In this document: positions 1 through 64,000 of the stretch, one piece after another
Position numbering within the stretch: position 1 is the first letter of the stretch
How the letters are laid out: every line of letters starts with the position of its first letter
Assembly (NCBI GenBank): GCA_964016885.1
Contig: OZ024742.1
Location: 156,860,001-156,924,000 of the forward strand
Direction of reading: 5' to 3'
From: Eledone cirrhosa
Lineage: Eukaryota
Length of the DNA stretch: 64,000 nucleotides
Program-made: the position numbers and the translations under genes
Notes under the pieces: generated by a model
The model's input: only the letters and a program-made list of their open reading frames with translations
What the model was told of the DNA's origin: nothing
The model's database searches: none

Positions 1-478
1 GAAATACGATAGGAATATATGAGATGAGAAATATATATAAAGAATGTTGTTTTGTGAGCTAATAAGAACTTAAGAGCAGTAGCTATATAAAACTGATATA
101 TTTGAAGAGCTGTATGATGAATATTCTGATATACCACGCAATCGGATATCGCCTAAGACTTCTCTTTGATCATTCCACAAATCAGGTATAGTGTCCGACC
201 AACCGATTGAAATACACCGTTATCGAATCCAACGTGCTTCATTTTTGAATCCAATATATATTTCTCATTTGATATCATCTGTCATTGTCCGATATCATGT
301 TGATTTTAGAAATAATATATCTCGGAAAACAGAGACAATACATCATCGGTATCTCTCAACGAAACACATATTTCCTTTGACAAATTTTCTCAATTGCAAT
401 AGCGATGTAACTGTAGTTTGAAGATTTAGTTTTAAGGCAACTCAATTATATTTTAAACTATATTTAAAATAATACATC

Positions 479-548
479 GAATATTATATGTCATACACAG
501 AACCTTTAAGAATATTATATGTCATACACAGAATCTTTAAGAATATTA
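479..548. repeat. 31-bp tandem duplication
   Basis: gaatattatatgtcatacacagaa(c/t)ctttaa occurs twice, followed by a partial third copy. Confidence 0.9.
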
Positions 549-1444
549 ATAAAACTTATTAATTTACAGAATATACTTGACCGTATGCTCTCGGAAGGAA
601 ATTAGCCCGACATTTAAATATATCAACACATTAAAGAAAGACTCAAAGGAGTCGCTTCTGCATAATCGCTCAATCTGTTAGATTTAGCAGCCTATTCTCC
701 CTCAAGCTATAATTCTGATGCGTTCAATATTGTAGCAACGCCCGCTAAATGTCAATATGGGAGAGCCAAGGCTGGATAATATTTGATCAAAAGAAGTTTA
801 AGGTCGATGCGTGATGAAATTTTACGACAATGATACAAACGATATTTATATAGTAAATCCACATTGTAACATATGTCGTTATAGGAATAATTTCGAATTA
901 GATATACGGTAAAATTATGGATTACGCCTACAGGCCATGGAAGAGATATAACCGAAAAGCTTTTAGCCTCTCAGCTTATACATTAAATACACAGCCTGTG
1001 GTTAAGACGTAGATGAACAATTCAGAAAGAAAATAATGCGCAGTTTTAAATTACTATTTAAAGAATTTTCTGAAAATCGAGAGAAATGAAATATTAAATT
1101 TATTTTTAATATACGCACGGGAAATAAATACTGACTTTAATATGGTTTGAAATTGTATATTTTTTCACAAAATAAATATGTTATGTATTGTTAAATTTCC
1201 ATAGGAAAATTGATATATAGTTGATACGTATGAATACTTTCAATTGATGTCATTTTATTTATTTTTGTATACCGAACGTTTATCAATATCCATGGTGTTC
1301 AATTATGAAATGAAAGCATGATTGAATAGAATAATTAAAATTTCTATAAATTAGATACATATTTAAACTTCTATTAAACCTACATTTTTATTGGAATCTT
1401 TATAACATATTTGAATTATATATGTGAAAAAGAATGATTCGACT

Positions 1445-1880
1445 GTTGGCATAAGGCCAGCAATTTGAAGTGGAGTACAAAGTAGATTAAATCGACCCTA
1501 ATGCAATAATGGTACGTACGTTATCGAAACCATAAGAACAGTATCCATAACCTCGGTCGGATTTGAATTCAAAACATGTATGTTGTTCGACGCTCTTGCG
1601 ATATTGCCAATCAACAACTTATAATTCCGCATTAAATAGTACTACCTCATAAACATAGATGCGCATACATAAGAAAGATTCCTACATTTAATTCATGGTC
1701 AGCAAACTGAAGAGAAATGGAAAGTCGATTAATTATAAGGTGGTACGTTACTGGCCCATTAATTTATAGACCTCGTAGGATGAAAGTAAAGCTGACCCTG
1801 TCATGAATTAAACCCAGAACGTAAAGGGCCGTAGCTATGTGCCAAAACACATGTTTACCGATGCACTACCGATAATGTCT
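1445..1880 (-). mobile_element. two old, degraded tRNA-derived SINE copies
   Basis: Diverged reverse-strand matches to the SINE below (ggcataaggccagcaattt, ttatcgaaacccataag, gtaggatgaaagtaaagctgaccc, gtaaagggccgtagct). Confidence 0.65.
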
Positions 1881-2360
1881 ATATACAACTTCCATAATAA
1901 ATAACACTAGCTCATAAACAAAGACACTCATACATAATAATCAAATATTCATATTTGCCAAAATTAGTCGATGCCAAACATGAAACGTATCTAATTATTC
2001 GAATGAAATCCCAATGCTTGTACCAAACTACTCAAATGAACCCCATTCATTATAACACAATAGTCTCAAAAACTAATACTACTACCACTACTGCTACTAA
2101 CGTTGCTGCTGCTGCAGAGAATGAAGCAGCTTCAACGCGGGAAGCGAACTACTTGTAGTGAAACGCCAAATATATATTTGTGTTCCATGATTTAGTGGAA
2201 ATTGTTTCTATTTTTTTGCGGTGAGTTAAATGTGTATTGTTTTTTAGAATGCTCTTCTATTAGGTATCAACCGGTTAGCTGTTCAAGCTATATTTAACTG
2301 TAAGCTTTCATATAATCCTGATTAACTGGTTAGACATAATCCACATTATTTCCTAAGTAA

Positions 2361-2548
2361 GCGGTGGATTGGCAGTATCGGTAGAGCATCTAACGCCATG
2401 CTTTGCAGCAAAGAGTTACGGACCTTTATGGTCTAAGTTTAAAACCCGCCGAGGTTAACTTTGCCTTTAATCCTTACGGGGTCGATAAAATAAAGTACCA
2501 GTTATACACCGGGATAATGCTGGCCTTGTGTCAAAAGTAGAAACAATT
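2361..2548 (+). mobile_element. tRNA-derived SINE (about 185 bp)
   Basis: A-box-like tggcagtatcgg, degenerate B box, core tttgcctttaatccttacggggtcgataaaataaagtaccag; flanking direct repeat attatttcc(ta/c)agtaagc. Confidence 0.9.
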
Positions 2549-5142
2549 ATTTCCCAGTAAGCAGAAAATTCTAAGTTAACGATCACTGGTCCAATATTAC
2601 TGAATAGCCTATTTAAGACTAATTTACGCCTTTGTATACAGTCCGTTATAGTGTTACTGACAAACCTGTAAACGAATATCGAACCTAAAGCGTCAATTCA
2701 AATACCTCCAATTCTTTCAATGTCCTACAAATTGATGAACTAATTAAAACGTAAAAGCAATATATTTATAGCGAAACAAAAATACATATACGTTACCATC
2801 ATTTCTAGTATATACATTAGCGAAATTGGAGAGGAATATCTGAAAAAATCTCGATAAATAATAATCGTTCGAAAGCCTATCGGATGCAGCGTACCTGTAA
2901 TGCAAAGGTTCGACCATGTCACATACTTGGTCATGTATAATCTTTTTGAAAATTATTTGAGGGTACACGTGTATGTGGAATGCCTAGCAATTTAGATTTC
3001 ATTTCATGAGCAGCGCGCTATTTTGAGCGAAAGTTTGGCAAGCACAACTTCGAATCTGAGATTCTATAATTTGTCCTATTCTAAGCAAATATTTTATTTT
3101 TAACGGGATTTTTTCTTTTCAGAATATTTTAAACAAGATATTTTGTTAGCGTATAAATGTATTCATTATACAAATGTCATTTATTTTTTCAATTTATTTT
3201 GCGAAGAATAGGCGGAGAGAAACGAATGTAAAGAAAAAAATGTACTTAAGAGTTAAGCAGCGTTCAAAGCTTGAAAAATACTTAATATGTAATTGTGTTT
3301 TTTTAATGTGATTTAGATTTATTTTATTTTCAAGGCAGAGAGTTTAGATATTTTTCTGACAATAAATGTTATATTCAAAACACCCTAAATTGAATTTCTG
3401 CTAAGCCATCTACAATGTTCTTTCGATGAATTTTTCTTCAACATTCATTGATATGACAATATTAGTTTTTGGGAATGTGTAATATTTAGAGTATTAAATT
3501 TACTATTTATCTATTTGACAGTTAAACATAATATGACACTCTTATCTTTCTGAAATGCATTGGTAAGTTTTCAAGCATTTATTTGACAATGCATTACATT
3601 ATTTCTATAGAAGAAAATACCATGATATCCGGCCTAAACGTAGGTCATCCTGCTTAGAGATATGTTTTTACATGTAGTTTATATATGGGATTGATATATG
3701 TTGCAATTTTAATATAAAAAATACAGGAATCATTGCAGCTTTGAGATCCTTAAATAGTTTTGAAAATGTATCCATTTATTAAACACTAGTTTTTTGGGTG
3801 CTATATTATAAGGGTGAGCAGATGGGATTTGGTAAAGCAAATACCGTGATGTGAAAAGTACGAGGGAAAAGCATTTTGTTTGCTGCAAAACACAGATTCA
3901 AATAATTCACTGTGATGATAGACAGACAAAAATCCAACATAAATACAGAATAGTAAATTTGAGAGGAATAATTCAGTGAACAAAACATTGTCTTCCCTGA
4001 TCTCACTGGACAGCATCAAAAAGATTCTGTAATACACCATCGTATTTCGAGCAGTGCTAAATCCAAATTTATTCTTCGGGTTATAGCCATGAATTGATTT
4101 TCATGTGATTTCCTCGACACCGCAATCCGTTGTAGATTAATACGGTATGGGCCTGCAAAGAACTATTAGAAATTAATATTATATAATAATTCAACTTACA
4201 AATACACTCTGCAACACTACAGAACACCCTCTTGCTTGTTTTGAGAGATAGAATATTAAGATGCGTTCTGAATATCTAAGATTGTGAGGACGGTTGATGG
4301 ACATGTAAAACATACACGGAATTACCAATATTGATGTTGAGCAAATTAAAACCAAAATTAAACTCCCAAACATTGTTAAAAATAGTAAAATTCTTGCAAG
4401 CGTGTGTTTTATTTTGTAGATTTTAGATTAGCTTTCAATCTCGAATAATTCACGTGCTAAATGCAATAATTTTTAAGATATACGATTTCTCATTTCAGCT
4501 AAAGTAGAGAAGATGAAAGGGGGGGGGGGGGGGAGATTAAGGGAGATAAATGAAAAGTGACAAAGAGTGATGGAGAGAAATAGAGATAGAGATAGAGAGA
4601 GACAGACAGATAGAGAGAGGGGGTGAGGGGTGAACAATGTGCAGGGGTAACATAAAATCAGGTTCAGGCTACAGCCAGATGAAATATGAAAATTATTTTA
4701 AATTACTGGGTTGTGCATTAGGTTGTGACGAGTAGCATGAACATTATACTCCGAAACAAATAGCAACGTTAGACATCGTGGAACGACAAACTTCGTGATA
4801 CGGGCATAATTATATATTAAAATCAGAAATGTTGGAGCAATAAACAGGATTAACATGAATGCCTCGCGTTCCATTGTTCCAAGAAATTCTATGTATAAGC
4901 CGGTCTTCGTGCATATCTGTGCGTGTATTTCGCGTACATGTCAAAGAAAAATGATTATGACGATTCAAATTGTAAAAAGAAATCGATTTGATCAAATATA
5001 TGGAAACAAAGAACATGAAGATTTATATGATCAAATTTATATGTATATAGACAAACTGACAGGTAAAGTATCAATTTCAAAAATGTAAATAATGTACTCG
5101 CCTTTAGATATTAACAGAAACAAGCAATCATTAAACACAAAC

Positions 5143-5643
<501 letters not shown>

Positions 5644-6516
5644 AATATGTATAGAGAAAAGCACACATGAGACAAGTATATATAATTGAATTTGCAAATG
5701 TTATTATATGAAATTTCACAGACATTTCTCTTTGTCCAAATTAGAATAAACTAATTTTCACTACGTAAACAATAATATTTATGTATTTATATACAAGGAT
5801 TAATTTGCTCTCTTCAAGAATTATATTTGTTGATATATCTATCCAAGTAGAAGAAGTAAAAATGGGGATCTTTCTGATATCACAGGATAGCAGTTCTTCA
5901 CAACATTTGTCACATACTGAGAGATAATTATGTTCTCATACATACGTACACACGAGCGAACAGTCTTTCCATCTGTCTCACTGAAATTGTCTCTCACAAA
6001 TGTACATGTGTTTATTGGTCAATGGAAAAATTAATCCCATGCAGTGAATGGTAATGCTCTTACCGATGTACCAAGTTTTCCCTTTCCGATCATTTTGTCA
6101 CATTTAGTACAATATATTTACTAGCACGAAGTTGCTAGATTGAACGGTTATAATTCCATAGCGGCATTATTTTGGGTCTCTATCATCTGCGGTCAAATTC
6201 CGTTGCCTTTCGTACATTGTCTTTTATCCTATCGTTATTGAGAATACTGTAAAAGTCATGTTCTTGGGTTCATTATATCAATATTTGTCCTTCCATTATA
6301 TTTTGTGACATAGTAGCTAAATGGGAAGTAAATATAATTACATTCACAAACACGTCAGATGTATGAGGAGGGAACGAGGAATAAGAATAAGAGAATTAGA
6401 AAAAAAGTAAACAAGGGAAAATAATAAAAGACATGCTCTATGCAATTTATACAATCTTAGTAATTTTTCACCCATCAAATGGCATCATTATTGTACTACT
6501 TTATTGCACTACCTTA

Positions 6517-6700
6517 GCACTGGATTGGCAGTATCGGTAGAGGGTTGGACGCCATGCTTTCCAGCATAGTTACGTCCCTTTACGATCTGAGTTCAAATCC
6601 CGCCGAGGTTGACTTTGCCTTTCATCCTTACGGGGTCGATAAAATAAAGTACCAGTAATGCACTGGGTAATTGCTGGCCTTGTGCCTAAAGTAGAAACAA
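6517..6700 (+). mobile_element. tRNA-derived SINE with TSD
   Basis: A box tggcagtatcgg, B box gagttcaaatccc; 16-bp TSD ttattg(c/t)actacctta. Confidence 0.93.
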
Positions 6701-6760
6701 TTATTGTACTACCTTATATTTGTTTTGACAAACTCTGATGAAACTTCGAATATATCCATT

Positions 6761-7130
6761 TTCTTCTTCTTCTTCTTCTTCTTCTTCTTCTTCTTCTTGA
6801 AACGGTCGTGTTAGCATAATGTTGACCAAAATCATAGGGATAGTTCTGAGCCCCTCTTAAGATCCGTTTTGTGCAGGTTTCTGTGGGGAGGCGCAGGGAT
6901 TGTCTTTTTTCTGCTCAGCGATCGTGTTGGGCTCTGTACAATAGATTCTCAGACAATGTCGATAAAATTCACGTGTCGTACAGATTGAGAAGGATGGTCT
7001 CCAGACATTGCATAGAGGTTTCGATTCTAAAGAAACGGCCCGAAGTGTTGAGCAAATGTGACGAACGGCCACCGGCACGGCACAGTTTCTAATCGGGGCA
7101 CTTGTTTACAAAGGAACCCAACGTGATTAT
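6761..7130 (-). mobile_element. possible LINE 3' remnant ending in a (GAA)n tail
   Basis: GC-richer block next to about 12 TTC units; minus-strand translation CAVPVAVRHIC loosely resembles LINE C-terminal Cys/His motifs. Confidence 0.3.
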
Positions 7131-7183
7131 TAATGTTCGATATTACCCATACCTACATATATATATGTATCTATCTCTCTCTC

Positions 7184-7216
<33 letters not shown>

Positions 7217-7221
<5 letters not shown>

Positions 7222-7405
7222 AACCAGTAAGACCCCCACGGCAGAGCTCAAGCCGTTTCGACGGCTAATTCTGGAATTAGCCGTCGAAACGGCTTGAGCT
7301 CTGCCGTCGGGGTCTTACTGGTTCCTATTACACACTCTACTACCCTAAGTATTGAGTACTTTGGTGCGTTATGGTCCACCTGGTTCCTTACCACATTTCC
7401 TTCGT
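7217..7405. mobile_element. fold-back fragment of a PLE terminal repeat (family PLE3)
   Basis: About 54-bp near-perfect inverted repeat at 7217-7328; the sequence matches 8540-8675 and 22018-22222; flanked by (TA)n. Confidence 0.7.
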
Positions 7406-7420
7406 TATATATATATATAT

Positions 7421-8105
7421 ATATGAAAAATATGAAATCATGACGTGCTGCGTGCTTGTAAATGGGTTACATATGAATAAATGTAGTCCTTCATCAGTGA
7501 TCTTCCAGCCTTCATTTGTATTTCATCGCTTTAAAGACCATATACCTCTAGATGGTACGAGCAACGGCTAAAGAAAGTCGTCGAGACACCTAAATAGGGG
7601 GAACGAGCGAGACAGTAAACAAACAAAAATGGTAATGCAACGAAATGTGTGGTAGAAGGAGTCAAGTCCCTGAAAACGATGAACATAAGTTCTGTGAAAC
7701 CGTGGACGAGAGAGAATAACATCCACACAACTTGGTCGAAATGTGCGTGAGGAAAGAATTTCGCACAGGTCAAACGGGAGAAAGAAGGAGTCAAGTCCCT
7801 GAAATCGATGAACATATGTTCTGTGAAATCGTAGACGAGAGAGAATAAAGACCATCCGACCTGGTCGAAGTGTGAGTGAGGAAAGAATCTCGCACAGGTC
7901 AAACGGTAGGAAGTAGCAGAGAGTGAGTGAGTGAAATTGTGAGGAAGAGGCTAACAGAGTAGAGTGGTAGATGGGGTAAAAGGAAGTGAGAGATACAGAG
8001 AAAAGGGGAGGCAGTAAGAAAGAAACAGACGTGTCACAGCAGAGGAAAATATATATGAAAAATATGAAAATATGGCGTGGTGCGTGGTTGCAGATGGGTT
8101 ACATA

Positions 8106-8110
<5 letters not shown>
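7421..8110 (-). mobile_element. about 630-bp terminally redundant non-coding element (family R630)
   Basis: About 60-bp direct repeats at 7421-7478 and 8053-8110; internal 120-bp duplication; homologous to 19495-20192; (TA)n on both sides. Confidence 0.8.
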
Positions 8111-8152
<42 letters not shown>

Positions 8153-8163
8153 TCATATAGCTA

Positions 8164-8212
<49 letters not shown>

Positions 8213-8223
8213 TCATATAGCTA

Positions 8224-8290
<67 letters not shown>

Positions 8291-8489
8291 AAAAGATAAC
8301 AAGGACGATTGGTTATACCGTCATTACATTTAATAGTAGGAGCCGAGTGGAATCGGCCACCCGAACACCCCAAGTAAGTAATCATCTTGTTGAGTCAACT
8401 GACGCGCAACGTTAGAACTATCCTCGATACAGAATACTCATATACTCTAATTGGATTGCCTTAAACTATACCTCGTTAACTTAAATATA

Positions 8490-8537
<48 letters not shown>

Positions 8538-8540
<3 letters not shown>

Positions 8541-9924
8541 CGAAGGAAATGTGGTAAGGAACCATATGGACCTAACGCACCAAATTACTCAATACTTAGG
8601 GTAGTAGTGTGGGTAATAGGAACGAGTAAGACCCCGACCACTGAGCTCAAGCCACTTCGACGGCTCATTCTGGACTAAATGAAAACGTTTATCCTGGTAA
8701 ATGAATAGCCGAGCTACTCCGGGGGTAATTCCATATATGGTAAAAGTGTTTGTCACAAGGATTGGTAAAAAGTTTGTTGTTGAGACACATAATTCTATCA
8801 TGGCATTTTGTGGAAGGAACGGGTAGCTGAACTTGCCAGTAGCAGAAAGAGGGAGAGGGAGTGGAGGAAACCCAGTCGTGCGTTGAAAGTGACAACTACA
8901 GCAGAATCCTAAGGATCAGAGGTTGAGAGAAGTATACTAGAGAGGGGGAGGGGGATTAAGTCGAAACAATAAGTAAATCTTTATTGAGTAAATATATAGA
9001 AAAATATAAGAATATTGAAAATATAAAAAAGCACAATTTCTGGTTACTATTCCCCTACGACAATCATCAAATCTCTCACTGGTACTGCTAAACTATAGAA
9101 AAGTTTAATAGGTGGGACGGAATACTAAATACGAGATTGTAGTGAAAGAATTCTATGAGTTAGTAGTAATCGGCCAAATCTATCTTACAATGACAGGTCA
9201 ACAATTAGGGGGCCAAAATACTGAAAAAAAAAACTAATACAAAATAATAATTCAGAGTCCCGAAAATGAATACTAATACGATATATAAGAGTACCGCTAC
9301 AATACATAAATTCTAATACAAGCTACATAAATGGTCGTACGATATATATGAAAAACTAATACGAAAAATTTAATACGAAAAATTAATTCAGAACCCCCCA
9401 CCCCCACCCCCACCCCGCAAAAAAAATACTGATATACGAGAAACTAAAGCAGGGATACCACTAAGAAATCTAGAAATCACAGAAATAGGGCAGCAATCAG
9501 ATAAGAAAGCAAGTATCAGGGGTCGAGCACATCTGCTATAAAAAGCGGAGTCGGCCAATTCTATCATAGAATAGGGGGTGGGGGTGGGCGTTCTGAGGCT
9601 ACAGAGGACCGAAGGGCTGCCTCGCGGTGGGTGAGAAGCTTAAAAGAACGACGACAAAGAAGGAGATCTGGGGTGGAAGGACTAGGAAGGGATGGGGGAT
9701 AATGAAATATAGAGGAAACGATAAAAAATATATAAGGAAATCTCACGTCTACCATTGTAAGCAGGGGTTACCCATTACAAATTCGGCAAATGGGGTGTCA
9801 CAGCCCTTGTCTACCCCCCCCCCCCGGGACATTATGAGGTTTGAGGGCGAGGTAAGTCCTACGCAATCTGTGTGTGCATGCAGTTACCAGTTCGTCTTTC
9901 TTGTTTAGGAGTTGGTACGTCGAA

Positions 9925-9928
<4 letters not shown>
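8538..9928 (-). mobile_element. 3' end of Penelope-like element PLE3 (ORF tail plus long 3' UTR/pLTR)
   Basis: Minus strand near 9865-9912 encodes LLNKKDELVTACTHR, matching the PLE C-terminal LNKRxEL..CxH motif (compare INRRTDLFSLCLH at 32320); (TA)n on both sides. Confidence 0.65.
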
Positions 9929-9959
<31 letters not shown>

Positions 9960-9963
<4 letters not shown>

Positions 9964-10714
9964 AGGAAAAATGAAACGAAATTTCATTTCCCACTCTTAG
10001 TACGGCTGTTACTTAAATATAAGTATGTACACGTACATACATATATGTATACAGACGTACAGTAGTATGTATATGTATATACATACATGCACATATATAT
10101 ATCTACGTATGGATTCACCGAACATTTATTATAATGCTGTGTGTTTGTAAACAAACATCCCGTATTAAGCCGTAGTGTCCAGCAACCATCGTTGTTTGAA
10201 TCCATACGTACATATATATATGTGTGCATGTATGTATATACATATACATACTACTGTACGTATGTATACATATATGTATGTACGTGTACATACTTATATT
10301 TAAGTAACAGCCGTACTAAGAGTGGGAAATGAAATTTCGTTTCATTTTTCCTGTTTATCGTATTCGGTGCACCCGGCCGATTAACCGACTCGATATGCAA
10401 ATTGGGTTACTCAGCCGTTAATATGCATAAGGTAAGTATATACTTTCAACAATCTGGCAGGAAGGTATACGTTGCTGATGATAGCTAATAAGCTTGAAAC
10501 TAGTACAGCGTTCCTTTGTCAGTGTTGAACAAACGAGCAACGATGGTTGCTGGACACTACGGCTTATTACGGGATGTTTGTTTACAAACACACAGAGCAT
10601 TATAATAAATGTTCGGTGAATCCATACGTACATATATATATGTGTGCATGTATGTATATACATATACATACTACTGTACGTCTGTATACATATATGTATG
10701 TACGTGTACATACT

Positions 10715-10720
<6 letters not shown>
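9960..10720 (+). mobile_element. HHR-containing 420-bp monomer element (family R420) with terminal redundancy and an upstream inverted segment
   Basis: 10198-10310 recurs at 10618-10718 (period 420); 9960-10195 is an inverted partial copy; relatives at 16815, 39780 and 62125. Confidence 0.85.
10470..10510 (+). ncRNA. minimal type I hammerhead ribozyme
   Basis: cgttg CTGATGA t-agct aata agct-t GAAA ctag TA cagcg: stem I, canonical core, stem II, palindromic mini stem III, UA cleavage site. Confidence 0.85.
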
Positions 10721-10800
<80 letters not shown>

Positions 10801-10802
<2 letters not shown>

Positions 10803-11313
10803 AAATAGGATTTTGCTTCAAGCATAGCATTATACAATTTGTATAAATATCTCGTATCTCCAATGAAATACGGTTTTAGGAAACCGTAGCTATGCAAACA
10901 CTGGGGAGGCTAACGCCCTCTGGTGATGTCCAGCACAAGCAAGGGGGACAACCCTCTATGCATTTTAGGTTTAACTGGCCTTCGTTAGGACGGTCCCTCC
11001 CACCGCCTGCGACTGTTGGACAAGGAGACAGGCGAGAATATATACGTTTCTCGTCTGTGTAAATGAGGGGATTAATCTCATTTGCATATGAAGCTGCATA
11101 AGTTGGCTCAACTTATAATAAAACAGAAATAGGATTTCGCTTCAAGCAGAGCTTTATACACTTTGTATAAATATTTCGTATCTCCAAAGAAATACGGTTT
11201 TAGTAAGCCGTAGCATTGCAAACACCGGAGGGCTAATGCCCTCTAGTGATGTACAGCAGAAGCAAGAGGAACAACCGTCTATGCATTTCAGGTTTAACTG
11301 GCCATCGTCAGGA
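10801..11313 (-). mobile_element. 324-bp monomer, 1.6 tandem copies, one HHR per unit (family R324)
   Basis: agaaataggattt at 10801 and 11125; many short hairpins; HHR motifs on the minus strand at 10951-10994 and 11274-11313. Confidence 0.85.
11274..11313 (-). ncRNA. minimal hammerhead ribozyme (5' strand of stem I truncated in this copy)
   Basis: Minus strand tc CTGACGA tgg ccagttaaa cct GAAA tgca TA gacggt; the other copy supplies accgtc (stem I) and agg/cct (stem II). Confidence 0.75.
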
Positions 11314-11354
11314 AATAAATACGGGTGCATACGATTGTGTATAGAAGATTTTAT

Positions 11355-11789
11355 TAATAAAAGGAATTCCAAGTTTGTCTGATTTACTCGTTTTATTTAG
11401 AATCCTTTAAAATGTATAATTGTATTATAATGAAATAGTATGGTAGACTATTTAATGTTAAGTGTTAATTGAACAAGTACGTTCATGCTTTCGCAATCTT
11501 CAGGTGCATATTCTGTGGTGACAGTTAAGTTTGCAATTTTCAACTGTGAAAATCTTCACAGTTGAAAATGTTCACAGTTGAAAATGTTCACAGTTGAAAT
11601 TTGCAAATTTGACTGTCACCACAGAATATGAACCTGAAGATTGCGAAAGCATGAAAGTATGAAAGTACTTGTTCAATTAACACTTAACATTTAATATTCT
11701 AACGTAGTTTTTCATTCTAATATCATTATACATTTTAAAGGATTGTAAATAAAACGAGTAACTCAGACAAATCTGGAATTCCTTTTATT
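11355..11789. repeat. long palindrome (about 195-bp arms) with an HHR motif in each arm
   Basis: Centre near 11552 with extra 15-bp ttcacagttgaaaat copies; right arm 11629-11675 reads gaac CTGAAGA t-tgc gaaa gca-t GAAA gta(tgaaagta)c TT gttc. Confidence 0.85.
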
Positions 11790-11801
11790 CATATATATAT
11801 A

Positions 11802-12130
11802 TATTAGAATTGGTGCTCTGAAATAGCTATATATATATATGAATGTATATATAGTGTAATTTGCAATACACTGTATGCTTAATGAAAAGCATTTCGAAGA
11901 CCTTATGCTATTGTTTTAGAGGAGTGACAGACTCACTTACTTTAATTTTCAGCAAACAGGGGGAGATAAAGCTGACAAGGCCTTGTTTCTCATTTATTGA
12001 TGCTTATCAAAGCCAACTACTCCTCCTGTTTGCTGAAATCATGGATGTTTGGTTCCTATAGAATTCTAGTAAATAATCAGGAACTGGTTATACAGAGCGG
12101 TTGCCGGTCAAGCAGAAATTGAAAATTAGA
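11802..12130 (-). mobile_element. about 320-bp element (family R310), diverged copy with a degenerate HHR
   Basis: Homologous to 43946-44410; minus strand 11969-12014 reads ggct TTGATAA ... GAAA caaggccttg TC agct. Confidence 0.75.
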
Positions 12131-12878
12131 TCTTACCGATCAGCTCGAGGAGCGAGCAATAATGCTCGTCTCTGCCTCTGGAATCGAAAGCTCCGCAGAT
12201 ATGTGTTCTCACATGTATGTAAACTCACGTTGCTAAATTGAGTTGATGGGCGGTGAAACATATGGAATGTGATTAAACTCTGTATATGATGCAACACTGA
12301 TTTTGTGTTCTCTAATTCATACAAACACACACATACACTCACACACAGCGTAAATTTGTCACCAGCCCCTTCATTTTACACACACATATACACGCAGGCA
12401 GCAAACGGAAAGAGAGAGGAGTATTATGATGATGTCAAACTACTCTCATTTTACATGTGAAAGGATCACAGAAATTTATGTATAGAATAATTAATAACAT
12501 TTTGATTGATATCAGTGATATTATCCTTCTTGTTACTAACAGCAAACTAACTATGCTGTTTCAGATGGCCATTTGCAATGAAATGAAAATTATTTCAAAC
12601 TGTTTTATGCATTCTGAAGAATATTTACTCTTGTAACTCCGATAATACACTTTAAATCAACATTGTATTTTATGTCTAATTTTTCAGAACACCATAACAT
12701 TTGGGCCCACACATTTCAATCAAATTGCATAGTTTTGCCATAAACATAAACCAAATGTTATGAAATTAAGTGAACATGTAGTAGCGTCAGAAAGTACATG
12801 GCAGACTGGGGCTTGTGACATTATATATATCCCATTTAATCTAATTTCTTAAATAATGTGTCGCTTCAGTTCTTTTGT

Positions 12879-13170
<292 letters not shown>

Positions 13171-15634
13171 AATGTGTGTCATTTAATGTGCCTAGGCATC
13201 TCTGTCTCTGCGTATGCATGTATGTGTTTACGTGTAAGAGTCATGATATATATCATAAGAGTCCATGTATATACACACTCATTATTTCTCTTATACTTAT
13301 GTGATATTTTGCTCTTAGTGATTTTGCTTTCATGATATATACTTAACTGTTGTTGCTGAAGGTTATGCAAATGTTGACTATATTTATAAAACATATAATT
13401 TAAGGGTTCGGACATACTGGAATGAACAGCATTGTTGTTTTGCAAATGCTTATGCAGAATTTTTTTTTTTTTTCTTTCGTCTGTCTTTGAAATAAATTCG
13501 AAAATAGGATAATAAGAAATAACATGTTTTGTGTACGCTATGTGAACTATGTGCTTATGGTGGTCAGATTAAGTTTCTCTTCCCTCAGACAAATCGGTCT
13601 CTTACTGAAACAGTAATTTCCTAATAGTATTTCTGTAAACTATTTATTAGCGGCGTGTGCTTTGATAAACCAGTCTGTTTCCCATGCCATTCCACAAACG
13701 CTGACTTAACTGAATCTCTTTGAACTCTTGCGGTTAGTAAAATAATCAGATTAGCTTTTCAAAGTTATAATGTTTATATTAATGGTAGATTCTCCGTCGG
13801 CTTCGACCTCGGGTATTCCATTCTCCAAACAAATGAATTCCTAGTGGTGGAATCAGGCATGCATTTGAATATCCCATAGTCATATGCACACTTAACACAA
13901 TTGTAAGACTGAATCAAATTGCTAAAATTATATAATTCTTGATATTTGAATTACCAGTAAATTTGAGGGCAATGTGGAAGACCGGGTGAGAAGGAAAATA
14001 ATATCGTACTCTTTTTATTGATCCTCAAATGATGTCATTCCGAATTGATGAAATTTAGTCTCATAGGGTGCAACACTGCAACCGTACACCAACAAAATTA
14101 TCTCAGCTGAGCTCACGATTTTGCTAATGCAAGATCATAGCTGTTTGTATCAATTTATTTTACTGTGCATTGTATATGTATTCGAAAAAATACAATGGGA
14201 TTTATTGTTGCTATAACAATCTTCTTAGTTATAAGTTGAGAACTGATATGGTTATTGAGTATATTTCTTAGAAAATATATAGTTATATATATCTTAAAAT
14301 ATATATAAGTAATCTTTGAGGAAAGTGTATCGAGCATAAAATTAATCTTTTCAATAATTCGTGACCTTATCTAGAACTTATGTAAATTAATACTACTAGC
14401 ACGTAAACGAATTGTATCTACATGGCAGACCCTTAATTATTCATATGGTTGACGCTTTGAAATTCAGGATAACCTGGTGTATAGTGCTAAGTTTGAGCGT
14501 GATCAAATGACATGAAAATAGATTTTGAATTACTTTTACCAATAATATGAATATCTGAGATATACAAGCTTCTATAAATACAACTCAATCGAACAGAAAA
14601 TTCCGAAAGAAATGTATTCCTGATAAACCTAAAAAAAGCAATGTTTATAAAATTGTTGTGGACAAGACAGAATGATAGATATTTTCACGTAAGCCAACAA
14701 TGCGATATCAATATAGGTTTATAAGTAGAACATACTTTTGCTACAAATATGTTTTCAAATGTTTGCGCCAATGCATACAAACTCAGGCAAACAGAGATAC
14801 ACAGAACGTCACAAATATACACACTCACTCAGTCACATACAGACACATACACGTAGACAGGCTCACAAATATACACAAACATATATACGCACTAGACTTA
14901 GCCCCGTTCTCTACTGTGATCTATTTTTAAGGAACCTATTGGCATCTATTGTAATGACAATTTCCCAGTACATAAAATATGTTAAAAGTTATTTAAATAT
15001 TCCATGAAATAATGTTTAAAAAATTACTTCGAATATCTATATACAGAAAGTAATAATGAAAATAATAGAAAAATATATTTTACAAAAATTATAAAGCATT
15101 GATAGAAACACCTTATATACATTGTTTTTAAAGTTTTCTTTAGAGCATACATGAAGGGTGTGTGGGCTCTTCAAAAACTGGAATAAACTATATGTAATTG
15201 ACCACGTAAGAAACAACCCTCTTGTAAATAGAGACCGACCAAATGCATCTTTTGACCTTGGGACTTGTTCGTGACAATTGTTAATGGCTATTGCGTAACT
15301 GACTCTCACCGGTAATTGCAATCACTTAAAACAAAAAGGAACATCAGCTGGCATTAGCACTATTTTAGGTATAAATACGATGTTACCCTTACCCAATCCA
15401 GTGATGCTTTTGATTTAGATATTCTGGAGCTGTAGTTCAGTCGCAACCATATTCGTCCCATTGCGCAACAATGGCTGATTCAGGTTTCTGAGGAGCATGA
15501 TGCCTATGACCTTTTACGATTCAAGGTTGTGTGGCAGCATACTGGACGGTTCCAGGCTGTTAAGACGGATTGATTTTTCATACAGGCCACATCTGGCTGG
15601 ACTGGTGTATTTCGAAATCGGGAAACGGAAACAA

Positions 15635-15757
15635 TTCTTCTTCTTCTTCTTCTTCTTCTTCTTCTTCTTCTTCTTCTTCTTCTTCTTCTTCTTCTTCTTC
15701 TTCTTCTTCTTCTTCTTCTTCTTCTTCTTCTTCTTCTTCTTCTTCTTCTTCTTCTTC
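15635..15757. repeat. (TTC)n of about 41 units, probably the expanded (GAA)n tail of the adjacent LINE
   Basis: Pure trinucleotide tract directly next to the LINE 3' end. Confidence 0.95.
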
Positions 15758-16200
15758 TAAGAAACATCCGTCTTGTCAGCAGCGGATCTTGTCAGAAGCA
15801 TCCGTCTCCAAATGATCAGGCTATATCCCGAAAAGTAACCAGCCAAACTCCTGGAGTTTATCCAGCCATCTTACCCGGGTCTACCCTTTACTCGTTTGTT
15901 GGTGATTTGCCCGTAAAATCCGTCCAGCGATTCTTCTCTGAGATATTCTAGCCCCACACCCATAGTCTCGGAGCTGTGATCTCTCAATACCTAGAAGTTT
16001 GTGCTCTGCCTCGAGTGACTCTCTGATCTCCGAGGTACATACTTTATCGAGCAACGTTACGCAAAAGACCCTCCGGGGGAATCCCATTTCGGCCGCTTGT
16101 ATTCGCTATAGTACACTTTCGGTCATTATCCAAGATCTCATGACCATAGGTAATGGTTGCCACCGAAACCGAATTGAAGATAGCGTGTTTGGGGAACACT
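15758..16200 (-). mobile_element. 5'-truncated RTE-like LINE 3' fragment
   Basis: Translation RRVFCVTLLDKVCTSEIRESL..IERSQLR.YG..RISQRRIAGRIL..GRP resembles the RTE C-terminus (compare the ORF at 36916). Confidence 0.8.
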
Positions 16201-16744
16201 TGATTAATCAAATTTACGATGATTTCCACAATAGAAGTGGATAGTTTTTTTATAAGTTGAGTTCGAAGATCCGATTCACTTCTTGACTCAGTTTTTGAAA
16301 AAAGGAGTCGTTGTTAAGTCAGTCAGATTTCAGATTGATCGAAAGAAAACAACACAATTAAAACAAAACAGAAAGAATCAGAATAACAAACACTCTTGTC
16401 ATTAGAGAGAAAATCAATTTATAAACATACAGAAACACAAAACACATACACATACATAAATACACATACTACGTTTTAGTTGGTTACAGAGAGAAGGTGG
16501 AGTGAATGAGAGATGGAGTAGTGTTTAACACTCTATATATAGATAGCAGGACGAACCAATAGGCGGTACTTGGGGTTTAGAAAAAGCAGTAAATTAATTC
16601 ACAACACTCACCTCTCCCAATTCTTTTTTCGGAAAAAAGGTCGACAGCCAGGTAGAGGACACGTTACTTGAAAACATACGAAAGACCTTAATTATTATCC
16701 ATTTTATTTAGTGTTCAACGTACAAACAAACAAAAAAAACAAAC

Positions 16745-16814
<70 letters not shown>

Positions 16815-16820
<6 letters not shown>

Positions 16821-17195
16821 GGAAAATATGAAACGAAATTTCATTTCTCACTCGGCTGTTACTTAAATATAAGTATGTATACGTACATACATATATGTAT
16901 ACAGACGTACAGTTGTATGTATATATATATACATATATACATACATGCACCCATATATATATATGTACGTATGGATTCACCGAACATTTATTATAATGCT
17001 CGGTGTGTTTGTAAACAAACATCCCGAAATAAGCTACAGTGTCTAGCAAAAGAGCAACGATGGTTGCTAGACCATGTACGGCTTAATTCGGGATGTTTGT
17101 TTACAAACACACCAAGCATTATAATAAATGTTCGGTGAATCCATACGTAGATATATATATGGGTGCATGTATGTATATATTTATATATATATACA
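16815..17195. mobile_element. R420 family fold-back fragment (HHR region absent)
   Basis: Homologous to 9960-10200; inverted arms about 16945-17040 and 17075-17175. Confidence 0.8.
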
Positions 17196-17522
17196 TTTGG
17201 GATGGTCATGATGCCAATAAGAAACATACGCACCCGTGCTGTCACTTCATTTTATTATAAATATAATAAATTTTATAAATATAAATTTGATAACTTTCTG
17301 GTTGGTTGGTTGGTTCCACAACCGGATGGTTGTTTATATATTGTCAAAATTATTTCGTCACACATTCTATGACCTCATCAGTGACTCGGGATTATTTTCT
17401 TTGTTTTGTGCCTCTCCTTTGTTCTGTCCTACGCCATCTTGTTTGTCTGTGTGTTATGTGCTAGGTTTGCGCATGTGCTACATTCTGGTGTCTGTGTGTG
17501 TTTTTATTTGTTTATTTATTTG
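17195..17522 (-). mobile_element. HHR-containing element (family R-E)
   Basis: Homologous to 50900-51316; minus strand 17343-17385 reads gtca CTGATGA g-gtca tagaatgtg tgac GAAA taat TT tgac. Confidence 0.78.
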
Positions 17523-17794
17523 AAATGATATATATATATATATTTATTAAAATAACAGATTAAAGTTTAAGCAAATAATCGCTGCTTTCACCCTTTATTA
17601 ACAAATGAAGATATTCGCATAATCAAAATACATGCTTTATTATATATATTTCGAAGGTACTGTGTTGTTACTTTCCATCTTAATTTGTTAATATTTTAAA
17701 TAATATTAAAACTCCAGGAATATTTCACTGTTGAGTGCTTTTAATCTATTGTAAAACTGTATTCATTCAGTAATCAATGAACCATATTAATCTT

Positions 17795-17838
<44 letters not shown>

Positions 17839-18713
17839 AGAGGTGTGTCAGAAAATTTCCAGGACTGATGTCACAAAAGATTTATTTCAAACCCAAACTT
17901 CACACTAAGAGTTTTCTCCTTCAAAGTAATCCACCTGGATTCTAATGCCTTTATCCATCGTTTTCTGCCACGCTTGCATGCATGCCTGTAAGGATTTTTT
18001 CCGGATCCACCGCAGTTCTATCGTCACGGCCTTTTTAATGTTGTCCGCGTCTCCAAAACGGGTTCTCTCCGGGTCGTACTCGAAGATCCATGACTCATTA
18101 CCGGTGATGACTGTGCCTAACAAGTCTGGTTCGGTTTCAAGACGCTCGAGGATGTCCTGGCACACTTGCATGCGTCGACCCTTCTGGACATTGTTCAGCA
18201 GTTTTGGCACCATCTTCGCGCAGACTTTCTGCATGTATAAATCTTAAATGAGAATCTTCCAGACGCTGTCCCGATTCATGCCCAGCTCATTTACAATCAG
18301 TCGAACAGTCACTACACACCATCTGCCTGAGGCACTCAAAGTTGACCTCAGTCCTGGTTGTTAAGGGCATTCCGTTCCTGAGGTCATCTTTCACGTCCTT
18401 GCGTCTTTCTTTAAACCTCCTGTACCACTCAAAAACCCGTGAGCGTGACATCGTCTCATTACAATACACTTGGTGCAGCAATCCCAGTGCTTCTGACGGA
18501 GTTTTCAAGTTTGTTTCTTGCTCTGAGCTCATTACTTGACGACCTCAAACAGAGGACATGTATATAAAATTATGAAGAAAAAAGTTTGATGGCTGGAGAG
18601 AGCTAATATTTACAGTTACCTACTCCAGGAGGATAACGTTGAAGGAGAAAACAGTTTGGGTTTGAAATAAATCTTTTGTGACATGAGTCCTGGAACTGTT
18701 CTGACACACCTCG
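17839..18713 (-). mobile_element. internally deleted mariner-family DNA transposon
   Basis: About 60-bp TIRs (gaggtgtgtcagaa...atttatttcaaacccaaact), TA flanks, transposase remnants inside. Confidence 0.93.
17905..18532 (-). pseudogene. mariner transposase pseudogene
   Basis: HTH-region MSRSRVFEWYRRFK, KVCAKMVPKLL (WVP-like), ITGNESWIFEYDPE (TGDE-like) joined directly to the C-terminal RFGDADNIKKAV..DYFEG; most of the DDD domain is deleted; frameshifted. Confidence 0.9.
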
Positions 18714-18740
<27 letters not shown>

Positions 18741-18747
<7 letters not shown>

Positions 18748-19230
18748 TGATAAATTAAAGTTTAAGCAAAGAATCGCTGCTTTCACCCTTAACGAGATCT
18801 TCTCAAACTAAAAAATCAATCTGTGAACGAAGAAATACATGTTTCGAAAAACGTTGCAACCAAAGAAAGACAGGAAGACGATGGTTTGTTTCGTGGAGAC
18901 GTTCCATGGCAATGAACGGAAAAAACTATAAGATATTACATCTTTATTTGGAGCGGTGAGAACAGTTACACGCAAAGACAAAACCACGTTTATGGCATAA
19001 ATGAAGTCGTAAACTAAAATTCTATTTAGGAATCCGATTGATTCTTGGCTTCAGAGTTAAGAATAATGTAAATAAATTACAGAGGTTATTGAAATCAACA
19101 ATAATTAAATATATACATGCGCACATCCATACACGTACATACACATGCATATAAACTAAATACACATAAACTAAATACACATGCGTATAAACTAAATACA
19201 CATAAAAATATATAAATATATATATATATG
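18741..19230 (-). mobile_element. solo pLTR/3' end of PLE1
   Basis: Reverse complement of the PLE1 end (about 28700-29205); a short fragment also lies at 17541-17600; (TA)n flank. Confidence 0.85.
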
Positions 19231-19382
19231 AGCAAAGAAAATCCAACTTTTTTATGGCCTAGGGTCCACATTAGGTGCAAAGTTCATTTTTCAGCTTTTT
19301 AGGGCTTTTATCGGCGTTGTTTGACTCAACAATGGGTTTACGTAGGTGGCGAGTTTAAGAGTTATCTCTCCCTCTCGTTATA

Positions 19383-20192
<810 letters not shown>

Positions 20193-20193
20193 A

Positions 20194-20254
<61 letters not shown>

Positions 20255-20257
<3 letters not shown>

Positions 20258-20914
20258 AAAAGAGTCCGGACCCCGACGACTGAGCTCCGGTCGTTGCGAC
20301 AGCTATATCCAAACTAAACCACCAGTATTAGGACGGCAAGGACCTAATTGAATTTATCAATGGGTACAGTCCATACACGGGCATGTAGTCAAAATAAAAA
20401 AGCAGAAGTATCAAATCAAACAATGCTAAAAAGTTGTTGTATTTCTTGTCTGTCATGGGGGAGTAGTCTATGATTTTGGGACGTCATGTACATGGTTAAA
20501 TCCGTCATACCATCGAGCGGGGGGGGGGGGGCTGAATTGGCCTGTAGAGCGTAGGGGAGGGAGTAAGATGACATTAAGCCCTTGGGTGCCAATCCCGTCA
20601 GGTGTTAAGAGAGAAATCTTTGCAACTGTCTCTAAATGGAGTAAGAAAGTAAATTCAGCATATGAGAATTAAGGAATGTTGTTAGAGTGAGAGTAAGTAT
20701 GCCAGGTTTACCACTTAGCTAAAGATATAGATACTAATACTAATTGAATACCTAATAAATACAATTTAGTTATCAGTTACTCTAATTCGATGAAACAGCA
20801 CCTCAATACAGTAATTTACTAGTATTTTCTTTTATAATGATACACCAAAAAAACTATGGCTCCGTGTTCGGTCGGTTATGGTCTACCTGGCTTCTTACCA
20901 CAGCCCATCATCCC

Positions 20915-20917
<3 letters not shown>
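20255..20917. mobile_element. PLE3-related pLTR fragment
   Basis: Ends resemble 7217-7400 and 22018-22222 (gaccccgacgactgagctc; ggtctacctggcttcttaccaca); (TA)n flanks. Confidence 0.55.
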
Positions 20918-20953
<36 letters not shown>

Positions 20954-21969
20954 TGTGTGTGTGTGTGGTTAATGTGTGTGCGTATCTATCTATATATATA
21001 TATATATATATATATATCAGTGTGTGTGTGTGTGTGACGGTGTTTGTGTGTGTGTATGTGGGTGTGTATGTGTGACCACGGTTATATATTGAATTTGCAT
21101 ACGAGATGTTCATGCAAATACACACCCGCGTAGACTCGTCATGAATTTTAGAAGCCTGCATTATGCCACTGTTCTCCTTAGAAATATGAGATCCGCATCC
21201 TGACCCTACATTTTCTAGTTCATGTATCTTTGACAGAAAGATGCTTTCCTTTGGTTTCGTCTTCGATTTTGTTCTATTTAATCCAATTATATCATTTGAT
21301 TTTCGACCCATATTTTCAATAAAATAACGATTTTTTTTTAAATGTTCATGTATTTGCTAAAAGGAATAAAATGACCATAACAACTTATGTATATTTTATC
21401 TAAAGAAATCATTCTACAATGATTCGACTCTTTTTGTCCTTAACCGATATTCAGATTCAGTCTTGGCACATATAGAGGAGAACTGCGTATACCATTCATA
21501 TTAATTTCCTCTCGTTAATGTCATATATATATCAATCGACGTATTTCACTGAAGTATCATTTGTTGCAGCAATATATAATGATTTCAACTAAGTATATGT
21601 TAATGATGATGATGATAATGGTGTTCCTACTGACTGAAATAATCAGTCAGTATGAATTTCCGTACTTTTTCATATGAAGGCCAATATAATCATGACATTA
21701 ATTACGGCAATAGAGTAATTTGCTATGAAAACATATAATTATAGTCATACTCCGTTTCGTGTAATTATAAGATTTAAAACATGTAAATTATTCTACATCA
21801 ATATTTATTTCTGTGTCTTCTGTTGTCTTTCAATACATAAAACTTGCGATGTCTCATAATTATATTCTAACATGTGGACACACACAGACACACTCTAACA
21901 CACAAATACATACACACACACACACACATACGCACACACAACACATAAACACACACACACACGCAAACG

Positions 21970-22014
<45 letters not shown>

Positions 22015-22017
22015 GTG

Positions 22018-22218
22018 AAAAGAGTCAGGAACCCGACGGCTAAGCTCCGGCCGTTTCCACAGCTAGATCCGAAGGCAGCTAGTTCGAATCTAGCTGTCGA
22101 AAGGAACGGACCTCAGCAGTCAGGGTCCTGACTATTTTCCTATTACCCACTCTACTGACCTAAGTATCGAGTACTCTGGTGCGTCAGGGACCACCTGGTT
22201 GCTTACCACATTTTCTTC

Positions 22219-22222
<4 letters not shown>
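22018..22222. mobile_element. fold-back PLE3-related terminal fragment
   Basis: Imperfect hairpin 22018-22139 followed by the same tail as 7325-7405. Confidence 0.65.
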
Positions 22223-22253
<31 letters not shown>

Positions 22254-22255
<2 letters not shown>

Positions 22256-22677
22256 AGTCGTTTGGAAGCCTCGACAATGCAAATGGGTAAATCTCCGGGT
22301 AAAAATGTCCAGTGGTGGAGAGAGAGATATGTAAGTGGGTGTACGTTGAGATGCGTGGTGTGTATAAGATGTGTGAGATGTGTAGAATGAAGGGAAGAGT
22401 AAAAGAATAAAAATAATAATAACAACACAAGAGAGAGAGAGTTACCTTGGGAGAGATTTAATAGGGACTATTAAATGTCTCCCAAGGTAACTCTCTCTCT
22501 TGTGTTGTTATTATTATTTTTATTCTTTTACTCTTCCCTTCATTCTACACATCTCACACATCTTATACACACCACGCATCTCAACGTACACCCACTTACA
22601 TATCTCTCTCTCCACCACCGGACCTTATTACCCGGAGATTTACCCATTTGCATTGTCTAAGCTTCCAAACAAACTTA
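22254..22677. repeat. near-perfect palindrome with about 210-bp arms
   Basis: Centre ttaatag-gga-ctattaa near 22466; arms differ at only a few positions; lies between (TA)n tracts. Confidence 0.95.
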
Positions 22678-22723
22678 CGAATATTTACTTATTGTTCCAC
22701 AATGCTTCAGGCAAACTTCAATA

Positions 22724-24690
<1,967 letters not shown>

Positions 24691-24784
24691 TATGCAACAG
24701 AAATGAAACATGGATTACAAGTTAAAATATGACCTAGATGGATGTGACACAAACGAGGATGTAATTTATGGAACACCCAAATGA

Positions 24785-25245
24785 TTTAGAAGTCGACCTT
24801 AAGTAGGAGCAATAACATTAAGAAAGACATGAACGACGCCATAACACTTTGTTTTGAAAATTTTGAAAGTAGTTTTATAAGTATGAATTTTCGTAAGATT
24901 TTCGTATTTATGTCTGTGGCCTAACGGGTGGTACTATAGATGGTGGAGATGCTGGCCTTGGGTTCAATCCTGGCCAAGAGGTACATGTATCCGTTTTCAG
25001 TTTCTTATTTAACAACCAATAGGAAAAAAATTGAAAATGCTTACCGGGAACCCTACCAGGATCGAACTTCAAACCAGGATCACCGCCGTCTATGATTCCA
25101 CCAACTAGGCCTCCCAGACATCTACAAATGTATAGTGAAAATTGATAATTATAAACCTACTTTCAAAATCAAAGTTTAAAAGTTATGGTGGTATTCATGT
25201 CTTTCCAAGAGCTATTAGTAATATTTATGATCGACGTCTGGACAT
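24785..25245. repeat. imperfect inverted-repeat (MITE-like) element with tRNA-like segments in both arms
   Basis: gaaagacatgaa..ccataac..ttttgaaagtag mirrored on the right; A/B boxes tggcctaacgg and ggttcaatcc (+), aggcctagttgg and agttcgatcc (-). Confidence 0.7.
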
Positions 25246-26132
25246 AATTGAAAGTCTCTCGATTTCGCAAAATACATAATATTTTTTTATTGGAGAAGGT
25301 AAGATATTTTTCCGCAAAAATTTGATTGCACTGTTTTCTTTCGACTTATGTATTTTTCGAAAATGTAATTTATTCATTATAAAAATTAAATTTTTATTCT
25401 ATATGTAGGTGGGCTCCATTCACCTCCTGACAACCAATATTTTTAGACCCAGTCCACCATTGCATACACCTCACTTTGTATATATAGCTTATATTATATG
25501 CGCATATATACTATAAGCTAGTTGAGTTCTTTTGGCACACGGATTCCATTTTTGGATTCCACGGCCAAATCACGTATATTTTTCGACTAGAGGAATCTTC
25601 CTCTATTTTTCATCGGAGGCAGAGTTTGAGACTGGCAAGAACTGCTGGACACCTTATCCAATAGCAATGGCTATCCCTCACAATGTACAGACCGATCTAG
25701 TTACTTGAGTGGGCTTTCTGAATATTGCTGATTTAATATCTGCATATGTGATGTTATGTTGCACAGGAAGGATATCGTCCAGGACTTGTGATTTTTAATT
25801 TTATCTCTAGCAAAACACGACCAACGCAAGCGCTACTAACGAAATATGTACACTCTGAATAGCTGGTTGCAGTTGTATTACCGAATTTCATTGAATGAGC
25901 AAGACGTTGCCGGAGAACGTTGACTTTTCACGAGCGATATTTGTTACACGTATATATATAAGTGTGTGTGTATATAATTTGAATAAGTCTTTTTCAAATA
26001 CGAAATCATATATAGATAGTTACAGAAGTTTTTACAGCTCAAAATATGATATATATTACAATAAACTACTCAGAAACTACTTGTATGAACTCCTTTTTAA
26101 ACTTCCATATTTATACATGTGTGTATATATAA

Positions 26133-26177
<45 letters not shown>

Positions 26178-26521
26178 TATATAGGTTACTTGAAGGAACA
26201 CTTTTGTAATTCTGTTAGAAAACACAAATCTAACGCCTAACAAGTTTTGTTCGTTTTAATGCCTAGGTAAAATAATGGTTCACGTTTTGAAGATTGTTTT
26301 CAATATTGACGTAGGTCATATTCAAATGTAAATATTTTACTGGGAACGTAAACGTATATACAAAATGAATCGGCGATGTTTTTTTTTTGTATTTCTTATT
26401 AATTCTGATTAATCCAAAAATTGGCTCTCATATAATTAAATAATAATTAATTATATATTCCTCGTGATGGAAGAAACGTTCCTTAAATAAAATATGATAT
26501 AACTAACACAATATTTGGTCT

Positions 26522-26561
<40 letters not shown>

Positions 26562-26629
26562 TAAAATAACAGATTAAAGTTTAAGCAAAGAATCGCTGAT
26601 TTAACCCTTAACCGGGTCTTCTGAAACTT

Positions 26630-28200
26630 TCCTCTGAAGAATAGAATTCGTTCTATTAAGGATTCTAATGCCGTGCACGTCCATTCCGACAAAACTGGCA
26701 ACCTATATCAAGTGGAGCGCAGTGCTTACCATCAACTACTACATAATGCTGTAACTAACTATTACCGTAAAACTAATCAGTGCGTCATTAATGAAATCAA
26801 CGATGCTGGGTTTAAAATCACCTCTGATCTCCACATCCTGGACCGGACTGAACATCTGGACCCTATTTCTCCCCACTTTACCCTGATGGATCACAAATCC
26901 AATTTTCCGAACAACCCCTCTATTCGGCTTATTAACCCTACGAAGTCCGATTTAGGTAGACTTAGTAAAATGATTATTGATAGAATTATACCTGAAATTA
27001 GAAGTTTGGCCCCTCTTGCAATGTGGAACAATTCCTTAGCTGTGATTGATTGGTTCAACGGCATATGCAACAATGAACATTGCCGTTTTATCCAATTCGA
27101 CATCAATAATTACTACTCCTCCATCACTTTACCACTTCTCCTTAGAACTATCAATTTCGCTATAACACTCACAGCGGTTAAGGATTTCGAAGTTGATGTC
27201 ATCCTCAATGCCCGTAAGTCGGTGATTAATTTCGACGAGTCTATTTGGATTAACATTTCTAATATACCCCATTCGACGTGAGTATGGCCGACGTTACCCT
27301 AAATTTATCGAATGGCTTGTATTACGCGTATAGAAAGCCGAATGATACGCTTAATTACATAAGTAAGCATTCTAACAATCCTGCCAGCATAACCAAGAAC
27401 CTGAGGCTTTCCCGTCTATTTACTACCAAGCATATTTTCAACGACCATTCCACATATTACAATGAAGGTCTTGCTCGAAGTGGATTTCTCGATAATATAG
27501 CGTATACATAGTACGAGAATAGACCTAGAAGACATAGATCCCGATGCATTATATGGTATAACGCACCATATAATATGAAGGTGGCCACACCATTAGCTAA
27601 GATATTTCTATGCCTTATTACGAAACATTTTCCCCCTACACATAAATATAGTAACATTTTTAATAGAAATACTATTAAAATGTCTTACTCTACCAATCCT
27701 AACCTTGCACATAACATCACAGCTTCTAATTTAGCTAAACTACCTAGCCGTAGGAACACGTGCAACCCTATAGTTAGTACTAACTGTAATTGTAGGAATC
27801 CGGTTGATTGCCCCCTATCCGGGAAATGCCTCTCTAGTAACATTGTCTACAAATGTAAGGTTAAAACATTCAAGTCCCGTAGGACCTACATAGGGTTTAC
27901 CGCCAATAGATTCAAGCAGCGTATTTACACGCATACCCAGTCTTTTCGTTACTCTCTAAGAAGGAATATGACGTCACTTTCAGCTTATATCTGGAGTCTA
28001 AAAGACAAACATACCCAATATAGGTTGCACTGGTAGATCCTAGTTTAGGCTAGAACGTATAACGGAAATAAAAGACCATGTGACCTCTGCGCCGCTGAAG
28101 CTCTGGAAATACTCTACGCCAATGACCACATCCCCCAAAAAAATCTGAGGCAATTTCGCCTTGTAAACATAAATTGCATAAAACTTTCCTGTGTGTTACA
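26630..28200 (+). pseudogene. PLE reverse transcriptase/GIY-YIG endonuclease, disrupted
   Basis: SDKTGNLY, RLINPTKSDLGRLSK, FIQFDINNYYSSI, YRKPND..YISKHSN, CNC.....CPLSGKC, VYKC..TYIGFT; a deletion near 27290 removes YRDD. Confidence 0.92.
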
Positions 28201-29119
28201 GACCCACATTATACCCTAACGGATATTACGATCTATACGCGGATATGTTACGCCTTGATGTGGTAGCTAAGTATATGTTATGTTTATAACATTACTTCTT
28301 TGCATAAGTAAGTATATATTACCTGTATGTTTTGTGAAGGTACGTATACTTTCTCGTACGTATATTTGATTTTATATTTTATATATTCTGGTACATATGC
28401 GTCTGGTTATGTGTAAACGTGAGTTTCAGTCTGTGTGAATATGCGGATTCGTACGTATATAGGGTATGTGTATATGTGTACTTCGTGTTAGGGTTGACGT
28501 ACGTCTCCGAACATATGTGTATTTACATGTAGAATGTGTGTGCGCTTGTTATATACGTATTTATTTATTTATATACGTTTATTTAATTATGTGTATACAC
28601 GCACAGACACACATATTTATATGTGCGAGTATTTGTATACATATGGCGAGTGTTTTCGCGTATGCTTGTGTATGTACGTATTTGGAAGCGTGTGTGTATT
28701 TATTTAATTTCTATTACCTCTGTATTTTATTTACGTTATTCTTAACTGTGAAGCCGAGAACCATACGGTTTCCTAGTTAGAATTTTAGTCTACGACTTCA
28801 GTTATACTATTTACGTGGTTTTGTTTTTGCGTGCAATTGTTCTCAACGCTCCACATATGACGTATTATCTTCGTTTTTTTCCGTCCATTGCCAGAGAACG
28901 TCTCTATGAACCACTTAAGAGAATATTAGTCTACGACTTCTTTTATACCATAAACGTGGTTTTGTCTGTGCGTGTAATTGTTTTTCACCGCTCCAAATAA
29001 TGACGTATTATATTCGTTTTTTCTCGTTCTTTGCCAGGGAATGTTTCCACGAACCAAAGTATCGTCTTCGTGTCTTACTCCTGTTGCAACGTTTTTTGAA
29101 ATATTCACTTTTGCGTTCA

Positions 29120-29193
29120 CAGATTGAATTTGTTAGTTTCAGAAGATGCCGTTAAGGGTGAAAGCAGCGATTCTTTGCTTAAACTTTAATCTG
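29120..29193 (+). ncRNA. type I hammerhead-like ribozyme with variant core in the PLE1 pLTR
   Basis: cagattga..agttt CAGAAGA t-gcc gttaa ggg-t GAAA gcag cgattct ttgc TT aaact ttaatctg. Confidence 0.65.
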
Positions 29194-29306
29194 TTATTTT
29201 AATAAATATTTGCTCTACGGTTCTTTTATATTTTATATATATTAATCCTTATCCTTAAGCCCTCTCTGGATTTTAGTCTTCAAATGTATTATTATTACTA
29301 TATATA

Positions 29307-29502
<196 letters not shown>

Positions 29503-29513
29503 GGAGGTAAATA

Positions 29514-30052
29514 TTTATATTATACTTTTTAATGTATTTTAAAAAATTGATTGAATTTTACTTGTTCTGCTTATCTTAATATTAAAGTTCTGGTGTATCA
29601 AATTAATACCATTGAACAACCTTGAATCATAGACAACCTATGTATTTCTAGGGGTACCTAGTATCCTTGGACATATTAACTTCATTCATTAACTCCGTTA
29701 TGTTGAGAACAAATCTGTTGTTCTATTTAGATGCTATTTTTTTAGTAGTAATTGTAGACAGCAAGCCTTTGATTTTCCCGCTTTTACTTCGGTCCAGTTT
29801 ACATTCGGGTCACTGTTACGACATTTCAGACCTTTATTTGCTGGCAGGAGGTAATATATTTTGTCGTTCCTGGGACGTTTATCCCTAGGAAAGGAAAATG
29901 CTTCTTTGGTGAGCTTTGGTTTTCCATCAGAAATCCATCGGATTTATGAGGTTTTACAAAGCGAAACTGATCAGTAAGGGCCACTTTATATTATATTTTT
30001 TAATGTATTTTAAAAAAATGATTGAATTTTACTTGTTCTGCTTATCTTAATA
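29514..30052 (+). mobile_element. about 470-bp terminally redundant element with a degenerate HHR (family R470)
   Basis: About 67-bp direct repeat at 29514 and 29985; 29901-29980 reads ttct TTGGTGA gcttt...aaagc GAAA ctgatcag TA aggg. Confidence 0.7.
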
Positions 30053-30640
30053 TATGTATGTATGTATTATGTATGTATGTATGTATTATGTATGTATGTA
30101 TTATGTATGTATGTAGAATTTTTCAAGCATTTCCTTCAACAGCTCCGTTTATTCATTAGCCTCGTTCTTTTTTCAATTCAACAGATTAAATTTCATAAAC
30201 CCGAGATTATTAGATTTTTATTTATCATTATCTTGTGTTCACTACTTGCTTTGTTCATATGCAAACTGGACAAGTACGGCTCTTCTTCTTTTATTTACGT
30301 TAATATTATTAGATTCCCCTAAAGGATATTTTCTAAAACGAGACGCCTAGGTCAATATATAGATGACTGTAAGGATTTGACAAATGTTTATTCCAGAAAT
30401 CGTTCTAGATTCGGCGACGATATTCCATCTGGGATTATTGCAAAACATTTAAATTTCGAGCTGGAATATGAACCAGAGATTGGTGTTTGCGTCTTTTTTT
30501 CCGTTTCATTTCCTTGCAAATGTAGATAAATTGTGAATTTGTGAATTTTACTTCTCTTATTTTTATATGAACAGCTTTTGGTTTCACTGTATATATAGTA
30601 TGGCTACCTCTGCAGAAAGTGGGGTTATCAATATTTACGC

Positions 30641-30768
<128 letters not shown>

Positions 30769-30929
30769 CTATATATCTATCTATTTATCTCTTTCTTTCT
30801 TTCTATTTCTCTCCCTCTCTGTATATATATATATATGTAGGAGGTGAGTTTTATTGTAGTACAATAAATCAATGGAGATATCGGATAAGTAGCACTCTAC
30901 AGTTTGTAGGACTGGAGTATAAATAATAT

Positions 30930-32202
30930 AATATCAAAAGATGGTTAAAAGAGTTCCATGTATTTTATTATACGCATTTCAAAAACAAATATCATCATGC
31001 GATGCCATTTGCGTTTTCGTCAGATAAAATAGGGAGACATGATATGAAGGTTAAAAAACATTTGTTAATAGTGCAGTTTTAAATCAACATATGAAAAGTA
31101 GTTTAAGATTGATGTGTGATATTGGGAAAACAAATGAGGGGAGAGGTGGAAAGGATGAAAAAGTGGAGGAGATGAGAGTAAAGAATAGAGGGGGAGGAAG
31201 GATGAGATAGGAGGAGAGATGGATGATAGATAGGGAGAGAGATATAGATTTTATAACTGAGAAAAATATATTGTTTTACAGAGAGAGGTTAAAAAACCGT
31301 TGGAAGATAATATATAAATTAAAAGAAGTTGAAAATTAACGAAGAGAAAAAATTAAGAATAATGTTAAATTAAGGTTTGCATATTGAAGGCTTTAATAAT
31401 ATGTGCGATGAAAAGAAATTGTTAATATGTATTAAGAATAATATTAAATAAATGTTTGAATATTGAAGGGTTTAATAATATGTGCGATGGAAAGAAATTG
31501 TTGATATGTATTATTAAAATAACAATAGTAATATTATTAAGGATATAATGTGAAAAGAAGTAGAAGAGTGGATGAATTATCAATTTAGAGGAATTAGTTA
31601 GTGTTTAAGTTTGTTTTTATGTAATGTAATATGTATGTGTAATATATGTAAATAGTTTGTTTACAAATGAGCGCAGAAAGCAAAGAAGGAGATAGTGTTT
31701 AAGGAGAAGACCTTAAAATCAAAATATGTATGTTTATGAAGTATTTCCTAATGGTAATAATATAATGTAATAAAGGAGATTAGTTAGGGTTTAAGTTTGT
31801 GTTTATGTGTTGTGATGCATAATATGTAAAAGTTAGACGAGCATTAAACGGCGAAAAAAATAATGAATTGAGGATGAATAATCTAACGTCAAAATAAATG
31901 ATTATGTTTACGAAGGATTTTTAAAGATGATACTATAAAGTATTTAAAAGGGTAATAGTAAGTTTTATGGCCAGAGATATGAAGGAAGAAGGAAGAGTGG
32001 ATATATTGTGGTGAGTAATAATGAGACTTGAGAAGTATCTAGGAAGAAAATGTACAGATTAGAGGTTATAAATTAAAAGAAAAAAGGAGAAAAGGGAAGC
32101 AAGGGTAGTGATAAATAGGAATGATATAGAATAAGTAACTAGTATTATATAATGTATAATAAATAACATTGAAATAAGCTAGAAAGATGGGTATATTTTT
32201 AA

Positions 32203-32246
<44 letters not shown>

Positions 32247-33300
32247 CTTTGAGAAAAAGGTATTTTAAATTGGTAAAGTATTAGATATTAGCTGTATACT
32301 TTATGGAATGTTTTGTGGAATTTATGCAAGCAGAGAGAAAATAAGTCAGTGCGTCTATTTATTATAGAATATAAATTAAATATAATGGTACATTTTTCAC
32401 ATAAACAGAGATTACATGTTTTCGATATAGAGGCATTCAAGTATGGAGAGGCAGAACAAACTTTCCTCCAACATATGTTATAGTTAATATTTTGTCTTTC
32501 AAGGACCATATGAGTTCTGAGAGTGCCGTGTTGGTTCTTTTAAGTTGGTATTTAAAAAACGAATGATGATTATAAAGACGAGCTTTAAAGGGGGTGGAAG
32601 TGGAGCCAAAATAGGTAAAGGAATTGGTGTCAGTTATAACTTTACATTCATAGATTATGTTTTTTTTCAAGACAATGGTTGTTGAAAGTACATTTATTTT
32701 TAACAGGGCAATTACAATTGCGATTAGAGAAAATAACAGAGTTATTAACAAGTGACCTAGTGTTATCTGTATGAGGAATTGGATTGGAGAAGTTATTTAC
32801 GATAGGAATAATAGTTTCTTGATTTAGATTGGGGTTAAGAACATTTAACGAGGATGCGTTTAACGTCGTATTTGGGTTTGCAGAAATTAGCCTAGTGTTA
32901 ACAATGACGTCGGGAGTACTATTACTATTATTATGATATTCAGTGTTGGAAGGAAGAGATTTAATATTTAGTATTTTATTGTTGTGTTTAGAGATACTGT
33001 TGGAGATGTTGGAGCAGGTCGAATAGGAAAATGTTATAGTGTGTTTGTTAAATATTTTACTATAGATATGTGATGGAGGGAAGCATTTATTTAAGGCACT
33101 AAATAATAATTTAGGAATATTATTATCTATAGAGATGGAGAAAGGAGCATTATACCACATTATGTTTTTGTATCTAGGTCTTTTATTACAGTTATTGGAA
33201 TGATCATGATTAGTTATTTTACTGTAAGATCTTCTAGGATTGGTTTCTTTACTGTATTTGATTTTATCAGGATAACCGTCTTTAGAAAGCGCGGTATTAT
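30930..33300 (-). mobile_element. inverted 3' half of Penelope-like element PLE2
   Basis: Reverse complement of 33780-34217 plus 37665-39745; ORF pieces WYNAPFS, CNCPVKNKC, IYECKV..TYFGST, CNLCLCEK. Confidence 0.93.
30961..31031 (-). ncRNA. hammerhead ribozyme in the PLE2 3' end
   Basis: tattttat CTGACGA aaac-gcaaatggcatc gcat gatgatatttgt-tttt GAAA tgcgta TA ataaaata. Confidence 0.8.
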
Positions 33301-34217
33301 AGAGGTGATACCTCTAACAACTTTGACATTACAATGGGTGCATCCGATTCATCCCAATTAACAGCTTTAATTGGTATCTTTCTTTTGAACTCTTTGAATC
33401 TGAAAATTCCTCAACTTCGCGGTGGAATTTTTACTATGGTCTTTTTACTATCTTAAATTTTTACTATGGTCTTTTTACTATCTTAAATTGCAACATAGTT
33501 AGCCTTAATATTATTAAGAACAATATACGTGATCTCTTTAACCAACATAACTTAAATATTGAATTTGATAACAACATAAAACTAGCTAACATCTTGGATA
33601 TATCTCTTAATCTTGACACTGGCCTATATTACCCTTACCATAAAAACAATGTGAATCTAAATTATGTTTATTTTAAATCTAACCACCCCACTAATATTAA
33701 AATTGCTATAGTTAGTAATATTGGAAAAAGAATATCCAACCTATCATGTAATAAAAACATCTTTGATGCTAACGCCAATTACTATAATAACGCGCTTTCT
33801 AAAGCCGGTTATCCTGATAAGATCAAATACAGTAAAGAAACCGATCCTAGAAGATCTTACAGTAAAATAATTAATCATGATAATTCCAATAACTTTATTA
33901 AAAGACCTAGATACAAAAACATAATCTGGTCTAATGCTCCTTTCTCCATCTTTATTAATAATAATATTCCTCAATTAATCTTTAGTGCCTTAAATAAATG
34001 CTTCCCTCCCTCACATATCTATAGTACAATATTTAACAAACACTATAAAATGTTCCTAGTCGACCTACTCCAACATCTCCAACATTATCTCTAAACACAA
34101 CAATAAAATACTAACTACTAAATCTCTTCCTTCCAATACTGAATATCATAATAATAGTAATAGTACTCCCGACGTCATTGTTAACTCTAGGCTAATTTCT
34201 GCAAACCCAAATACGAC

Positions 34218-37200
34218 AGGTCACCAGTTGGTGCTACTGGTAACATGTATCCCAGTACAACCTGTATCGTGGTCGGGTCGTTGGCACTAAACTGGCAACC
34301 CCACCAAGGTTTCTTGGTGAGGAGGCTGACTGTGGACATCCTGCAAGAATAAAAACAAAACATGTCAAAGGGCAAAGGAGCTCTTAAGAGTCAATGGCCA
34401 TCCAAAATCACCGGGAGAGATGAACCCTTAGCCTTTGTCAAGGCAGAATTCTATGAGAAGGAAAACTCTGATATAACACCTGCAACCCATCGGTTTGCAG
34501 TTCTACCAGAGACTACTCAACGTACTGTCTCTTTACTAAATGTCAGTGGTTGGGCTTCAGGTTAGCGACCTATTCCCGGAAAAACTCTTCTGCTACGAAA
34601 ACAATTCATAGTGCATCAGATTTAAATTCCAAGCAGTCAGGAGAACGGTTGTCTATAACTGGAGATTGTATGGCGGGTGTTGGCGAAATTCTCAATGAGG
34701 AAGCCGACAACCTGAGGACCAGAATTCTGTCTGCAAAACCAACCACACGTATTGGATATTGGAACATATGAACTATGTACCAACCATCCAAACTTTCGCA
34801 AGTTATCGGAGAAATGGAGGCCTACAAAATTAACATCCTGGGCCTCAGCGAGGTCCGCTGGACTGACTCTGGGAAGTTTATCCATGAAAACAAGATCATC
34901 CTGTTCTCAGGCCGTCAGAACGGGACTCACCGAGATGGAGTTGCAAACATCATGGACAGGGCTGCCAGTGGTGCCCTTGAGGTGTGGACTCCTATCAACG
35001 AACGCCTAATGACAGTAAGATTCACCACATCACATGCAAACGTCACCATAGCTCAGTGCTATGCTCCAACCAACGAACATAACGATGTTGACAAGGACGC
35101 TTTCTACCAGCAACTACAAGATGTTGTAAACAAAACCCCACGTCATGACATCCTGATCATCATGGGAGACATGAACGCACAGATCGGGGGAAGCAGGGTT
35201 GGCTTTGAACATGTCCTTGGCCCCCATGCTTACGGAAACCGCACGGACAACGGGGACAGGTTTGTCCAGTTCTGTTCCATGAACAATATGAAAATCGGCT
35301 CGTCACTATTTGACCAGAAGAACATCCACAAGATCACATGGGCTTCGAACGACCTCAGGACCAAGACGCAAATAGACCACATTGCAATTGGCCCAAGTTG
35401 GACAGCTCCTTGCCTGCAGGACGTCCGAGTCTACCGAGGCGCAGATGTCTGCAGTGACCACTATCTGTCTGTTACCAAACTTAAAATCAGACTGAGGAAG
35501 CAGAAGAAGAGAGCACTCACTACAAGGCGTGTTGACACTACCAAGCTGAAGAACGGTGACACAGAAGCACAGTTCGAGGCTGCTTTGAGGAACAGATTTG
35601 CTGTCCTTGAGGAGTCTGCACCAGGCTCGGACAATTGGTGGGAGGAAATGAAGAAGACCATGGAAGCTGCAGGGAAAGAAATCCTGGGCTACAGGAAGTC
35701 CCTCAGAGAAGCTTGGGTTAGTGACAACACCTGGCAGCTGATTAATGAAAGGAAAGCCCTACACCAGCAGAGGCATGCCACTACCCAAGAGGCCATCAAG
35801 GTATATCAGCAGTATGTTGACAAGGACAAGGAGGTGAAACGCAGCGCCAAAAAGGACAAACGAATGTGGCTTGAGGGTAAGGCAGATGAGGCGGAAGCAG
35901 CTGCGGCACGCAATGACATGCGTTCTGTGTACCAAATTGCCAAGAAAATCACCGGCAGCTCTTGAGCTAACTCAGGCCCGGTGAAAGCGAAAGTTGGTAC
36001 TTGCTTTCCAAAGGTGAAGAAAAGTTAGTTAGATGGGCTGAACATGTTAAGGAAGTCCTCAACCGACCGGAGCCACGTGTGCCAGCAGATACTAAGGAAC
36101 CTACTAGTGTGCTGTCTATCAATACTGATTACTTCACCGAGAAGGAAGTCCGCATAGCCATCAATACCCTTAAGAATAACAAGTCACCAGGTATGGATGG
36201 CATTTCTGCTGAAATGCTGAAGTCAGAATGTGAAAGCATGGTCAAGTGGATGGGCCACTTATGTAATCTTGTGTGGAACACGGGTGAAGTCCCAGAAGAA
36301 TGGAGAAACGGAGTGGTTGTCTGTATCCCCAAGAAGGGCAACCTTGCCGATTGTGACAACTGGAGGGGAGTGACACTTCTCTCCATACCAGGGAAGGTCT
36401 ATTGTCTGATGATCCTGAACCGCATACGTGGCATGGTAGACCGGGAACTGCGAGAGCAACAGGCAGGGTTCCGATTAAAACGTTCCTGTGCAGAGCAGAT
36501 ATTTACGTTACGCCGCATCATTGAGAGGTACAACGAATTCCAGAGGCCCGTCACCATCAGCTTCATCGATTTCTCCAAAGCATTCGATAGCATTCATCGG
36601 CCGTCACTCTGGAGCATCATGCAAGAGTTTGGTCTGCCTCAGAAAGTCATTTCGGCAATCAAACAGATTTACGCAAGCTCCATGTGCTGCATACGGACAG
36701 AGGATGGTTACAGTGACTGGTTTGAGGTGGTTACTGGTGTGCGTCAAGGTTGCTCGCTCTCTCCAATTCTCTTTGCCATAGCCATTTACTGGGTACTAAG
36801 AAGAGCGTCTAAAGACCAGGGTATATCCTGGGTGGGAGATCAAAAGTTGTCTGACCTGGAATTTGCGGACGATATTGTTGCACTTGCAGAGAGCACAGCT
36901 GACCTGTAAATCATTATGAACAATATCAATGTCGAAGCAGGAAGCTTAGGTCTCAATATCAGTGCTAAGAAGACCAAAATCATGTTATCTGGGACACACG
37001 CATCACCAACTAGTGTTTTCATTGAACAAGGGGATGTGGAGATAGTGGACAGCTTCACCTACCTAGGAAGCTCCATTGACAATGGCGGCGCCATGGACAG
37101 TGAATTGCAATGTAGAATGGGAAAGGCTTCAGCAGGATTTAACCAGCTTGTCAAGATCTGGAAGAACAGGAAGTTCACCCTCAAAACAAAGATGAGATTC

Positions 37201-37655
37201 TACAACAGCAACGTGCTGTCCACACTCTTGTACGGAAGTGAAACATGGCATCTTAAGACCAGCCAAGAGAAGAAGTTGGACGCATTCGATTCCAGGTGTC
37301 TGCGAAAGATCCTGGGGATTAAATGGAGTGACCATGTAAGAAACCAGGAAGTCAGGAACCGCACCAACCAGCAGCTAGTCTCTTCTGCCATCTGCAAGCG
37401 ACGCCTGGGCTGGTTTGGGCACGCTTTGAGACTTCCCGCGGAGAGACTGGCGAACCAAGTACTTAAATGGAACCCACAGGGAAGTGGACAGAGAGGGCGA
37501 CCCAAAATGAACTGGCGCCAGACAGTTGAGAGGGACCTGCGAGCGACAAACAGATAATGGCGGGACGCTGTTTAACTGGCTGCTGACCGAACGCGGTGGA
37601 ACACTATGATTGCCTCATGCGTCGCAAGACGCGGGAGCTTCTGAGCATGAGTCTG
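34218..37655 (+). mobile_element. full-length RTE-clade LINE (about 3.44 kb)
   Basis: 9-bp TSD aaatacgac (34209-34217 and 37656-37664); the empty site is visible in the inverted PLE2 copy near 32865; short ctgag-type 3' repeat; GC-rich relative to flanks. Confidence 0.95.
34671..37644 (+). pseudogene. APE endonuclease plus reverse transcriptase ORF, inactivated
   Basis: IGYWNI, GLSEVRW, CYAPT, MGDMNA, QIDHI, SDH; RT motifs KSPGMDGI, NWRGVTLL, QAGFR, IDFSKAFDS, GVRQGCSLSP, FADD; stops at 34769, 35963, 36907, 37555 and a frameshift near 35990. Confidence 0.95.
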
Positions 37656-38323
37656 AAATACGACGTCAAACGCAACCTCGTTAAATGTTCTTAATCCCAA
37701 TCTAAATCAAGAAACTATTATTCCTATCGTAAATAACTTCTCCAATCCAATTCCTCCTATAGATAACACTATGTCACTTGTTAATAACTCTGTTAATTTC
37801 ACTAATCGCAATTGTAATTGCCCTGTTAAAAATAAATGACCTCTCAACAACCATTGTCTTGAAAAACACTTAATCTATGAATGTAAAGTTATAACTGACA
37901 CCAATTCCTTTACCTATTTTGGCTCCACTTCTACCCCCTTTAAAGCTCGTCTTTATAATCATCATTCGTCTTTTAAATACCAACTTAAAAGAACCAACAC
38001 TCTCAGAACTCATATGGTCCTTGAAAGACAAAAATATTAACTATAACATCTCTTGGAGGAAAGTTTGTTCTGCCTCTCCATACTTGAATGCCTCTCTATT
38101 CAAAACATGTAATCTCTGTTTATGTGAAAAATGTACCATTATATCTAATTTAGATTCTATAATAAATAGACGCACTGACTTATTTGCTCCCTACTAGCAT
38201 ACATTCCACAGAACATTCCATAAAGTATACAGCTAATATCTAATATTTACCAATTTAAATTCCTTTTTCTCAAAGGCATATATATATATTGAGATAAGGT
38301 AGAAAGATGTGTATCTTTTTAAA

Positions 38324-38375
<52 letters not shown>

Positions 38376-39044
38376 TTTAAAAATATACACATCTTTCTAC
38401 CTTATTTCAATGTTATTTATTATACATTATATAATACTAGTCACTCATTCGATATCATTCCTATTTATCACTACCCTTGCTTCCTTTTTTCCTTCTTTCT
38501 TTTAATTTCTAACCTCTAATCTGTACCTTTCCTTCCTAGATACTTCTCAAGACACATTATTAATCACCACAATCTATCCAGGCTTCCTTCTTCCATCATA
38601 TCACTGGCCATAAAACTCACTATTACCCTTTTAAATACTTTATAGTATCACCTTTAAAAATCCTTCGTAAACATATACATTTATTTTAACGTTAGATTAT
38701 TCCTCCTCAATTCATTATTTGTTTCTCCCTTTCATGCTCGTCTAACTTTTACATATTACACATCACAACACATAAAAACAAACTTAAACCCTAACTAATC
38801 TCGTTTATTACATTATATTATTACCATTAGGAAATACTTCATAAACATACAGATTTTGATGTTAAGGTCTTCTCCTTAAACACTATCTCCTTCTTTGCTT
38901 TCTGCGCTCATTTGTAAACAAAGTATTTACATATATCACATATGCATATTATATTACATAAAAACAAACTTAAACACTAACTAATTCCTCTAAATTCATA
39001 ATTCATCCACTCTTCTACTTCTTTTCACATTATATCCTTAATAA

Positions 39045-39160
39045 CTGTTTCTACTTTAGGCACAAGGCCAGCAATTACCCAGTGCATTACTGGTACTTTA
39101 TTTTATCGACCCCGTAAGGATGAATGGCAAAGTCAACCTCGGCGGTTGAATTTGCCTTTC
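39045..39160 (-). mobile_element. truncated SINE inserted in the PLE2 3' UTR
   Basis: SINE 3' half; absent from the inverted PLE2 copy near 31530. Confidence 0.9.
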
Positions 39161-39643
39161 ATTACTATTTTTATTTTAATAATACATATCAACAATTTCT
39201 TTCCATCGCACATATTATTAAACCCTTCAATATTCAAACATTAATTTAATATTATTTTTAATACATATTAACAATTTCTTTTCATCGCACATATTATTAA
39301 ACCCTTCAATATACAAACCTTAATTTAACATTATTCTTAATTTTTTCTCTTCGTTAATTTTCAAATTCTTTTAATTTATATATTATCTTCCAACGGTTTG
39401 TTAACCTCTCTCTGTAAAACAATACATTTTTCTCAGTTATAAAAGCTATATCTCTCTCTCTATCTATCATCCATCTCTCCTCCTATCTCATCCTTCCTTC
39501 CCCTCCATTCTTTACTCTCATCTCCTCCACCCCTCTCCTCATTTTTTTCCCAATATCACACATCAATCTTAAACTAATTTTCATATGTTGATTTAAAACT
39601 GCAATATTCACAAGTGTTTTTTAACCTTCATATCATGTCTCCT

Positions 39644-39715
39644 TATTTTATCTGACGAAAACGTAAATGTCATCGCATGATGATATTTGTTTTTTGAAAT
39701 GCGCTTAATAAAATA
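39644..39715 (+). ncRNA. hammerhead ribozyme in the PLE2 3' end
   Basis: tattttat CTGACGA, long stem II, GAAA tgcgct TA ataaaata. Confidence 0.75.
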
Positions 39716-39745
39716 CATGGAACTCTTTTAACCATCTTTTGATCT

Positions 39746-39779
<34 letters not shown>

Positions 39780-39780
<1 letters not shown>

Positions 39781-40380
39781 GGAAAAGAATGAAACGAAAT
39801 TTCATTTCTCACTCTTAGTACGGCTGATACAGAATTACGCCGTACAGTGCTCGGTAAACCCATACGTACATATATATATGTGTGCATGTATGTATATATA
39901 TACATACTACTGTACGTCTGTACACATATATGTATGTACGTATACATACTTATATTTAGGTATCAGCCGTACTAAGAGTGAGAAAGGAAATTTGGTTTCA
40001 TTCTTTTCCATTTATCGTTTTCGGTACGCCCGTCTGATTAACTCACTCCATATGTAAGTTAGCTGCTCAGCCGTTAATATGCATAAGGAAAGTATATACT
40101 TTCAAACGTTCAATCATCTGACAGAAAGGTATGCGCTGCTGACGGTAGCTAATAAGCTTGAAACTTGTACATCGGTCCTGTGTCAGTGTTGAACAAAAGG
40201 GCGACAATGGTTGCCGAGCACTGTACGGCGTAATTCGGGCAGTTTGTTTACAAACAAACCGAACATTATAATAAATGTTCGTTAAACGCATACGTACATA
40301 TATGTATGTGTGCATGTATGTATATACATACATACTACTGTACGCCTGTACACATATATGTATGTACGTATACATAGTTA
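39780..40380 (+). mobile_element. R420 family element with short inverted 5' piece and terminal redundancy
   Basis: Period about 428 (39861 vs 40289); mutated HHR at 40134-40174 (CTGACGG ... GAAA cttg TA). Confidence 0.85.
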
Positions 40381-40452
40381 TATATATATATATACAGAGA
40401 GAGGGAGAGAGAGAGAAAGAAATACAGAAAGAGATAAATAGATAGATAGATA

Positions 40453-40519
<67 letters not shown>

Positions 40520-40883
40520 GAAAAGACTCGCGTTAATGCCCTGTAATTTTATGAGTTCAAGGGATAAATTACCGGGCTCTCAATAATAGAGCATATAGAG
40601 AAGAAAGCATAACAAAGGGGTTAAGTTTAGATTTACAAGGGGTGGAGAATCACTATAGTGAAGGATATAATGTGGCCGAAAAGTGGAGATAATACATAAT
40701 TAAGAGGTAAAATTATCCACCTTTATATCTATACACACCTGAACATTCACAAAGAAGAGCATGTTTCGCCAAGGTGCTGGTAACCTACCTTCTCAGGGCT
40801 TATTAACAGGTAGAAAGGAGTTATAACGAGCACGCCTAAGGATATTTCTGTCAACTGGATTAATCACGCGCACCAGACAACAT

Positions 40884-40933
<50 letters not shown>

Positions 40934-40969
40934 TATATATGTGTGCGTGTACATATATATATTTATGTC

Positions 40970-41055
<86 letters not shown>

Positions 41056-43629
41056 GGTGTGGGTGTGTGCGAATGTGTATCACTTAAATTTCCGATCACA
41101 TATAACTATTAAATTTCATTTCGAAAATAATAATTTCATTTCCAAACTGAAGATAGGAATCAATCATATGAGCAACATCAATATTATTCATTAGGTTATA
41201 TTCGACATAGGCTAGTTACGCATTCATGGACATTAACTCGTTAAACGGACCGTACATAAAATGAATAGTATTTCACTAAACACACTTCATATAAGAACCT
41301 GTATTATGAAGATTACATGCTAAAATGCTATTTTTACATGGATATATATAATATATACACATGATGAATTTTTTTTTGTAAACCTTTCGCCCGATACCAC
41401 GGTATCCATATTTGTCGCAAGGAAATAATTTGTCTATATTTGTCTCTGGGAAGTAATTCAATAGCTTATATGTTTCATTGGTTTCGTAGTATACTTAATG
41501 TATTAGATTTTATCTCTCATGTTTTATGCAATGCTAATAAGATAAAGACAAATTTGCCTTAATACATGAGAATATATATTTAGATACCAAGTATATGTGA
41601 AACAATTTATTTAAGCAGACAGAAAAATGGATTTCTCATATAGCTATGCTTTAAATTCGAAAATTTAAGTATGGTACACCCGCGTCAGAGGGGGCAATCA
41701 ATTAACAGAATAAGGAAATTTCATATAAAAAAGAGCCAATAACCAAAAAATGATGAAATGTCATTTTGCATGTAGCACCACAACTTTACCCTTGACTGCT
41801 GTGTCCCATCTGTGTAGCAGACCCAGCTGTTAAAAGAGATTGACTGTATTATAGTGTTATGGTATAATCAACTCAAAATATCACACCTTCCAAAATATGA
41901 TCATGTCATCAGCCCAGGCTACAAATAGTCTGCCAAAAGTAATAATATAATTATTTCAAATCTGATTAATAAACTATTGGTTATTTAAAAGATATCATCT
42001 GGGAGTATAAAACAAAGACTTTAAATAACTTGATATTATATACTGAGCATAGTAGATTTCTGTTAAACAAATGTAGCTATTCAAGTCAAATCTGATAAAG
42101 TTTGATAAACAATGTGGTGGTTCAGATATTGTGTGATTATGAAGAGGAAATAGACATTTCTAAAAGCATACAGAGTAATGTAATACCTTCCCAAATATAA
42201 TATATTGAATATGTCAAATAAATATAATGGCGTTTTGCCAGATACATTATAACTTTGGCAAATCTACCGATAGGAAAACATTTACAACAAAGGAAAGCAG
42301 GAGAAAAACTAAGAAAATGTATTTTAATGACAGAGCAGCTGTAATATTTAAACTGAAGAATACGGTTTTCAATGATATTTAAGCCACAACAATTTGCTGA
42401 AAAGGAAATAATAATCCAGTTCTTAACATGCATATTAATACATTTTCAACCAGCTCATCAGCTACGATGTAGAATTTATCTTTTTAATTATGTTAATTAA
42501 TTCAAAACTTTATAATCAATCAAATATTTAGAAAATTATTCTAATAATTATTTGGCCAATACACGAAAATTATATACCTAAATTCTCATCACTTAAACAT
42601 ACTATTGTTGATAATATGCTACGTATGTAATATGTGGAGTAAGGCAAAATGAAATATATTTCTAAAAGTAATTTATTTAATATTGGTTTCTTCATCAGGT
42701 TATGTATACAGAAAAAATCTAAAATTGAAATATTTGTTAAAAGGAATCTAATTCTATTCTTTGATTGACGAATTTCTGATTTCAGCAGAACAAAAAAAGA
42801 AAATGTAAATATTCTTGCTAGTATTACAGGATGAATGTTTTATATGATATAAAATGGGTTATCTTATAAAGTATCGAATAATTCCAAATTGTGGTTTTTG
42901 AAAGTGTGTAATTATTCGAGTGGTAAAATGTATCACTAATTATTATCAGTTATGTTTCCAGTTGCGATGAAATGTACACTTGGAATTTGCCTCTCTGATA
43001 TAATATTATACCAGCAACGTAATCTGAGTAATACCTAATGACGTTCCTTGAGTGACAGAAATAATAAATCGTTCACAAAATAGTGAAATACAATTTTTGA
43101 TATCTAACAAGAATACGTGAATATGTTTTCTTTAACAAAATTACCTGAATACCACTCATGAGAAATTTAACTTACAATTTGGATTTGAAGCAATCAAGAA
43201 ATATATAATGGAAATAATAGATTGTTGATTGTGTCAACAAATACCTTAAATTCTACTGCACTTCGTCCGATATCACATATACACTTCCATATAGGCTCTC
43301 CGTTAAAGACCCTTTATTTTTCCAGGTGAGCTTCAGAAATGTTATGTTCATTTATTTTCGCATCGTTATACACAAAATATTACCAAATTACAACCCTTAG
43401 TTTATCTAACCACTCTATATATCTATTTTTACCTCGCTATTTCTCTCTTTGGTGATTACACTTCTGCCTTTTGGAACTCTTGCACACTCGAAGCAAATGG
43501 AAACATGCAACCACTACAAAATATTTTCAATAAAGGGTGATAAATTTGGAACTATTTCAGAAATATCAAATAGTGGCATACAATGATTCATGTGAACGAA
43601 ATATGACAGCATAATTAGTGAATTAAATA

Positions 43630-43659
<30 letters not shown>

Positions 43660-43664
<5 letters not shown>

Positions 43665-43884
43665 TTTCTGAATTTGTTTAGCAAGATTCTTCACTGTAGA
43701 GGTCAAAGAATGTGTGACGAAAGAACTTTGACAATATATAAACAACCATCCGGTTGTGGAATCAACCAACCATCCGGAAATTTATAAATTCCTAAATTTA
43801 TAAATTTATTATAATAAATTGAAGTGAAACCTACTGCTGCGCGTGTTTCTTATTGGCAACATGACCCTCCCAAGTATAACAATA

Positions 43885-43886
<2 letters not shown>
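43660..43886 (+). mobile_element. R-E family fragment
   Basis: Matches 51118-51316, preceded by an inverted piece matching 51345-51373; mutated HHR core CTGTAGA; (TA)n flanks. Confidence 0.8.
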
Positions 43887-43945
<59 letters not shown>

Positions 43946-43950
<5 letters not shown>

Positions 43951-44410
43951 GATTGATGCTCTGAAATAGCGATGGATTACATGAATATATGTATAGTATA
44001 TTTGGCAATACACCGTATGTTTAATTAAAAACATTTTGAAGACCATACGCTATCGGTTTTAATGTAGTGACTATGTCACTTACTTCTTTTCGGCGTTTAC
44101 ATCTGATCGGTGAATACATCGCTATTTCACAGCACCAATCCTAATACCTAATCTTTGCTGGACCGGCAATCGCTCTGTATAATCAGCTCCTGGTTATTAC
44201 TTGAATTCTATAAGAATCCAGCTTCTTTAATTTTCGGTGGAAGCAGGGAGTGCGTGGCTCTGATGATCGCCAAACAGCGTGAAACAGACTGTTAGCTTCT
44301 CTCCATTCTTTCGCCGAAAAGAAGTGACATAGTCATTACTTTAAAACCGATAGTGTATGGTCTTCAAAATGTTTTTAATTAAACATACGGTGTATTTCCA
44401 AATACATATA
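43946..44410 (+). mobile_element. R310 family element: inverted segment plus a permuted monomer with HHR
   Basis: 43946-43973 mirrors 44117-44145 and 43995-44095 mirrors 44312-44410; HHR at 44256-44297. Confidence 0.82.
44256..44297 (+). ncRNA. minimal type I hammerhead ribozyme
   Basis: ggct CTGATGA t-cgc caaaca gcg-t GAAA cagactg TT agct. Confidence 0.75.
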
Positions 44411-44442
44411 CATACATTCCTATATATATAAATAAAGGGATA

Positions 44443-44486
<44 letters not shown>

Positions 44487-44577
44487 GGGAGCGAAAGAGA
44501 GAGAAAGGGACAGATGTATGTGTATGTATTTGTGCGAGTGTAAAATTGTGTGTGTGAAAATACCTTTCTACACTCAT

Positions 44578-44761
44578 TGGTGCATTGACAGTATAGGTAG
44601 AGGGTCGGACGCCATGTTTTCCAGCAAGGTTACGTCCTTTTACGACCTGGTTCAAATCCGGCCGAGGTTGACTTTGCCTTTCATCCTTACGGGGTCGATA
44701 AAATAAAGTACCAGTAATGCACTGGATAATTTCCCGCCTTGTGCCTAAAGTAGAAACAATT
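44578..44761 (+). mobile_element. tRNA-derived SINE
   Basis: Full match to the SINE consensus, B box ggttcaaatcc. Confidence 0.9.
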
Positions 44762-46282
44762 ATATACATGTTATCGTCATGCACTTATATATGTTAGTTG
44801 GTTTTTTCTCCATTGTAATCATGTTTTAACGTTATGTGTGTGTTATTAGATAGTCAATAAGTGTGTAACGGTATAAGATCTCGTAGAATTGTCTCTACTT
44901 ATACTGATACTCAATTTGTAGGCTTTTATCTTTAGTGATAATCCATTCTCATTAGGAAGAAATATGGTTTGTTTTTTCTTAAATTCTATCGCTTCATTAA
45001 CAAACCTAAATATTTCAGCACTATTGTTAAAAGGTCAATTGCATATTTTCGTATAATCTTTTTTTGTAGTTGATAGACTCACAATGCAGTCTTATATTTA
45101 CCATCTACCATGTATATATTTCATCCCATTAGGAAATGTTGCATTGTGACAGTACTTCATTTTGTAGATGTTAACAATCGTGTAAAAACAAAGTTGAGCT
45201 GTGTCACTGTAATATATGTTTTATATTATCTTAGAAATGAAATCGCTAATTTCATCTCACGTGCTCAATGAAACGTTGATTATATATGAAATAAGTATTG
45301 CCTTAAGTAGAATCCTTTACAGAATTTATAGTACAAGATACGATGATTAAACTCAAGGAAATAATTCGGCCAGTTAATAGCTACTAATTTTAAAATGTCG
45401 AAAGCTATATATGTACTCATATACGATATTTTGTAGAGATGGCTTGGCGACGCTTTTCAATATAAATTCTAAATGTATAGATATTGTTGTTCTTGTTTAA
45501 TTTGTTTAGTGCCAATTGATCTCTAAAGGTGAGTCGTATGACAAACTTTATCTCGCATGAGATCATTTTAAATTGTTTTCTCGGATAGTGTACCAGGAAG
45601 GAAAATAGAAAGGAGTCGTACCTTTTTGAAAATGGTTATGTGAGATTTGTGTGAAATATGGCTATTTCTATGAAGACGAACAATAACGTAAATTTTACAA
45701 GCTCAGAGCAGTTGAAGTCCAAATGTTAATCGAGACCCAGCAGATATGATCCCAAAACAAATCAGTTCTGACCCTATATGTTTTTTGTGCCCTTATGTTT
45801 TACATATGCTATCTTCAGATTAGAAATGCAGTTGGGTAATATTTTCAGCAAGATGAGTGAAGGGAGAAGAGCTTCTTCAGTGGAGTAGTTCAGTGAAGTA
45901 AATTTCCAATATCCGTCTCGAATAAAGCTTCACTAGAGTGCATCAAATATGATGTAAGCAATATGTTTTTGACGTAATATTCACTACTAAGCTTGTAAAT
46001 TAATAAAAATATTTGTATAATTTCCGAAATTGAACAAGTTGAATACAAATATATTTTAGTATGGTATCATATATGAACATATTCAATGTGGTATATGAGA
46101 GATAATATGTGGGTGATATGAGTGACTGCAGGGTTCAATATAATTATTTTACATGAAATAAATCATTTGTGTTAATTACTTCGGGAGGTCCCTCGCTTGG
46201 ATATCAATAGTTAATTTAGAGTTAAGATATATAAATGTATTAAGCGCAAAGTATCAAAGTATAAATTGGCATGCGATGAGGA

Positions 46283-47259
46283 GATTCTATCTCGCGTCCT
46301 ACGGACGTGTTTTGATATTCTTATTGAGGAATCCTCTTGATAAGTCGGCAGACCTCACAAAAATTATATATCTCTGTGATGTAGTGTTTTTGCATAATAT
46401 GCCACGAAACTACGTAGTCGGGGACTAAATAAGCAGTTTGGGTATGATATATCTTGGCAGTATCGGTAGAGGGTCGGACGCCATGCTTTCCCGCATAGAG
46501 TTACGGCCCTTGCCATTCCGAGTTCAAATCCCGCCGAGGTTGACTTTGCCTTTCATTCTTACGGGGTCGATAAAATAAAGTACCAGTAATGCACTGAGTA
46601 ATTGCTGGCCTTGTCCCTAAATTAGAAACAATTAATAATATCTAATGTTTCTTCTCTCTTCATAATGTACTATATAGCTCTGATACTGAATCAATCTAAT
46701 CCATTCGGATTAGTTTATCCCAGTTAATCATAGCGCAACATCGGTTGAGGGTTGTACCACTAACTCAAGGATATATGTGGATATATTCATGTATATGTAT
46801 GTGTCCGCATGTAGCTGTGTGTTTCTCTATATATTGTTTATAACTCCCTTTGGTCGAGTAACCTTTGAAGTGTAGTGACAGCTGGAAAGCTACAATTACA
46901 CATACTTCTCACCGCATTAGCCACCTCTTCTACGGCTTTGATATAAGTACCCCCTCCGCGTCCGTGGTATTTTATTCAGGCTTATAAGAGGCTTAGCTCT
47001 GTTTCTTGACCGCTGTATCACGTGATTGACTCCCCCTCCGCCTTTCGGGATTCTATCTCGCGTCCTACGGACGTATTTTGAAACTCTTAATGAGGTAACC
47101 TCATGATAAGTCGGCAGACCTCACAACAATTCTATATCTCTGTGATGTAATGTTTTTGCACAATATGCCACGAAACTACGTAGTCGGGGACTAAAGAGGC
47201 AATTTGTGTATGATATGTCTTATTATTAATTATATCTAATGTTTCTTCTCTCTTCATAA

Positions 47260-47260
<1 letters not shown>
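46283..47260 (+). mobile_element. element with about 205-bp direct repeats (monomer about 585 bp), each repeat with an HHR-like motif (family R585)
   Basis: gattctatctcgcgtcctacggacg at 46283 and 47049; motif CTGTGA..tgccac GAAA ctacgtag TC gggga; the first repeat is interrupted by a SINE. Confidence 0.7.
46455..46632 (+). mobile_element. tRNA-derived SINE
   Basis: Consensus match; the empty site is visible in the second repeat near 47220. Confidence 0.92.
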
Positions 47261-47331
<71 letters not shown>

Positions 47332-47344
47332 TATATACACACAC

Positions 47345-47412
<68 letters not shown>

Positions 47413-47427
47413 ATGTGTGTTCCACCT

Positions 47428-48025
47428 TTAGCTAAAGTACCCGTCCTTTGGACGGTTCAAGTAACTTTCGATGTAGCTCATTAAACTAAACAAAGTATAT
47501 TTGAATACATAGAAGGAAAACGTACTTTATGTAAACATGAAAACATTAGGCTCTATTCATGCGAAATAATTAATATGTGAGCTCCGTGTCATCCGTTAGT
47601 AATCTGTTATACATTGCTGGTTGTGAAATATACAAAATGATATTGTTAGTCTCAAGTAAGCGTACCTTTTGTTTCAAGTACAAAGAGTAAAGTAAAATCC
47701 GAATGAGCCGAATTGCAATAATCAAAATCCCAACATAAAACATGAGTTCCTATTGTATTGACGAAAGATAACTCTTGTCTTACCTAAAGATAACTCTTGT
47801 CTTACTTAATCACGAAAATTGACACAAATAACCGAACATTTGTTATTGTCACAAAGGCCTCAATATCGAATTATGAAAGCCTTCGTAGATCGTATACAGC
47901 GTTTGTGCAAGGAGAAGCTCTGTAAAAAATTTCAAAGAAATTGCATGAATGGTTTAGAAAATATGAGCCCTCATTAAAAATTGTCCACACACACATACAC
48001 ACACACAGAAAACTTCATCTATATA
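47428..48025 (-). mobile_element. non-autonomous Helitron-like element
   Basis: Minus strand begins tatagatgaagttttc followed by (TG)n and ends with hairpin ccgtcc-aaa-ggacgg, then gtactttagCTAA (CTAG-like); same layout as 51385-54783. Confidence 0.55.
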
Positions 48026-48199
48026 TATATATATATAAATATATATACAAACACACACATATATATATATGTTTGTGTGTGTGTGTGTGTTCCTCCTTTA
48101 CCAGTTGCACTCAATGACTGAGAGAATCAAATAAATAATCAATTAATGTAGCTGTTGAAAAGGCGAAAGCTCAGGCGTCGGGGTCCTCATTCCTTCATG

Positions 48200-48254
<55 letters not shown>

Positions 48255-48419
48255 GTGTGTGTGTGTCTGTGTCTGTATATATATATAAAAATTTGATAAA
48301 TTTAAGAAGCCGTTAGAATGCAGGTGGTTTTGAAATACCAAGGCAAAGAAGTTGGAAGCCAATTTAGAGACAGGGAAAATAAAAGTGCAAGTATGAATAA
48401 TTATGATCGTCGTAATATA

Positions 48420-49190
48420 TTGGTTTCTCATATAGGCACAAGGTCCGCAATTTGGGGGGAGATGAAAAGTCGATTAAATGGATCCCAGTGCGTGACTGGT
48501 ACTTTATGTTATCGAATCCGTAAGGATGAAAGGCAAAGTTAACCTCAGTGAGATTTGAAATAAGTCCGTAAAGGGACGTAACTCTATGTTGTAGAGCATG
48601 GCGTTCGACTCTCTACCGATACTGCCAATCCACCGCCCTCAACTTTGTAATATATTAATGCCAATATTTCAGATTTCACATCAATTATCAATAATTCGTT
48701 ATTGTCTTCTTTAATCGCTAATATATAAATATTTTTTTTTAATAAACAGATTATAGGAAAAAATATTTCTCGATTTTTTGGTGGATTTACCCTTACGGAC
48801 AACTTTGATAATTGTTTCTATTTTTAGCACAAGACCAGCAATTAACCAGTGCGTTAGTGGTGCTTTATTTTATCGACCCCGTAAGGATGAAAGGCAAAGT
48901 TAACCTCGGCGAGATTTGAACTCAGATCGTAAATGACCGTAACTCTATGCTGCAAAGCATGGCGTCTGAACCTCTACCGATACTGCCAATGACCACCTTG
49001 ATAATTGTTTCTACTTTAGGCACAAGGCCAGCAATGACCCAGTGCATTACTGGTACTTTATTTTATCGACCCCGTAAGGATGAAAGGCAAAGTCCACCTC
49101 GGCGGGATTTGAACTCAGATCGTAAAGGGACGTAACTATGCTGGAAAGCATGGCCTCCGACCCTCTACCGATACTGCCAATGACCACCTT
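48420..49190 (-). mobile_element. three same-strand SINE copies (48420-48637, 48810-48997, 49002-49190)
   Basis: Consensus matches; the last two are head-to-tail, and the first is a longer variant. Confidence 0.92.
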
Positions 49191-50764
49191 GATAATAATT
49201 ACAAATCAGACCTATCTTGATCAATACATTGGTATGGTATAATCAATCAATTGCTCTTGACATTTTATTTTCCTCCGTTTCCTACGCTTTGCGTTTTACG
49301 TCACTGCTATCTACAGGCTTTGTTGCTTTGGTACTTGAAACTGTTGTAACGGCTTCCCAAACATTTTTCCACTGGAACTGCAAAGAATACATAGTTTTCT
49401 CAAATGTATACATCGACTGATTAGCTACATTTGCATACCTAGCGATTTTACGGCCGTCTTTGTCGGAAATTAAAAAGACTAAATTTGTTTTCGCTCTTAA
49501 CATGGTGGGTAGCAGTGACGAGAAAACACACACTTGATAAGAAGCGAAATAGACCGAAACGATTTTCGATTGTTTTCCCTGAGCTATCACTGAAACAAAA
49601 GGATTACGTTAGTGATCTAACACGTGTTGTTTATTATGCTGTTTGCTTGCATACAAACAGAATATTAAAGATGTTATGATATTATTGGGTCATTCCATCG
49701 CAAATCACAAAGAGGGTCCCAGGTCACCCCCTCAGGACCCCCTACAAAATTAATACTAGCTCCTTCACCTATATAATGGAAAATTATCAACTATCTTTGA
49801 TAGTTTTGAAATTAAAGGCATTTAAAATATTAATTAATTATACATTTTTTTCCGAACGAGCCTATCGAACCAGATTGAGACAGCCTTTTCTCCTCTAATA
49901 AGATAAGCACAACTTGAAATCATGTGTTTGGTTGTAAATGTTGCTGTATGTTTCAAATATCTTATGAAATCAAATGTATTATTTCTGTACAAAAGGTGGG
50001 AATAGAGTGATAATTTTGTTCAGATCACTTGAAATCATTGGATAGAGAGGTGTAGCCATAAAGTAGCAGTAGCAATGGTTGTAGGTGTGTTTTTTTGTTT
50101 TTTTTTAAATATCTCACCACAAAGAGACCTGTAACAGACAGGCTGAAGCACACACACACCACTCCCCCCCCCCCACACACACGTGTGTAATTTTATATAT
50201 GCGCCCTCACACTACACACACTCCCTAAAACCATATTACGAATATAGAATTTCTTTTACAACCCTATTGTTGCTAATCCCATATAATTTGTCTTTAGCTT
50301 ACAATTCCCACCTAACACTCGCCACCCTCATCTAAACTCTTGACCATTCCATTAACACAACTGAGACACACACACACATTTACAGAATATATCCTTTCCC
50401 ACCCAAAACAATTTTGTTCTGCGAAGAAACACACCTACCACAACTGCTACTGTTACTTTACACAAAAGTTCATTCTCCTGTCTCCTCAACAAGTTTTAAT
50501 TCTTATTAATTATTTTTAATTGTAATAATCAACATTTGATAACATGAATTTTAATAATACATCGAAACCGGTAATACTATATATACATTATAAAACTCTT
50601 TTTTAAAAGAATTGTCCCTCTCAGTTTTCAACAATGTCATTTTGACAAATCAAAGATAGGAAAAAAAAAAGAAAAACAGACCCTACAATATATTTTCCGC
50701 GCTATTTCCAACTTCACGTTTTCTCTATAACGCCAGTTTTGTATAGAACCTTACTTCACTTTTC

Positions 50765-50800
<36 letters not shown>

Positions 50801-50806
<6 letters not shown>

Positions 50807-51375
50807 ATACTTTGGGAGGGTCATGTTGCCAATAAGAAACACACGCACCAGTTGCTTTCACTTCAATTTATTATATATTTATAAATTTACAACTTACAAT
50901 TAAGGACAAAATGAAAACACACACACACATAGAACAAACAACCAACCAATAACATGTAAATAAATAAATAAATAAACAAATAGATAAATGAACATAAACA
51001 CACACAGACACCCGGATGTGGCGCATGCGCAAACTGAGCACACAACACACACACAGAAACAAAATGGCGTAGGACAGAAGAAAGGAAAGGCACAGGAACA
51101 AAGAAAGGAATCCCCAGTCACTGAAGAGGTCACAGAGTGTGTGACGAAAGGACTATGACTATATATAAACAACTATCTGGTTGTGGAACCAACCAACCTA
51201 CCAGAAATTTATAGGTTTGTAAATTTGTAAATTTTTAAATATATAATAAATTGAAGTGAAATCAACTGGTGCGTGTGTTTCTTATTGGCAACATGACCCT
51301 CCCAAAGTATAACAATATCGGTTTCAACACACGATTTCAGATAAATAATCTTGCCAAACAAATTCAGAAACGAAA
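50801..51375 (+). mobile_element. R-E family element with about 100-bp inverted repeats and an HHR
   Basis: 50801-50898 mirrors 51218-51316, with an unpaired tail to 51375; (TA)n flanks. Confidence 0.82.
51116..51160 (+). ncRNA. minimal type I hammerhead ribozyme
   Basis: agtca CTGAAGA g-gtcaca gagtg tgtgac GAAA ggac TA tgact. Confidence 0.75.
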
Positions 51376-51384
51376 TATATATAT

Positions 51385-54300
51385 ATATATATAAAGTGAA
51401 GTTTGGCGTTGTTTGTTTGTTTGTTTGTTTGGTGTCCCGAACTTGCAGGCTACACCGTTCATCCTATTTTCATGAAATATGACACATATACAAAACTCTA
51501 CCCGCAGACTGGAATACGCTACTTGAAATTTTCGAAAAATCGATAATTGGGCCCCGAGAAGCCAAATTTCGATATTTTCAAAAATCGTCTGATTTCGATG
51601 GGACTAGAAGCAAGTGTGTATTTTGATCGGGGGATAAACGGGGGCTACACTAAATTTTCGAGAAGTCGATAATTGGATCACCAGAGGCAAAAATCGATAT
51701 TTACGAAATTTGTCCGATTCCAATGAAATTTGCCGTAAGGATGTATTTTGATGTGGGGATCAACGTGGGGTACTTGAATTCCATAATCGGACCCCCAGCG
51801 GCAAAAATCGATATTTTCAGAATTCGTCCGGTTTCAATTAAATTTGATATTACCAGAATAATAGATCCATTAGGAATTACTCCAAGGCTGCAAACATCCA
51901 GAAAGTTTTTAAACACATAAACCATGCGTTAAATGAGACCTTTAAGTGTTAGGGCAGACAATTATTCATAGTTTAATTATCAATGGCGCAATATTGTGGA
52001 AATATGCAAATCTACGCCTTTCTTTATGGGAAAATGGACGGCTTTACAAACAGATATTCAGGGTTCTTTGAGTAGAATTCTTAATTCTTAAATAATTGTA
52101 CAATCAACAAAATATATGACAGAATGTTTTTCATATTTTTTTGAAAAATCTTTCGATTTCAATGAAATTTAATGTGTATGTATTCGAACGCAAACACTTT
52201 TAGTTTACAGCTGGCGCAATCAAAATCAATTTCATATGCCCATATAAGCACGTACACACTGTGACTCATGCGCGTTATTGATTGGATGGCCTGTCTATAC
52301 CACTAGCAGTATGTTTTCTCAACGATAGATACACAAACAGATATGCACGCACGTGCGAACCGCCTTTTTCTCTTTGTGTGTATCCGCTTTTTGTGAACAA
52401 CAATAAACCCGCTGTCTCACTAGACGGACCTTTACAGAATTTTCCCACTTACTTATCGATGAGTTAGTGCTTATTAAGTTCGACTACTTGCATGCCATTT
52501 CAGTTAAATTTAATTCATTTTTCGCCTTCCTTAAATTTAAAAATCCCCATTGAGACTAGGGATTGTCGACATCTTAGGGTAAAACTTTTCATATTCCGCC
52601 TTATTCAAGTGCAAATACATATTATCCCTATCTGAAAGGAATCCAAATTTAATGGTGTCATTTGTGACGCCAAAAGCTAAAAGCGGTGAGTATATTTTCA
52701 AACAGTCTTAAATCATCATGCTTTTTGAAAAAAAATTACTAAATAATACCTTGACCAAGTTGTATTGGACACATACAAAGTTGTAAAAAATGTTACGTCC
52801 ATACCAGTTTTTTCCTTTTTTTAAACAAAAGCTTCTAAAAAATTACTTAATTCATAACACTACTGTCACAGCCTTTTGCACAGGAAGTGAGTAAGGTTTC
52901 GAGTTTTTAAACGTAAGTTCACCAGGGTTTGTGTCTTTTCCATTATTAGCCCACCTCTAATAGCATTTTTTGTTCTGTTTACGACTAAATGTTATGAGCG
53001 TATTTGCAAATTGCTATTGTTTTTTTAATGTTTTTAATTAGTTGCCATAGACCATCTGCATGCAGTGCAATTGATTGCGCACACGTACATACCTGCTAGC
53101 AGATAAACACTGACAGGTACTAAAAAATCGATAATTTGCTTATTAAGACATCAGTCAAAAAGAGAGATTGAATGTACTTTAGAAAACTTTTTGAAAATAT
53201 TGTTCGTTTTGGCATGATATGTCAGAAATATAGCTACTATTTACTTTGGTTATTTTTTGTAACTAAGAAACGGTTTTTTTGGGATGGATACTTAACGAGA
53301 AAGATCCCAGGTTTGGGACAAGTTTGATTCAGGCGCTGTATAGGCGCCAATTTTGTCACACCTTGGTGATGGATTCATATTATTTTCCAATAGATACTGT
53401 ATTTTCCGCTCTATAAGGCTCACCGGGATATAAGGCGTATCATTTAAAATCAGGTCCGCGCAACGGCGTGTAAGGCCAACCAGTAAAATGCTATCTTCTT
53501 TACTTTTAGTCTAGATCTATTACTTTTGTTAGAGCCGTGATTGATTACCATTGTATTATTTATACATAAGGCTCACCGGAGTATAAAGCGCGGAGCTGTT
53601 TTTTGATGAAATTTAGGTAATTTAAGTGCACTTTATAGGCCTGATAATTCGTTATTATAATCATATTTCCAAACCTTCCCATTCACCAGTAACCATGCTC
53701 CCGAATCTGGTCTAACCTCTCTCTGTACTTAATCACCCCTCTCTAACCTAACAGCGTCGTTACACGTCGTTATGGCCACACGGAAACGTTCAAGACCTAC
53801 CTCCCAAAAAGATACAGCTACTGCTTTGAGACGATGAATTATGCGTTCTCAGGTATGCCTTCATTCACAATTGGTTAATCCCTTAATGTTAGCAAGCACT
53901 ACGTTTATCCTAACTGTCACCACGTTTAAGCAACTACAATATTCTAATCGTAGTTATATTAAATGTATTGACTAACCTTGATTCCCTTTTGTTCATATTA
54001 CATTTTTCTCATTGACTATTGGCACAGTGCCTTTGGATTAGCTAACTACTAGCATTAATTAACTTTCTCTAGGAAACACCTGCTCAGCGTGAATCTCAAC
54101 TCGCTGATAGACCTATTTCCCGGCTCGTTGAGTCACCAACGCCTTGCTGGCGTTCGCCTTCATCCCCAACATACGCTTGCAGAGGAGTCACCAACATCTC
54201 GTACGACGCGGCTTGCTGGCGTTCGCCATCGTCACCAACAAGCGCTTGCAGAGGAGTCACAAACATCCCGTCAGACGAGGCTTGCTGGGGTTCGCCTTCA

Positions 54301-54783
54301 TCGTCAACAAGCGCTTGCAGAGGAGTTCACGGCAGACAGAGACAACAGGCTTGCTGCTAAGCATTCCCAGCATACATTAGCTACTGCTGCCAAGAGCTCA
54401 GGCTGGTTAAAAGCAGCCTTCAGATATAACCTGTCTGAGGATTACGGACTTCTGCCTACAGTTTCCATTGGCAAAATGGTTAATGTCTGAACATCCTGCA
54501 AAGCAATGAAATGGCCAAGCCAGGCGCCTTCTATGTGCTGTGCAGGAGGTAAGATACAACTAGAGGCATTGGCTACGCTACGGCTACGGTTCCGCCGTAA
54601 CATGTGGACATACAATCCCTGTTTCATGATGACCTCCTTTCGTGTAGACAATAACAACGCCAACAACAGCGTGTACCCCAACAACAACGTTGCAGCTGGG
54701 ATGCGCGGGAAGTAACATTCACACATTTTAACAACAGCGTAAAGGTCGACTTACACCCGGGCAACGCCGGGTACTTATGCTAG
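51385..54783 (+). mobile_element. defective Helitron (about 3.4 kb)
   Basis: 3' hairpin acccgg-gcaacg-ccgggt, then CTAG|T at 54780-54784; 5' tatataaagtgaag plus (GTTT)n; subterminal repeats; RepHel N-terminal remnant. Confidence 0.85.
53772..54575 (+). pseudogene. Helitron RepHel N-terminal fragment (two exons: 53772-53852 and 54073-54575)
   Basis: Charged 20-aa repeats (RLAGVR..ALAEES), then AFRY...VSIGKMVNV*TSCKAMKWPSQAPSMCCAGGKIQL, the typical Helitron Zn-finger-like motif; phase-0 GT-AG intron. Confidence 0.8.
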
Positions 54784-54792
54784 TATATACAT

Positions 54793-56883
54793 ATTAAAAT
54801 CACAGATTACAGTTTAAGCCAATAATCGCTAGTTTCACCCTTAACGGGATCTTCTGACACTAAAAAATCAATCTGTGAACGCAGAAGTAAACATTTCGAA
54901 AAACGTTGCAACCGACGAAAAACCGGAAGACGACACTTTGGTTCGTGAAGACGTTCACTGGTAATGAACAGAAAACAGCGAGGACAATACGTCGTGTGGA
55001 GGGAAGAGAAAAAATACACGCAAAGACAAAACCGTTTATGGTATAAATGGAGTCATTAGACTAATATTCTATTTAGGAAACTGAATGATTCTCGGCTTGG
55101 TAGTTAAGAATAATGTAAATAAATTAGAATGAAAAAGACAGCGGTTATTAAAGTAATAATAATTACATACACATATCTATATACGTAAGAACAGGTGCAT
55201 ACGCGACATACATGCACACATAAACACGCGCACACACCAAATACACGTATACACCAATTACACATATAAAAATATGAGTGCGCATGTATACATATAATTA
55301 TATAAACGTACATAAATACACCCACATGAATACCTGTATAACGCAGGCACATACCTACCGGTTAATACACATAGGTGCACCAAACGTACATATACCAAAA
55401 CTCAATGTACACATATACACACCATACATACGTGCATATACTCATACACACACAAAAACGAAATACACATATACACATAACCACACACATACCAGTATAT
55501 ATAATATATACACCTATAACAAATACAAGCATATATAGTACGACAAAGTATACGTACCTCCAAAAAACCTACGGGTAAGGTATACTTACCTATATAAATA
55601 AGTAATGGTATAAGCATAACATCTACTTAGCTACCACAAGACCTAAATGATCAGCGTATTGTTCGTACTATACGTCAGGGTATAATGTGGGGCTGTAATA
55701 CAGGAACGTTTTACGCATTTTGTGTTTACAAGCCGAAATTGCCTCAGATTTTTTGTTCAAGATCATTGGCGTAGAGTATTTCCAGGGCTTCAGCGGCGCA
55801 AAGATCGCATGGACTTTTTTCCATTATACGATCTAGCTTTAGCTAAATCTCCCAGTGTAAACTATATTGGGTGTGGCTGTCTTTTAGACTTCAGATATAA
55901 GCAGAAAGTGACGTCATATTCATTCTTGAAGGGTTAAGACAAGAATGGGTGTGCATATAAAGACGCTGCTTCAATCTATTGGCGGTTAACCCTATGTAGG
56001 CCCTACTAGATGTGGGTGTGTCGACCTTATATTTGTAGACAATGTTACTGGAGAGGCAAGTCCCGGATAGAGGGCAGCCAACCCGATTCCTACAATTAGA
56101 GTTAGTACTAGCTAAAGCGTTGCACGTGTTACTACGGCGAGGTGGTTTACCTAAATTTGAAGCAGTGATGTTATGTGCAAAGTTAGAAGTCGTGGAGTAA
56201 AATATTTTAATGGTATTAAAAATGTTATTATATGTATGTGCTGAGGGGAAATGCTTCTTAATAATGGAGAGAAAGATCTTAGCTAATGGTGTTGCCACCT
56301 CCATATTATATGGTGGATTATATCATATAATGATTCGGGATCTATTGTTTCTAGGTGTATGCTCATACTTAGAATATGCTACCTTATCAACAAATCAACA
56401 CCGAGCCAGAGCTTTATTATAATATGTGGAATAGTCGGTGAAAATATACTCGTTTGTAGATAGACAGGAAAGCCTCAGAGAAACGTTTTATTACCATGCT
56501 GGGTTATGCTGGCAGGAGGGTTATAAGGCTTACTGATGTAATCAAGCGTATCATACGGATAGTGCAAGCCATTCGATAAATTGAGAGTAACGTCGAGGTA
56601 GTTTACGTCCAAAAGTTTGGCCTCAACTTGTATGGAGAGATTGAAGCCCTTAAAGAATGATGTGAGTTCTTTTCTAAACCTGTCGCAAGCGCAGGGACCG
56701 CACGTTGTCATGGTCAAATGACCGTCATCGCGGTACAAACCACGATAGGGAATTCTTTCTTGATAGATAAGAGATTGAAAAGGCCGATAAGATCTGTAAC
56801 TTCCGCCGAATAGCTTGTGACCATACTCACGTCGAATGGGGTACTTCTACTATTAGATTTTTTTATCCAAATAGAGTCGTCTG
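54793..56883 (-). mobile_element. inverted 3' portion of PLE1 (partial RT, GIY-YIG, 3' UTR, pLTR)
   Basis: PFDVSM..SAEVTDLIG, YRDDG, YLDVTLNL, CPLSGTC, VYKY..AYIGLT; frameshifted. Confidence 0.92.
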
Positions 56884-57230
56884 AATAGCTCGTGTATTTA
56901 CGTATATATATGTGTGTATGTATATATTCAATTATTATTTCTTTAATATGTCTTTTAATGTCTTTTCGTTCTAGTAATTTATTTACATTATTCTTAACTC
57001 CAAAGCGGAGAATCATTCGGTTTCCTAAATAAAATATTAGTCTAATGACTCCATTTATACCATCACCGTGGTTTTGTCTTTGCGTGTATTTGTTCTCAGC
57101 GATCCACATAATGACGTAATATCCTCGCTTTTTTCCGCTCATTGCCGGGGAACGTCTTCACGAACCAAAATATCGTCTACCTATTTTCCTTTGCTAGCAA
57201 CGTTTTCCGAAATATTTACTTCTGCGATCA

Positions 57231-57305
57231 TAGATTGATTTTTTTTAGTTTCAGAAGATCCCGTTAAGGGTGAAAGCAGCGATTCTTTGATTAAACTTTA
57301 ATCTG
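57231..57305 (+). ncRNA. variant-core hammerhead-like ribozyme in the PLE1 5' pLTR
   Basis: agttt CAGAAGA t-ccc gttaa ggg-t GAAA gcagcgattctttga TT aaact. Confidence 0.6.
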
Positions 57306-57464
57306 TTATTTTAATAAATATTTGCTCTAGGGTTTTTATATCTTTGATTTATATTTATCCTTATCGAGCTCTCTTTGGTTTTACTCTTCACATTTATTAT
57401 TATAACTATTTGGCTCCCTCGGTTGAGCACTTTATCGATCTATATTCATCACGCAGAAACAATA

Positions 57465-59050
57465 CCTGAATATTTCTACAAAGAACATACCCGTACATAG
57501 CAGGAAGGCATATTTAAGACTTCTTAAACAAATGACGGATTCGTTCCTTAAAAGGTTCCGTTGGCGCGCCTTTTATTTAGATAACCAGGAAAAAGCGGAC
57601 AATAAACAGGATAAATTTGGGTTTAAAACTTATAATTGTCTCTACTTTAGCCACAAGGCCAGCAATTACCCAGTGCATTACTGGTACTTTATTTTATCGA
57701 CCCTGTAAGGATGAAAGGCGGGATTTGAACTCATATCGTAAAGGGACGTAACTATGCTGGAAAGAATGGCGTCCAACCGTCTACTTATACTGCCAATCCA
57801 CCGCCCTTGAAAACTTATAATAACCCTTCGAGTAACCCAGCATTGTTATCTTTCGAAAACGATGCGTTGGATCTCATGCGGAGTATCAAATTTCGGAACA
57901 GGAGCAATTCCTTCGAACAAGACCTGAAGAAAAGAATTCGTTCTATTAAGGATTTTAATGTCGTGCATGTCCGCTCCGACAAAACTGGTAATATATATCA
58001 AGTGGAGCGCAGTTCTTACCATCAACTTCTACATAATGCTGTCACCAATGATTACTGGAAAACCGATCGGAGTGTCATTAATGACATCAATGATGCTGGG
58101 GTTAAAACACTTCAGAACTCAACATCCAGGTCCGGACTGAACCTCTGGACCCTACTTCTCCCCCACTTTAACCTGAAGGATCACAAACCCAATTCCGCTA
58201 AAAACCCTTCTATTCGGCTTATTAACACTACGAAGTCTAATTTAGGTAGACTTAGTAAAAGGATTTTAGATAGAATTATACCTGAAATTAGAACCTTGGC
58301 CCCTCTTGCACCGTGGAATAATACTTTCGCGGTGATTGATTTATTCAATGGCATTTGTAATAAGGAAAATTGCCGTTTTATCCAATTCGACATCAATAAA
58401 TACTACTCCTCCATCACTTTACCACATCTTCTTAGAGCTATCAATTTCGCTAAAACGCTCACCTTGGTTAAGGATTTCGAAGTTCATGTCATCCTGAATA
58501 CCCGTAAGTCGGTGATTAATTTCGACGACTCTATTCGGATAAAAACATCTAATAGTACCCCATTCGACGTGCGTATGGGCGCCAGCGATTCGGTGGAGGT
58601 TACAGATCTTATCGGCCTTTTCCATCTTTTCTCTATCAAGAAAGAATTCCCTAACGTGGGCGGTAGTGTGTACCGCGATGACACTCTTTTGACCATAACA
58701 AAGTGCGGACCCCGCACTTGCGACAGGTTTTTAAAAGAACTCACAGCCCTCTTTAAAGGCTTTAACCTCTCCATACAAGTTGAGGCCAACCTTTTGGTCG
58801 TACACTACCTCGAGGTTACCCTCAATTTATCTAATGGCTTGCACTACCCGTAAAGAAAGCCGAATGATACGCTTAATTACATCAGTAAAGCATTCTAACC
58901 CTCCTGCCAGCATAACCAAGAACATGGTAAGAAACATTTCTCTGAGGCTTTCCCGTCTATCTACAAACGATCATATTTTCACCGACCATTCCACATATTA
59001 CAATGAAGCTCTTGCTCGGAATGGATTTGTTGATAAGTTAGCATATACTA
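57465..59050 (+). pseudogene. PLE reverse transcriptase, disrupted
   Basis: 348-aa open stretch 57807-58853 with the RT motifs including YRDD; SINE insertion and a stop at 58851. Confidence 0.92.
57637..57809 (-). mobile_element. SINE inserted in the PLE1 ORF
   Basis: 12-bp TSD aaaacttataat (57625-57636 and 57810-57821). Confidence 0.93.
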
Positions 59051-59071
59051 TGTCTTTACGAAGCAAATTAT

Positions 59072-59255
59072 CGGTGGATTGGCAGTATCGGTAGAGGGTC
59101 GGACACCATGCTTTCCAGCATAGTTACGTCCCTTTACGATCTGAGTTCAAATCCCGCCGAGGTTGACTTTGCCTTTCATCATTACGGGGTCGATAAAATA
59201 AAGTACCAGTAATGCACTGGGTAATTGCTGGCCTGGTGCCTAAAGTAGAAACAAT
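59072..59255 (+). mobile_element. tRNA-derived SINE
   Basis: Full consensus match with A and B boxes. Confidence 0.93.
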
Positions 59256-59330
59256 TATCGTCTTCCTGTATTCCTTCGGCTACAACGTTTTTCGAAATAT
59301 TTACTGCTGCGTTAACACATCGATCTTTTT

Positions 59331-60920
59331 AAAAAAGTAGAATTGAGATGGAGGTTTTGTGGTTTGTCTCGCATCTGGTTGGTGTTCGAATGTTACTTCT
59401 GTTTTATATAGAAAAAAGTGGCTCGAAATGCTATGTTTTTAGAAAAGTTGTTTTGGTTGATTGATGACAGTCATGTGAATAAGTATAATAAATTTCGTGA
59501 TAGTTCGCATTACAAAGTTCTTATTATATTTGCCTTACAAAAGGAGGGGGGGGGGTCAGCTTTTTTTTTACATATATGAGTGAAATTTGGTTGGTTGATG
59601 CAGTGACGTGAATAAACACATCAACTTTCACGCCAGTTTGTGTTTGAGTTTCTTTTTACTTAAAAAAGTGGCTCAAACATTTTGTTTGTATAAATGTAAT
59701 TTAATAGGTTATAAATAAAATATTTATTGTCACATGTATTTTAAATTTCGTACCCGTATTTGGGAATGTTTTTTTTTGTAGCCATTTAGAGAATTTTGTG
59801 CAAAACAAGAGATAATGGTAAAAAAAAAGGTATGGGGAGAATTGTTCTTGTTCAGTGAATATGGCTGATGTGCTGAGGTGTCAAAATTCAGCCTTTCTAT
59901 TGAAATGAAGAAAGTAGAGATATGTATTTTTATTTGTGTGTATGTATAGGAAAATGATTCTATTAGTAGAAATGGGGGAGGGAGTTATGTCTGTGTGTGT
60001 ATGGGTGTTATATGTGTGTGTGTATGGTTGTGTGGTAGTATGGTTAGCATGTTAATGTGGAGAGAATATATATTTGTGTGTGTGTGTGTGTGTGTGTGTG
60101 TTTGTGTGTGTGTGTAGGAAAATGATTCCGTTAGTAGAAATGGAGGAGGAAGTTATGTGTGTCTGGGGGGTATGGTTAGCAAGTTAAGGTGTTAGTGTAT
60201 TAATGAATGTTAAGGTTTATTTAGCTCTGGTTTTAATTTTCGAAGATAGAAGCTGTTTTGTGTGCGCGTATCTATATGTCTGTTTAGATGGTTAGCATGT
60301 TATGGTGTTAACATAATGTATATTAAACTATATTTAATGCTGGTCTATATTTTTTAATAAACATATTTTCCTTATTTATTCGTATTTGTTCTGTTGTCTT
60401 GTCAACGCAAAGATAAAATGGGAAGACTCGGAATGTCTAGATGTGTACAGAGTGGTATCTGTCTTGAGGTAGGGTCTCGCAATTATTGGCGATGAATTGT
60501 CATTCTGTTTCTCAGTATGTGTTTAGTTTGTCCTATAAAATCTTCATTGCATCCTTTATATTTAATGGCATACATTAATCTTTTTGATGATCAATTGAAG
60601 TGATTTTTTACAACCAAATGTTGTCCTGATTGAAATGTATACATGTTGCCTTCAATGAGGTGAGTGCAGCTTCCACAATTAGAGCGACCACATTTTTTGA
60701 CAGTTGGGTGTGGGTTTGTGGTAATTTGGCATTGGTGTGTAATGATTTTAGTGATTTCGGTTGTATTTTGCTTTTGATTATTTTGTGTGTAACCAACCAA
60801 ATTACTTTTCTAAAAACATAGCATTTCGAGCCACTTTTTTCCATATAAAACAGAAGTAATATTCGAACACCATCAGATGCGAGAAAAAAAACAAACCCTC
60901 CATCTCAATTATACTTTTGA
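59331..60920 (-). mobile_element. PLE4 3' fragment (GIY-YIG) with inverted terminal segments
   Basis: KKCGRSNCGSCTHLIEG, LMYAIKYKGCNEDFIGQT, ENMFIKKYRPALN; 59333-59460 mirrors 60793-60918. Confidence 0.8.
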
Positions 60921-60950
60921 AAAGCATAAGAACTGCGAAACCGGTAAAGG

Positions 60951-60989
<39 letters not shown>

Positions 60990-62076
60990 AAGGAATACAT
61001 ATGAATATATATATACATGTGTGTATATTCATATATGTATATATATATATATATGTGTGTGTGTGGGATCGTTGGTTTCTTTCTCTCACACACACACACA
61101 CACACACACTCTTACTCTCTCTCTCTCCCTCTCTCTGCGTGCGTGTGAGTTTGTGTGTGTCTGTGTGTGTGCGTAAAGTAACAGTGAAAGAAAGAGGGAA
61201 AGATGTTACTTTGAGAATGCATTATGTTTGATAAAATCTGTTTCAGGCGATTAATTGTATGAAAATCTATTATCTGTTATCGATTTGTTAATTCAGATAC
61301 ATAGCTCTGTTTGACTAGATTTGGGAGAATACCTTATCATACCCATCAACTGAAGAAATAGATATGTATTTAACATTCAACACATAGGTCTTACAAAATT
61401 GAAATAGGATTCCTTTACATGTAAGTTATTATATCTAACATGCCCTTCATAATTAAATTTTACTAGATTCATGGTAACCCACTGAAACTTATTTGCACTA
61501 GTAGGAACATGTTTATTTTTCGGGCTGAAATACTTTTAACACTTTCCACCTGGATTTTTCGACCTGGATTTTTGATACAAATATTCTCATGTCAAAACCG
61601 CTAGTTTTATATTAAACCATTCCATCTGAGTTCTATTTTAGAAGGTTTTGAAGAAGAATGTCCCACATGAATTGTTTTTTCTCGCAGTTCTTCCAAATCG
61701 TAGTATGGATCACATAGGCAGAAACATTGTAATAAAACAGATTAGGAAAATTTCAAAATATGCTTTTAGATAAATAAACACACACACTTCTTTTATTACA
61801 CATGGTCCAAAGTTACAATTTATTTCATCGTATTTTTAAAATATCTGGCTTCATGCTCAGACTTTTAGTTGATCAAGCTACCGATTAATTATCCTTTAAA
61901 GAAATGAGGATAAATCTTTATATTTTATTATAGGTGTATACTTCGACAATATCAGGTTGAATATACATATGCATAGTTACAAATGATGTTTAAGGCATTT
62001 AATGTAACACTGATGTACACTCGCACACGCATACATCCATACACGTGTTTCATAAACGTATATAATCATGTGTAAA

Positions 62077-62124
<48 letters not shown>

Positions 62125-62130
<6 letters not shown>

Positions 62131-62539
62131 TTCGTTTCATTCTTTTCCATTTATAGTTTTCGGTGCGCCCGGCCGATTATCTAACTTGATATGCAAATTA
62201 GGCTGCTGAGCCGTTAATATCTATAAGGAAAGTACATAATTTTAGACGTTCAATCATCTGACAGGAAGATATACGATGCTGACGATAGCTAATAAGCTTG
62301 AAACTAGTACATCGTCCATGTGTCAGTGTTGAAACAAAAAAGGCGACGGTGGTTGTCTGAACACTGTACGGCGTAATTCGGGCTCTTTGTTTACAAATAA
62401 ACCGAACGTTATAATAAATGTTCGGTAAACCCAGCCGTTATATATATGTTTGCATGTATGTATATGCATACTATTGTACGGCTGTATAAATATATGTATG
62501 TAAGTATACATACATACTTATATTTAAGTATCAGCCGTT
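62125..62539 (+). mobile_element. R420 family monomer
   Basis: Nearly one full unit, starting at gaaatttcgtttcat; (TA)n on the left. Confidence 0.85.
62273..62315 (+). ncRNA. minimal type I hammerhead ribozyme
   Basis: acgatg CTGACGA t-agct aata agct-t GAAA ctag TA catcgt, with a perfect 6-bp stem I. Confidence 0.88.
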
Positions 62540-62957
62540 ATTTGATTCGAATAACACGTGATTTCGCCCACTCTGGCCCGCGTGTCTATTTACAATCTCT
62601 CTAGCCATGAGGTTAGATGTGCAGTGTTCAGTTTTCGCATTTTGCTGACTGTTGATCCATGTGGACTGATACTATACATATAGGTGGTGAAACGAAGCTA
62701 GGTTCGTATCAGCAGAATATAGTTATAAGGTTTGTGATTTAAAATTCCAATCCAGAGATTTGATTCTGATATACAGTAACGGTAAAATCACGTGTAATAA
62801 TTATTTACACACATCTCACTGTGTAACACATTTCTTGTTGTGTAGTATATACTTGCATTGGAGCTCGGAAGGAAATTCTCTATTCTTCTTTGAGCTAATA
62901 ATACTATTATTAATATTATTACAGTGAACTGCGGAATGCTCTTAATTCCGATTATTG

Positions 62958-63840
<883 letters not shown>

Positions 63841-64000
63841 AGGCCACTACTTTATATCCATGTAGGAGAACCCCTACTGATGCGCTAAACGAGAGTGTGA
63901 CATTTTAGTCCAGCCAGTGATTTGAAAACTCTGTTTCAAACACTACACTTGTGACAATTATTGACACATAGTGCTCGGCCCGTGGTACCATGTGACGACA

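What the first reader, a model, noticed from the sequence alone, without database searches (positions are those of the whole stretch)
10801..11313. R324: tandem, hairpin-rich monomer bounded by two HHRs
HHR motifs recur about 324 bp apart on the minus strand, so double cleavage would release one monomer. The unit is full of short hairpins: ttataca/tgtataa, tacggtt/aaccgta, gagggc/gccctc, acaggcgagaa/ttctcgtctgt, gtaaatgag/ctcatttgc and ataagttg/caacttat. This branched, viroid-like fold is the best retrozyme candidate in the window. Each genomic HHR is damaged in a different place, and together they reconstruct accgtc CTGACGA agg..cct GAAA tgca TA gacggt.
Basis: partly seen in the sequence, partly recalled or inferred. 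Interest (0 to 1): 0.75.

Follow-up and report, generated by a model that had tools for sequence, protein, structure and literature searches.

The report
Dead copy of a Penelope-mobilised retrozyme
This is a broken copy of a 323-base non-coding repeat, present at over a thousand places in this animal genome, that carries a hammerhead self-cutting RNA motif and likely spreads, probably as an RNA circle, by borrowing the enzyme of Penelope-like retrotransposons, whose typical insertion ends it shows.

Summary
Two type I hammerhead (HHR) motifs lie 323 bp apart on the minus strand, and the reconstructed HHR equals the family consensus. The unit is a dispersed repeat: 1,069 intact-core HHR matches, four subfamilies and one array of about 10 units. 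The consensus circle folds far better than shuffles (z -7.4). Ten of 103 base pairs change compensatorily between subfamilies (null mean 1.4), five of them in the HHR. This locus is probably dead: one HHR lost most of stem I, the other has G5A and G12A. Insertions show the Penelope-like element (PLE) signature: (TA)n targets, 5'-truncated partial tandems, inverted arms and two 3' ends about 42 nt apart. In 29 of 30 inverted insertions one arm ends at each site, as in an autonomous PLE of the same genome. Best reading: an animal non-LTR retrozyme, that is a non-autonomous PLE. It is a new member of a known kind. Cleavage, expression, circles and the partner enzyme are untested or not found. The added value is junction-level support for the open idea that PLE machinery mobilises retrozymes.

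The parts
10801..11313 (-). R324 insertion, 1.58 units, 5' end inside HHR1, 3' end at the long terminus
   Evidence: alignment to family consensus; self-blast
11274..11313 (-). HHR1: core intact, 5' arm of stem I reduced to 2 bases, two mismatches in stem II
10951..10994 (-). HHR2: G5A (10986), G12A (10966), stem I mismatch (10954); predicted inactive
   Evidence: role of G5 and G12 is recalled hammerhead biochemistry
10957..11279 (-). cleavage-to-cleavage monomer, 323 nt (predicted sites)
   Evidence: circular z -4.2
11251..11273 (-). 3' extension of stem I; pairs with 10995-11021 to form the long closing stem
   Evidence: consensus pair probability 0.76-0.93, one compensatory pair in subfamily C
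10995..11021 (-). partner arm of the long closing stem
11223..11248 (-). hairpin with gagggc/gccctc
   Evidence: pair probability 0.98; two compensatory pairs in C, alignment gappy there
11177..11196 (-). hairpin just upstream of the short 3' terminus; candidate protein-binding or RT-start hairpin (inferred)
   Evidence: U-G, U-A, A-U series across subfamilies
11154..11170 (-). ttataca/tgtataa hairpin, which contains the short terminus position (11164 in unit 1)
11097..11117 (-). ataagttg/caacttat hairpin
   Evidence: pair probability 0.96
11061..11083 (-). aaatgag/ctcattt hairpin; broken in subfamily C
11028..11058 (-). acagacgagaa/ttctcgcctgt hairpin; one compensatory pair in C
10801..10840 (-). 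PLE-type 'tail': stretch between the short and long 3' termini of the family
10715..10800 (.). (TA)n microsatellite, the inferred insertion target
   Evidence: 75 of 98 short or long ends are followed by TA repeats

Best explanation
R324 is a non-coding, hammerhead-bearing tandem retroelement (an animal non-LTR retrozyme) that is likely copied into (TA)n repeats by the RT/GIY-YIG protein of a Penelope-like element, probably from a circular RNA, and the window copy is a predicted-inactive 1.58-unit fossil. Shown: dispersed family, intact consensus HHR, compensatory changes, stable fold, PLE-type ends. Inferred: a locus with two intact HHRs is read through; the two HHRs pair through their palindromic helix III and cut out a 323-nt monomer; the monomer is ligated to a circle in which the lone HHR cannot fold its helix III; a PLE protein nicks (TA)n and starts reverse transcription at two internal sites about 42 nt apart, one for each target strand; the copies run round the circle and stop early, giving partial tandems, inverted arms and occasionally long arrays.
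For: Copy number: 690 exact 29-mer matches and 1,069 intact-core matches, controls 0. Fold: z -7.4, -7.2 and -9.0 for subfamilies A, B and C. Covariation on the fold of A alone: 10 of 103 pairs, null mean 1.4, 0 of 10,000 re-pairings; 5 of 12 HHR pairs with none broken; 5 of 91 elsewhere, p 0.0003. Stem II variants form a stepwise series through G-U intermediates, and a helix III variant stays palindromic after a 2-nt insertion. Ends: 98 of 126 arms stop at two sites, and 29 of 30 inverted pairs have one of each (p 3e-8). An autonomous HHR-bearing PLE in the genome behaves the same way, and so does a related 420-bp family. Units in one insertion share source variants (c122T in 10 of 11 tandem and 24 of 24 inverted pairs, against 15% between loci) yet have diverged about as much as unrelated copies, so the tandems date from insertion. 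Eight of 8 aligned units of the 10-unit array share one private change and are otherwise mostly star-like. Only 1 of 125 arms starts at the cleavage site, so cleaved linear RNA is not the usual template.
Against: No cleavage, expression or circle data. No autonomous partner with a related terminus was found among 90 loci of three PLE families. Only 2 of 27 positionally sampled loci hold two HHRs in one arm. Fifteen of 91 non-HHR pairs break in some subfamily, and one hairpin breaks in C. The reverse complement folds better than the sense strand (z -10.1). Some diagnostic sites are not concordant within loci (c273 0 of 4 inverted pairs; c25 1 of 8 and 3 of 9). In the only PLE reconstituted in vitro, HHR cleavage was dispensable for insertion (PMC11167929). 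In PLE HHR dimers in vitro activity was low (PMC4209133), and 8 of 9 Xenopus retrozyme dimers did not cleave (10.64898/2026.07.22.740005).
Confidence: 0.68

Rival explanations
1. Non-autonomous PLE copied from uncleaved linear tandem transcripts. The HHR trims the RNA or has another job, and no circle is on the transposition path.
For: In the anole Poseidon PLE, RT starts internally and unprocessed RNA is the main substrate (PMC11167929). Copies crossing the cleavage site fit this as well as a circle.
Against: A linear template can only lose units. Yet the family kept making more-than-unit copies across subfamilies 79-95% identical, and it produced a 10-unit array with one shared private change. 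The closing stem joins sequence on both sides of the HHR, as expected for a circle. Circles are reported for mussel, coral and axolotl retrozymes (PMC7229834, passages).
Confidence: 0.22
2. The unit is only the pseudo-LTR of an autonomous PLE, and the copies are its 5'-truncated debris.
For: Same ends, HHR type and target as autonomous PLEs. PLE protein fragments lie in the flanks of 15 of 150 family loci.
Against: 47 full units run head to tail into themselves with no ORF. The neighbouring PLEs read in sequence (L010, L012/L031, L094) have their own termini or are separated by (TA)n and other repeats; the other flank hits were seen as coordinates only. No unit-like terminus in 90 PLE loci.
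Confidence: 0.06
3. A satellite or minisatellite spread at the DNA level, with a vestigial HHR.
For: Tandem units, arrays up to about 10 units, and one closer pair of units in the array (u5-u10, 7.5%).
Against: Dispersed on many chromosomes, fixed 3' ends, scattered 5' ends, inverted arms, tandem units about as diverged as unrelated copies, and compensatory HHR changes.
Confidence: 0.04

Closest known systems
Metazoan non-LTR retrozymes (Cervera and de la Pena 2020, PMC7229834; mussel 350-390 bp, axolotl 331/353 nt, newt satellite 2)
   Same: Type I HHR once per 150-450 bp tandem unit, GC under 50% (43.5%), non-coding, highly self-paired, thousands-scale copy number, PLEs in the same genome; short palindromic helix III as in the amphibian dimer-acting HHRs.
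   Different: Mostly 1-2 unit dispersed insertions in (TA)n with inverted arms and two fixed 3' ends; target-site duplications were not looked for; circles and cleavage untested.
Non-LTR retrozymes as non-autonomous PLE derivatives (Li, Clavereau, Pollet, bioRxiv 10.64898/2026.07.22.740005)
   Same: Same proposed relation to PLEs; monomer-rich families with few long arrays.
   Different: Their evidence is co-occurrence and pLTR homology in Xenopus. Here it is insertion-junction anatomy in an invertebrate, and no homologous pLTR was found.
EN+ Penelope-like elements and their pLTR and tail (Craig et al. 2021, PMC8557442; Frangieh et al. 2024, PMC11167929)
   Same: Partial tandems, an inverted 5'-truncated arm, a tail at only one end, microsatellite bias, HHR upstream of the RT start sites.
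   Different: No ORF. The tail is about 42 nt (30-40 quoted in the papers; 60 in the autonomous PLE examined here). The unit is circularly permuted onto itself.
Non-autonomous Chlamys elements such as MRC1 (Craig et al. 2021)
   Same: Non-autonomous PLEs with multicopy head-to-tail insertions.
   Different: Green algal; those resemble their autonomous partners at the 3' end, whereas no partner is identified here.

Membership tests
Type I hammerhead ribozyme | CUGANGA, GAAA and UH core with stems I and II | tested here: met
   consensus; 94 of 140 complete copies intact in a sample biased towards intact copies; not met by the two window copies
Type I hammerhead ribozyme | covariation of stems I and II | tested here: met
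   5 of 12 pairs compensatory, none broken
Type I hammerhead ribozyme | Rfam hammerhead model match | tested here: not met
   no hit at gathering score in the window; no hammerhead hit on R324 among the 150 of 151 rows listed for 4 loci
Type I hammerhead ribozyme | self-cleavage (as a dimer for palindromic helix III) | not testable with these tools
   palindrome present and kept in variants; activity needs an assay
Non-LTR retrozyme | HHR in each unit of a 150-450 bp tandem repeat, low GC, no ORF | tested here: met
   323-339 nt units, GC 0.435, longest ATG ORF 42 aa in A; a 103-aa frame appears only in the noisy C consensus
Non-LTR retrozyme | loci with two consecutive intact HHRs | tested here: met
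   13 of 36 arms with two or more HHRs; not the window locus
Non-LTR retrozyme | highly self-paired monomer | tested here: met
   64% paired, z -7.4, 0 of 200 shuffles
Non-LTR retrozyme | expressed as linear and circular monomer RNA | not testable with these tools
Non-autonomous Penelope-like element | partial tandem plus inverted 5'-truncated arm | tested here: met
   47 inverted pairs in 74 loci
Non-autonomous Penelope-like element | tail: two 3' ends a few tens of bases apart, the tail at one end only | tested here: met
   98 of 126 arms; 29 of 30 pairs discordant
Non-autonomous Penelope-like element | microsatellite or AT-rich target | tested here: met
   75 of 98 against 5 of 27
Non-autonomous Penelope-like element | terminal homology to an autonomous partner | tested here: inconclusive
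   none in 90 loci of three families; 17,000-39,000 first-look candidates per protein query remain unsampled
Autonomous PLE | RT plus GIY-YIG ORF between pLTRs | tested here: not met
   47 full units without an ORF
Viroid-like replicon | RNA-to-RNA replication, ribozymes in both polarities | tested here: inconclusive
   the descriptor scan found HHR motifs only on the minus strand of this locus; replication not testable

The most novel reading that the evidence does not exclude
R324 and its relative R420 are an old clan of circular-RNA parasites in which the site of reverse-transcription initiation can be read off the genome. A PLE enzyme primes both target strands at two fixed points of one RNA circle, one per strand. 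This gives direct genomic evidence that animal retrozymes move by PLE machinery through a rolling-circle template, and a minimal 323-nt substrate for reconstituting PLE integration.
Probability: 0.45. Interest if true: 0.6.

Novelty: new member of a known kind. Interest (0 to 1): 0.4.

Why it matters
Which enzyme mobilises animal retrozymes is still a hypothesis. PLEs are called 'a strong candidate' (PMC7229834), and a 2026 preprint argues from co-occurrence and pLTR homology in frogs while leaving the mechanism open. This family carries the PLE-specific tail and inversion signature almost without exception (29 of 30), with an in-genome autonomous control. It also gives a natural covariation series for a dimer-type hammerhead. 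The window locus itself is an ordinary dead copy.

Tried and rejected
Expression: no RNA holder listed; the three runs laid were contigs of unrecorded kind and served only to find sister subfamilies through loose ends. Rfam: nothing at gathering score; the E-value scan gave AT-repeat miRNA noise and one weak Hammerhead_HH9 match on R420 (E 0.099). Partner search: three PLE protein queries, 30 loci each, showed no R324-like terminus. The only echo is a short ACGAAAT just before an end (E 0.015-0.04, mostly TA). A 27-aa blastp match of the B antisense frame to a PLE ORF (E 0.006) was taken as chance. The PLE ORF next to R324 in L012 was rejected as partner because (TA)n and other repeat sequence separate them. 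The first B consensus mixed A' and B and was replaced. The 324-nt consensus had one duplicated base at the junction; the true unit is 323, and searches use the 324 numbering. Print searches: searches returned no paper describing this family or a PLE tail on a retrozyme. The library lacks most subscription journals, Repbase and Dfam were not available, and the supplements of PMC7229834, of the bioRxiv preprint and one file of PMC4209133 could not be seen; they may list this or a similar family.

Full report
Observation. The window lies on contig C3 of a 3.0-Gb animal genome; that it is probably a cephalopod is my recalled impression of its repeats and was not tested. A descriptor scan finds type I hammerhead motifs at 11311 and 10988 on the minus strand, 323 bp apart. 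The locus is 1.58 units, from 11313 to 10801, followed by (TA)n at 10715-10800. All six hairpins exist; two were spelled on the plus strand. Rfam gives no hit.

The window copy is probably dead. HHR1 keeps 2 of 6 bases of the 5' arm of stem I and has two stem II mismatches. HHR2 has G5A, G12A and a stem I mismatch. That G5 and G12 are essential is recalled hammerhead biochemistry. In a strand-swapped dimer one core would use HHR1's missing arm and the other HHR2's mutated core, so neither is complete (inference).

Family. DNA searches gave 2,108 and 2,371 first-look candidates, which are not copy numbers. An exact 29-mer matches 690 times, and a pattern demanding the intact core matches 1,069 times; reversed controls gave 0. 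Copies of subfamily A differ from their consensus by 4.1%, with CpG sites at 8.2% against 3.6%. In a sample biased towards good copies, 94 of 140 complete HHRs are intact and 13 of 36 arms with two or more HHRs have two intact ones. In the positional sample only 2 of 27 loci hold two HHRs in one arm, and the median arm is 273 bp. One array of about 10 units lies on C2. Loose ends in sequencing contigs led to sister subfamilies A' and B (696 pattern matches together) and C (166), with consensuses 79-95% identical.

Structure. The circular consensus folds at -109.1 kcal/mol, z -7.4, 0 of 200 shuffles; B and C give z -7.2 and -9.0. The window monomer gives z -4.2. Four of 83 GC-matched window tiles reach that value, one being R324, with a median of -0.3. 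The antisense strand folds even better (z -10.1), so energy alone does not name the strand; the HHR does. On the fold predicted from A alone, 10 of 103 pairs change on both sides in another subfamily (null mean 1.4; 0 of 10,000 re-pairings). Five of these are among the 12 pairs predicted in the HHR region, none broken. Five are among the 91 others (p 0.0003), where 15 pairs break, including one hairpin in C. The test rests on four related consensuses, and two of the outer pairs lie in a gappy alignment. Stem II variants run stepwise through G-U intermediates, the cleavage triplet moves among AUA, AUC and AUU, and a helix III variant stays palindromic after a 2-nt insertion. This is the canonical metazoan HHR geometry, 6-bp helix I, 4-bp helix II and a small palindromic helix III, described as acting in dimers (PMC4209133, parts 1-2 of 4 read).

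Insertion anatomy. I analysed 74 non-redundant subfamily A loci, 48 ranked by similarity and 26 taken by position; duplicates and the array were left out. Of 126 arms, 98 end in one of two 15-base windows, about 42 nt apart, that I chose after seeing the data and that cover 9% of the unit. Those ends abut TA repeats in 75 of 98 cases, against 5 of 27 for other ends. Of 47 inverted pairs, 30 have both ends in these windows, and 29 of the 30 have one short and one long end (p 3e-8; 11 of 12 in the positional set); the other 17 pairs have at least one end elsewhere. 5' ends are scattered, and 1 of 125 lies at the cleavage site. Craig et al. describe partial tandems, an inverted truncated arm and a 30-40 bp tail at one end as PLE hallmarks (PMC8557442, passages). 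Frangieh et al. show that the tail is the stretch between two internal RT start sites, and that HHR cleavage is dispensable in vitro (PMC11167929, parts 1-2 of 4 read). Positive control: a young autonomous HHR-bearing PLE of this genome (ORFs to about 1,240 aa) ends in (TA)n at two points 60 nt apart. Of 30 loci, 16 are short, 11 long, 2 read through and 1 is unresolved, and 3 of 3 inverted pairs, paired by their coordinates, are discordant. A distantly related 420-bp HHR unit with a copy at window 10475 has ends 56 nt apart, 8 of 8 such pairs discordant among 19 loci, and arrays of 5-6 units.

Origin of the tandems. Units within an insertion differ by 7.6% (tandem) and 6.4% (inverted), against 7.8% between loci. 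They share 14.6% and 17.9% of their variants, against 4.0%. The source variant c122T is shared in 10 of 11 tandem and 24 of 24 inverted pairs against 15% between loci, although c273 and c25 are less concordant. In the array, 8 of 8 aligned units share one private change and otherwise diverge mostly independently. The units were therefore made at insertion from one template lineage. A circle explains this best; an uncleaved tandem transcript is not excluded.

Partner. No R324-like terminus was found in 90 loci of three PLE families, a small part of the PLE load. PLE fragments lie in the flanks of 15 of 150 family loci; the three that I read in sequence are separate insertions.

Comparison. It works like, and meets the sequence-level criteria of, an animal non-LTR retrozyme (PMC7229834, passages), and it meets the insertion criteria of a non-autonomous PLE. 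A 2026 preprint already proposes that identity from Xenopus pLTR homology, and found cleavage in 1 of 9 dimers (10.64898/2026.07.22.740005, parts 1-3 of 5 read). PMC6765202 and PMC8967140 were seen as passages. Searches showed no description of this family; unseen supplements and Repbase or Dfam may hold one.

Verdict. Real, a new member of a known kind, with a dead copy in the window. Interest 0.4, for the junction-level support of PLE-driven retrozyme mobilisation and the covariation series.

Noticed in passing
window 10060-10700 (HHR at 10475, +); also 39857-40364, 62124-62526, 16815-17189: R420: a younger 420-424 bp HHR tandem family (97-98% identity, arrays of 5-6 units, z -7.2) with the same two-end rule and weak homology to R324 subfamilies B and C; likely a better target for expression tests.
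   Followed up: partly
window 50889-51393 (HHR at 51121, +); copies at 17190-17546 and 43691-43885: Pseudo-LTR of a young autonomous PLE with ORFs to about 1,240 aa elsewhere in the genome; two 3' ends 60 nt apart; used as positive control.
   Followed up: partly
window 11320-11793: A separate inverted-repeat insertion with HHR motifs at 11634 (+) and 11503 (-) whose longer end abuts the truncated 5' end of R324; which came first was not resolved.
   Followed up: no
window 43983-44430 (HHR at 44260) and 11809-12120: Another HHR-bearing inverted-repeat family.
   Followed up: no
window 24125-24665 and 60438-60755 (minus): Decayed GIY-YIG ends of PLE ORFs.
   Followed up: partly
window 34772-37555 (+): Frame-shifted LINE ORF with endonuclease and RT-like stretches (RTE-like by recall).
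   Followed up: no
window 26625-28034, 32650-34092, 57729-58851: ORF fragments that look PLE-like, possibly Hydra-type by recall; not tested.
   Followed up: no
window 22288-22610: Near-perfect long inverted repeat (fold z about -61 on 25 shuffles).
   Followed up: no
L159/L233 and relatives: PLE family with intact 796-aa ORFs and a long low-complexity TG/TA-rich 3' region; my descriptor found no family HHR in its 3' flank.
   Followed up: partly
subfamily C consensus: A 103-aa ATG frame crosses the HHR in the noisy C consensus; no match to the PLE proteins tested; probably chance.
   Followed up: partly
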